Shown here: one piece after another, positions 1-64,000 of the stretch | Position numbering within the stretch: position 1 is the first letter of the stretch | Layout of the letters: each line of letters begins with the position of its first letter | Source: Octopus sinensis | Lineage: Eukaryota | Reading direction: 5' to 3' | Assembly: GCF_006345805.1 (NCBI RefSeq) | Contig: NC_043022.1 | Span: 15,252,001-15,316,000, forward strand | DNA length: 64,000 nucleotides | Translations under genes and position numbers: made by a program | The notes under the pieces: model-generated | Databases searched by the model: none | What the model was told of the DNA's origin: nothing | What the model saw: the letters and a program-made list of their open reading frames with translations, nothing else

Positions 1-429
1 TTACTTTATACAGAGTATATGTAGATATATGCACACAATATACTGCCGGCATCGGTTGTTAGTTGTCGGAGCACTGCATCCTTCAAAACTTCCATGCTTC
101 CTGAGATTCGCCAACACTACACTTGATTTTCTCCCCTCCATACACACACAAGCATGTTCACTTTCCAGACATTTCTGCATTATTGCATGTACTTTATATG
201 CACTTTCTGACAAGTTGTGGTGCACCTGAGCACTGTATACAATAATTTCATTATTATTATTATTATTATACAACATATGTACACGTACACAGTATACATA
301 CATATACACAACATATAGACACACAGTATACATATATACATACAGAATACATGTATACATATATATACAAAAGTATGCAATGGACATACAGAAAATATAC
401 AGACATATACATACAAGCATACATATATA

Positions 430-462
<33 letters not shown>

Positions 463-745
463 CTTTATATAATTAGGGTTCAGCAAAAAAATCTACTTTA
501 CCACACACCAAACTTTTAGAAATAGCAGCCAAAGAATTTAGCTATTTCTCTACTATAAGAAGAGCCAATTCTTTGGCTGCTATTTCTAAAAGTTCGGTTT
601 GTGGTAAAGTAAATTTTTTTTACTGACCCTAATCATATAACGTAATGTTTTAAATATACCGTAAATGGTCTTTTTACATACTAAACACTACTTGGTAAAA
701 TTATTAATTAATAATTAATTAATTTTACCCTTATTATTATTGACA

Positions 746-776
<31 letters not shown>

Positions 777-900
777 GACTTATAGGCATACAGTATCTCA
801 ATATGCAACCCTAGTATGTTACAAAGTGTGTTGAACATTTTTTGTAGATCAATACTATGTACTACTGTGTTAGCAGTGCATTAAGATCACATGTTAAGGT

Positions 901-941
<41 letters not shown>

Positions 942-1018
942 GCTGTCTAGCGGCTCAATAAGATATTGAATTCTTGGTTGTGGAACCCTCAGCCATCATT
1001 TACGACAAGAGAGTCCAC

Positions 1019-1069
<51 letters not shown>

Positions 1070-1176
1070 ACACATACACACACATACACACACATACACA
1101 CACACACACACACACAAATGCACATGCAATGCATGCAAGTGCTAGGTGCATCATCAACATCGATTCACCCACTTAC

Positions 1177-1261
1177 CATATGGCTCGCCCCGGAGTATTT
1201 CCGGAGCAATATAATTTGGTGTCCCACAAAATGTGTTGGTTTCTCCTCCAAACAACCCTTC
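1177..1261 (-). CDS. aPKC: aPKC activation-loop exon (85 nt): [28 protein letters not shown]
   Basis: actttcag acceptor, G|gtaagt donor; [12 protein letters not shown] with the PDK1-site Thr. Confidence 0.97.
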
Positions 1262-1600
1262 CTGAAAGTTAAAAACAAAAAAAGAAACATTAAAATAAAA
1301 CTTCTTTTACCAAAATTAAGTCAGAAACCTTATATTAGATATTTACACAGGAAAACCCTATTTTAATGAAAAAGGGTGTCTCTGGTTGGGTGCCCTTCCT
1401 CATGCCAACCCATTTTACATAGTGCAATGGGTGTTTTTTTTTTTTAGGTACCTGGCACCAGAGAGATTGTGAGACTCCTGACAAGACTAAAGGGCTTTCA
1501 GCAGGGGCCCTCCCTACCCAACATTGTCTACATATATTTGTTGACCCCTCCACTCACTATATACAGCAGTGGTTCTCAACAGGGGCCCAGATGACATTCA

Positions 1601-2029
<429 letters not shown>

Positions 2030-2231
2030 TCAAAGCTGGTAATTTGGCACAGCTGAGCCAGGCATTCAGCTTGTTTTTGGTGAGAGTATTTTTCGGCACT
2101 GGAGGTAAACACACATGCACACACACACACAAATTATAACATATAATGATGAGACAGGTGTTATTTGTCTCTAAATTATATGTTAGCCACTAAGCCACGT
2201 GCCTTCACACACACATACATACATATATATA

Positions 2232-2850
2232 TATATAAAGACCCCTTTCGGTCATGAATGACCATGGGATTGCACCTAGTAACTTTCCCTCCAAGGCACA
2301 AGTTCAGGCAAGGTTGTTTTATGGAAGGCCAGCAGTCACCCATGCATACCAGCCTCATCTCTCCTCTCCACACCACCGATGTTATCCAAGGGGCCAATGC
2401 AGTTTGGTACCAGTGACGTCGCAACTCATTTCTACAGATGAGTGAACTGGAGCAACGTGAAATAAAGTGTCTTGCCCAAGAACATAACATGTAGTCAGGT
2501 CTGGGAACTGGATATACATACATGTGTGTGTGTGTGTGTGTGTACAAAGGGTAAAAACTCCCTTTGGCTATGAATGACCATGGGATTGTACCTAGAAAGT
2601 TCTCCTCCGAGGCACAAATCCATGCAAGGTTTTTTATAGAATACCAGCAGTTCACCCATGCATACCAGCCTCCCCTCTCCATGCCACCGATGTTGTCCAA
2701 GGGAAAGGCAAAGGGGCCGATACAGCTTGGCACCAGGGATGTCACAACTCATTTCTACAGCTGAGTGAACTGGAGCAACATGAAATAAAGTGTCTTGCTC
2801 AAGAACACAACACACAGCTCGGTCTGGGAATTGAACTCACTATCTCATGA
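2232..2850 (-). mobile_element. Two adjacent copies of another SINE-like repeat
   Basis: 2232-2510 and 2560-2850 share atgaatgaccatgggattg...gtgaactggagcaac...aaagtgtcttgc. Confidence 0.75.
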
Positions 2851-2958
2851 TTGTAGTGAGGTACACACACACACACACCAGAAAAAGAATGAAGATGCAG
2901 AAAACACACACCTACACCCACACACATGGGACACACAAAAACAGGTTAAACCGCTCAC

Positions 2959-3095
2959 CTCGTTCATGTAGAAAGTTAAGGGCCAGAGATATTTCAGCTG
3001 CATAGAAGCGGGCATGATCCTCTGCCAACCTCCTTTGTTGCTGCATATGGAACATCAAATCTCCACCATTGACAAACTCAATCACAAAGAACAAA
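2959..3095 (-). CDS. aPKC: aPKC kinase exon (137 nt): [45 protein letters not shown]
   Basis: ctccttcag acceptor, G|gtgagc donor; GGDLMFHMQ motif. Confidence 0.97.
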
Positions 3096-3153
3096 CTGAA
3101 GGAGGAAAAAGAAAGAAATAGATTTGTATTACTATTACAAATTATTAATATCT

Positions 3154-3183
<30 letters not shown>

Positions 3184-3185
<2 letters not shown>

Positions 3186-3405
3186 AGGTGTCGAGCTGGC
3201 AGAAACTTTAGCATGCCGGGTGAAATGTTAGCGGTATTTCGTCTGTCTTTACGTTCTGAGTTCAAATTCTGCCGAGGGCGTCTTTGCCTTTCATCCTTTC
3301 GGTGGTCAATAAATTAAGTACCAGTTGCATACTGGGGTCGATCTAATCGACTGGTCCCCTCCCAAAATTTCAGGCCTTGTGCCTAGAGTAGAAAAGATTA
3401 TTATT
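3184..3405 (+). mobile_element. SINE family B (~220 bp; other copies ~6960, 15248, 15490, 15735, 19005, 54405 on +; ~36230, 43540 on -)
   Basis: gagctggcagaa...gagttcaaattc head, gcctttcatcctttcgg...aattaagtaccag core, often with an (ATT)n tail. Confidence 0.8.
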
Positions 3406-3633
3406 ATCCTTACAAATCTGCCTCCTCAGGCCCCTGTGCCAGTGGCATGTAAAACCACCCACTACACTCATGGAGTGGTTGGCATTAGAAAAGGCATCCA
3501 GCTGTAAAATTTTTGGTCTTCTAAAGTCATCTTGGAGAATAAGTTGATCGGCCCCTTTTTTTGGGGCTGTAAAAAGTCTGACTTGTATGCTGGTAACTAC
3601 AGCAGACTTAATCAGTGCCAGGATTCCACTTAC

Positions 3634-3731
3634 CGACTGAGAGACTGGAAACAGGAATGAAGCCCAACCAAAAACGGATAATTTGTTGCCGTCTCAAACA
3701 CATGTTTTTCTGTGTTAATCCAATCAATATC
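3634..3731 (-). CDS. aPKC: aPKC kinase exon (98 nt): [33 protein letters not shown]
   Basis: ttttttcag acceptor, CG|gtaagt donor; alphaC Glu (TEK) and [11 protein letters not shown]. Not in the supplied ORF track. Confidence 0.96.
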
Positions 3732-6079
3732 CTGAAAAAAAGGAAAAATCATTAGTAATAGGGATTATGAACAGATTCTATTTTGTGTGTGTGTGTGTGT
3801 GGTAAAGTAAAATTGTATCACAAGATATATGTTATATGAAAGGTAGCTTAACCATGAAATATGCAGGTGGGGTCAATATGTCTGACGAAATTCCTTATAA
3901 GGAGTGTCCTGATGTGGCTGCTGTCCAAGGACTTGAACCAATAAAAGAATAAAGGAATTAGGTACTTCATTATCTCCAAAGTAAATATAACCTTAATTAA
4001 TGGGTTATTTGATTGGTTTTTAAATATTTAATGAGCAGAATTGTCTGGAACTATTCCATGATGACATCGGGGTAGAGATGTCTTCATAAGAAACAAAAAC
4101 AGTACAGACAAACAAGTCTTCTAGAAATAAAAAAAAACACTAATTCATTTGATGCCAACCTACCCAAGACCATCCCTAATTCTATGATACAGCTATCTTC
4201 GTTATAAAGCGATTTTAATTAAAAACTTTCCATCAAAATTCTGTTATGTTCCAAACATCAGCTTTAATAACAACAAAGTTACTTTATTAAATTCTTGATA
4301 ATTTTCAAAATTTATTGAAACAAAATCAGTGTATTTCAACAGAAAAATGGTAAGAAAAAGGTTAAAGTGGTCCAAATTAAAACTTTCTATCAAAATTCCA
4401 AGTTAATTTAGGTTCCAAACACCATTTTAATAACAACAAAGTTATTGTACTAAATTCTTGTTTTCAAAAGTAATCAACAGAAAGGGTTAGGGTTAAAATG
4501 ATCCCAATTAAAACCCCCAAACAAAAGGGTTAAAAATACACTATAATACAGCTTCAAAATATTTTGTGGATACAGGAATATCTATTTTCTTTTTATTAAA
4601 TTTTCCCTCCTAAAACGGTTAGCATGGAAAGCGGACGTTAAACGATGATGATGAGGAGGAGGAGGAGAAGGAGGAATGATTGTGTGGCTTCTGGTTCAAA
4701 CTCAGACCACAGCTCCTTGGGAAAATGTTTTCTGCCATAGCTTCAGGTTGACCAGAGTTTTAGGAGGGAAACATTTAATAAAAAGAAAATAGATGGAAGC
4801 ACATCAGAATCTACAATTCCCGTTCTTGGGGTTTAGTCTTTATCCTGGTTTAATATCAGATCTTTTACTGGAATCCACTCTCTTGTAAGCATTCACAGCA
4901 GATCACCATTTTGAAGGGAGCTTATTCCTTTACAAATCGTGGAATCCCTTTGGAAAAGGTCACAGTTTATGCTGCTCTTCATCTTCTGATTAAACCATAA
5001 ATAAGAGACATTTGTCTTCAAATGGCTCAGCCTACCTGGCTGCAATTAGGAACCAATTGGAATGACTCTCAGCTGTAACAAACAACAGCATCATAAACAT
5101 CTTGATGGTCATGGCTAGAACACTTTGGAGCACAGGGTGTCTGCTTGATAAGGATTGGCCAAGGGTTAAACAACAATTAAATGAAACCGCCACTAATCAA
5201 GAAATAGCCTCACTAATTAGCGAGATTTAGTTTATAAAACGAACCAAATTAGAATGGTTGGCACAACGCCAGCCAGAAAATATTAGGGAATATTAATGCA
5301 ACAAAGAATTCCTGAGTTTCACACCATTTTTCTAAAGTAACGGTCGGAATATGTGTGTGTGATGAAATGTCGACTTAGGGGAGAGTAAGGATGGAGGGGG
5401 AGGGAAAGAGAGGGAGAGGAAGGGAAACAGGGAGAGGGGAAGAAAAACGGAGGGGGATGCAAATGGAGGGGCAGGGGTAATGGAGGGGATGAAAATGGAA
5501 GGGGATTGCATCAGGGGATGGAAACAGAGGGAGAGGAAGGGAAACGAAAGGGGGATGGAAAGGGAGATGGCAACGGAGGTGGGATGGAAATGGAGGGGAC
5601 TGAAACGGGGATGGAAACGGAGGAGGATGGAAATGGGGGGTGAATGGAGGGGGATGCTGGCAGGAATGAAATAATAACTGAGAAAAAAATAAAAGACTCA
5701 AACATTACACTATTTACATGTGCACACACAAATACATATACAGTTACACATACATGCAACAAACATACACACGTAGATATGCACCCACAACTACATACAT
5801 ACAGGTACACACACAATCAACATACAGACACACACACACACAGAAAGTCAACGGAAAACCCATCCACAAACAGCAAACCATCAGAGATTAGTCTTGTTTA
5901 TGAACAAACACATCACTACAGAAAAAAGATTTGTTTAACATCAATATTTTGAGGAACGAGGAAAATTGAATCTGTGCCTGCAGGAATATTTACCTGTGTG
6001 CATGAGAGGAGAGAGAAGGAGAGGGAGTGTGTATGTGTGTGTGTTTGTATGTATATATATATATATATATATATATAGC

Positions 6080-6470
6080 GCCGCCCCGTCTGGCCTCTGT
6101 GCCGGTGGCACATAAAAAGCACCATCCGTTTGTGGCCATTGCCAGCCTCGCCAGGCCCCCGTGCCGGTGGCACGTAAAAAGCACCATCCGATCGTGGCCG
6201 TTGCCAGCCTTGCCTGGCCCCCATGCCGGTGGCACGTAAAAGGCACCATCTGACCGTGGCCGTTTGCCAGCCCCGTCTGGCACCTGTGCCGGTGGCACGT
6301 AAAAAGCACCCACTACACTCAAGGAGTGGTTGGCGTTAGGAAGGGCATCCAGCCGTAGAAACACTGCCAGATCAGACTGGGCCTGGCGCAGCCTTCTGGC
6401 TTCCCAGACCCCAGTTGAACTGTCCAACCCATGCCAGCATGGAAAGCGGACGCTAAATGATGATGATGAA
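6080..6470 (+). mobile_element. Retroposon family C with internal ~58-bp gtgccggtggcacgtaaaaagcacc repeats and (GAT)n tail (others ~15945, 34015, 41826, 47540, 51650, 62800)
   Basis: Shared tail ccaacccatgccagcatggaaagcggacg-(atg)n across copies. Confidence 0.8.
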
Positions 6471-7644
6471 TGATATATCATTTAGTGTCCTCTTTTCCTT
6501 GCTTGCATGGACCAAATGAAATTTGTTGAGGCAGATTTTCTGTGGGTGGAAGCCTATCCTTATCTCCAATCCCCGCCAGCTCATTTACAAGAATTCACAC
6601 CAACAACGACACACATACATGTATGCATGTAGTAGAAATGCTTCCTATCATTGGTATAATAGTTTTCTGACCATGTTCTGACCCTACATGTTAACATTGT
6701 GAAATGTGAACAATCACCATCAGAGAGGCTTCTGTACCAAACAGCAGAATCTGTAGGAGCTGCTCAGATGCTTTAGAAACCAGACCTCATAGAATTCAAG
6801 CTGTAATTACTGCCAAAAGTGGTCCTAAACCATATTAAAATAAATTTGTTTCAAATTTTAAGGGGTTTCCATTATTTTTCCAACCCCTGTATATGTTAGT
6901 GTGTGCGCGCGCGTGCATATATATATATATATATATATTTTGTTTACTTTTAATTATTGCCAAGGCAGCAAGCTAGCAGAATCATACTGGGCGAAATGCT
7001 TAGCGGTATTTCATTTGCCGTTATCTTCTGAGTTCAGATTCCGCCGAGGTCGACTTTGCCTTTCATCCCTCGGGGTCGATTAAATATGTACCAGTTACAC
7101 ACCGGGATCAATGTAATCCACTTAATCCGTTTGTCTGTCCTTGTTTGTCCCTCTCTGTGTTTAGCCCCCTGTGGGCAATAAGTGTATATATATATATATG
7201 TATATATATATATTATATATATATATATACAATATATGTATACAATAATTTCATTATTATTATTATTATTATTTTTAAACATAGATTATATGCACTTTCT
7301 GACAAGTTGTGGTGCACCTGAGCACTGTATACAATAATTTCATTATTATATATATCGTTTAAATTCAGGGAAGCGTTTTGAATATGCAAATGAAGCTGAT
7401 ATTCCATGAAATCAGCCACAGTCTAACGATGCTGGCTGGTGAACCAGTTTGTTGGGGTTGCATTGAGCTGCACCGATATAATGTAGGATAAATATAATAA
7501 CAACAACAACAATAATTCTTAGATGGAATTTATATGCATCAAATGTTTATAAATTGCATCCAAGGATCACACACACACACAAAGCATAAAGAAAGAATGT
7601 CATATACACACACACACACACAGATATATATAAGAGATACTAAC

Positions 7645-7809
7645 CTCTTCATCATTAAACATTGCTTTCTTGATGACTTTCATTGCATAAATGCGTTTCG
7701 TGACCTTCTGCTCAACCATAAGGACCTTGGCATAGCTTCCTCGACCGATGACCCGCAGAAGAGTGAAGTCATCCAACGAGATCTGTCCCCGTTCCATGCC
7801 ATCGTCAAG
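7645..7809 (-). CDS. aPKC: aPKC kinase exon (165 nt): [55 protein letters not shown]
   Basis: ccccctcag acceptor, GAG|gttagt donor; aPKC-type GRGSYAKV glycine loop and YAMK catalytic Lys. Confidence 0.97.
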
Positions 7810-8399
7810 CTGAGGGGGAAATAAAGCAAAACATGAAACAAGGAAAACAAACAAAACACAAACATCGAAATAGACGAAGATGACATTTTGGTCCCCATAG
7901 CAACGACGTCCCTAATGTTAGAGAAGGGGCCTGAGAAAAGGCACTCTGTTGACATGAGGAAATCCTGTCCAAGTCACATCACTCCCAGCTGTGTGTATGT
8001 GAGTTCAATCTTACTGCACAGCACCTTGGACTGGACAAATGTCTTCTAGTTATAACCCTGGGCCAACCAATGCTATTGTGAATGAATTTGGTAGAAGGAA
8101 ATTGGAAGTTTGGGTAATTTGTGTGTCAACATTTAGAGAGTGTGTGTGCGTGTCACTTGTTGCAAGCAGTGGTGTTCTTGCAACATCTTCTGTCAATAAG
8201 CTGCCTCTTTGCTATTTGTGCTATTTTCGTGAGGTTTTTGCAGCTTTAATAATAATACTAAAGCATATTACTCTACCTCCGGTAGTTGAGTACTATTTTA
8301 TCCCACCTTGTTTCACATTTATGTATTTACACTGGTGTGTGTGTGTGTGTATTTTAGGTGGCCACTGTGGGTTTGTGCCTCTTCATCTTGTGTGATGCT

Positions 8400-8430
<31 letters not shown>

Positions 8431-8431
<1 letters not shown>

Positions 8432-10252
8432 AAGGCACATGGCTCAGTGGTTAGGGTGTTCTGCTCACATTCACTAGATCATGGGTTCAATCCCAGTCCA
8501 GGTTGCGCATTGTGTTCTTGAGCAAAACACTTCATTCCAGATCACTCAGCTGTAAATAGATAACCTCACAATAGAATAACTTTCCGATCAGGATAAACGT
8601 TGGCCCGCTTGCCAAGCCAGTTGGGTGACAGTATTCAAAATCTAAAATGATCCACAGCACATTGTGACCAGTGATGTGTAACATCATCTGGTAGTCAGGT
8701 CAATACTAAGATTATACATTATATATATACACATATATATATACATAAAAGTGCTCAAGTATTACGATATTGTATTTCATTCCATGTCTCGCTTCATTAG
8801 TTTTTTCCACCAGTGAAGTCACATGTCTCCTTACGACTACTGACTATAAATGGTAACAGTCAAGCCCAGATGAACACTAGTGTACACCACTGATACGCCA
8901 GCAGTAGTCTGCAATTCAGACTTCAGGCTACTTGCTGGCAATGGTGAATAAGTTTATAGTTTATTGAAATGGTTTGACCATTAAATAAGATTCCATAACA
9001 AGGAAATGTATAAGACTCACGCAACATGACACCTTATTCAACTATGTAAGGGTGTGTGAGCTGTTATATATATACACACACATGCACACATTTATTTACA
9101 CATATAAACACACATATATTTACACACACACATTCATATTTCTGCAAACACTCAGATGGCACTAAAAATAATTGTCCTTTTGGTTATTTTTCAAATAATT
9201 TGATAGTTATTTCAGAATAAAGTTTTAATTATGTCTATATAACTACATAGTTTTTTTTAAAGTGCAGATTGCTATCTCTTGATTCACATTAATAGTTTTG
9301 TTTTGTTTTCTATGTTATTTTTAATTATTTTAAGTTGTCAAATTAAAGATGGAAAAAAACCTCAGTAAATTAAAGCACAACATGAGCAGCAGAAACAGCT
9401 GGCAACTTCAACCTAGTATTTAATCAAGTGGGGTCATCAATGAACATATGGCTTGATATAAGTTCCAGAAAAAATTTTCGTTGTGGAATTGAGGGCTTTG
9501 AAGATGAGCAAAGGTTGCAGATGATGTTCTGCAACTGATAACAATCAAAACATTCAAAGCCCTTTTTGGTGAAACTAATCTAAAGCAAAACAACAAATCT
9601 CAAAGCTATGAGATAATGCAGGATTAATTCAAAGCATTGTGAATAAAGAAGCTTCACATCTGCCAGAATAATGTCAAAGAGTTAAAAAATTTGATATGAA
9701 TTATTTTAATTTCTATTTGACATGTCGTATCACTAAGGGATAACTATTATACCAATGCTACAGGCAACAACAAAACATCTGGACAGTTAGATGATACAAA
9801 AAAAACAAGGACAAGAAAAAACAAGGATGGATCATTTGGAGTTTTCTATCCTCAGTCGAGTTCCAGATCATCTTTGCAGTTTTGGCTGGTTATACTCAAG
9901 ACTGCTCCAATTTGGCCAGCCCCAAGAAAATCTAAGCTAAGAACACTAGATTCCTTGGAAGAAAGCAAGCAAATGTATTTGTCCTTGTTTTTGTATACAT
10001 TCGCTTGCTTTCTTCCAAAGAATCTAATGCTCTTAGCTTAGATTTTCTTGAGGCCGGCCAGATTGGAGCAGTCACAAGAGTAACCGGCTGAAACTGCTGT
10101 GAAAATCTGGAACACGACTGAGGATAGAAAACTCCAAACGACCCGTCCTTGTTTGTATCATCTAACTGTCCAGATGTCTTGCCACCTGTTACATCCTTGT
10201 TCCATTTTTTTCTTTTTTATATATACATATAGCAGTGTACATACACTTTTGG

Positions 10253-10321
<69 letters not shown>

Positions 10322-12146
10322 AAGGCACATGGCTCAGTGGTTAGGGTGTTCTGCTCACATTCACTAGATCATGGGTTCAATCCCAGTCCAGGTTGCGCAT
10401 TGTGTTCTTGAGCAAAACACTTCATTCCAGATCACTCAGCTGTAAATAGATAACCTCACAATAGAATAACTTTCCGATCAGGATAAACGTTGGCCCGCTT
10501 GCCAAGCCAGTTGGGTGACAGTATTCAAAATCTAAAATGATCCACAGCACATTGTGACCAGTGATGTGTAACATCATCTGGTAGTCTGGTCAATACTAAG
10601 ATTATACATTATATATATACATATATATATATACACATAAAAGTGCTCAAGTATTATGATATTGTATTTCATTCCATGTTGTCTCGCTTCATTAGTTTTT
10701 TCCACCAGTGAAGTCACATGTCTCCTTACGACTACTGACTATAAATGGTAACAGTCAAGCCCAGATGAACACTAGTGTACACCACTGATACGCCAGCAGT
10801 AGTCTGCAATTCAGACTTCAGGCTACTTGCTGGCAATGGTGAATAAGTTTATAGTTTATTGAAATGGTTTGACCATTAAATAAGATTCCATAACAAGGAA
10901 ATGTATAAGACTCACGCAACATGACACCTTATTCAACTATGTAAGGGTGTGTGAGCTGTTATATATACACACACACATGCACACATTTATTTACACATAT
11001 AAACACACATATATTTACACACACACATTCATATTTCTGCAAACACTCAGATGGCACTAAAAATAATTGTCCTTTTGGTTATTTTTCAAATAATTTGATA
11101 GTTATTTTAGAATAAAGTTTTAATTATGTCTATATAACTACATAGTTTTTTTTAAAGTGCAGATTGCTATCTCTTGATTCACATTAATAGTTTTGTTTTG
11201 TTTTCTATGTTATTTTTAATTATTTTAAGTTGTCAAATTAAAGATGGAAAAAAACCTCAGTAAATAAAGCACAACATGAGCAGCAGAAACAGCTGGCAAC
11301 TTCAACCTAGTATTTAATCAAGTGGGGTCATCAATGAACATATGGCTTGATATAAGTTCCAGAAAAAATTTTCGTTGTGGAATTGAGGGCTTTGAAGATG
11401 AGCAAAGGTTGCAGATGATGTTCTGCAACTGATAACAATCAAAACATTCAAAGCCCTTTTTGGTGAAACTAATCTAAAGCAAAACAACAAATCTCAAAGC
11501 TATGAGATAATGCAGGATTAATTCAAAGCGTTGTGAATAAAGAAGCTTCACATCTGCCAGAATAATGTCAAAGAGTTAAACAATTTGATATGAATTATTT
11601 TAATTTCTATTTGACATGTCGTATCACTAAGGGATAACTATTATACCAATGCTACAGGCAACAACAAAACATCTGGACAGTTAGATGATACAAAAAAAAC
11701 AAGGACAAGAAAAAACAAGGATGGATCATTTGGAGTTTTCTATCCTCAGTCGAGTTCCAGATCATCTTTGCAGTTTTGGCTGGTTATACTCAAGACTGCT
11801 CCAATTTGGCCAGCCCCAAGAAAATCTAAGCTAAGAACACTAGATTCCTTGGAAGAAAGCAAGCAAATGTATTTGTCCTTGTTTTTGTATACATTCGCTT
11901 GCTTTCTTCCAAAGAATCTAATGCTCTTAGCTTAGATTTTCTTGAGGCCGGCCAGATTGGAGCAGTCACAAGAGTAACCGGCTGAAACTGCTGTGAAAAT
12001 CTGGAACACGACTGAGGATAGAAAACTCCAAACGACCCGTCCTTGTTTGTATCATCTAACTGTCCAGATGTCTTGCCACCTGTTACATCCTTGTTCCATT
12101 TTTTTCTTTTTTATATATACATATAGCAGTGTACATACACTTTTGG

Positions 12147-12215
<69 letters not shown>
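8431..12215. repeat. Near-identical ~1.89-kb tandem duplication (8431-10320 and 10321-12215)
   Basis: Both copies begin gaaggcacatggctcagtgg and end in (TA)n(TG)n; only scattered substitutions and small indels. Confidence 0.95.
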
Positions 12216-12233
<18 letters not shown>

Positions 12234-12363
12234 ACATATATATAAACACTACATACATACACATATACACACACATACATACATGTGTGTATATATATAC
12301 ACACATATGTACACACACATACATAAACACACAAACAAAAATAAATAAATATAAGATGAATAC

Positions 12364-12411
12364 CTCAACTTTCGCATACTGTAACGAATGATGTCCAACA
12401 TTGTAGACCAT
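12364..12411 (-). CDS. Candidate exon: 15-nt microexon YAKVE (12364-12378) or alternative start MVYNVGHHSLQYAKVE
   Basis: ttacag acceptor (AG at 12380-12379), GAG|gtattc donor, phase 0 compatible with the kinase exon; upstream frame open to ATGs at 12411 and 12558. Confidence 0.35.
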
Positions 12412-14154
12412 GTGTGTACAGACACAGACACAAAGAACAGCAGCAGCAGGAGTAGTAGTAGTAGTAGTGGTGGTGGTAGCAGTAGTAGTCGTATCAGTAG
12501 TAGTAGTAGTAGTAATTGTTAGAGCAGTAGTAGTAGTAGTAACAGCAAGTGACATCATGCATAAAGATCAAACACAAAAAAAGAAAGAAAAAAAAAAGCA
12601 ATCGTTAATAGACTCAAACAAAAACAAAACAAAACACACAAAGAAACAATAACAACACTAACGATAATGAGATTATTTTTAATTAAACATCAAAGTGCTT
12701 CGTTATCTCGTTTTATCTTCTTGTCGGCGGAGAGTTCTCAGACACGCCTTCCATTAGGTTCTGTCAAAAGCTTCCGTCTCCAATCGATCCAGATGAATCT
12801 CCAAGCAAGCCCAACCAAGCTCATGGATGTTATCCAGCCATCTTGCCCATGGTCTCCCTCTGCATCTCCTGCCTGTTGGTTTTTTTTTTTTTTTGTCTGT
12901 GAAACCTGCCCAGTAAATTCTTCCTCCAAGACATTCTTACCAACATGTCCATAAAACTGGTGCTGGGATCCCCGCATTCATAGAAGGGGCAGCTCTGCCT
13001 CCAGTGCCCCCAGTGACCTCCAAACTATGAGTTCTACTGAGTAATGTTGCCCCAAAAACCCTTAAAAGCAAACCCGTTTCAGCTGCTTCGTTAGGTAAGC
13101 ATAATTAAAAGAAATTACTATGGTCTGTTATTTCATTGTCGTAATTGGTTTGCAAGATCCTCAATGTGAATTCATGTATTGAAACGTCCTTGGGAGGGTC
13201 ATTTTGCCAATAATAATAATAAACACATGCACTGATTCAATATCACTTCTTCATTGTTAATCAGTTTGAGACCTAATCAAATAACTAATTAACTGACTGT
13301 TTGCTTAATGTCTTGATGAAACAACCTACATAAACACATACAAACACACACACACGCACACAGAGGCATAAGACTGATTCTCAGACAGACTCAAGGAAAA
13401 CCTTGAAGAGAGAGGGCATATCCTTGATGAGGTCACAAATAGTGATGAAAGGATTTTGACTAACAAATGATTGTTTAACCTGAAAATTAAACAACTAATT
13501 AATTAGTTGGTTAGATAATTAACTAATTGACAGAACCAGTGCATGTGTTATTATTGGCATAATGACCCTCTCTAGACACAGCAATGGTTTCTTGTTAAGA
13601 CCTTTTTATTTGTTCATTCTTTTCCTTTTTTTTCATACCGAAAGTTGGTGACCCGTGACATCATTGGTTACAGGGCTTCAACAGGCCAATCCCTGGTTCA
13701 CAGCATTTCCGAAGGTGACAAAGACAAGGGATTGTCTACACAATTGGGAGAAACAAATAACTATACAGGATATCTTAACCAACATTTACATCTTTCAATG
13801 AGATCCATCAGCACTTGACAACACCAGAGTCTCAATGTCTACTTTTCAATGCTTGCATACATCAGAAATGACTTTAAGACGGAAATTTTCTACAGCCGGA
13901 TGCTCTCCCTGTCAACAACCCTCATCTGTTTCCAAGCAAGGTGGCTTCGAGGTTTCAGCTAGCTAAGCCATCAGCGGCAGTCTAACAATGGCTGAAGCTT
14001 CCAAGTCACTGCCAACGACATTCTTGTATAAGAATATTAAATCTGTACTCGAAAAAGAGTACAGAGAAGTCCACCAGATTAAAGGACGCTCGTTTTTATT
14101 ATAACTAAACATAAAAAAACAAACATTTATATACACACACACATATATATATAC

Positions 14155-14581
14155 TCTCTTTACTCTTTTACTTGTTTCAGTCATTTGACTGCGGCCATGC
14201 TGGAGCACTGCCTTTAGTTGAGCAACTCAACCCCGGGACTTATTCTTTGTAAGCCCAGTACTTATTCTATCGATCTCTTTTTCCGAACCGCTAAGTGACG
14301 GGGACATAAACACACTAGCATCGGTTGTCAAGCAATGCTAGGGGTACAAACACAGACACACAAACACACACACACACACACACAGACACACACATATATA
14401 TATATATACATATATACGACTGGCTTCTTTCAGTTTCCGTCTACCAAATCCACTCACAAGGCTTTGGTCGGCCCGAGGCTATAGTAGAAGACACTTGCCC
14501 AAGATGCCACGCAGTGGGACTGAACCCGGAACATTGTGGTTGGTAAGCAAGCTACTTACCACACAGCCACTCCTGCGCCTA
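14155..14581 (-). mobile_element. tRNA-derived SINE, family A (~410 bp with internal TA/TG microsatellite)
   Basis: Head aggcgcaggagtggctgtgtggtaag...ggttcagtccc (pol III A/B-box-like), tail aagtaaaagagt; more than 12 copies in the window. Confidence 0.88.
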
Positions 14582-15019
14582 TGTATGAATGAATGTATGG
14601 ACATCTATGGAAACAAAATAATTGCCAATTCAAAAAGATTTAAGGAAGAAGCTTAAAAGAAAACCCCTAAACAAAGAAAGAAAGAAAGAAAGAAAGTACA
14701 TAAAAGGTCTCTGAAGAATTTTAATTAAGACAAATGAAGAACATGGGGATGAGGGTGGGTGGGGAAAGGACGTGATGATAATTTAATAACTAAGATAAAT
14801 GGCATGGTGGGTGGGGTAGAGATGAAAATGTAATAAGAATCTAAATAATTAACAGAGAAAAGTAAACAAAGCAAAATATCAACAATAAGAAAATTTCAGA
14901 AAAATAACATTTTTGGGGTTGTTTTTTTTTTTGTTTTTTTACTGCAAAAGAAAATTAAATGCATCGTTATAACGAATGAGAAAACAGCAATAATAAATAT
15001 CATTGCCTGTTTTCTCCAA

Positions 15020-15209
15020 TTTTATTATTATTATTATTATTATCATTATTACTACTACTACTACTAATATTTATTATCATTATTATTATTATTATTGTTA
15101 TTATTAATGTTATCACAATAATTACTATTATTATTATTTATTTATTATAATTATTATCATCATTGTTATGATTATTATTATGATTATTATTATTTTTATT
15201 ATTATTATG

Positions 15210-15249
<40 letters not shown>
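15020..15249. repeat. (ATT)n microsatellite
   Basis: Direct reading. Confidence 0.95.
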
Positions 15250-15250
<1 letters not shown>

Positions 15251-16594
15251 GGCGGTGAACTAACTGGCAGAGGCATTAGAATGTTGGACAAAATGCCGAG
15301 AGGTATTTTGTCTGTTTCCACATTCTGAGTTCAAATACCGCTGAGGTCAACTCTGCCTTTTTCTCCATTCAGGGCCGAGAAAAATAAGTAAAATGAAATC
15401 CTGGGATTGATTGTCGTCAAATTCCCCCTTCCCACCAAAATTTCAGGCTTTTTGCCTTTAGCAGAAAGAATTATTATTACCATCATTATTAAAGTGGTGA
15501 GCTGAAAGAAGCATTATCAGAACAGACAAAAATGCTTCACGGCATTTCACCCGTCTTTACATTCTGAGTTCAAAGGCTACCAGGGTTGACTTTGCCTTTC
15601 GTCCTTTTGAGGTTGATAAATTAAGTACCAGTCATGCACTGGGGTCGATCTAATCAACAAGCCCCCCCCCCACTCCCCAAAACTTTCAGGCCTTGTGCCG
15701 AGAGTAGGAAAGATTATTTATTCTTTTATTAAAAGAAGACAGCAAGCTGGCAGAAATGTTAGCATGCCGGGCAAAATGTTTAGCAATATTTCCTCTGCCA
15801 CTACATCCTGAGTTCAAATTCTGCCAAGGTCGACTTTGCTTTTCATCTTCTCGAGATCAATGAAATAAGTACCAGTTATGCACTGGGGTTGATGTAATCA
15901 ACTATCCCCACTTCTCTCCAAAAAAATTTTCAAAGCCTTGCACCTACGTAAAAAGTACCATTTGAGCGTGATCGTTACCAGCGTCGCCTTACTGGCACTT
16001 GTGCCGGTGGCTTGTGAACAAAACATTTGTCCAAGGTTGTTGCCAGTGCCGCTGGACTGGCTTCTGTACAGGTGGCACGTAAAAAACACCATTTCGAACG
16101 TGGCCATTGCCAGTACTGCCAGATTGGCCCTTGTGCCAGTGGCACGTAAAAGCGCCCACTATACTCTCGGAGTGGTTGGCATTAGGAAGGGCATCCAGCT
16201 TTAGAAACTGCCAGATCAGGATTGAAGCCTGGCGCAGCCATCTGGTTTGCCAGTCCTCAGTCAAACTGTCCAACCCATGCCAGCATGGAAAGCAGATGTT
16301 ATACGATGACGATGATGATGATTATATATATATATATATACAGAAAACAGAAAATGGAAAAGTACCGATGAACAACAACTAACTAACATCAATTATTTAT
16401 TAATTAATAAATTGTTACTTTTCCATTTCCTGCTTTCTTTAAATTGTGATTCTTGATAAATCTATGTATATTCTTGTCTTTACCTATAACCTATGAGCAT
16501 ATGTTTGCCCATGGTCACACATAGGTAATATACTGGTAGTGTGTATGGATACTTCTATCCCTTAGATGGTTATTTTAACCTCTAACTCAACTAA

Positions 16595-16629
<35 letters not shown>

Positions 16630-17181
16630 TCAGTATCCAGTACTTTACCTCCCCTCCTTCAGATAATCCCTGATTACCTCCTATAAAAATTATTTGCTCC
16701 CAGATTCATTTACAAAATATCCTTCTTCCTGTTATCATGGAACGAAAACTATTTCTGATAGCATGAAATTGTAACATTATCACTAACATCTTAGTCATGA
16801 TTAGCACGAGCGAAACCAGTCAACTCGGTAAATATTCTACTTCATAAAACTAGCATTCTTTTATTCTTTTATTCTTTTATTCTCGTTTCAGTCATTTGAC
16901 TGAGGCCATGATATTTATTTTACCCAACATAAAATTTATGTGCATTTTTCTTTTGAAACTTTTTTTCCGCTACATTTCACCATGAATGAAAAAGAAAATC
17001 TAAATACCCACACACAGACACATATGAACACCAAGTTCTACATTGTAGTCATTCATACAAATATATAACACATCAACCTTAAACAAAGAAAACAAGATAG
17101 GAACCACATTGTAAGGAACAACACAAATCAATAGAAAAATTCACACAGGATCTACCTTCTATCCACTAACAATAAACACAG

Positions 17182-17215
<34 letters not shown>

Positions 17216-17369
17216 AACAACTAAAAAAATATGACAGGTTCTAGATTGGAGCCATTGACACAAAAGATATTCAGAATTTCACACAAACACTACCTATTCT
17301 CAGGGAATTTCATACTTTTGGTTCCTTTATTAAATTTCTGAATATCTTTATATTATTCTTCAACAATAA

Positions 17370-17775
17370 TAGGCGCAGGAGTGGCTGTGTGGTAAGAAGC
17401 TTGTTTACCAACCACATGGTTCCATGTTCAGTCCCACTGCATGGCACCTTGGGCAACTGTCTTCTTCTATAGCCTCGGGCCGACCAAAGCCTTGTGAGTG
17501 GATTTGGTAGACGGAAACTGAAAGAAGCCCATCGTATATATGTATATATATGTGTGTGTGCATGTATGTTTGTGTGTCTGTGTTTGTCCCCCTAGCATTG
17601 CTTGACAACCGATGCTGGTGTGTTTACGTCCCCGTTACTTAGCGGTTCGGCAAAAGAGACCGATAGAATAAGTACTGGGCTTCCAAAGAATAAGTCCAGA
17701 GGTTGAGTTGCTCGATTAAAGGCGGTGCTCCAGCATGGCTGCAGTCAAATGACTGAAACAATCAAAAGAGTAAAA
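17370..17775 (+). mobile_element. SINE family A
   Basis: Full-length match to other copies. Confidence 0.88.
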
Positions 17776-18104
17776 TAATATTACTGACAGGAACTTCGAA
17801 GTTTTAACCAGTTAAGCCATCATCGGATTGCAGTTGATGATGGCTCAACTGGCCAAAACTTTGAAGTCCCTGTCAGTAATATTCTTGTTTGATGATAATA
17901 TATTTGTACTCTTTGAAAGTACAAAGTAACCTTTCTGACTTGATGTAAAATTGTTATTTATTATGACCAAACAAAAAAAACAAACACTTAAGAGAAGTTG
18001 TGTGCCTCCAGCCAATGAGGATGGGGAGGCACATCTACAACCAAGAATTTTATACGTGTGAAACCATTGGTAACTCTCTGACCAGCCATAACAAGTAACC
18101 TAAA

Positions 18105-18137
<33 letters not shown>

Positions 18138-18465
18138 GGTGGAGGTGCAATGGCCCGGTGGTTAGGGCAGCGGACTCGCGGTCGGAGGATCGCGGTTTCG
18201 ATTCCCAGACCGGGCGTCGTGAGTGTTTATTGACCAAAAACACCTAAAGCTCCACAAGGCTCCAGCAGGGGGTGGTGGCGATCCCTGATGTACTCTTTCA
18301 TCCCAACTTTCTCTCACTCTTTCTTCTGCTGGCCTGCTCGCTTAGCCAGCGGGGTGGCGTCATTCGAAGGCTAAAACAATGCAAAGCGCATTGTGACCAG
18401 CGATGTGTAGCAACATCTGATAGCCTGGTCAGTTACGTGACTTTATATTTATATATATATATATA

Positions 18466-18497
<32 letters not shown>

Positions 18498-18522
18498 AAG
18501 TACACACACATGTATAGATATA

Positions 18523-18892
18523 CTAGCAGTATCGCCCGGCGTTGCTCAGGTTTGTAAGGGAAATAACTATAAAGCATTTTTAGAGTTATAGCCCAAAAAT
18601 AGCAAAACATGATGGTAAATTCTTTTTTTAGTTAAAAAAGGTGGAGTTGCGTCCCCTAGACTGTTTGCGGTTTGTGTTTCTGATTCTCGACCCCATGTCG
18701 AATTTATCGATTTCTTTCAGAACTGGGGGAACTTTTCAAAATTTTCGCTGCGTTAGTTTTGAATCATGACATTGGGCTATGTGTGTGTCAAGTTTCATCA
18801 GAATCGGTTGAAAGCCGTGGTCAGGGTGAGGGTACAACCAAACAGACACACAGAAACACGCTCAGACAAACTGCCGTTTATATAGAGAGAGA
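18523..18892 (-). mobile_element. Non-autonomous Helitron-like element
   Basis: Minus strand starts TC and ends in a GC-rich hairpin then CTAG, inserted between A and T; related copies at 37531 and 60594. Confidence 0.75.
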
Positions 18893-19451
18893 TAATTGTT
18901 TATCATCAATTTCCCATGATGGTAATGGCTGGATGGTAAGCCAGAGGGTGAAGCTGAGCTCCAGCATCTGCTCTTCCTACCACCAACATTATTATTATTA
19001 TTATTAAGGCATGACCTGGCAGAATCATTAGTACGCCGGGCAAAATGCTTAGCGGTATTTTGTCCGTTCTGAGTTCAAATTCTGCCGAGGTCAACTTTGC
19101 TTTTAATCCATTCAAGGCTGATAAATTAAGTACCAGTGAAACACTGGGGTTGATGTAATCGACTAGTCCCCTCCCCCCAAATTTCAGGCCTTGTGCCTTT
19201 AGCAGAAAGGATTACATTATTACATTTTTTGGATACATTTTGTTTTTGTATCATTTCCTCAGATTAAACTTTGAATGAATTTAACAACAAAATGAAAAGA
19301 TTAAACAACAAGTGATGGGGAAAGACACAAGGGAGGGTACTGAAGGGTACAAAACGGGGGGGGGGACTAAACAAGCTACAAAGACAATAAAGGAGTGTCA
19401 TGGTTAGGTGGGTGGGAGTTGGTAACAGGACATCAGTAGTGTTTCTCTTAC

Positions 19452-19481
19452 GCTGTCAGATGTGACATCAGACCAGGTGTC
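19452..19481 (-). CDS. aPKC: Candidate hinge microexon (30 nt): DTWSDVTSDS
   Basis: Long pyrimidine tract then tgcttttattccatcgcag acceptor, AGC|gtaaga donor; open in phase 0, stop in phase 1. Confidence 0.65.
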
Positions 19482-19688
19482 CTGCGATGGAATAAAAGCA
19501 TTTAGGAAGAAAAAGAAAAAGAAGAGAAAACATAAGAATGAAGAGGAGGAGGAGGACCTGGAGAATAAAAGTGAAATTATAAAGAAAGATAACAAAACGG
19601 TTTTGTGGTGACGAGAGTGGAACAAGAATTTAGAATTTGCAGTGAGAGGGGTCAGGGCCAAGAAAATGGTTTTGGAGAGAAGTTTTAA

Positions 19689-19910
19689 CCCTTTCGTTAC
19701 CAACCCGGCTGAAACCACCACTGGCTCTGTAGTACAAATGTCTTGTTTTCATAAGTTCTAAATTAAAATCTTCCAACAAACCTTAGTCACAATTTATGTT
19801 CCTTAATCTAGCTTAATGATAACTAAGTTATTTTACTAAATTCTCTGCTATATTTAAAGTAATTGAAAGAAACACAGAGCATCTCAACAGAAATAGGGTA
19901 ACAAAAAGGG
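19689..19910. mobile_element. TTAA-flanked piggyBac-like MITE (related copies ~19940-20150, ~22460-22660, ~22700-22930)
   Basis: ttaa|cccttt ... aaaggg|ttaa termini; interior repeated in the window. Confidence 0.7.
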
Positions 19911-20964
19911 TTAAAATATATAATAGAGAAACAATTCTTAACCCTTTCGTTACTAACCTGGCTGAAACCTTCTCTGGCTCTGAGTACAAATGTCTTGTTT
20001 TCATAAGTTTTCAATTAAAATCTTCCACCAAACCTTAGTCATAATTAATGTTCCTTAATCTAGCTTAATGATAATTGAGTTATTTTACTAAATTCTTTGT
20101 TATATTTGAAGCAATTGGAAAAGACACAGAGCATCTCAACAGAAATAGGGTGCCTCCTTGCTTCCCAGACCCCGGTTGAACTGTCCAACCCATGCTAGCA
20201 TGGAAAACAGATGTTAAACGGTGATGATGATGATTCACAAGATCCATCTCCAATTTGGCAAAGATAACCTGGGGTTAAAGGCTGGAGAGAGAGAGGAAGT
20301 TGTAATATTCATGTGTTTATAATAGAGAGGTCAAAAGGGGGCAGTTGTGATAGCAACTATTGGTGATGATGATGATGAAATAACGACAACGATGATCATT
20401 ATCATCATCATCATCATCATCATCCTTTAACATCCATTTTCCGTGCTGGCATGGGTTGGACAGTCTGACAAGACCTGGCGAGTCAGGGGACTGTGCCAAG
20501 CTCTGCTGTCAGCTTTGGCAATGGATTCTACAGCTGGATGCCCTTCATAACAACAACCACTTTTTCTGAGTGTACTGGGTGCTTTTTGAATGGCACCAGC
20601 ACCAATGGGGTCGCCAAGCAATTTGCAAGACTAAGCTCCCTCAGCTGAGGAGGGAGTAGTGTTGAGGGAGGTAGCTTTGTGCCAGGTGATGAGAGGCTGA
20701 AAATAATAACAAAGGGATGGAGATGGGGGTCATGCTGTGGAAGAGCCACAAGGGTGCCCCAGTTGGAAAAAAAAAAGAGAGAGACTTAGAGAAAGGGGCA
20801 GAAAGAGAGGGGAGGAGAGAGAGATGGTGATGGAGACCATCAGGACATACCTCAATGTACAGTGGGGGGTGGTGAATATAAGTGAAGTGAGGATGATAAT
20901 TATAATAATTTCTATTATATACAATAACAATAATGATAATAATGGCAATCAATAATGACATCAA

Positions 20965-21301
20965 TATTTACATATACATACATATATATATATACACATA
21001 CATACATATATATATATATACACATACATACATATATATATATATACACATACATACATATATATATATATACACATACATACATATATATATATACACA
21101 TACATACATATATATATATACACATACATACATATATATATATACACATACATACATATATATATATATATAATACACATACCTTAATACACATACATAC
21201 ACATACATATATACACATACTACATATATATATATACACATACATACATATATATTATATTATATTACATATCATATATATATACATACATACATATATA
21301 T

Positions 21302-21332
<31 letters not shown>

Positions 21333-21566
21333 CATACATCATATATATATACATACATACATACATATATACATACACAACATATATATATATACATACT
21401 ACATATATTATAACTACATACATATATCTATATACATACATACATTATATATATACATACATACATATATATATACATACATACATATATATATATATAC
21501 ATACATACATATATATATACAACATACATACATATATATATTATACATACATACATATATATATAC

Positions 21567-21605
<39 letters not shown>

Positions 21606-21658
21606 CATACATATACATACATACATACATATATATACAATCCATACATACATACAAT

Positions 21659-21690
<32 letters not shown>
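20965..21690. repeat. Compound (TA)/(CA)/(TACA) microsatellite
   Basis: Direct reading. Confidence 0.95.
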
Positions 21691-23338
21691 AAATGTAACG
21701 AACGAAGGAAAAACTTCCTTCAGTGGGGTGTAAAACATCCAATTCTCTTGTACGTCAGTTGAATACCACAGAAATAGGAGCATAAACACAAAATACAAAC
21801 AATAAAATAAATAGAGGAATATAATTGGCAATCTAACAATTTATTTATATTATAAAATAATATAAACATAAGACAACGTAAAAAATATTAAACAACAAAT
21901 TGTTGGCCTTTTTGGTTTTTCAATAATTTTTTATGTTGTTTTATATTATATTTATATCATAATATAAATAAATTGTTAGATTGCCAATTATATTTCTCTA
22001 TTTAATTTACGGTTTATAAATATTCAAGAATTATCATGCAAAATTCTTTTGAGTCTTGCACAAGGCCAGCAGAGAGTGTTAGCTAATTACAGCAACCGCA
22101 GTACTTGACCGGTACTTTATCAATGCCCAGAAAGTATGAAAGGCAAAGTCAACCTTAGCTGGGATTTGAACTCGGAATATAAAAAAGCCAAACGAAAATG
22201 CCGCCAAGCATTCTGTCTGAGATGCTAACGATTCTGCCATTCTGCTGCTTTGTAACATGCAACAACGGAAAAAGTACGACTGCAATCCAAAAGTATTGGG
22301 TTGGTCCATAATCATTGCGGCTTTTTTTCGACACATTTTATTTGCCAAAAACAATAACAACGTTTAACAAAAACATCTTTAAATGAAAGTCTGACCATCT
22401 GCCAAGCAAATGGAAAGCAGTAATTGAAGTAGATGGTGACTATGCTCCGGAATAATCATTTAACCCTTTTGTTACCAACCCGGCTGAAACTGCCTCTGGC
22501 TCTGTAGTACAAATGTCTTGTTTTCATAAGTTTTCAATTAAAATCTTCCACCAAACCTTAGTCACAATTCATGTTCCTAACACTAGCTTAATGATAACTA
22601 AGTTATTTTACTAAATTCTTTGTTATATTTAAAGTAATTGATAGAAACACAAAGCATCTCAATATACAATATTGTTAAAATATACAATAGAGAAACAATT
22701 CTTAGCCCTTTTGATACCAACCTAGATGAAACTGTTTCTGGCTCTGTAGTACAAATGTCTTGTTTTCATAAGTTTTGAATTAAAATCTTCCACCAAACCT
22801 TAGTCACAATTTATGTTCCTAACACTAGCTTAATGATAACTAAGTTTATTTTACTAAATTCTTTGTTGTATTCAGAATTAATTGAAAGAGACACAGAGCA
22901 TCTCAAAATAAATACAGTAATGAAAGGGTTAAAGATGTTTTTGTTGAATATTGCTATTGTTTTTGTTGAATAAAATTTGTTGCAAAAAATCTGCAAAAAT
23001 TATGCACCAACGCAATAAGATGCAACGAGAAAAAAATACAACTGCAACCAAAAAGTAACTTGCAGGGTTTTTTTTTTTTGGCAAGAGTGGGAGGGCAAAA
23101 AGAGGAGTGGAGTGGCAGGGAAATAAGCGGAGGAGTGAAGGTGGGAGGGAGAGAGAGAGAAAAAGAAAGAGAAAAGGAAAGAATCATAGAATCTTGTGGT
23201 TTCGCTGACAACCTGAGTAAGGGAAAGAAACGAGGATGGACTCCCTGTTTAGACGTCTTCAAGCAATCAGACATGTCTACGAAAATCTCAGTGGTGCAAC
23301 TGCCACACCACTACATGCTAACAAAGCAGTCTCTAGGT

Positions 23339-23531
23339 CAGTGGTTCTTAACCGCAGCGCCAAGGTTTGAATGTGGCCCCTGAGCATCCTTGTGGTGGGC
23401 CTCAATGATCTTTATTCTATAAATGTAATAAATTCTTTATCTTGGGTTCTACATTATTTTGGTGTGACCCCTTAAAAAGAAATCCAGGTTTGGGATCTGG
23501 CTTGGATACTGAAAGGGGTTGAGAACCACTG
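23339..23531. mobile_element. hAT-type MITE
   Basis: TIRs cagtggttcttaacc / ggttgagaaccactg; imperfect 8-bp flanks ctctaggt / ctctatat. Confidence 0.7.
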
Positions 23532-24344
23532 CTCTATATGGCTGCTCAGTCTGCTAGAAGCAACAGCCAAATGTCCTTCAGATCATGCATTGCTATCTTC
23601 GGAAAAGCAAAAAAGAGGAAAATAAAAAAATAAAAGGGACACATTGGACAAGAAGTTAATGTAGTCTTAAACATAGAATACCTGAAGAAAAGATGGAATG
23701 GGCATGGTTGGAACCCATTTTATCATAGGTCTGCTGAATCAAAACAGACATGGTACTAAGCAACAACTAAAGCAGTCTTAGAAAAAAAACATCATTCCTT
23801 CCTTTTTGTCCATCATCATCATCATCATCAGTGCTTTGATGCTGGTAGGGGTCAGACGAAAATGGTCAAGGTAGATTTTCTATGACCAGATTCACTCCCA
23901 GTTGCCAACCCTCGACTGCTTTGATGCAAAGTAAATATCCCCCGGTGAAGGTCCATGGCTTAGGGGTTAGGGGCATTTGGCACAGACTCATAAGGTCGCG
24001 AGTTCAATTTCCAGCAATGCATTGTGTCCTTGGGCAAGACACTTTATTTCACATCGCTCCATTTCACTCAGCTGGCAAAAGTTAGCTGTACCTGTAATTT
24101 CAAAGAGGCCACCCTTGTCACATTCTGTGTCACACTGAATCTCCCTCAGATTGAGCGTATGCATGCCTGTGGAGTACTCAGCCACCTGTACATCAATTTT
24201 ATGAGACAGCTGTTCTGTTGATCGGATCATCTAGAACCCTAGTCGTCCTGACTGACGGAGTTCTACTGGGTGGGAACCCTAGTCTTGACATCGCATGAAG
24301 GTTGTAAACGAGCATCACCTTCATACAAGCAGTATGTTATTTAT

Positions 24345-24665
24345 TCTTTTACTTGTTTCAGTCATTTGACTGTGGCCATTCTGGAGCACTGCCTTTTTTT
24401 AGTCGAACAAATCGCCCCTAGGACTTATTCTTTCTAAGCTTAGTATTTATTCTATATATATATATATACACATACACACATACATATATACAGACATGCA
24501 GACATACAATGGGCTTCTTTCAGTTTTCATCTACCAAATCCACTCACAAGGTTTTGGTCGGCCCGAAGCTATAGCAGAAGACACTTGCCCAACGTGCCAT
24601 GCAGTGGGACTGAACCCAGAACCGTGTGCTTGGTAAGCAAGCTACTTACCACACACCCACTCCTG
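24345..24665 (-). mobile_element. SINE family A (internally deleted)
   Basis: Head and tail match other copies. Confidence 0.8.
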
Positions 24666-25089
24666 TGTCGATTTGTTTACAATTTCCATGGGAATAAAAA
24701 AAAAAGTGTCTAGCCATGGGGGAAACATTACCTTGTTTGCAAACAAGGTGAGGGTTGATGACAGGAGGAGCACCCAGCCTCAGAAAATCAGCCTCCGCAT
24801 ATTCCACCCAACTCATCCGAGCATGGAAAAGAGGGTATTGAATGATGATATTAATAATGATGAGGAAATCCAGTGATGAGTACATCAAACAAAAGTTATC
24901 TCTGGTTGTTGACATGAGACAAAGAAATCATCATAATCTTTCAACATTCATTTTCCATGTTGACATGGATGGATTGGATGTAACAGAGAAAGTGAGAGGA
25001 ACAAATAGTGAGACGGACATTGTTGTTTAGCCAACCAATTCCAGACTGGTGACCATTCCCAATACAAAGCTAAATGATCAGATGGCAGC

Positions 25090-25120
<31 letters not shown>

Positions 25121-25280
25121 AGAAGAAGGAGAGGGAGAGTTATAAAAACCCTACTAAAACAAAACAATAAAATATCTAAAAAAAATAGTTTTTGAAAACA
25201 TACAATATAAGAAGGAAATTCTGAAGCTCAGGAAATTTCGCAAATGAAATGGGTAAATATAATATAAATCAAATATAGGA

Positions 25281-25324
<44 letters not shown>

Positions 25325-25827
25325 TATATATATGCACTAATATTCAACAGTGAGAGCACTGCATTGGTAGATAAATATCCTTTGTTTGTAGGTTAAGGAG
25401 GCTACCAATAGTTTCATACTAAGAGATATCTTAACGATTATCATGTCTGCTACATGGGGAAACATTGGTTCTTGTCTCCAGCTTGGTGTTCTCATCCAGG
25501 ATGGTGAGGAATACCAATGTTCCCCCGTGGCAGACTTGATAACCATTGAGATATCTCCATACATGAAGCCATTGGTAGCTTCGTTAACCCTCACACACAC
25601 ACACACACATGCATGCATGTGCTAATATATAAATATATAAATATGCAACAAGTAAAATGCATTAGAATCAGGGTACTAAGCACATTAGGATGTTAATTAA
25701 TGCAGGACAAAAAAAAAATAACTATAAAAAACTAAGGATCAACACAATCCAGACAGGTAAGTCACAGGCATCACCATCATCATCATCAACAGCAGAAGAC
25801 AAAGCGATAAATGAAATAAGAGAATAC

Positions 25828-25860
25828 CTCTGTTGATGGCGTCTGGGCAGGGCTTGTCTC
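25828..25860 (-). CDS. aPKC: Candidate hinge cassette exon (33 nt): ETSPAQTPSTE
   Basis: Pyrimidine tract ttcatcttcacttctcgttaccaag, GAG|gtattc donor; symmetric phase 0-0; unique GC-richer sequence. Confidence 0.6.
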
Positions 25861-26163
25861 CTTGGTAACGAGAAGTGAAGATGAACAATTGTGCATTGTT
25901 TAGGAATTTTTTTTTTTACATGGCAATGGAACGGAATGGTTCAAATCACGACAAGGACGGAGAAGGATTTCTAGCTTTGTATGTATATTTTGAAAAGGAT
26001 GTGTGTGCTAGTGTGTGTGTGCATGTGTGTGAGTGACTCTGAAAGAGTGTGTGTCCGTGCGTGCGAATATCCGAGAGAGAGAGAGTGTGTGTGTGACAGA
26101 GTGTGTGGGCACCTGTGTGTGTGAATATGTGAGAGAGAGAGTGTGTGTGTGTGTGCATAACGA

Positions 26164-26207
<44 letters not shown>

Positions 26208-26944
26208 AGATACATATATGTATATTACATGGTTGTTATATTTTTTTGATAACATAATAGGTTAGATAGGATGATGTCTATATTACAATATTACAATAAC
26301 CAATAATATGTTGTGCATGTATAGTTAATTACCATCGTGAGATTAGCATTAATGTATTTCACTCTTTATCACAGAACCCCTAGGAACCTTTTTACAGAAC
26401 CCTAGGGTTCCAGGGAACACCGGTTGAGAAACGTTGATCTAGACCCTATCTCTGTTTCAGTATAAGCATGAGGAATTATCACACTATCATATCTACCTCC
26501 ATCTTAACACAGGTACAACACAAACTTTCAGGACTCTGATGGTCCAGAACCTCCTGTGATCCTGACTAATTAATTAACTAAATTTAATATTTGTTTAACC
26601 CTTTAGCATTCAGATAACTATGTCAAATGTAATCCTTAATTATCCACATCGTTATGAATTAATCGCATTATCTTGTAGCTATGAGATTTCAATGATGTGA
26701 TTGTTTATTTTTAGAATGACATTGTAGGGTAGGTGTGAGAAGCTGAATCTAGTCAGTATCAACATAAACCTGGTAGAATATTCGGGCTGGATATGGTTCG
26801 GAAGAATTGGTAATATGGAAAGACTCTGGAGCCAGCCAATAGTTCCAGAAAATCAATGTTGTACCTGTATTAAATTTTGATTATCTTTATGAGAATGGAG
26901 ACATATGTGAGTGTATGTGTGTAATATTATACATACATACACAC

Positions 26945-26979
<35 letters not shown>

Positions 26980-27004
26980 TACATACATAAATACCCACAC
27001 ATAT

Positions 27005-27225
27005 ATGTGAGGGTGCTGAAAGGTTCCTAGCTTTAAGGGTATCACAAAAGGCCTGGTTAAAGGCCCAATCTTCTGAGTTCTTTTACAAGGCTTAGAAAAA
27101 CTGAAGGACCACTGCAATAAGTGTGTGAACCTGAGAGGGGAATATGTTGAATAAAATCATAATTAACTGATCCTCCTGTATTTTCTTTTACCCAAAGACA
27201 GGAACTTTTCGGACCCTCCCCTCTT
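27005..27225. mobile_element. Probable Tc1/mariner-derived MITE
   Basis: Imperfect TIRs gagggtgctgaaaggttcct / aggaacttttcggaccctc in TA context. Confidence 0.5.
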
Positions 27226-27674
27226 ATATACAACATTGGTTTCAGATTTTGGTACAAGGCCAACAATTTTAGGAGGGGAGGGGTAACTTGTTTAAATCGG
27301 CCCCAATGTTCAACAAGTACTTATTTTATTAACCCTGAAATGACAAAAGGTAAAATTGTCTGTGACCAAATTAAAGCATGGTATATTTACATCCCCATAA
27401 CTTAGCGGTTCAGCAAAAGAGTTCAATAGAATAAGTACTAGGGTCGATGTGCTCGACTAAAGGTGGTGCTCCAGCATGGCCACAGTCAAATGACTGAAAC
27501 AAGTAAAAGAGTAAAGAGAGTATGATAATGATGTAGATATAAATGTGTGTGTGTTTCGGAGTGGATGTGCATAAAGTAAACCAGTCAGTGTGCAAGGGTG
27601 CACGTGTGAGTGAATGTGTGAGTGAATGTGTCTGGGTGATCCCTGTCTTAGATAGAAACAGATTTTCAACTAAC

Positions 27675-27709
27675 CTCATTGCTACTCTCATTCTTCACAC
27701 TTTCCAAGA
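27675..27709 (-). CDS. aPKC: aPKC hinge exon (35 nt): (V)LESVKNESSNE
   Basis: ccctgacag acceptor, GAG|gttagt donor; supplies the phase 1 to 0 change needed to reach the kinase exon in frame. Confidence 0.75.
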
Positions 27710-28376
27710 CTGTCAGGGATGGCAACAACAATAACAACAACAGCATCAAGCATAAAGATTGGCGTTCACAGCAACCATGGTGTTGGCAGCAAAGCAGCAG
27801 CAGCGGCGGCAAGGATTGGTGGTGTAAATAGAAAAGAAAGAAAACAGAAAAATTCTTTAATCAAATGCAAAACGAAAATGGTTTCTTTCTCCACAATTCT
27901 ATCCTAAAAGCGGCAAGGATTGGGCCAACGAGAAACTGAAGTCAGCCGATTTAATATAGCAGCCAAGAAAAAAGCTTAAAACTGTCATTTGCTGCTTTAT
28001 TTCCGATGAAACACAGGGCCTTGTTTCAACTGAAAATATTGAAGAATTTACTAAAATAAATAATAGTTATCGCCATACTAATATGGCATTCTTATAAAAA
28101 TAAGAATAAAGCTGTCCGCTTATTAGCTCCATGAGGCCATCGCCTTAAGTTAGCTATTTGTTCGAAGGTTATATGGATACAGTTTGTGTATCAATAGCTA
28201 ACTTAAGGCGATGGCCTCATGGAGCTAATAAGCGGACAGCTTTATTCTTATTTTTATAAGAATGCCATATTAGTATGGCGATAACTATTATTTTCCGGGA
28301 ACGCTGCCGTTGTTCTCTTTTAGAGAGACTTAGTAATTTTAATATTTCTATTATTACTAAAATAACTTTATCATTA

Positions 28377-28782
28377 TAGGCGCAGGAGTGGCTGTGTGGT
28401 AAGTAGCTTGCTTACCAACCACATGGTTCCGGGTTCAGTCCCACTGCGTGGCATCTTGGGCAAGTGTCTTCTGCTATAGCCCCGGGCCGACCAATGCCTT
28501 GTGAGTGGATTTGGTAGACGGAAACTGAAAGAAGCCCGTCGTATATATGTATATATATATATGTATGTATGTGTGTGTGTTTGTGTGTCTGTGTTTGTCC
28601 CCCTAGCATTGCTTGACAACTGATGCTGGTGTGTTTACGTCCCCGTAACTTAGCGGTTCGGCAAAAGAGACCGATAGAATAAGTACTGGGCTTACAAAGA
28701 ATAAGTCCCGGGGTTGATTTGTTAGACTAAAGGCGGTGCTCCAGCATGGCCGCAGTCAAATGACTGAAACAAGTAAAAGAGT
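28377..28782 (+). mobile_element. SINE family A
   Basis: Full-length match. Confidence 0.88.
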
Positions 28783-29137
28783 ATTATGAAGCTGGTGCTT
28801 TGAACATAAATCAACATGAAAATTTGATGGACGGTTCCTTTATGTAGATCCCTTTAACTCTTTTGCTGCCATATTTCTGTTGAAATACATGGCTTTTGTT
28901 TCAATTAATTTTGATAATGATGAAGAATTTAGCAAAACAACTTTGTGATTATGAAGTTGGTGTTTGGGACATAACGTGAAATTTTGATGAAAATAAGGAG
29001 TTCCTGATAGAACTAGGGGGTGATCTGAGGGAGATCGGTACCAGCAGGGTTAAAACAGGAACACCACGTGCTGAAATTTGAAAGTGTTACTATTAATATT
29101 TTCATTGTTATAGTGTAATTATTCTTAATTATCTCAC

Positions 29138-29213
29138 CTGCAGAGTGTAATCCATTCTGAGAGGCTTCGTCTGTGTTGAGAGCAGGCTGTTCTTGGCGGA
29201 ACAGTGGTGTATC
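29138..29213 (-). CDS. aPKC: aPKC hinge exon (76 nt): DTPLFRQEQPALNTDEASQNGLHSA
   Basis: tttcttttctgtcag acceptor, CAG|gtgaga donor; phase 0 start matches C1 exon end; open frame. Confidence 0.82.
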
Positions 29214-29856
29214 CTGACAGAAAAGAAACGGTTGAATGGAAATCATCAAAGACATTGAACAAGCCACTCACAGACTTCCCCCATTCTCTCTCGCATCATC
29301 TTCACGTCACACACCAAGCTGTCTTTCAATCAGGGCTGTGGAGTCGAAACAAAAAACTTTGACTCCGACTCTTCTACCATTGGCACCTCCGACTCCTCTT
29401 AATGTGCTCTACACACTTCATAAAGCATATGTGTACGCTTGTGCTTTGAGCAGGCCAATGTGTCTTAACTGGTTTATATTAAAGAATATGGATATTGTGA
29501 GTCAGAGTCGGTATAGTTTTATCGACTCCAGCTACCCGTTAATTGTTTCTGACTTTGACTCCATCACTCTGACTCTGCAGCCCTGCTTTCAGTACACATG
29601 GCAGCAGGTGACACACTCACCCTCACTCCTTTCCTCATACCCCACATCAACAGATTCACATGACTCTCAATAAAATTAAGCAAATTTATAGGTGCAGGCG
29701 TGGCTGTGTGGTAACGAACTTTGCTTCCCAACCACATGGTTCCACGTTCAGTCCCACTGCGTGGCACCTTGGGCAAGTGTCTTCTACTACAGCCTCATGC
29801 CAACCAAAGCCTTGTGAGTGGATTTGGTAGATGGAAACTAAAGTGAAAGAAGCCTG

Positions 29857-29932
<76 letters not shown>

Positions 29933-30957
29933 GACAGGCTTAGTGGTTAGGGTGTTGTGCTCATGACTGCGAGATCATGGGTTCGATTCCCAGACCGGGC
30001 ATTGCATTGTGTTCTTGAGCAAAGCACTTCATTACACGTTGCTCTGGCATCATTTCGTCATCTGACATGTGGCACATGGTGCACCTGTACAGGTAATGTC
30101 AATTTGATGGAGCGGGTGAGCTTATGTCTACACAAACATTTGATCACAATAAACAATTCATCTGTGTGGTTGTTCCTGAACCCTCCTACGTTGTCTAATG
30201 ACGGGAGAGTCCATGATGTGTGTGTGTGTGTGTGTGTGTGTCGATTTGTTTCCCACCATCGCGTAAGAACTGGTGTTGGTGTGTTTACGTCCCTCTCGCT
30301 CAGCAGTTCAACAAGAGTGAACGATAGAATAAGAGTCAGAACCAGGTGCCTTGGAAGCAAATTTCTTACCAAAAGATCAAAATGTTGAAATATGAGCATC
30401 ATGAAGAACGAAACAGGGTGAAATGATGAAGCGAGAGAAATTATTGTGGACCTAGCGGGAATTAAAGGAAGGCAGGTGAGATGAGATGTATAAAGAGAGG
30501 AAAGGTGTTGGATGTGAAGAATGAATGGGATGCTGACAGAGAGAGGGGAATCCATTTTTTGGATCAGCAGAGGTGGTCATCAAGAAAGAAGATGAGAAAG
30601 CATCAAGAATAATGAAGAAAGGAAAAGTGAGAATGGTTGAGAGGAATTGTGAGAGATGGGTTAAAAGGAGCAGGAATTTGGGGGTGGATGAAAGATGATG
30701 GAAATCTGTGGCTTGGTGGTGCCAGAAGACCATATTCCAGGAGATTGGGGAGTTGGGTAATGTCGCTGCTTCTTTCAAGGGGAAAAAAGGGATTCCTTGG
30801 ACTGTGGCTTGCAGAGGGGAATAAAATTATGGGAGACTGGAAGGAAGGAACTGTGGAAGAATGTTGGAGTCAAAGATGAAGAAGGCAGTGAAGACCGATG
30901 GAATGGAGTTTGGATTTATGTCTGGAAGAAGAATGACAGATGGGGTTATTATTATGA

Positions 30958-31280
30958 GGTAGTTACAGGTGAAGGAGAGGGGACAGGTGAGTGAAAGAGA
31001 GGGGACAGGTGAGTGAAGGAGAGGGACAGGTAGTTACAGGTGAAAGAGAGGGGGCAAGTGAGTGAAGGAGAGGGACAGGTGAGTGAAGGAGAGGGAAAGG
31101 TAGTTACAGGTGAAGGAGAGGGGACAGGTGAGTGAAGGAGAGGGACAGGTAGTTACAGATGAAGGAGAGGAGACAGGAGAGGGAAAGGTAGTTACAGGTG
31201 AAGGAACAAGACAGGAGAGTGGAGTGGGACAGGAGAGTGAAGGAGTGAAACAGGTAGTTACAGGTGAAGGAACAGGACAT
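30958..31280. repeat. Purine-rich tandem repeat of gtagttacaggtgaaggagaggg(g)acaggtgagt-type units
   Basis: Repeated 20-30-bp modules visible directly. Confidence 0.9.
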
Positions 31281-32119
31281 GTTTGCTATTGTTGTTATAC
31301 ACAATGATGTGGAGTGGTCAATAATGTGAGAAGTTAATTTAATTGATTAATATAACGGAAATATTAGAGGTAACGACACTGACAACGGTAACAACAACAA
31401 AAATAACAACATCAAACAAGAACACAACCACAACAGCTGTAACATCAACATTATTAAAAATAACAACAACAACAGTCAACAATCACAACAATAATAACAA
31501 CAACACCAGTATGGTGGACTCTGCTGTCATAGATGACCAACAAGGGTTTTGTAATTTCTTGCTGGACATCCAGAGGGATGATTTGTTTATAGTGATCAAA
31601 TGTTTGTGTTGTACATTAAGCTCACACCGTCCATTAAATTGACATTACCTGTACAGGTGCACGAGTATATATAAAAATAAAAATAAATAAATGTTCCTTC
31701 TCGAGCCATGCCAGGCTCATAAGGGCCGGTTTCCCGGTTTCAGTGGCGTAGAAATTCCCCACCTGGACGGGACGCCGGTCCGACACAGGATTACTCACTT
31801 TTGCCAGCTGAGTGGACTGGAGCAATGTGAAAATGAAGTGTCTTGCTCAAGGACACAACGCATCGCCCGGTCCAGGAATCGAAACCACGACCTTGCGATC
31901 AACACCCTAACCACTAAGCCACGCGCCTCCACAGGTGCACGAGAATGTCATATGTCAGGTGTTGAAAAGAGCAACAAGAAATGTGTTTTTGCACAAAAAT
32001 ACAACGTACTACCCAGGCTGGGGATTGAACCCACTGTCGTGAGTGCAACACCATAACCACCAGGCTACGAACCTTCACAATAACAACAACAACAAGAAGA
32101 AAAAGGAAAACCAACTCAC

Positions 32120-32254
32120 CACCTGCATCTCTCCACATACTTGCTTCACCAGTTTGTGGCATCGCTTGTGCACTAACAGCTTGCAGTTGATGCATTTGTA
32201 CCCTTGACGGCCGAGACCCCAGATGCGGTCGGAGCAGAAATAGCAGACGGCTCT
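32120..32254 (-). CDS. aPKC: aPKC C1 exon (135 nt): [45 protein letters not shown]
   Basis: ttcttgacacag acceptor, GTG|gtgagt donor; Cys/His pattern of the atypical C1 domain. Confidence 0.96.
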
Positions 32255-32380
32255 CTGTGTCAAGAAATGAAAGGCGTTAAACTGGGCCCTGATGTAGTGC
32301 ACCGTCTTCACGACAAGCCGGACCAACGACACGATGGCTCTGGGCAGAACCGGAACCAGCTTGAGCAGCTTGAAAGCCAT
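32255..32380 (-). CDS. Candidate alternative N-terminus read directly into the C1 exon: [42 protein letters not shown]
   Basis: ATG-initiated, 42 open codons in frame with C1; GC/CpG-rich against AT-rich flanks. Confidence 0.5.
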
Positions 32381-33486
32381 CGACGACCGTTTCGAAAAAT
32401 GTCCAAATTAAATTCGACTAAAACTCAACTCAAACACAATAAAAACTACAATAATGATAATAATAATAATAATATTAATAATAATAATAATTATACAATA
32501 ATAATAATATTAATAATAATAATAATAATAATAATTATACAATAATAATAATAATAATGTTTTCTTTAATTAAAGAATAACAAAGGACACATAATTATTT
32601 AAAGAATAATGAACATTGCAATTTTATACATACACACATATATACACACATACATATATGTATATACATATGTGTGTGTATATGTTTGTGTGTGTTTGTG
32701 TGTGTAAATGTCTCTAAATAAATGTTCGTACATGTGGTTCACACGCACACCTGCTACATATACAAGTCTCTAAGCACATGTATAGATCTGCACATAAATA
32801 TGAATGTTTATATGAATGGATCGCATGGTTATACGTAGGTACATCTACAAGATACATGAATGGTGTTTGTTTGGTTTTTTTTTGTTAATTAACAAAATTA
32901 TTAAAATTACTAATTAATAAAAAGAAATTTCCTCTTAACGATCACGATCCAACCAGTTAGCTTTCCCCCCCGTTTTCTTTCTCAAAACTTTTCTTCCGCT
33001 TTCAAATTCTGTTCATAATTAATCCAATTAGCTGTCGAAGGTGATAACAACACCGCTGCTCGTTAACAGGATCACAGCACCTTAAAGAAAGACACCCCCC
33101 CAAATGTTTCCAGGTAACTTTGCAATGCTTTGGCACACTGGATGAGAGTCATAACAACAACACTGGAAGTCGGTGGAAGTCACTGTGATACCTGGTCGTC
33201 AGCTGGCGGCAAGAGTGCCCCGCAGAGAAAGATATACATAGATTATATCCATAGCCAGTGTGAAGGAAGGAGGGGGCAATCTATATACATACATAAATAG
33301 ACAGGTAGGTAGGTGTGTGTGTGTGTATTAGTGTATTAGTGCACTAACGTTCTTTATTTAATTTGAAGTGGAGATGAATTCAGAAAATAAAAACAGGAAA
33401 ATATACGAGACATCTTGAAAGACGATGAAATATACTGCGGAAGACATGTAACAGGTGTGCATTGAACAGCATGTGTTTATGAGGGC

Positions 33487-33535
<49 letters not shown>

Positions 33536-35017
33536 TAAATATATGCCAGTGTGTGTGTGCGAGAGTGTTTTGTGCGCGATCTGAAGTGCGGGATTTGCCT
33601 TAAGAAGAAATGATTGTTTGACTTTTTCTTCGTCTTGGTTTCCACATCACCAGTTTCCCCCACCTTCCTTCCGTTCCATTTTTCTCCTTCCCTCTTCTTC
33701 GAACAGTAGTAAACTAACAGGTTGGGTCAGCCTTCACAGTCGCTTTACAACAGACCGGTTTGTCATGGTAGGAGTGGTGGTGGTGGTGGTGGTAGTGGTT
33801 GAGCCACTGATATTAGCTGTAGTAGTGACTGGGGGGTGGAGTGCGGTAATATAAGTTGTATTTGAGATTGTAAAGGTACTGCTGACCATGGTGGTGGTGG
33901 TAGAAATAGCAGTGGTGATAGCAGTCTAGGTGGTAGTGGTGATTGTTGCGATGGCCAGGGCAACGCTGTGTAGTGATGTTGATGTTACAAGAGTCAGTGG
34001 TGGTGGTGATATCATCATCATCATCATTTAACGTCCGTTTTCCATGCCAGCATGGGTTGGACGGTTCGACCGGGGATCTGGGAAGCCAGGAGGTTGCGCC
34101 TGGCTCCAGTCTGATCTGGCAGTGTTTCTACAGCTGGATGCCCTTCCCAACGCCAACCACTCCGCGAGTGTAGTGGGTGCTTTTTTACGTGCCACAGGCA
34201 CAGGGGCCAGAAAAAACAAACAAAAAAAATTATGTGTGTGTATGTATGTATATGTGTGTGTGTTTGTCCTCCCAACATCGCTTGACAACCGATGCTGATG
34301 TGTTTACATCCCCGTAACCTAGCAGTTCGGTAAAAGAGACTTACAAAGGATAAGTCCTGGGGTCGATTTTGCTCAACTAAAGGCGGTGCTCCAGCATGGC
34401 CTCAGTCAAATGACTGAAGCAAATAAAAGAATAAAAGAATAATAAAAACCACTGCTGTAGAAATACAACAAAATGCCAGAGGCAGGCTTGAACTCACGTA
34501 GCCACTGGACGGATTGTTCATTACCTATTCAGTCATGCTGTTAATATAATCCCTAAGTAGGATCACCCTGAACAGTGACACAGGTATAATCCAATGAATG
34601 GGCTTCTACCCAGTTTCCATTTACCCATTTTCCACTTGCAGGTATTGGGTCACCCCAAGACTACAGAAAAAGGGGGGAAAAATCACTTGTCCAAGATGAC
34701 ATGCAATAGGAGTGAACCCAGGACCTCATGGTTGCAAAGCAAACTCCCGAACCATTCAGCCACGTTGTGGCCACAACACACTTGTGTGTATGTGTAAAGA
34801 TGTGCACCTGTGTATTTACTGCGTTCACACACACACACATATATATATGCATCTGTGTCTATTTCTAGACATGTGTGTGTAAGCCTGGTACTTATTCTAT
34901 CAGTCTCTTTTGCTGAACCACTAAGTTACGGGGATGTAAACACACCAGCATCAGTTGTCAAGCGATGATGGAGAGACAAAACACAGACGAACAGACAAAT
35001 TTATAGCATGTATTTAT

Positions 35018-35025
<8 letters not shown>

Positions 35026-35057
<32 letters not shown>

Positions 35058-35127
35058 GAAGAGAGAAAGATAGAGAGATAGAGAGCGAGATAGAGAGAGA
35101 GAGGAAGAGAGAAAGAGAGAGAGCGAA

Positions 35128-35158
<31 letters not shown>

Positions 35159-35455
35159 GAAGAGAGGAAGAGAGGAAGAGAGAGAGAGTGAGAGAAAAGA
35201 GAGAGAGAGTGAAAGAGAGAGTGAAAGAGAGAGTGAGAGAGAGAAAGAGAGAGAGTGAAAGAGAAAGAGAGAGAAAGAGGGAGAGAGTGAAAGAGAAAGA
35301 GAGAGAAAGAGAGAGTGAGAGAGAGAAGAGAGAGAGAGAGAGAAAGAGAGAGTGAAAGAAAGAGAGAGTGAAAGAGAGAGAGAGTGAAAGAGAGAGAGAG
35401 TGAAAGAGAGAGAGAGTGAAAGAGAGAGAGAGTGAAAGAGAGAGAGAGAGAGAAA
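35026..35455. repeat. (GA)-rich polypurine tract
   Basis: Direct reading. Confidence 0.95.
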
Positions 35456-35533
35456 AGGAGATATTGGGAGATTTGGCTGTTATATTAAGCAGGTCAAGAC
35501 ACAACAGAGAAATACATAGGAATCTGGCGTTAC

Positions 35534-35619
35534 CTTTGAGAACCGTTTTGCTTGGAATAAATGACCATTGATTCTGTACAGTTTTCTCCAACGCCTAGCA
35601 CCTCTCCGATAAATGTTAC
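35534..35619 (-). CDS. aPKC: aPKC pseudosubstrate exon (86 nt): [29 protein letters not shown]
   Basis: gttcag acceptor, AAG|gtaacg donor; canonical aPKC pseudosubstrate and first C1 His. Confidence 0.97.
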
Positions 35620-37140
35620 CTGAACACAGAGAAAGAGGAAACAAAGGTAAATTTGCAATTAACAAACTGAAAATATTAATTAACTCACCTCCTTGTACCA
35701 CGAGTGTACACCCTGACACCCCTGGAGTAGCCATGTATCTCCTCTACTACAAGACACCTGTTCTGCCGTCCAAGAATTTGGACCTGGAGATCTCCAATTC
35801 CAGCGACTTCAAGGGCCACCTCCCAGTGGTGTCGGGCACCAATGAAGAGCCCTCGACTACAACAAGACGACCAAAGTTTATTTTTCTTCCAAGATCTGGG
35901 GTCACCCGCCCCTAAGCCCTAGACCATCACCTAATCACCCTTACCTGTCTTGTTGCTTAGCAACAACAAGACACCTGTTCTTGTCCCTCTATCATACTTT
36001 GGTCTCCCATCATCAACTGGTGTAAAGCCACCTCCCTTAATACTTCTACTCCCACCACTTCTCAGTTGATGAGTCTTGTCTCGCAGATTACTTGGTGACC
36101 TCACTGGTGTTGGTGCCACATACAAAGCACCCAGTACACTGCATCCAGCCATAGAAGCCATGCCAAAGCAGACACTGGAGTTTGGTGCAGCCCTCAAGCT
36201 TTGTCAAATCTTGTCAAACCCATTTCTTTACTACCCACAAGGGGCTAAACACAGAAAGGACAAACAAGGACAGACAAACGGATTAAGTCGATTACATCGA
36301 TCCCAGTGCATAGCTGGTACTTAGTTTATCGACCCCAAAAGGATGAAAGGCAAAGTCGACCTCGGCGGAATTTGAATTCAGAACGTAACGGCAGACGAAA
36401 TACCGCTAAGCATTTCGCCCGGCGTGCTAGCAATTCTGCCATCCGACCCATGCCAGCATGGAAGATGGACTTTAACCCTTCACCATTCTAACCAGCCATA
36501 TCAGGCACAACTATTTAACCTGTTTTAGGGTGAAACTGGCTGGATCTGGCCTCTCAGACACATCCTACAATGTCATTCTAAAAACGTTTTGTGTTCGAAC
36601 AGGGCAGATCCGGCCTCTCACACGTACCTTACAATGTCATTCTAAAAACAATGCTTTACATTCGCACCAGCCAGAACAGGCCTCTCACACCTACCCTACA
36701 ATGTCAATACTAAAACTGAACAGTCGGATCACTGAAATCTCAAAGCTATGAGATAATCCAGGATTAATACAACGAAATGGTTAACCCATTAGCATTCAGA
36801 TTATTCCGTCAAACATAATGCCTATTGATTCCCATTGATTTGAATTAATCATGCATTATCTCATATCTTCAAGATCTTGATGGTGTAATTACCTAATGTA
36901 GAATAACATTGTAGGGTAGGTGTGAGAGCCTGGATCTGGTCAGTTTGAACATAAAACAGATTAAATATTTTGGTCGGTTTAATTACTAAAGGGTTAATGA
37001 TAAAAATGTAAGAGAATATTTTTAGACATCAGATGGCTATGAGGGTCTGGCAGAGTAAAGTAGGAATCGAAATGGGGTCGATAGGTAAAAAATGGGTGAG
37101 GACCCTGGTTCAGATGGTTTTATATTATCAATTGACTTAC

Positions 37141-37191
37141 GGTCTTCTCCATCACAGGGCATTCCTGGTCTGTCTGGCACATTAGGAAACA
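37141..37191 (-). CDS. aPKC: aPKC exon (51 nt): VFPNVPDRPGMPCDGED
   Basis: ttttcag acceptor, C|gtaagt donor, VFP..P.RPGMPC.GED motif. Confidence 0.95.
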
Positions 37192-37530
37192 CTGAAAAGA
37201 CACAAAAAGGAATAAAATGATACACAGGTAAGTAGGCAGACAGGTAGATATGAGCTAAATAAACAGAGAGACACAGGTGGATAGGCAGATAGGTCGACAG
37301 ACATAAGTGGATAGATGGAGGGGTATTAGCTAGAAAGACAGCTAGATAGGTAAACAGACAGGTAGATAAATACAGGTGAATAGATAGATATAGGTATTAG
37401 CTAGAAAGACAGCATGATACAGACATATAGCAAGACACACACACACAGGTGAATAGAGAGACAGGTGAATTGAAATAGATGGACAGGCAAGAATTAGACA
37501 GAAAAATAGACAGATATATATATATATATA

Positions 37531-37909
37531 CTAGCAGTATCGCCAGGCGTTGCTCGGGTTTGTAAGGGAAATAACTATATAAGCATTTTTAGAGAGTTAT
37601 AGCCAAAAAATAGCAAAAAATGGAAAAAAAATGGTAAATTTTTTTTTAAATCGTTGACTCATCGTAGACACTTTTAGAGAGTTACTTCCCTTATATAATA
37701 GCGAAAAAATGCATTAAAATGGAAAAAAATGGTAAATTTTTTTTAAATCGTAGACTCATCGTAGACGCGCACTAATACCCAGAAGGGCTCGATATGAATC
37801 ACGACTATAAGATACCCGGTTTTGGTTAAACTGCACCGCAAACTGTGGGAGTAGTTAGGAATCTAAATCGTAGGAGACAGACACACAACTTCACTTTTAT
37901 ATATAAAGA
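37531..37909 (-). mobile_element. Non-autonomous Helitron-like element
   Basis: TC...hairpin-CTAG termini, A|T target. Confidence 0.75.
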
Positions 37910-39663
37910 TATATAAGTAGTTAGAGCGGCAGGTAGACAGACAAACAGGTAGACATAGAAGAGTAGATAGACAAATAGGCATACATGGATCGAGAGATAG
38001 GTAGATATGGATGGCTAGATAGACAGGAAGGACATAGGTGAATGGATCAATAGCTTCAAATGGACTCAGCTATGCATACCTGGTTCCTGTCCAACACCTG
38101 GTGACGATAGAGTAATGCTAGAGGACAGAAATACAGTTAAGTTTGGACACCTGATATATATACTGACGGAGGTTGATATCTATCCAAATCAATAACACTG
38201 ATGAATAAACTACCTCAAGAACCACAACAGCATCAATGACCTCGATTTCTTTGGATCAGACATGAAGACAATTTCTGTTGTGGAGAGAGAGGGTGGGGAA
38301 ACTTTTGAGTGAAGCCAAATACACGGTTTATTGCTTGCAATTATTACCATCCAAGGAGAGAGAGAGAGAGAGAGAGGGGTAGGGAGAGGGAGCAAAAACT
38401 GCATGGTCCACTGGGTCAGGGTTTATCTGTGGTTTCCCATGAATTAAACAGATTATTGTCCTTCTATCTTGGTGAGAGTTGACAATCTAGCAGAGAAACG
38501 TCCCCGGGTCTGAAAAAGCCAGTGAAACACCACTGATTCCACAGCTTCAATCTCACTTTCTTTCTTTATTATTATTATTAAGTGAGAGAGCAGTTCATGC
38601 CATCAAAGTGACACTGGGGTAAAATATATGAAGCCCAATATACCCATCATGACTACCCGTCTGATAAGAGTACACTAGGCACATGCATCACAACCATATG
38701 TGCACGACATGGTGATCTCATATCAAGATAAACAGTGCATGACCTTGTAGGTGGGGCCCAATTAGAATTTTCTTCAGGTCGAGTAACCCATCCCGCTCAA
38801 AAGGTCCCTGAATAAGGGTTGTTTAAGAATGTTGAAAGAACCACTTATGTTTCCAGAGGTGAATTATCCAAACCCCAAAGAATCCCTCTCAACACATGGC
38901 TATGATGCTCCCCCACTACTTCTGCTTGTGATCAGAGATGCACATATCGTCAGACACTAAGGGACATGCTCAACTGGTTAAGGTCAAACAACTGACAAGC
39001 AAATCTGTGGTATTGAGCAGAATATTTGCTGTACCCCATCTTTTATTATTATTATACAGGGTGATTCAAAAGTCACCATACATAGAACTTTATTTTTTTA
39101 TAAGAAACATTTAAATAAAAAAAAACTGTTTCTTATAAAAAAAAAAATTGTTCTGGGTTTGAACACAAAAACGTAAGATATCAAATCAAATAAGATATAC
39201 ATTTATAAAGCATTTATTGAGGTTTCATAGTCCCAACCATGACCTTCACATTGATTACAACCTGACACAGTTGAAGGTCAATCATTCACAAGGAGTTGAG
39301 TGCGGGAGTACAGCTGAAAGGATGAACAGCTGAAAGTGTACGACTGGTATACATTTAGTTGGTTTTTACTCACCCCAGGAGGTGGAGTGGGGGGTGGAGG
39401 GGGTTATGGAAGATAAAGTTGATCGAAACAGGATTTGAACTTAGAACTGTGACAAAATAACTGCAGTAACAACAATATCAACAACAACAACAACAACAAA
39501 GCTAATGAGAGTCGTTAATGTAAACTGTAATTATTTCAAAGATAAAACCAATTGTTAATTAATGAAATGAGGTGTGAAACAGTTCCTCTGTTGAAATCGT
39601 TGTGTAATTATCTGAGCGGAAGACAGGTAATTCTAGATGTCCGATGTATTTTAAAGTTAAACA

Positions 39664-40076
39664 TAGGCGTAGGAGTGGCTGTGTGGTAAGTAGCTTGCTT
39701 ACCAACCACATGGTTCCGGGTTCAGTCCCACTGCATGACACCTTGGGCAAGTGTCTTCTACTATGGCCTCGGGCTGACCAATGCCTTGTGAGTGGATTTG
39801 GTAGATGGAAACTGAAAGAAGCCTGTCGTATATATGTATATATATATATGTGTGTGCATGTGTGTTTGTGTGTCTGTGTTTGTCCCCCTAGCATTGCTTG
39901 ACAACCGATGCTGGTGTGTTTACGTCCCTGTCACTTAGCGGTTCGGCAAAAGAGACCGATAGAATAAGTACTGGGCTTACAAAAGAATAAGTCCCGGGGT
40001 CGAGTTGCTCGATTAAAGGCGGTGCTGCAGCATGGCCACAGTCAAATGACTGAATCAAGTAAAAGAGTAAAAGAGT
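39664..40076 (+). mobile_element. SINE family A
   Basis: Full-length match. Confidence 0.88.
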
Positions 40077-40778
40077 ATCGTTCAGTAGGAAAGTGTTGGG
40101 TTTCACTTCAACAAAGTCGGAACGGAGAGCAAGCAGCCTGAGAGTCAGGCAGATCCAGAAGTTGTCACCACGGAAGTTGCTAATGAAAACAAGGCTGTAT
40201 AGTCTTTCATTCTCTTACTTGTTTCAGACATTTGACTACAGCCATGCTGGAGCACCACATTTATGCATGAAAATTATAAAGCTCTCTGGATGGATGGATG
40301 GATGGATGGATGGATCTGCCTTTCAGCTCCTGACCCTCGTCGTGTTAACATCGTTGTTTTTCGTCCGCCGCTATAAAGGCTTCTTCCAATGCGCCAGAGA
40401 AAAAATTTGTTTGCTTGTTATCAGTCGTAAGACACTTGTTGTTTTCACCGTTAATGCTTCTGTATTTCATGTTTCTGTATTCCATTATTGTTTTTTGTTT
40501 TTTTTATATCTGTCCCCTTTTGCTGTCCTGGTGTTCGTATGCATTCGATCCTTCTTCCAGGAAATCTACGCTTCCAGCTTAGTTTTTCTAATGCTCGTTG
40601 CTTAGTTTTTCTTGGAGGGCTGGCCGTGATCTAGTAATCTCAAGATTAATCAGCCGAAATTACTACGATGATCCGGTTCTTGACTGAAGACTGAGGGGTT
40701 CGAATGTCCTGTCCATGTTTATTGTGTCGTCTTCTAAGAGTTATACGTTCTTGTCCATGTTGTATTTTTCTACATACC

Positions 40779-40828
<50 letters not shown>

Positions 40829-41590
40829 TGCAATGGCCCAGTGGTTAGGGCAGCGGACTTGCGGTTGTAGGATCGCAGTTTCGATTCCCAGACCGTGCGT
40901 TGTGAGTGTTTATTGAGCAAAAACACCTAAAAAGCTCCACAAGGCTCCGGCAGGGAGTAGTGATCCCTGCTGTACTCTTTCACCACTCTTTCTACCACTC
41001 TTTCTTCTGTTGGCCTGCTCGCTTAGCCAGTGGGGTGGCGTCATTTGAAGGCTAAAACAATGCGAATGCATTGTGACCAGCGATGTGTAACAACATCTGA
41101 TGGTCTGGTCGGTCACGTGATCACGTGATAGATATATATATATATATATACATACATACATATATATATATATACAGTGGGAAATAAACATTCGTACATG
41201 TCAAAATTCTTTATTTATTTAATTTCTAATGACCATAAATGGGATATACCAATACTATATTTGCATACACATGCATAAACTAAGAATATGCAAAAGAAAC
41301 TAATAAATTATAGTAACTAAGGAATTTATATACAATTGTAAATATTTAGGGGTGAAAAAAGTATTCGTACAGAATAAATTTATGATTTTCTATGCCACAA
41401 AATACTGTTAAAATGATATTTTTTAAATTAGAACTTTCTCATTTGTTCCAATAATCTTATCAGTTGTCATTTTTAAGTGTCAAAACAAAAAACAGTAAAT
41501 GAGTGGAAATCAAACCAGTGAGTGTGTTGAGTAATAAAGCACTAAAAGAGAATGACCCTCCCCAGACACAACAGAACAAAAAGTGCTTAC

Positions 41591-41680
41591 CATGTATGGT
41601 AAGTTCTGAGTCCTTGTTGAGTTCGTGAAGTCTGACAGCTTCATTCAGCTCCACCTGGCAGGATAAAATACACGGATCAC
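41591..41680 (-). CDS. aPKC: aPKC PB1 exon (90 nt): [30 protein letters not shown]
   Basis: tttcag acceptor, G|gtaagc donor, GDPC...ELNKDSEL motif. Confidence 0.96.
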
Positions 41681-43214
41681 CTGAAACAGATTCAAACACA
41701 ATCGTAAGAACAATGTGACTCAATACTTATAAAGATATTTAATTAGAGGTTATGTTAACCTCATGAAGGGATGGTTTCATGCAAGGAAAAAACTGGTTCA
41801 ATACCTAGTATTTTGGGGGAATGAATTCATCATCATTTAGCGTCCGCTTTCCATGCTAGCATGGGTTGGACGGTTCAACTGGGATCTGTGAAGCCAGAAG
41901 GCTGCATCAGGCCTAGTCTGATCTGGCAGTGTTTCTACGGCTGGATGCCCTTCCTAACGCCAACCACTCCGTGAGTGTAGTGGGTGCTTTTTACGTGCCA
42001 CCCGCACAGGTGCCAGACGGAGCTGGAAAACGGCCACGGACGGATGGTGCTTTTTACGTGCCACTGGCACGGGGGCCAGGCAAGACTGGCAACGGCCACG
42101 ATCGGATGGTGCTTTTTACGTGTCACCGGCACGGGGGCCGTACACATTCTGCTATAATGAATATATAAACACATATAGAATATCCAAGGGTATATTCTTT
42201 TCCCCCTCTGAAGATATTACGCTCAGGTCATACAAATATAAATTCTGACTGCTTCTTTTTTTTTTCTCTGTATACAATATCTGTCCACCACTTCAAACAC
42301 TCTATACAAACATACACACACATATATATATATACTCAGTAAAAATTTAGATTCAGTTGAATATGGTACTTAAGTTAAAGGCACCAGAATTTGGTATGGT
42401 ATTATCCATATAATTCAAAATGGAGTGATTACAATCAAAATAAGCAACAAGGATATCATCCAGAGGTAATGCAGTACGATCGTTTTATGCGACTTCATTT
42501 AATTGAACAATGCAAGTATTACATCAGTTTTAAAATGTTGAGCAATCTTCAGCTGCATATAGATATAGAATTTAGTTACATTGAAAAGATTAATTTTTAT
42601 AGTTATTCCATTTACCAACATATATATATATAAATACACACACACACACACACACACACACCATGGGCTGCTTTCAGTTTGTCAGCCCAAATCTACTGAC
42701 CGGGCTTTGGTTGGCTCAAGGCTATAGCAGAAGACATTTGTCCAAGGTGCCAAATAGTGGGACTGAACCTGGAACCATGTGGTTGGAAAGCAAACACCCT
42801 CCCACACAACCACTCCTACACCTACAATTGTATGATGTCCTTTCTTTTAAGTTGTCAATTCTTATTCTTTGTTTTATATCGTTGACCGTTCTTTGTCGTT
42901 GACAGATAAGATGTTGCGCGATCTAATTACACAGAACAATTAAAAAAATAAATATTTATCAACAAACTTTAATGATGAAGTTCACAGACATCTTCTTTGA
43001 AGATCAAAAGGGAAACAACACAAACAACAAAAAGAATTTTTAAAAAATAATAAAATAAAATAGAAAAACGTGCAATAAATAAAAACGTCAAACACAGAAC
43101 CAGTGATCAAAGTAAATTAAATTTTAACGAAGACACACAGGTTTTTACAAATTACATTTTTATAGTTTCTTTTGAATAAAAAAAAATTTTGCTAATGAAC
43201 TGCTCTTTAGATTA

Positions 43215-43247
<33 letters not shown>

Positions 43248-43463
43248 TCTTTTATTTGTTTCAGTAATTTGACTGTGGCCATACTGGAGCACGGCCTTTA
43301 CTCGAAGAAATCGACCCCTGAGGAGTTATTCTTTGTAAGCCTAGTACTTACTCTATCAGTTCTTTTGCTGAACCGCTAAGTTACGGGGGTCAATTTGTTT
43401 GACTAAAGGCAGTGCTCCAGCATGGTCACAGTCAGATGACTGAAACAAATAAGAGTAAAAGAG

Positions 43464-43498
<35 letters not shown>

Positions 43499-43968
43499 TC
43501 CACCGTAGTAGTAGTAGTAATATTTATGATGATAAAGATAATAATGGTTCCAAAATTTGCCACAAGGGCAGCAATTTCAAAGAAAGGGCTAAGTCAATTA
43601 CATCAACCCCAGTAAGCAACTGGTACTTAATTTATTGACCCCAAAAGGAAGAAAAGCAAAGTCGGCCTCGGCAGAATTTGAACTTGGAATGTCAAGTCAG
43701 ACGGAATGCCACTAAGCGCTTTGCCCTGCATCCTAACAATTCACGGCCAGCTCGCTGCGTATATTAACAGAGCGAAACTATTCCCCAAAACATAAACTTA
43801 ATAAAAGATATGAACCAGAGTTTATCCACAGAAACATAAAGTCTCTTTTGCTGAACCACTAAGTTACAGGGATGTAAACACACCAGCATCAGTTGTCAAG
43901 TGATGATGGCGAGACAAAACACAGACACAAAGACAGACGAACAGACAAATTTATAGCATGTATTTATA

Positions 43969-43974
<6 letters not shown>

Positions 43975-44010
<36 letters not shown>

Positions 44011-44352
44011 GTGAGAGGAAGAGAGAAAGAGAGAGGAAGAGAGAAAGAGAGAGAGAGTGAGATAGGAAAGAGAGAGAGAGAAAGAGAGAGGAAGAGAGAA
44101 AGAGTGAGATAGAGAGAGTGAGATAGGGAAAGAGAGAGAGAGAGAGGAAGAGAGAAAGAGAGAGAGGAAGAGAGAAAGAGAGAGTGAGATAGAGAAAGAG
44201 AGTGAGATAGGGAAGAGAGAGAGAGAGGAGAGAGAGAGAGAGAAGAGAGAAAGAGAGAGGAAGAGAGAAAGAGAGAGAGAGTGAGAGAGAGAGAGAAAGA
44301 GAGAGAGAGAGGGAGAGAGAAAGAGGGAGAGAGGGAAATAGAGAGTGAGAGA
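43975..44352. repeat. (GA)-rich polypurine tract
   Basis: Direct reading. Confidence 0.95.
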
Positions 44353-44402
44353 GCAACAACATCAACGACAAAAGCGAAATGAAAAGAAGTCAGTGCCCTT
44401 AC

Positions 44403-44524
44403 CTTCCTCATCCACCCATTTCATTGTAAAGGGTTGTTTGGGCTCAAATTTACATATATCCCTGATTTCCTTACGGAGACTCTCATAGGTGATCTTACTG
44501 CCGATGCTGGTCACCAGAATGTTC
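44403..44524 (-). CDS. aPKC: aPKC PB1 exon (122 nt): NILVTSIGSKITYESLRKEIRDICKFEPKQPFTMKWVDEE
   Basis: ttacag acceptor, G|gtaagg donor, FTMKWVDEEG motif. Confidence 0.95.
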
Positions 44525-45139
44525 CTGTAACGAAAATTAAATAAATGAAAATATACAGTGTTTTGGGTGCATTTCATGTGGCACCAACACTAGTGAGGTA
44601 ACCAAGACCATCACAAGACAAAGGCCCCCTCAACTAAAAGGAGTGGTAGAACTGTTGAAGGAGATGGCTTTGTGAGCAGACATGTATCATACAATCTTCC
44701 TTTCACTCAGAGAGAAAGAGAGAGAGAGAGAAACCTTTCTGTCTCTCTCTCTTTTTCGATTACCACTCGCTTCGCCAAGACTTCCTCCACCACCACCCAA
44801 TATAAACTAGTGCATGCACTCGGATTCCCCTACTCGATATTTTTTTTTTTTAATACCTCTGCCAAAAGAATACGTATCCAGAAGATGCTCCTGTCTAAAT
44901 TTGCTAGTTCGCAGTTTGTATTCCTGTGTTTTTCCTCCCCCCTACCACCATCCCTTGACAACCAATGCCTGTATGTTTACGTCTCCATAACTTAGCAGTT
45001 CGACAAAAGAAACCGATAGAATAAGTACTAGGCTTACAAAGAATAAGTCCCAGGGTCAGTTTGCTCAACTAACCCTAACCCAGCATGGCCAGAGTCAAAT
45101 GACTGAAACAAGTAAAAGAATAATATATATATATATGTA

Positions 45140-45193
<54 letters not shown>

Positions 45194-45962
45194 CATACAT
45201 ATATATACATAGATACATACATATCATACACACACATACATATATACCCATATATACACAAATACATACATATATTCACACACATACACATATCTACACA
45301 CAAACATGTATATATACATAAATGTACACATATATACACATATGCATACAAACAGTCCGATGAATGAAGAAGGTTAGCAGGTTGAAACTTCGAAGTCCCA
45401 GTCATCCTCCCTCTTTTTGCAAAAGTATAATAAACAGAGTAAATCATCTTTTACTAAAAGTGCCATCTACTAAAAGACTATTGACCGATTCTTTAGTCTA
45501 ACGTAAAATTGTTTTTAATCATAACACCACAAAAAAACAAGCATTTCTGTGTGTGTGTGTGTGTGTGTATGTACCCTTGTCTTGACATCATGTAACAGTT
45601 GAAAATGAAGGTTACAAATATATATATATATACACACCAGAGTAAGTACATAAATGTGAAACAAGGTGGGGAAAAAATAGTACTCGAATACCGGAGGTAG
45701 AGTGACATGTTTTATTATATGCATAAATATATTTATAAATGCAAACTTAATTATTGTCCCATTCCCAATCACAACTGTCCGACAAACAGGGACATGAAAA
45801 CTCTGAGTTGCAGCTTGTGTGATAGCGTTGTGATGCTTTTGCAGCTTTAATAATAAAGTATATGTACATACACACACACACACACATATATATATACACA
45901 CACAAACACACAAGCATCTACATACACAAACATGTTCGTGTGTGTGTTAGTAAATGAGTGTC

Positions 45963-46118
<156 letters not shown>

Positions 46119-46409
46119 TGTATCTACATGCATACTGTCATATGCATATATATATATATATCTTTTAGTTGTATTTCAATTTCATTACGTTGAGTGTAGT
46201 GCTATTTCTATGTGGAATTATCGTTGGCGACTATACCAGTGGAGCTATTTCTAGCACTAGAGTTAACATATTCAAAGTTGGCTCTCTTATATTTACGGAT
46301 AAATATGTATTTGTCTCACCGGTTTATTGTGCTAGGTCGCTTGGTGTTAAAATAAGGGTATTATTGAATTAATATCTAAAATTTTTTCACCCTCATTATT
46401 GAACATATA

Positions 46410-46443
<34 letters not shown>

Positions 46444-46946
46444 CATGTATCTACATGCACACACTGACACATGCATATATATGTATATAGATTTCTCCTC
46501 ATCAGTTGTGAGTCATAATCACGAAATATTCCACTGCCACCACCCACCTCTGTCGCCTCTCCCTTCCCTATCCCCATCATCAGATAACAACAACAACAAC
46601 AACTGCTGCTCCTACTGAGATTTCTCTCCCCCTGATATCATAAATAAACTACAACAGTATTTGTTTGGTTTTTTTTTTTTTTTTACAAAAACAAAAAAAA
46701 AATTGCATGTGATATCTACATCATATCAAATAAAGAATCTTCAGAATGTCATAAAACATTAAGAGAGAACATAACAATCCAGTTAATTATTTGACAGGAA
46801 TGTGTGTGGAGTGAAGTAAAGAAAATAATTCGGTGGGGGGGGGAGTAGGGGCTGGATGGCGGTGGAAACAAGATTGGCGGATAAGATATATATATATATA
46901 CACACACACATACACATATATACTCCCCACACACACATGCATATAC

Positions 46947-47013
<67 letters not shown>

Positions 47014-47932
47014 GACACTATTATACACATATATAGACACATGGACTGTGAAGTGAAAAAATTTTTTAATATTTAATTGAAATAGGACATCTCTGTTTTC
47101 TTTTAATTTTTCTAAACTATTTCTAATTCTATTGTATATTTTCACCCTTTTTTTACTTGTTTGTTTTGATTATATATATATATATGTGACCTCGTGAGTT
47201 TCGTTGGCAATTTTTTCCCTCTGTCTTCCCTTCTCTGGATCTTTCCTTCTCCTATGTTTCCGACGAAAAGCTCCGCTCAAAACGTTAAACCCACCTTCTT
47301 CCCTTCTTTCCTGAGCGTCCAATAATACTTTATTTGTTCCACGTCCTCGCGTTGTTGTGTTTTTTTGTGTTTTCCTGTTTGGATTAACTTTATATATATA
47401 TATATATATATATATGTCTCACAAAGGCAATGACGAAAGACTGAGACCTCTGGAGATATGCTGTGACTGCGAAGACCCGACAAATAACGTGAGTTCATGT
47501 GCCTTGGATCACAGGACGGCCTGCTGTACTTACCCTGGATCGTAGGGCGACCTGCTGTGCTTGAGGAGACCTATTGAGTCAAGTACATCAAATAATCAAA
47601 TGGAAATTGTAGTTGTGATACCTGTCCCGGTGGCATGTAAAAAGCACCATCCGAATGTGGCCGATGCCAGCGCCACCTTGACTGGCATCCGTGCCAGTGG
47701 CACGTAAAATGCACCAACTGATCGTGGCTGTTTCCAGCCTCCCCTGGCACCTGTGCCGATGGCACGTAAAAGCACCCACTACACTCTTGGAGTGGTTGGC
47801 ATTAGGAAGGGCATCTAGCTATAGAAACCTTGCCAAATCAGATTGGAGCCTGGTGCAGCCTCCTGGCTTGCCAGTTCTCAGTCAAACTGTCCAACCCATG
47901 ACAGCATGGAAACGGATGTTAAACGATGATGA

Positions 47933-47972
<40 letters not shown>

Positions 47973-48543
47973 GCCTCTACTACTACTACTACTATTACAG
48001 CTAAGAAAGGAATTTCTGTGTTGGAATGTTTTCCTACTACAAACAACAGTTTATAGGTGGGAGATGGTGGAGAAGGAGAGTTCCAGGTGCCACAAACGTT
48101 GGATCTGACTAATTTCAGGGTGCGGCTGAACCTACTGACATAATTTGGAGGAGCTAATATAAAGGGAGTTCTGTGGTAGAGTGGGGGGGGGTCAGATGAG
48201 GGTGAAATGGGAGGATGGGTGGGGGAGGCGATTAATTTAAGTGACACAAAAGAATGAGAAAGAGAGGAAGAAAAGGGAGAAAGTTAGAGAAAGAGAGAGA
48301 GAGAATGGAAAGAGAATATAAAGTGAAAAGAGGAAGAGGGGGAGAGAGAGAGAGAAAAGGAAAGGGAATGAAAGAGAGAAAGAGGGTGAACGAATGAATA
48401 TAGGAGAGGGGGAGAGAGAAAGGGAGGGGAGAAGAGGAAAGAAAGAAGTAAGGGAAAACAATGAAGGCTTCATAAACATTGTAGAAAAATAGAAAGAGAA
48501 AGACTGAAAGGTTATAAGGAGTGGAGGGGGGAGGAGGTGAAAT

Positions 48544-48950
48544 ACTCTTTACTCTTTTACTTGTTTCAGTCATTTGACTGCGGCCATGCTGGAGCACCGC
48601 CTTTTAGTCGAGCAACTCGACCCCGGGACTTATTCTTTTGTAAGCCCAGTACTTATTTTATCGGTCTCTTTTGCTGAACCGCTAAGTAACGGAGACGTAA
48701 ACACACCAGCATCGGTTGTCAGGCAATGCTAGGGGGACAAACACAGACACACAAACATATACACACACACACGCATATATATATATACATATATACGACG
48801 GGCTTCTTTCAGTTTCCGTTACCAAATCCACTCACAAGGCTTTGGTTGGCCCGAGGCCAGAGTAGAAGACACTTGCCCAAGGTGCCACGTAGTGGGACTG
48901 AACCTGGAACCATGTGATTGGTAAACAAGCTACTTACCCCACAGCTACTC
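48544..48950 (-). mobile_element. SINE family A
   Basis: Full-length match. Confidence 0.88.
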
Positions 48951-48969
48951 AAAGAAATATTAAAAAATA

Positions 48970-49315
48970 CTGCAGAAGTGGCTGTGTGGTACAAGTCGCT
49001 TGCTTCCCAACCATATGGTTCCCAGTTCAGTCCCACTGCAATGCACCTTGGGTAAGTGTCTACTATAGCTTTGGGCTGATCAAAGCCCTATGAGTGGATT
49101 TCATAGATGGAAACTGAAAGAAGCCCATCATGTATATATATGTATTATGTATTTGTGTGGCTGTGTTTGTCGCCTCCCCCCCATCGCTTGACAACCGATA
49201 TTGGTGTGTTTACATCCCTGTAACTTAGCAGTCTGGCAAAAGAGACCGATAGAATAAGTACTAAAGGTGGTGCTCCAGCATGGCCACAGTCAAATGAGTG
49301 AAACGAATAAAAGAA
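48970..49315 (+). mobile_element. SINE family A (diverged)
   Basis: Match to other copies; head-to-head with the 48544 copy. Confidence 0.8.
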
Positions 49316-49490
49316 TAGAAGCATAAAAGAGAAATAAATAAAAAGAATACAACGGGGAGGGGGGTGGAATAAAAGGGAAAAGATGGAGTGGAGGAGAGAA
49401 AGAGAAGATGGAAAATGATAAGAAAGATAGAAGATAGGAGAGAAAGATGAAAGAGAAGGGGAGGGAGGGAGGTGATAAAGATGGACTCAC

Positions 49491-49561
49491 CCATTGAAAC
49501 CAACTTTCATACGAATTGAGTCATCATCTGGTTCCTGAAGCATAATGGAATTTTGAGAAGT
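49491..49561 (-). CDS. aPKC: aPKC exon (71 nt): TSQNSI-MLQEPDDDSIRMKVGFNG; probable start ATG at 49543-49541; PB1 start
   Basis: tttgcag acceptor, GG|gtgagt donor; phase 2 end joins the next exon (GG|G AAC). RMKVGFNG aligns to the PB1 first strand (RVKAYYRG-type) with the conserved Lys. Confidence 0.85.
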
Positions 49562-49674
49562 CTGCAAAGAAACAAAAATAAAAAAGCCAAGAGATAATGA
49601 ATATTCTTCAGATATTGAACATCATTAGCATAATTCATTAAACAAAAACAATCATATACATATATATACATATA

Positions 49675-50093
49675 TAGGCGCAGAAGTGGCTGTGTGGTAA
49701 GTAGCTTGCTTACCAACCGCATGGTTCCGGGTTCAGTCCCACTGTGTGGCATCTTGGGCAGCTGTCTTCTACTATAGCCTTGGGCCGACCAATGCCTTGT
49801 GAGTGGATTTGGTAGACGGAAACTGAAAGAAGCCCATCGTATATATGTATATATATATATATATGTGTGCGTGTGTGTGTGTGTTTGTGTGTCTGTGTTT
49901 GTCCCACCAGCATTGCTCGACAACCGATGCTGGTGTGTTTATGTCCCCGTTACTTAGCGGTTCGGCAAAAGAGACCGATAGGATAAGTACTGGGCTTACA
50001 AAGAATAAGTCCCGGGATCGAGTTGCTCGACTAAAGGCGGTGCTCCAGCATGGCCACAGTCAAATGACTGAAACAAGTAAAAGAGTAAAAGAG

Positions 50094-50094
<1 letters not shown>
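49675..50094 (+). mobile_element. SINE family A
   Basis: Full-length match. Confidence 0.88.
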
Positions 50095-50124
<30 letters not shown>

Positions 50125-50455
50125 TAAAAAAATACAAAAATGTGACAAGAACACAAAACATCCAAACAGATGATGCAAAAAAAGGGACAACAAAACATCC
50201 AGACAGACGATACAAAGAAAACAAGGATGGGTCATTCGGAGTTTTGTTTTCTCAGTCGAGTTCCAGATTATCTTTGCAATTTCAGCTGGTTATACTCGAG
50301 ATTGCTCCAATCTGGCCAGCCCCAAGGAAAAACAAAGCTAAGAGCATTAGATTCCTTGGAAGAAAGCGGTGAATGTATATGAAAGCAAGGATGGAAAAAA
50401 AGGAGAAATGTTACATAAATACAACTAACAGGACATTAACAATGGGTGTCTTTTG

Positions 50456-50842
50456 AGGCCCAGGAGTGGCTGTGTGGTAAGTAGCTTGCTTACCAACCGC
50501 ATGGTTCTGCGTTCAGTCCCACTGCGTGGCACCTTGGGCAAGTGTCTTCTACTATAGCCACGGGTCGACCAAAGCCTTGTGAGTGGATTTGGTAGATGGA
50601 AACTGAAAGAAGCCCGACATATATATGTATGTGTGTGTGTGTGTGTGTGTGTCTGTGTTTGTCCCCCCAACATCACTTAACAACCAATGCTGGTGTGTTT
50701 ACGTCCCCGTCACTTAGCGCTTCGGCAAAAGAGACTGATAGAATAAGTACTAGGCTTAGAAGGAATAAGTCCGGGGTCGATTTGCTCGACTAAAGGTGGT
50801 GCTCCAGCATGGCTGCAGTCAAAATGACTGAAAAGAGTAAAA
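50456..50842 (+). mobile_element. SINE family A
   Basis: Full-length match. Confidence 0.85.
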
Positions 50843-53800
50843 TGGTATATGTGTGTGTGTGTGTGTGTATGTATGTGTGTGTGTGTATGTTTGTGTGTGT
50901 GTATGTATGTGTGAGTGTGTGTGTGTATGTGTGAGTGTGTGTGTGTGTATGTGTGTGTGTGCGTTTATGTGTGTGTGTGTCTTGTGTTTTGGGGAGGGTT
51001 ATTACGCCAATAATAATAAATGCATGCACTGCTTCACTATCACTTCTTTGTTACTAAATGCCTAACCAACTAACCAATCAATCGATTGTTTAATGAGCTG
51101 GTTAAAGAATCAATTGGTTGGTTGTTAGTCAAAGTCCTTTCATTGCTCTTCAGTAATATATATATGTCTGTATCTGCTGCTGCTACTATAAGCCGGTACA
51201 ATTTGCTGCATTTTTCAAGCTACCAGCAACTAAACTGGCAACACCACCAAGCTTTGTTGGTGAGTTGGATGGTTTTGGGGATGCCCTGAGGAATGGAAAA
51301 CAATGTTTGTGAAACAGTGGATGAACTCAGAACGTAAAGATGGACAAATCACTGCCAAGCATTTTGCCCAGCATGCAAACGACTCTACTGACTCGAGCAA
51401 TACGCCATCCATTAATATTGGTTTCAAATTTTGGCACCAAGCAAGCAATTTCAGTGAGGGATCAAAATGGGGTTCAACTGGTTTTTTTATTTTACCAACC
51501 CCCAAGTGAATGAAAGGCAAAGTCAACTTCGGGGGAATTTGAGCTCAGAACGTAAGGACAGATGAAACACGGCTATGCATATTTGCCAGTGTGCTAACAT
51601 TTCTACCGATTCACTGCTTTACAACATCTATTAATAAAGCGACGATGATCATTACCAGCGTCGCCTTACTGGCAGTTGGGCCCTGTGCTAGTAAGGTGCC
51701 AAGAGCACCATTCAAGCATGATCGTTGCCAGAGCAGCCAACTGGCTTCCGTGCCAGTGGCACGTAAAAGGGCACCATTCGAGCGTGATTGTTACCAGCGT
51801 CACCATACTGGCACCTGTGCCGGTGGCATGTGTAAAAGGATTCGAGCGAGGTCGTTGCCAGTACTGCCTGACTGGCCCCCGTGCCGGTGACACGTAAAAA
51901 GGACCCACTACACTCTTGGAGTGGTTGGCGTTAGGAAGGGCATCCAGCTGGAGAAACTCTGCCAAATCAAGATTGGAGTCTGGTGCAGCCATCTGGTTCG
52001 CCAGCCCTCAGTCAAAATCGTCCAACCTATGCTAGCATGGAAAGCAGATGTTAAACGATGATGATGATTAATATTACATGTCCATGCAAGTACATTCATC
52101 TCACCTGCAGGCATCAGTCAGCAACTTCAGAGCACAGATTAGTTAACTAATTATCTGTAATTATACTTTATAACCTCTGTCTCTCAATGAACGCATACAA
52201 GCTCAAGATAGAGGCTTGGTCTCCTCAAACCCTACTTCTGAAAAGCAGGCTGACCCAACTAATGTCATGTACCCACCAGTTATGGAGTAAATAATTTCCC
52301 CTCCCCTCCGCCTGAAATATGGGCTTGTCCAACAGTGAAGTTTACTTCAAAGAAGTAGCATTCCAACTTTAAACGATTTACCAGTCCCTGAGATAGCAGT
52401 AAGAGATTCTTGAGAGAGCTGAACCCCACCCATCCTCAGGAAAGTGCTTCAGCCTTTAACTTCTACCCCAGAAATAGAACGGAGAAGAGGCGCAAGCCAT
52501 TAAACCCTAAGGAGGATTCTCCAAACCTTATTCATTCTGACCTGAGACCATCCTTGGATTTAGTATACAAACTTCCTATTTCAAACCCTTTTTATCTCAA
52601 CACACCTAAGGCCATGTTGGGGTCGTCTATGATGCAAGTTTCCTGTTTGAAAGTAATTTCATCTTTAATCTATATTTCAAACACCAGCTTGATAATGACG
52701 AAATTATTTTCCAACAGAGATTAACACTTTTGATACTAACCTGCTGGGGACCACCCCTAATTCTAAGATACAAACTTCCTGTCTTAGATCTAAATTAAAA
52801 TCTTCCATCAAAATTCCAATTTGCAATCCAAATACCAGCTAATTAATAACAAAGTTATTCTTCTAAATTATTCGTTACTTTCAAAATTAACATAAAGTGG
52901 GTGTATTTTCAACAGAAATATGGCAACAGAAGGGTTAAAGTGATCGAAACTAAAACCTTCCATCCAAATTACATGCTAATTACATTATTAATAATTAGCT
53001 TAATAATGAGAAACAGCAGAAATATGATGAAAACATCTAAGGCAACAACAACAACAAAAGAAAAGAGCTGACAGAGGAATCAGAGAAGGATTCGCAGAGT
53101 TAGTAGTTGGGTTGGATTTCTACACAGCAAAAGACATCATCATCATCATCATCATTTAATGTCCATTTTCTATGTTGGCATGGGAGGGTTGGATGGTTTG
53201 ACAGGAGGTGGTCACCTGGAGAGCTGCACCAGGCTCCAGTTGTCTGTTTCGGTATGGTTTCTATGGCTGGATGCCCTTCCTTGTACTTACTTACTTACTT
53301 GTGGCGACATTCACCCTGGGCGAGTTGAGTCGGCTTCTTCTACCACCCTCGAGGCATCTCGAACCATGGCAGCCCACGCACGACGGTCCTGCACCAGTTC
53401 ACTGGAGATAGCAAGCCAGCCATGGTTCCATCGGTGCAGGCCGACCACCTGCGGTCCCATGAATTCTCAATGGATGCCCTTCCTAATGCCAACCACTTTA
53501 TGGAGTGTATGGGGTGGTGTTCTCCTTAGCGCCAGCACGAGTGCTTTCTACGCGACACGAGCTGGGGTGCTTTTTGCATGGTGCCAACACACATGTTCTT
53601 TTACATGAGGCCAGCATGCATGCTATTTCATGTGGCACCAGCACGGGTGCTTTCTACATGGCGCCATGAACACTGCAGTGCACTGTCACCATTCTGATGA
53701 GAGAAAGAATCCAGAGCATCAAGAACTCAGACATCAGAAGAAAGCAGATGAAACAAACCACTCAAGAAAAACAAATCATAAACATTAGAAAAAACACGAA

Positions 53801-53907
53801 AACACTACAAGGAAGAAGGCCAGCTCTTCTCCATTGCTGTGTGTGCCAAGATGGCAAGGATCCCAAGGATGAGGAGCAAGTGTGAAGAAAACATGTCAAG
53901 GGTTCAC

Positions 53908-54113
53908 TTTTATTCTTTTACTTGTTTCAGTCATTTGACTGCGGCCATGCTGGAGCACCGCCTTTAGTCGATAAATCGACCCCGGGACTTATTCGTTGTA
54001 AGCCCAGTGCTTATTCTATCGGTCTCTTTTTGCCGAACCGCTAAGTAACGGGGACATAAACACACCAGCATCGGTTGTCAAGCAATGCTAGGGGGACAAA
54101 GACAGAGACGCAA

Positions 54114-54152
<39 letters not shown>

Positions 54153-54310
54153 TACGACAGGCTTCTTTCAGTTTCCGTCTACCAAATCCACTCACAAGGC
54201 ATTGGTCAGCCCGAGGCTATAGTAGAAGACACTTGCCCAAGATGCCACGCAGTGGGACTGAACCCGGAACCATGTGGTTGGTTAGCAAGCTACTTACCAC
54301 ACAGCCACTC
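53908..54310 (-). mobile_element. SINE family A
   Basis: Full-length match. Confidence 0.88.
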
Positions 54311-54949
54311 TCACTTTTATTTACTATTTATTGTTTTGTCCTTTTTGTATTGTTTTCAATGACTTGGCCCCTTGGGTCCAATAAAAGAAATCATTGATAT
54401 CCCTAAGGAGGTGAACTGATTTGTTAGCATGCTGGGTAAAATGCTTAGCTGTATTTCGTCTGCCGTTATGTTCTGTGTTCAAACTCTGCCGAGGTCCACC
54501 TTGCCTTTTATCCTTTCAGGGTCGATAAATCAAGTACCAGTGAAACCCTGGGATCAGTATAGTTGACTTACTCCTCCCCTAAAATTGCTGGCCTTGTGCC
54601 AAAATTTGAAACCATTATTATTATTAACTCATCATCATCATCATCATCGTTTGGGTATCACATACGGGTACTTCTTGGTTACTCTCTCTTTGCTCTTTTA
54701 CTTGTTTCAGTCATTTGACTGTGGCCATGCTGGAGCACCACCTTAAAGGATGGAAGAAATTGACCTCAGGGTTTATTCTTTGCAAGCCCAGTACTTTTTC
54801 TATCAGTCATTTTTTGCTGAACTGCTAAGTAACTGAGCAATTAAGTACAAGACTCTAGGACCTAGTCGCATGATGAATTATTCATCAATTTATTCAAGTG
54901 TAGCTTCTTCCCAGTTAATAAAAATGCCACATACATACATACTCCAGAT

Positions 54950-55168
54950 CAGTGGTTTTCAACCAGGGTTCCGCGGAACCTTAGGGTTCCGCCAGTACAG
55001 TCCTGGGGTTCCGCAAGAAGTTACAAAAATGCTAAAATCGGCAATAATTTTTAATTCTCCTGTGCAGATATTTGTGCATAAGACTATTGAATTATTGCAC
55101 AGGGGTTCCTTGACCCAGTGGAATGTTTCCTTGGGGTTCTGCTCCAGCAAAAAGGATGAAAAGCACTG
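54950..55168. mobile_element. hAT-type MITE
   Basis: TIRs cagtggttttca / tgaaaagcactg; exact 8-bp target duplication ctccagat (54942-54949, 55169-55176). Confidence 0.85.
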
Positions 55169-55607
55169 CTCCAGATTATGCATTGAGTTCTATATATCTT
55201 GTTGGCAAAGCCAAACTTATGCATGTATGTGCATACGTGCGTTAGAAGAATGTATAAAATGTAGATAATGTGTTTGTTCAAACACCCCCGTCAGCAAGAG
55301 ACACCCTGGATTCTTTGGGGAGGGGGGTAGAAACGGGTGGCAAGAGGTGGAGGGGGTGGATGATGTGGATAAAAAAAAACAAGATGGAGACCAAGAAAGA
55401 AAAAAAAAACAGAGAAAGACAGTATGGAAGGACAAAAGGAACAAAATGGTTTTAGTGTGGGTGGAAGACTGAGGCGATGTTGACTGCGAATGAAGAGTAG
55501 TAGCAGTAGTAGCAGTGGCAGCAGTAGCAGCTGTATGACGTTGGTTCATTGCATATTGATATATCGATTGCACACATAAACACACAGATTGATTGACTTA
55601 TGTGGAT

Positions 55608-57268
55608 GTGTGTATACATGTTTGTGTGAGAGAGTGTGTATACATGTATGAGAGAAGGTGTATACATGTATGTGTGAGAAGGGATGTATACATGTATGTG
55701 TGAGTGTGTATACATGTATGTGTGAGAGGTCGTGTATACATGTATGTGTGAGAGTGTGTGTATACATGTATGTGTGAGAGAGTGTGTATACATGTATGTG
55801 TGAGAGAGTGTGTATACATGTATGTGTGAGAGTGTGTGTATACATGTATGTGTGAGTGTGTATACATGTATGTGTGAGAGGTCGTGTATACATGTATGTG
55901 TGAGTGTGTATACATGTATGTGTGAGAGAGTGTGTATACATGTATGTGTGAGAGAATGTGTATACATGTATGTGTGAGAGAGTGTGTATACATGTATGTG
56001 TGAGAGGTCGTGTATACATGTATGTGTGAGAGAGTGTGTATACATGTATGTGTGAGAGAGTGTGTATACATGTATGTGTGAGAGAGTGTGTATACATGTA
56101 TGAGAGGAGGTGTATACATGTATGTGTGAGTGTGTATACATGTATGTGTGAGAGAGTGTGTATACATGTATGTGTGAGAGTGTGTGTATACATGTATGTG
56201 TGAGAGAGTGTGTATACATGTATGTGTGAGAGAGTGTGTATGCATGTATGTGTGAGAGGGGGTGTATACATGTATGTGTGAGAGAGGTGTGTATACATGT
56301 ATGTGTGAGAGAGTGTGTATACTGTATGTGTGAGAGAGTGTGTATACATGTATGTGTGAGAGAGTGTGTATACATGTATGTGTGAGAGAGTGTGTATACA
56401 TGTATGTGTGAGAGAGTGTGTATACATGTATGTGTGAGAGGGGGTGTATACATGTATGTGTGAGAGAGTGTGTATACATGTATGTGTGAGAGAGTGTGTA
56501 TACATGTATGTGTGAGAGAGTGTGTATACATGTATGTGTGAGAGAGTGTGTATACATGTATGTGTGAGAGAGTGTGTATACATGTATGTGTGAGAGAGTG
56601 TGTATACATGTATGTGTGAGAGAGTGTGTATACATGTATGTGTGAGAGAGTGTGTATACATGTATGTGTGAGAGAGTGTTGTATACATGTATGTGTGAGA
56701 GAGTGTGTATACATGTATGTGTGAGAGGGGGTGTATACATGTATGTGTGAGAGAGTGTGTATACATGTATGTGTGAGAGAGTGTGTATACATATGTGTGA
56801 GAGAGTGTGTATACACGTATGGTGAGAGAGTGTGTATACTGTATGTGTGAGAGAGTGTGTATACATGTATGTGTGAGAGAATGTGTATACATGTATGTGT
56901 GAGAGAGTGTGTATACATGTATGCGTGAGAGAGTGTGTATGCATGTATGTGTGAGAGGGGGTGTATACATGTGTGAGAGGGTGTGTATACATGTATGAGT
57001 GAGAGAGTGTGTATACATGTATGAGAGAAGGTGTATACATGTATGTGTGAGAGAGTGTGTATACATGTGTGAGAGGGGGTGTATACATGTATGTGTGAGA
57101 GGGGGTGTATACATGTATGTGTGAGAGAATGTGTATACATGTATGTGTGAGAGAGTGTGTATACATGTATGTGTGAGAGAGTGTGTATACATGTATGTGT
57201 GAGAGAGTGTGTATACATGTATGTGTGAGAGAGTGTGTATACATGTGTAAGAGGGGGTGTATACATGT
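55608..57268. repeat. Minisatellite, 26-bp unit tgtatacatgtatgtgtgagagagtg, roughly 60-65 copies
   Basis: Direct periodicity, e.g. units starting at 56341 and 56367. Confidence 0.97.
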
Positions 57269-57321
57269 GAACACATGATTCTCAAAACATGCACATTTAT
57301 GAGTGCACGTGATTTTTATTT

Positions 57322-57486
57322 ATAGGAGCAGGTGTGGCTGTGTGGTAAGAGGGTTGCTTCTCAACCACATGGTTCCAGGTTCAGTCTCACTACGTGGCAC
57401 CTTGGGCAAGTGTCTTCTGCTACAGCACTGAGTGACCGAAAGCCTTGTGAGTGGATTTGGTAGATGGAAACTGAAAGAAGCCTGTC

Positions 57487-57536
<50 letters not shown>

Positions 57537-57788
57537 GACATATATATATATATATGTATGTATATGTTCATGTGTGTTTTATGTTTGTACCACCACCACC
57601 CAGCATCGCTTGACAACCAATGTTGGTGTGTTTACGTTCCCGTAACTTAGCAGTTCAGCAAAAAATGACTGATAGAAAAAGTACTGGGCTTGCACAAAGA
57701 ATAAACCCTGAGGTCAATTTCTTCCATCTTTTAAGGTGGTGCTCCAGCATGGCCACAGTCAAATGACTGAAACGAGTACAAGAGTAAA
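57322..57788 (+). mobile_element. SINE family A
   Basis: Match to other copies. Confidence 0.85.
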
Positions 57789-57847
57789 GGGAGGGTAACC
57801 AAAAAGCACCCGTATGTGATACCCATAACAACACACATGTACACACA

Positions 57848-57895
57848 TAACCCTAACCCTAAAACTAAACCTAACCCCTAACTTAAACCCTAAAC
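57848..57895 (-). repeat. Short degenerate (TTAGGG)n interstitial telomere-like tract
   Basis: taaccctaaccctaaaactaaacctaacccctaacttaaaccctaaac. Confidence 0.6.
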
Positions 57896-58639
57896 ACCAG
57901 GTGTGCGTATTCTTTACCTTCGCCCACACATACACACGCAATGTGGTAATAGGGTGTGATCACTCGACTTGCCAGAAATAGCAGCTAAATGTCCCTCATA
58001 CTATCAACCAAGACAACACGGACCAACACACACGACGTGGTAACGAGAGAGCCACTCCGTGGTCACTTGACTTACTAGAAATAGCTGCTAAATCTTCCTC
58101 AAATCATGCAATAACCCACATTCGCCAAGGCAACAGAGAACGACACACAATGTGGCAATGTGAGAGCCGCTATATGGTCACTCGACTTGCTAGAAATAGC
58201 AGTTAAACTTCATGTTATGCACAAGTCAAGACAACACAGAACAACATACACACACACACAAACTGTAGCTCAAGAGAGCCATTATGTGGTCACTCGAGTT
58301 AGCAGAAATAGCAGCTAAATCTTCCTCATATCACACAAGTATATACACGTTGCGGCAACATATAAATACAATCACACACACACATGTGAGTCTAGAGAGC
58401 CATTATGTAATTGCTCGACTTACCAGAAATAGCAGCTAAATCTCCCTCAAATCGCACAAGAACACACCAAAGCAACCTAAAGTAAAAACACAGGCCACAC
58501 CATGGGAACTCAATTATGCAGATCAAGAGGCGATTGATAACAATTACAGCGGAGTAAATACTAATTACACTAATTAGAGAGAGAAAGAGGTGTGTGTGTG
58601 TGTGTGTGTGTGTGGACAGAAACACAAACAAAAGCAACA

Positions 58640-58880
58640 AAACGAAATAAAATAAATATCAACGTGTGTCTTTATTTAACTCTTACATTAACGATCTTAA
58701 TTATTTAAGACACACACTGGTCTTCACACACGCACTGACTCGTGTATCGGACAGCAAGGGTGGCGAAGGGGTGGGCATCGAAGTGAGATGGGATCGTAAT
58801 GATCGGTTCTTCTTCAATAAACCGTTACCATAGAAACTGTCATAGTGCAGTAAGAACCAAGTGCAGTAACGGTATTAGAG
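58640..58880 (-). promoter_or_regulatory. Candidate aPKC promoter / non-coding first exon
   Basis: Unique CpG-enriched patch; AAT|gtaaga donor (exon end 58687); X-box-like GTTACCATAGAAAC at 58824-58837. Confidence 0.35.
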
Positions 58881-58906
58881 CATAACACTATATACATACA
58901 CACACA

Positions 58907-58949
<43 letters not shown>

Positions 58950-59035
58950 GTGTATATATGTATATATACAGGATATTTAGTTTAATAGGTTATCAAGTAT
59001 ATATATATATGCCTGTATGTGTGTGTGTGTATATA

Positions 59036-59251
59036 TACTCTTTAACTTGACTGCGGCCATGCTGGAGCACCGCCTTTAATCGAGCAACTCGACCCCAGGA
59101 CTTATTCTTTGTAAGCCCAGGACTTATTCCATCGGTCTCTTTTGCTGAACTGCTAAGTGACGGGGACATAAACACACCAGCATCGGTTGTCAAGCAATGC
59201 TAGGGGGACAAACACAGACACACAAACATATACACACACACACACACACAC

Positions 59252-59290
<39 letters not shown>

Positions 59291-59457
59291 TACGACAGGC
59301 TTCTTTCAGTTTCCGTCTACCAAATCCACTCACAAGGCTTTGGTCGGCCCGAGGCTATAGTAGAAGACACTTGCCCAAGGTGCCACGCAGTGGCACTGAA
59401 CCCGGAACCATGTGGTTGGTAGACAAGCTACTTACCACACAGCTACTCCTGCGCCTA
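59036..59457 (-). mobile_element. SINE family A
   Basis: Full-length match. Confidence 0.88.
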
Positions 59458-59970
59458 TATACACATATATATGAAAATACATACATACACATACAAAGGT
59501 ACTATAAGAAAGAAAGCTGTAATGACTTAATTTTGTTGTGTATATATGTATGTATATACCGTAATCCCTCGACCATCGCGGGTATTACGTTCCAACACCA
59601 ACCGCGATAGGTAAAAAATCTGCGAAGTAGAAACAGTATTTTTACTCTTTTACTTGTTTCAGTCATTTGGCTGCGGCCATGCTGGAACACCGCCTTTAGT
59701 TGAGCAAATCGACCCCGGGACTTATTCTTTGTAAGCCTAGTACTTATTCTATCGGTCTCGTTTGCCGAACCGCTAAGTTACGGTGACGTAAACACATCAG
59801 CATCGGTTGTCAAGCAATGTTGGGGGGATAAACACAGACACACAGATATATGCCGAAATTGCGAGGATGATCCGGTTCTTGACTGAAGATTGAAGGCTTC
59901 AAATGTCCCGTCCGTGTTTTTTGTATCGTCTTCTAAATGTTTTGCGTTCTTGTCCCAGTTTGTATGTTTT

Positions 59971-60002
<32 letters not shown>

Positions 60003-60091
60003 ATATATATATGTATGTAGGTCCCGGGTTGAGTCGGGGTTAACCACAGTAAATAAGGTACTCAATACATAACAGAGTAAAGTAATTTATT

Positions 60092-60156
60092 TTATAGAAG
60101 GAGCTTCTACAGGACTAGAACTGTTTCATTCAGATGAAATCTTCAGGAAGCTCCTT

Positions 60157-60162
<6 letters not shown>
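60092..60162 (-). ncRNA. Type I hammerhead ribozyme motif
   Basis: Minus RNA: 16-bp stem I, CUGAAGA, stem II UUC/GAA with AUCU loop, GAAA, stem III ACAG/CUGU, GUA triplet. Confidence 0.75.
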
Positions 60163-60193
<31 letters not shown>

Positions 60194-60593
60194 GACGGGC
60201 TTCTTTCAGTTTCCGTCTAACAAATCCACTCACAAGGCTTTGGTCGGCCTGAGTCTATAGTAGAAGACACTTGCCCAAGGTGTCACACAGTGGGACTGAA
60301 CCCAGAACTGACTGAAGAGTCAATCTATACTTTGTAGACAGTGACTTCAAAGTGACATCCTTCAAGCCTTTAAAGCCATTGTTACTTGTGTTCTTGTAAA
60401 AGTTTAATAAATCCTCATCATTATGATTCCACATCCATTTTTCCACGCTTGAATGGATCAGATGGAATGTGTTACAGCAGGTTTTTCTATAGCGGGATGC
60501 CCTTCCTGTCACCAATCTTCCCCAGTTTCCCAGCAACGTAATATTTCTCATCCATGGCCTATCCCAAAAAATAAAACCAAAATATGTAATATA

Positions 60594-60993
60594 CTAGCAG
60601 TATCGCCCGACGTTGCTCGGGTTTGTAAGGGAAATAACTATATAAGCATTTTTAGAGATGTAAAGTATAATAGCCATCTCAATATGGCTAACCACAAAGG
60701 GGAGGTGTTACAGTAGCTTTTTACGTTCTGAGATTTAATAATACATTTTTAGAGAGTTACTTCCCTTATATAATAGCGAAAAAATGCATTAAAAATGGGA
60801 AAAATTGATGGTAAATTTTTTTTTTAAATCGTAGACTCATCGTAGATGCACGCTAATACCCAGAAGGGCTTGATATGAATCACGACTATAAGATACCTGG
60901 TTTTGGTTAAACTGCACCGCAAAATGTGGGAGTAGTTAGGAATCTAAATCGTAGGAGACAGACAGCACACAACCTCACTTTTATATATAAAGA
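60594..60993 (-). mobile_element. Non-autonomous Helitron-like element
   Basis: TC...hairpin-CTAG termini, A|T target; interior shared with the 37531 copy. Confidence 0.75.
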
Positions 60994-61514
60994 TAAGCCA
61001 TCTTTTATTCTCAGTCTGAAGTGAAGGCATTTATTTCTCAATGGCCCAAGTAGATGCAGCCATAAATTGGCATGAAAAGTAGTCACAGACGAATTACAAG
61101 GACCGAGGAAGTTGCAACAGAATCAATGAATGCTTTGTTCACTTACACATCCCAGTTCCGCTGCTTCTCTCTCAAGTGCAGCTTGAAAACACAAAAATAA
61201 GCTAAAAGGATGGGCTCTCTCACAAGCTAGAGTGTCCTAAATATTACATTATATAAACACAGACTACTTTCAGCGATCATGTTCCAAATCACAAGAACTT
61301 GTTACCATATTGATTTCTTCTTCCCCTTTTTGATAAAAGACCAACAGAGTAACACAGCACAAAATCTATGAAGTTTCCTCTTTCAACACCAATGAAAATT
61401 GAAAGAAAATGAGAAGTGTATATTATATGTATATATAAAATTGTGTCTAGGGAGGGTCATTCTCTTTTAATGCCTTATTACTTAACACACTCACCGGTTC
61501 AGTTGCCACTCTCT

Positions 61515-61911
61515 TTTTACTCTTTTACTTGTTTCAGTCATTTGACTGCGGCCATGCTGGAGCACCGCCTTTAATCGAGCAACTCGACCCCAGGACTTAT
61601 TCTTTTGTAAGCCCAGTACTTATTCTATCAGTCTCTTTTGCCGAACCGCTATGTTATGGGGACATAAACACACCAGCATCGGTTGTCAAGCAATGCTAGG
61701 GGGACAAACACAGACACACAAACACGCATATATATATACATATATATGACGGGCTTCTTTCAGTTTCCGTCTACCAAATCCACTCACAAAGCTTTGGTTG
61801 GCCCGAGGCTATAGTAGAAGACACTTGCCCAAGATGCCACGCAGTGGGACAGAACCCGGAACCATGTGGTTGGTAAGCAAGCTACTTACCACACAGCCAC
61901 TCCTGCACCTA
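61515..61911 (-). mobile_element. SINE family A
   Basis: Full-length match. Confidence 0.88.
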
Positions 61912-63554
61912 TACTCGTTTACTTATTTTTTCTAAAATTTTTGTTGTGTCTTGCAACTTCTTCAATATTTGTTATATCACACACACACACTTTCAGCATT
62001 ATCATTTAATGTCTGTTTTTTATGCTGGCATGGGTTGGACAGCCTGACAGGATCTGGCAAGGCCAGGGGCCATACCAAGGTCCATAGTCTGTTCTTGGTC
62101 TGGTTTCTATAGCTGGAAACCCTTCCTAACACCAACCATTCCACAAAGTGTACTGTGTGATTTTTACATGACACTGCAGTTTCAGGATCTCAATTCTGTA
62201 GTGGTGGGCAGGTCTTCCTGAGACACAGCAATGTGCCACATATCACAGTCCTCTGTCATCTCCTTTGTAAAGCTCAACATTTTAAGATCGGCCCTTCAAT
62301 GCTTCCTCCTGGGTCTTCTTGGGTCTCCCTCTTCCACAAGTTCCCTCCACCTCCTTATGCAACTGTGCTCATCCATTCGCATCAGACAACCAAATCAGAA
62401 CAGTCTTCTCTCTTGCACCATCCACAGAATTCCTCTTATGCCCAGCGTCTCCCTCAATACACCAGCGCTCTTCCACACAGACACACTGACATTGCACATC
62501 CAGCAGACCATACCACCAGCTTCAATCCACTCCAGCCTTCACATGTCCTATATACATACATATACACCTTCTACTATGTATATAGTTAGCTGAAATGTTC
62601 CGTACACTTGACACATAAAAATGTAATAGTATATCTTCCTTTCTATCTCTAACGAGATTCTACTTTACAACGATTTACTTATTTCAATTAAAATCTTTAA
62701 AGTCTGAATCAAAACAGCTGTCAGGGATTATGTCTATTTTTGCAATTAATAAATATAATTACTCTCTATTGATTACTCTATTTTCTTATATAGCTCTGTC
62801 TGGCACCAGTGCGGGTGGCACGTAAAAAGCACCCACTACACTCACGGAGTGGTTGGCGTTAGGAAGGGCATCCAGCCGTAGAAACACTGCCAGATTTGAC
62901 TGGGCCTGATGAAGCCTTCTGGCTTCACAGACCCCAGTAGAACCGTCCAACCCATGCTAGCATGGAAAACGGACGCTAAATGATGATGATGATGATGATG
63001 ATATAGTAGAAATATGTTACAAAAAGAAAATATAAAATATATATATACATGCATACATATATATATATCATCATCAGTTAACATCCATTGTTCATGCTGG
63101 TGGCATGGGTTGGACAGCTTGACCATGGCTGGTAAGCTGGAAGGCTGCACCAGACACCAGTCTGTTTTGGCATTGTTTCCAAAGCTGGATGCCCTTCCTA
63201 ATACCAAGCACTCTGAGAGTGCAATGGCTGCTAAATGTATACGCACCCTTACTATACAGTAATCCCTCGACTATCGGGGGATTCCAAAACCCCGACGTGG
63301 TAGGTGAAAATCTATGAAGTAGAAACAGTACATACAATGCCATTTTCATGTTGGTACCTTGGGCAAGTGACCCCTTTTATAACCCCAGGATAACCAAAGC
63401 ATTGTAAGCACATTTTGCAGCCAAAGAAACTGAAAGAAGCCTGTCACGTGTGTGTGTGTGTCTTGACATTGTATATATATATATATATAATAATTTAATA
63501 AATAAAATATATGCATACATACATACATGTATGTACCTACATCTACATGTATAT

Positions 63555-63587
<33 letters not shown>

Positions 63588-64000
63588 AGTACAGGACACC
63601 ACAAATAAACGTAGAACTCAACGAGAAACGAAAACATAAAATCAAACAAGGAAACGGACTTTTTTTAACAACGAAAAAACAGAGTACAGGACAAACAATA
63701 CAAGGAATATTCCCCTTCATCAGCTGTCCCTAGTTCGACTCAATACATGTTTCATATATATATATATATATATATATATGATTGATTGATTGATTCTAGT
63801 TTCAGCTCACGAGCTGTGGCCATGCTGGGGCACCGATATATATATATACATGCATATGTATATACACAAGCACTCTCACTTGTTTCCAGTCCTTCACGAA
63901 AACTGTATTTGGCAACGGGGAAAGTAATGCCTTTCTTGGAAACAGGCGAGTGTTGGCGCCAGGGAAGGCATCCGAGCATGGAAAAAAATCTGCTTCAATG

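Follow-up and report, generated by a model that had tools for sequence, protein, structure and literature searches.

The closest described counterpart of the locus considered here is vertebrate PKMzeta, which is reported to arise from an internal promoter of Prkcz and to lack both the PB1 domain and the pseudosubstrate, with constitutive activity as the predicted outcome (PMC7104321, PMC3517905). The same reviews describe the internal promoter as the vertebrate route to a PKM and cleavage as the main route in invertebrates, and in Aplysia 5'-RACE is reported to have found no alternative start (Bougie et al., cited in PMC6539039). A second point of reference is provided by hybrid first-internal exons, which are described as common in human and enriched in brain and testis, with the 3' splice site retained (10.1101/2021.05.27.446076, PMC11797052). 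Our analysis of an octopus atypical PKC (aPKC) gene suggests, with a probability of about 0.6, that its C1 exon is a hybrid exon of this type, and that an internal start with translation from an ATG at 32380 on the minus strand yields an aPKC without PB1 domain and pseudosubstrate. An internal-start isoform had been proposed in the initial annotation of this DNA, and it is the best reading of a leader sequence that is coding-like, present in RNA and silent in its listed variation.

The window, which is the whole stretch of 64,000 nucleotides of Octopus sinensis DNA that was analyzed, holds most of one aPKC gene on the minus strand. Its exons match an O. sinensis record annotated as PKC iota-type (P0128), and the PB1 domain, pseudosubstrate, single C1 domain and kinase domain follow in order, which together with the Pfam domains of the matching records identifies the gene as an atypical PKC. 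The exon at 35534-35619 (minus strand) encodes the pseudosubstrate, the linker and the histidine 13 residues before the first C1 cysteine (His -13); it ends in phase 0, is spliced over a 3,279-nt intron to the C1 exon at 32120-32254 (minus strand), and is omitted in the candidate isoform. The C1 exon encodes 45 residues (RAVCYFC...CGEMQV) common to the normal and the candidate isoform, matches isoform P0128 at 100%, and was found in one copy in a genome search. The normal 3' splice signals, a pyrimidine tract and CAG at 32255-32284 (minus strand; located from the sequence and from spliced contigs), are also the last ten codons of the candidate leader, and they include a TTTAAC at 32281-32276 that we take to be branch-like. 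Spliced contigs join at the C1 acceptor in all four sequence runs analyzed, so the exon is used as an internal exon and its 3' splice site is intact.

Several other features of the gene were observed. Three hinge micro-exons (25860-25828, 19481-19452 and 12378-12364, minus strand) are alternative in the annotated isoforms; they recall the Aplysia hinge inserts that bear a calpain site, and a cleavage route may coexist. A methionine directly N-terminal to the kinase domain (GME[RQ]G; 7797-7795, minus strand) is present in 7/7 cephalopod-type aPKCs and, at that position, in 0/5 of the other molluscs compared; translation of the catalytic domain alone might begin here, and no in-frame intronic ATG precedes that exon. 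Many annotated Octopus isoforms (P0005, P0121-P0126, P0128, P0130 and P0131) have an insert of 74-105 residues in the kinase C-lobe after EDYLFQ, past the low end of the window, which may be a poison or mis-annotated exon.

The candidate leader occupies the 126 nt before the C1 acceptor (32255-32380, minus strand) and was delimited by its frame, its GC content by codon position and RNA contigs. Translation confirms that it opens with the ATG at 32380, with G at +4, and stays open through 42 codons in the frame of the C1 exon; the peptide (MAFKLL...HFLTQ) is exactly as first read, with three Lys, three Arg and no Asp or Glu. The initial annotation had also judged this sequence unlike an intron, citing its ATG, its open frame and about 11 CpGs in 130 bp of a CpG-poor intron. 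The ATG and open frame lie within chance, as leaders of at least 42 codons are found in 47/897 pseudo-acceptor frames, and leaders of 39-40 codons at 2/14 other real acceptors. The 11 CpGs are present but in 146 nt (32255-32400), with seven in the leader ORF and eight in the last 130 nt before the acceptor, and the intron is only moderately poor in CpG (o/e 0.49). This CpG density is matched or exceeded in 0.86% of 146-nt windows in a scan of the whole stretch, in eight places including the leader, and five of the seven others overlap dispersed repeats. The leader is single-copy in its own genome in both DNA and protein searches.

The part of the claim that does go beyond chance is codon-position bias. 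GC content at codon positions 1, 2 and 3 of the leader is 0.55, 0.29 and 0.79, in the frame that continues into the C1 exon. None of 20,000 shuffles reached this bias, nor did any of 50,000 shuffles or 30,000 Markov sequences when any phase was allowed, and the first 32 codons taken alone give a p of 6e-5. In the rest of the window (60,413 windows per strand), a single stop-containing trinucleotide repeat reaches the same cut-offs, which were chosen after the leader was known. The bias ends at the ATG, with GC values of 0.35, 0.35 and 0.30 in the 69 nt 5' of it. GC at the third position (GC3) is high in both the leader (33/42 codons) and the C1 exon (32/45) versus 171/379 in 13 other exons (Fisher 3e-5 and 1e-3, respectively), as if leader and C1 exon formed one unit.

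A search of sequence runs with 32230-32430 listed 24 runs, of which two are genome-sized and 22 were taken as RNA, a type that is a guess for runs of which none is on record as RNA. The share of words found was full in the two genome-sized runs, 0.41-0.53 in four presumed RNA runs from four studies, and 0.00 in the other 18 of the 22, a value that is not proof of absence. The contigs of these four runs (X1-X4; four studies, two organism labels), which were picked for their leader content, were aligned to 31960-32449. The spliced pseudosubstrate-to-C1 junction and contigs with the leader are both present in each of the four; the junction contigs leave the C1 exon at the acceptor and continue into the letters of the pseudosubstrate exon's end. 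The leader contigs, all unstranded, cover 32228-32398 in X1, 32227-32355 in X2, 32301-32434 in X3 (a single adapter-flanked fragment that does not reach the exon), and 32227-32279 (twice) and 32250-32445 in X4. In three of the four runs they carry 27-28 letters of the C1 exon, which falls short of the 31 that a formal bridge requires, and three contigs cross the ATG into the 5' flank, as far as 32398, 32434 and 32445. No joint or loose end inside the leader is listed among the contigs of the four runs, and no near-identical contig was found on 31960-32068 or into the intron 3' of the exon, the repeat at 32069-32115 having been skipped. These contigs show that the leader is present in RNA; they are uninformative on transcription start, strand and level and thus no proof of an internal promoter, and contig depth was not used to rank isoforms. 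In X4, two contig pairs differ by one letter at about 32249 and both run into the leader, pointing to leader-containing RNA from each of two alleles.

Three substitutions are listed within the ORF and all are silent: ATC>ATT (Ile), in X1 at low depth and in X4, and CTC>TTG (Leu), two changes in one codon, in X4. Of the six frames, the leader frame is the only one in which they are silent. The chance that all would be silent is 0.018-0.037, or 0.07-0.12 if they are counted as two events, in a test based on three letters that fall in two codons. A further four differences, close to the ends of contigs, are unlisted and so fall outside this classification, and the sole indel, a single nucleotide at 32395 seen in one run, is outside the ORF, 15 nt before its ATG. 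The silent-only variation adds a small amount of independent backing for selection on the leader peptide. An antisense ORF is also open in the register of the leader, and the listed changes are non-silent there.

The alternative that survives this evidence best, although we consider it unlikely, is that the leader is untranslated and belongs to pre-mRNA or to a detained intron, its codon bias being what is left of an exon that has died, or a side effect of some GC-rich element that acts in splicing or in chromatin. The frequency with which an ATG and 42 open codons occur before pseudo-acceptors is in keeping with this, as are the selection of the runs for leader content and the lack of a 5' end in their contigs. 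Full retention of the intron would lead to a stop at the 18th intron codon, as in a regulatory detained intron. In addition, none of the 31 annotated members of seven cephalopod-type aPKC clusters, ten O. sinensis isoforms among them, carries the leader; gene calls from Logan would miss it because de Bruijn contigs branch at the acceptor, whereas RefSeq would not. An untranslated leader is harder to reconcile with a periodicity that keeps to the frame of the exon and ends at the ATG, and with listed changes that are silent only, the double change in the Leu codon included. Nor does a stable RNA fold supply the constraint: with a z of +0.93, both a fold of this kind and a role of the leader as RNA structure or editing partner were rejected, and no A-to-I-like change is among the differences listed in the leader for the contigs of the four runs.

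How an internally started transcript might enter the leader was considered from the sequence of the 5' flank. The stretch at 32381-32445 (minus strand), present in RNA contigs, is a candidate 5'UTR; it has no ATG, and it contains an in-frame stop (32410-32408) ten codons 5' of the leader ATG. No AG lies between this stop and the ATG, and translation of all 42 codons therefore requires initiation at the ATG itself. The base at -3 is T, making the start context weaker than the G at +4 implies. Directly 5' of the covered stretch is an (AAT)n repeat (32450-32558), seen in the sequence and the contigs. There is no ATG between 32591 and 32381, and there are 28 between 33800 and 32592. The initial annotation had suggested unique, CpG-containing sequence at 32.9-33.75 kb as a 5'UTR or promoter. 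As a plain unspliced 5'UTR this is unlikely with 28 upstream ATGs in the path; RNA that starts just 5' of 32445 (somewhere from about 32590 to 32445), or that takes its 5' end from an exon spliced in from further upstream, would fit better. Sequence searches indicate that the region at 32900-33770 is indeed single-copy except for a short simple-sequence match, with a CpG excess that is modest (o/e 0.63), and it may hold a promoter or an upstream non-coding exon. A TTTTAG at 32423-32418 (minus strand) is a possible acceptor. Splicing to it from the pseudosubstrate exon would add 46 codons followed by a stop, in another frame (32417-32278), and hence be a possible poison form; two contigs cross this TTTTAG unspliced.

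Under the preferred reading, the C1 exon would be used in two ways, either spliced to the pseudosubstrate exon or transcribed from a start within the intron, most simply one at 32590-32445, where no upstream ATG is in the way. Translation from the ATG at 32380 would then give an aPKC of ~500 residues and ~58 kDa; with the hinge of isoform X9, the computed product has 505 residues and about 58 kDa, compared with 72 kDa. As the PB1 domain and pseudosubstrate are encoded 5' of this ATG, both would be absent from the isoform if it exists, together with the linker strand and His -13, and the C1 domain would probably be destabilized. The pseudosubstrate and C1 domain are both described as engaging and repressing the kinase domain and as binding membranes (PMC10754278, PMC10435729), and deletion of C1 is reported to raise basal activity (Graybill et al., cited in PMC6539039). 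Because both elements repress the kinase, the isoform is predicted to be disinhibited and deaf to Par6: it would be largely free of autoinhibition, with high basal activity, and by analogy with the forms described in PMC7104321 and PMC10754278 we infer constitutive kinase activity. Transcription and the weak start context, not activators, would then determine how much of the active kinase there is. Degradation has been reported for conventional PKCs whose autoinhibition is impaired (PMC10586763).

The absence of a histidine 13 residues before the first C1 cysteine, noted at the outset, is confirmed: the leader has Gln at -13 and His at -18 and -8. His -13 comes from the pseudosubstrate exon in the normal isoform and is invariant in 29/29 canonical rows, so the candidate, with Gln, would lack one zinc ligand of an intact C1 domain. 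An AlphaFold model of low confidence (pTM 0.35, mean pLDDT 65, no zinc) replaces the linker and first C1 strands with a helix at residues 14-42, whereas in a canonical control with a like alignment the linker and C1 strands are formed (pTM 0.61); pLDDT over the C1 domain is 57-70 in the leader model versus 74-89 in the control. In a fold look-up the control matched C1 domains (Z 8-10.5), and the leader-plus-C1 model retrieved no C1 structure among the 92 chains listed (best Z 3.9), a result with which a C1 fold is still compatible. Residues from about 4 to 30 of the leader are suited to a helix that is both basic and amphipathic (moment 0.65, shuffle p 0.011), which may take the place of the polybasic pseudosubstrate as a membrane anchor; given translation, we would put this at about even odds.

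The initial annotation had instead likened the leader to a mitochondrial presequence, and a variant of the preferred reading would have the kinase imported and the leader cleaved. Length, positive charge, a lack of acidic residues and amphipathicity are described as presequence features (PMC12895284), and the leader, at 42 residues within a range of 10-70, with a net charge of +6, acid-free and amphipathic, has them all. Such general features are weakly specific, as a quarter of random short peptides are reported to be imported, and Arg content is described as weighing heavily in prediction (PMC13684279). The leader is not rich in Arg or Ser/Thr, with three Arg (two of them in the first 30 residues), one Ser and two Thr in 42, and it has two Pro. 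The priming phosphorylation of the kinase is cytosolic. Targeting to mitochondria therefore has a weak case, membrane binding is likelier, and we put import at about one in five if the leader is translated; as an account of the locus as a whole, a cleaved presequence seems quite improbable.

More doubtful still is a start further downstream, in which ribosomes bypass the weak ATG at 32380 and initiate at the next in-frame ATG (32126-32128, minus strand), three residues past the last C1 cysteine, so that a true catalytic-domain PKM is made and the 42-codon form is minor. This ATG has G at -3, versus T for that at 32380, vertebrate PKMzeta is described as starting right after C1 (PMC6539039; in exon 6, PMC7104321), and fish PKCzeta records have a Met one residue further on. 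Against it, three out-of-frame ATGs lie between 32380 and 32128, and the Met is present in three named Octopus sequences but absent in four of seven cephalopod-type sequences and also found in a fish PKCiota; moreover, such a start would leave the apparent selection on the leader as protein unexplained. Least probable of all, and very much so, is that the leader is an in-frame 3' extension, with the pseudosubstrate exon spliced to an AG inside it and the brake kept, since although there are in-frame AGs at 32369, 32360, 32306 and 32282 that would insert up to 38 residues in C1 and likewise yield codon bias and silent variation, their pyrimidine tracts are poor and three contigs cross AGs and ATG into the 5' flank.

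Searches for relatives of the leader returned no counterpart within their scope. At six genomic loci of other animals, 0-12 open codons precede the C1 exon, and a metagenome scan gave eight loci from 207 pattern matches, none of them with cephalopod C1 sequence. No relative was found among the best 120 of 999 protein matches (154-2000 aa) or in 95 matches of 55-177 aa, a search of 1.84 billion representatives gave three matches (two repeats and one C1 read-through), and a search of the ESM Atlas gave no usable match; none of these four results implies absence. In the literature covered, with subscription journals and supplements such as long-read isoform tables outside its scope, we found no such octopus or cephalopod isoform. 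In register, residues -20 to -13 of the leader show a likeness to PKC delta and beta, with shuffle p values of 3e-4 and 2e-3, and the last 60 nt of the leader are identical to the pseudosubstrate exon at 24/60 positions. The view of the leader as a linker-strand substitute or decayed copy was nevertheless not accepted, as an equally good match (20-25/60 nt, BLOSUM up to 24) is given by a LINE-like frame that is unrelated and was selected out of 6,832 candidates, and as the AlphaFold model has a helix here. A LINE origin was rejected as well, at about 30% DNA identity in register. The genome contains an abundant element on many contigs that we take to be LINE-like, whose frame ends in a Cys/His finger that scores against C1 and swamps genome searches with it. 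Short N-termini that replace PB1 and keep the pseudosubstrate were also seen in records from annelids, sea urchins and amphioxus (P0017, P0033, P0048, P0050, P0057 and P0105); they are often basic and hydrophobic, and alternative aPKC N-termini seem to have arisen repeatedly.

A further reading, speculative and in our view rather unlikely, is that octopus has independently evolved a brake-free aPKC made by transcription in neurons, where it would maintain long-term memory as PKMzeta does, by a route so far held to be vertebrate-only; this would involve an internal promoter and a newly arisen membrane helix of 42 residues in place of PB1 and pseudosubstrate. An octopus aPKC transcript without the pseudosubstrate would mean that the transcriptional route arose a second time and independently, in the invertebrate of richest learning and by a different design, in which the splice signals of an existing exon also encode a new amphipathic N-terminus. 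Even if it has no part in memory, the isoform would be an aPKC that is unannotated and independent of Par6, and would clearly exemplify a new coding N-terminus derived from intron sequence. The leader supplies unique primers, probes and peptides with which a persistently active aPKC can be tested for in octopus long-term memory.

A comparison of the candidate with described aPKC forms shows likenesses to several of them and a design that differs from each. As in vertebrate PKMzeta, PB1 and pseudosubstrate would be removed through an internal aPKC transcript. PKMzeta is described as beginning with an exon of its own, 1', which is joined to exon 5, with a start in exon 6 after C1 and no new peptide; the start of the octopus candidate would sit one intron further along, in unbroken sequence with the C1 exon, and the product would have 42 new residues ahead of a truncated C1 and the whole hinge. 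Aplysia PKM Apl III is likewise a molluscan aPKC freed of its regulatory region, and the octopus hinge similarly has alternative micro-exons, but PKM Apl III is made post-translationally by calpain, unlike the octopus candidate. The sea urchin isoform Pl-aPKC-1 (P0105), reported from 5'-RACE and western blot (PMC3113769), resembles the candidate in having a short alternative N-terminus for PB1, although this and similar annotated PB1-less isoforms retain the pseudosubstrate and whole C1 and would thus still be autoinhibited. Aspects of the candidate also recall the aPKC isoforms of Helix lucorum (deltaC1, X1 and KD), in which the regulatory region is altered at the C1 exon and internal caps are proposed; deltaC1, however, skips the C1 exon, and the authors are described as doubting the capping sites, with the kinase-only form unconfirmed (PMC6539039). 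In human hybrid exons, starts are reported to center on the 3' splice site, whereas octopus RNA covers no less than 190 nt on the 5' side of that site, and the octopus exon would have a coding-like N-terminus overlapping the splice signals, unlike the human cases described. The initial label of PKM-like holds as a functional analogy; in the strict sense, a PKM has no regulatory region, C1 included, and starts or is cut in the hinge, and the candidate would retain the hinge together with 45 residues from the C1 exon. The candidate would thus be a PKM in its working and a hybrid exon in its build, outside the strict definition of a PKM.

Follow-up and report, generated by a model that had tools for sequence, protein, structure and literature searches.

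The window analysed here, a stretch of 64,000 nucleotides from Octopus sinensis (contig NC_043022.1), carries aPKC exons on its minus strand and, on the same strand, a hammerhead motif embedded in repeats (Table 1). In all four of four runs, which were guessed to be RNA, contigs span the first coding exon of aPKC and continue into one common upstream sequence. The latter occurs once in the genome, at C26:15373191, where it ends at a GT donor 57 kb beyond the window; this upstream exon was found neither in the window nor in the next 20 kb. Because of this single match, the motif is placed on the sense strand inside an intron of about 71.6 kb, extending from 49565 to G000:C26:15373190. The original prediction had located the motif ~1.2 kb upstream of a candidate promoter, which is not supported: in the RNA-like contigs, the exon spliced to the first coding one lies 71.6 kb to its right. 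The fallback of that prediction, an intronic position if the true transcription start lay further right, turned out to be correct. The promoter concerned, near 58.8 kb, was dropped as unsupported for the isoform seen, with the upstream exon outside the window and the next 20 kb. These placements of promoter and intron concern that isoform, and other aPKC isoforms may exist. The first exon of aPKC is non-coding, with ~250 bases ahead of the ~71.6-kb intron.

Table 1. Features of the insertion site and of aPKC in the window
Feature	Coordinates	Strand	Basis
aPKC first coding exon	49490..49564	-	RNA-like contigs
Host repeat, its internal (TA)n interrupted by two inserts	59640..60300 (approximate)	-	families D7, D8
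Second repeat fragment, unrelated to the stub and tail to tail with it	59850..59970	+	at least 40 copies, 93-100% identity
(TA)n target between stub and second repeat fragment	59971..60015	.	sequence
Remainder of the pLTR and the 'tail', reaching about +137, where the long arm of most copies ends	60016..60101	-	
Native hammerhead, element +1 to +51: 6-bp stem I, CUGAAGA, U.U and 3-bp stem II, GAAA, 4-bp stem III with 8-nt loop holding a CUAG palindrome, GUA	60102..60152	-	sequence, family alignment; 60152 is the putative +1
Predicted cleavage site, after +45	60107..60108	-	sequence and standard hammerhead numbering
Inverted arm, the reverse complement of element +46 to +61	60147..60162	-	sequence, junction copies
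(TA)n target left of the insertion on the minus strand	60163..60192	.	sequence

Read directly, the minus strand from 60162 to 60092 has the letters first quoted for it, and a pattern search on this strand placed the intact CUGAAGA core at 60146-60140 and GAAA at 60127-60124. The GUA triplet and the position proposed for the cut agree with the sequence as well. The motif has the conserved CUGANGA, GAAA and UH elements of a type I hammerhead, and every pair of the three stems round the core, with stem I open, is possible in the window copy. A loose version of the core pattern is found in the window at chance level (2 observed versus 3.35 expected).

Copies related to the host repeat also lie at 59047-59459 and 61543-61913. 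The second repeat fragment contains hammerhead-like boxes in reversed order, with GAAA before CUGAAGA. Elsewhere in the window, positions 55493-57300 hold a long tandem array with a 26/22-base period, and positions 57940-58470 hold four diverged direct repeats of ~115 bases (families D11 and D14). The locus is ordinary, no sign of a role at aPKC was seen, and the insertion is probably irrelevant to this gene.

Predicted folding and conservation of the hammerhead

The hairpin formed by the window copy is more stable than its shuffled versions (z = -5.67 against 200 shuffles) because of its outer 16-bp stem, for which 15 of 16 pairs have predicted probabilities of 0.88-1.0. The hammerhead fold, however, sits 3.2 kcal/mol above the predicted minimum, and stems II and III are missing from the minimum-energy fold, with probabilities of 0.00 and 0.11-0.13, respectively; stem II is lost because a competing hairpin takes up G12-A13. 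A search with the Rfam models, which had been proposed as a check, found no hammerhead family in 74 matches at E<=1 over 9 kb or in 15 matches at E<=10 for 136 bases.

Variation was surveyed in 55 distinct copies with native upstream sequence. The core is invariant in them outside N7, its letters having been part of the selection pattern. The stems, nearly invariant within this young family, show no covariation there; N7, loop II and one base of loop III hold all the common variants, and the one in loop III makes the palindrome longer. Across published families the stems differ yet still pair (PMC8557442 File S2 table). The R10.1-Y11.1 closing pair of stem II is absent, and all 55 copies have U.U instead. 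The original prediction had noted U.U and taken it to be unusual; the mismatch is present, but this state is the commonest among the Hydra-clade hammerheads of PMC8557442 File S2, where by our own count it occupies positions 10.1/11.1 in 14 of 25 listed Hydra families.

As had been anticipated, the CUAG palindrome of loop III is suited to dimers. In all five sequences folded as pairs, the predicted double-hammerhead dimer is 3.6-9.4 kcal/mol more stable than two monomers; it is also 0.6-6.4 kcal/mol above the best dimer fold. The prediction is that the ribozyme would be a poor cutter as a monomer and would depend on a CUAG-palindrome dimer or the help of a protein, and these energetics fit the weak or protein-dependent cleavage described in PMC4209133 and PMC11167929. 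The minimal hammerheads of Penelope-like elements (PLEs) described by Cervera and de la Pena in 2014 (PMC4209133) resemble the octopus family in their thousands of solo motifs, close opposite-strand pairs, palindromic helix III region, dimer model and low activity. In contrast to them, the octopus hammerhead has a genuine 4-bp stem III, and the G10.1-C11.1 pair, called highly conserved in that account, is missing from it.

An active intronic ribozyme that cuts the aPKC pre-mRNA and affects its processing, its fold locked by the long stem I, would be in keeping with the position on the sense strand of the intron, with the intact core and with the 16-bp stem predicted to form. However, the motif is 97-100% identical to dispersed young copies, its hammerhead fold is disfavoured with stem II absent from the prediction, and its dimer form requires a second molecule. 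In addition, metazoan PLE hammerheads show no or low cleavage in vitro according to PMC4209133, and a PLE hammerhead in PMC11167929 cleaved only with protein. With this evidence against it, an active ribozyme that acts on aPKC processing seems very unlikely. The motif is a real hammerhead but no locus-specific ribozyme, and it is likely to be passive cargo at the aPKC site.

The 16-bp stem and the insertion junction

Stem I pairs over only 6 bp in native copies, and the outer 10 bp seen in the window belong to an inverted arm. Since the last 6 bases of this arm (60152-60147) are also the native 5' arm of stem I, the overlap yields the 16-bp stem. Of the perfect stem I originally described, the predicted pairing stands, but not its reading as a feature of the ribozyme. 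The native upstream sequence of the window's subfamily has 170 exact matches in the genome and the window's junction has 16. All 16 junction copies are inversions: in three, including the window, a short inverted copy of the sequence from +46 on lies directly against the ribozyme, and the other 13 are mirror images with the long arm starting at +46. In tandem copies, the sequence past the tail runs on into the ORF. Inverted 5' copies are standard for PLEs (PMC8557442).

The window copy is thus very probably a 147-base stub inserted in (TA)n, with its 16-bp stem an inversion junction. In the simplest reading of this junction, stem I supplied the complementarity by which two arms became joined. 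For the window copy, the inverted arm ends exactly at the cut site, which is also compatible with a template cut at +46, the cDNA of the short arm having run off the 5' end left by cleavage. Such an origin would account for the inverted arm stopping at +46 in the window copy and two others and for the long arm starting at +46 in the 13 mirror-image copies. However, the 6-bp complementarity of stem I is by itself enough to give this junction, the 16 copies stand against 3,102 tail matches in the genome, and none of 90 long arms sampled without bias starts at +46, so that we regard a cut template as unlikely. In such genomes, a ribozyme stem that is very long and 'perfect' can turn out to be an insertion junction, of which the locus is a useful warning.

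The parent Penelope-like family

A DNA search of the same genome returned 1,168 candidates, the 40 that were scored being 97-100% identical. Exact matches to the core numbered 3,892 and those to the tail 3,102, with none for the reversed control in either case; both counts take in the two arms of inverted insertions and do not represent numbers of insertions. The abundance of the family is above chance, given 3,892 exact core matches against none for the reversed control. The Penelope-like origin proposed for this type I hammerhead was confirmed by a copy of the window's subfamily located downstream of a 552-residue frame with RT and GIY-YIG (L031). The link to Penelope RT ORFs, which the original prediction had set beside a genome-wide copy count as something to be checked, was recovered in copies with the arrangement pLTR-ORF-pLTR. 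Such units were found in four loci (L184, L185, L186 and L188), with 4.6-5.4 kb between hammerheads. In addition, 54 places extend from the tail in the same way as ORF-linked copies, and most of the 30 such extensions examined enter the start of the ORF. Its ATG lies at +184, where +1 is the first base of native stem I.

An ORF with RT and, at its C-terminus, a GIY-YIG domain is linked to the pLTR at L031, L183 and L185. The element protein has 1,784 homologues at E<=1e-10, with Pfam GIY-YIG in two of three scanned. Pfam found nothing relevant on the ORFs of the family itself, and a sequence search of PDB gave no matches at E<=1. No intact full-length ORF occurs among the copies examined, all of which are broken or partial; the longest open frame in them has 688 aa and is frameshifted in the endonuclease.

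The family protein contains YRDDGL, with RIRWR in L183 and DKT in L032 (L183 has DKR beside an A-run expansion). In the L185 ORF, a CxCX5C linker occurs without CCHH, CxxC and CxH lie near the C-terminus, and a single cysteine is located between the GIY and YIG positions. Insertions target (TA)n, pLTRs may be tandem or inverted with an optional tail, and the 3' region of the element is rich in microsatellites. The Hydra clade of C-terminal EN+ PLEs (Craig et al. 2021, PMC8557442) shares with the octopus family the RWR/RWK motif, DKT and YRDDGL, the CxCX5C linker, the lack of CCHH, the CxxC and CxH near the C-terminus, the (TA)n targets, the tandem and inverted pLTRs and the type I hammerhead. 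Several Hydra families also have the same ACAG/CUGU stem III (PMC8557442), and A17 is as in Penelope-1_NV and Hydra-1_aMil. By these motifs (PMC8557442 section 11) rather than by an RT tree, the window stub belongs to a young, high-copy PLE of the Hydra clade.

Several features set the family apart. Loop III has 8 nt here versus 1-3 nt in the Hydra table, the unit length of 4.6-5.4 kb differs from the length of less than 3 kb given for the clade, and the two 3' ends lie ~65 bases apart, compared to a described tail of 30-40 bp (all PMC8557442). Hydra-1_Obim is a separate family with a different hammerhead, and four exact strings of the octopus family had no hits in the supplement of that paper. 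On sequence evidence, the element is a new family within a known clade. The Naiad clade, with an N-terminal endonuclease and no canonical hammerhead, was excluded by the C-terminal endonuclease found here. Nematis/Neptune, considered for the Cys linker, were dropped in favour of the Hydra motifs. At L189:6175-7162, a different and more distant Hydra-like RT fragment adjoins a copy of the family.

Animal non-LTR retrozymes (bioRxiv 10.64898/2026.07.22.740005; PMC7229834) likewise carry a type I hammerhead derived from the pLTR of PLEs. In contrast to these tandem hammerhead units without an ORF, the window holds a single stub with an inverted arm, and a parent family with an ORF exists; a retrozyme was rejected for this copy. 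Two other loci of the octopus family do form retrozyme-like tandem/inverted pLTR arrays, with a period of ~422 bases in L191 (G000:C9:87418000-87424000) and ~248 bases in L192 (G000:C16:42874000-42879000). The L192 variant has its loop III palindrome extended from 4 to 6 bases.

Copy boundaries, the extra G and a proposed copying mechanism

The ends of copies were surveyed in the first 90 of 100 listed tail matches, which were picked without regard to their 5' side and aligned to natural reference copies. A single contig arm supplied all of them, and L103/L104 and L151/L152 each look like a duplicate pair. The sharp 5' boundary is the first base of stem I, with 36 of the 90 copies ending at -5 to +8. 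Two copies end at -6 to -128, 17 at +13 to +88, and 35 at or past -129. None of the 90 ends at the cut site (+46), where a pile-up of 5' ends would be a sign of cleavage in vivo. Because 35 copies reach far upstream of +1, read-through RNA or a template jump is required for them. There are two fixed 3' ends, at about +137 for long arms and mostly at +62 to +72 for short inverted arms.

The boundary is often accompanied by an extra G. At -1, all 53 native copies have T, C or A; by comparison, 32 of the 80 AT-flanked junctions at +1 have G at -1, and 19 of these 80 read (TA)n, one G, then +1. The background frequency of G after TATATAT is 111/1,376. As a position control, the first 100 of 175 rows were merged by hand into 65 loci joined to (TA)n. 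Of the 20 loci starting at +1, 14 have a G before them; the corresponding figures are 5 of 13 for starts at +2 and 1 of 29 for those at +3 to +7. Among the rest, two loci reached -1 or -2 and one was ambiguous. On this hand count, the excess at +1 over +3 to +7 corresponds to a Fisher p = 7e-7. Of the 53 native copies, which had been selected for a regional ATAAA, 52 have a TATA-like box beginning at -29 or -28, and the base at -1 is a pyrimidine in 50 of 53, giving a pyrimidine-purine step at -1/+1. In the 58 non-native strands that have their junction at +1, no common leader exceeding one G was seen; their other upstream letters derive from the inverted arm, from the target or from inserts that are not shared.

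In full-length L1 insertions, an extra 5' G is described as a cap signature (PMC11702581). Taken together, the boundary and the extra G in the octopus family point, with fair confidence, to a capped RNA start at the first base of stem I, an assignment built from DNA junctions. For PLEs, published features include hammerheads, inverted arms, tails and a transcription start inside the pLTR. A search of the openly accessible literature found neither a start at stem I nor a cap G for these elements. The start-site signature of the family as a whole is what deserves to be followed up.

Two other origins of the boundary were considered. The pile-up at +1 could come from cDNA that folds back after copying both arms of stem I, or from two cDNAs annealing at the palindrome AGCT. 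Many inverted junctions lie on AGCT at +1 to +4, where microhomology alone could pile up ends; self-priming has been proposed for palindromic PLE junctions (PMC3846280), and fold-back extension would likewise add C to the cDNA, to be read as G at -1. However, non-inverted copies joined straight to (TA)n share the boundary, nearly always with a single G, whereas fold-back would often extend into further bases flanking stem I, and it leaves unexplained both the TATA spacing and the pyrimidine-purine step. We consider this origin quite unlikely. Alternatively, the boundary might be a 3' splice site (AG at +1/+2), with the extra G as the end of an upstream exon or leader. In the Penelope of D. virilis, the 5' end of helix I is where an intron has been mapped to end (PMC4209133), and the native octopus sequence has a pyrimidine-rich stretch ahead of AG. 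Against splicing are the lack of a common leader beyond one G in the 58 strands and the 19 of 80 junctions in which (TA)n, one G and +1 follow each other directly, and it appears very unlikely.

In the capped-start mechanism that we favour, transcription would be driven by the TATA box 29 bases upstream, and the first base of stem I would be the capped start of the element RNA. The enzyme of the element would nick both strands of a (TA)n target, reverse transcription would be primed internally at two fixed sites, and both cDNAs would cross the uncut ribozyme and reach the cap, to be joined head to head or to the target. For the window copy, the two arms are likely to have annealed through the 6-bp complementarity of stem I. 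The junction pattern is a direct observation, from which we infer the start site, the cap and the priming. As a whole, the stub, the inversion junction and this capped-start mechanism make up what is quite probably the best explanation of the locus.

Internal priming with uncut RNA as template has been seen in vitro for an anole PLE (PMC11167929). This element, Anolis Poseidon PAc (Frangieh et al. 2024, PMC11167929), is similar to the octopus family in having two internal RT start sites that match genomic ends, AT-rich targets, a hammerhead near the ORF start and uncut RNA as the main template. However, PAc belongs to a different clade, and its start codon lies inside the ribozyme with priming inside the ORF (PMC11167929), whereas both priming sites proposed here are upstream of the ATG. 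LINE-1 also has an extra G at RNA-5'-end junctions and, through twin priming, inverted arms joined by microhomology (PMC11702581). In contrast to L1, which primes at the RNA 3' end so that copies reaching the cap are full length (PMC11702581), the copies that reach the cap would here be the shortest.

A more tentative and somewhat improbable extension is that the thousands of ~130-base stubs are integrated 'strong-stop' cDNAs. Such a cDNA would start at an internal priming site close to the 5' end, run off at the cap and insert, while long copies would arise by a jump to the RNA 3' end with the ribozyme serving as the terminal repeat. The repeat used for the jump would be +1 to +45, left at the 3' end by cleavage of a downstream copy. 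If true, PLEs would use an LTR-like strand transfer with the repeat made by a ribozyme. The family is a good natural record of how PLEs copy and of what the hammerhead is for, and the start base, the two priming sites and the cap signature that it names are all open to direct testing.

Two further copies show unusual junctions. In L164, a ribozyme copy restarts at +1 right after the ORF start, and in L119 short pieces from +1 are repeated several times. These junctions suggest that repeated template jumps may take place at one base.
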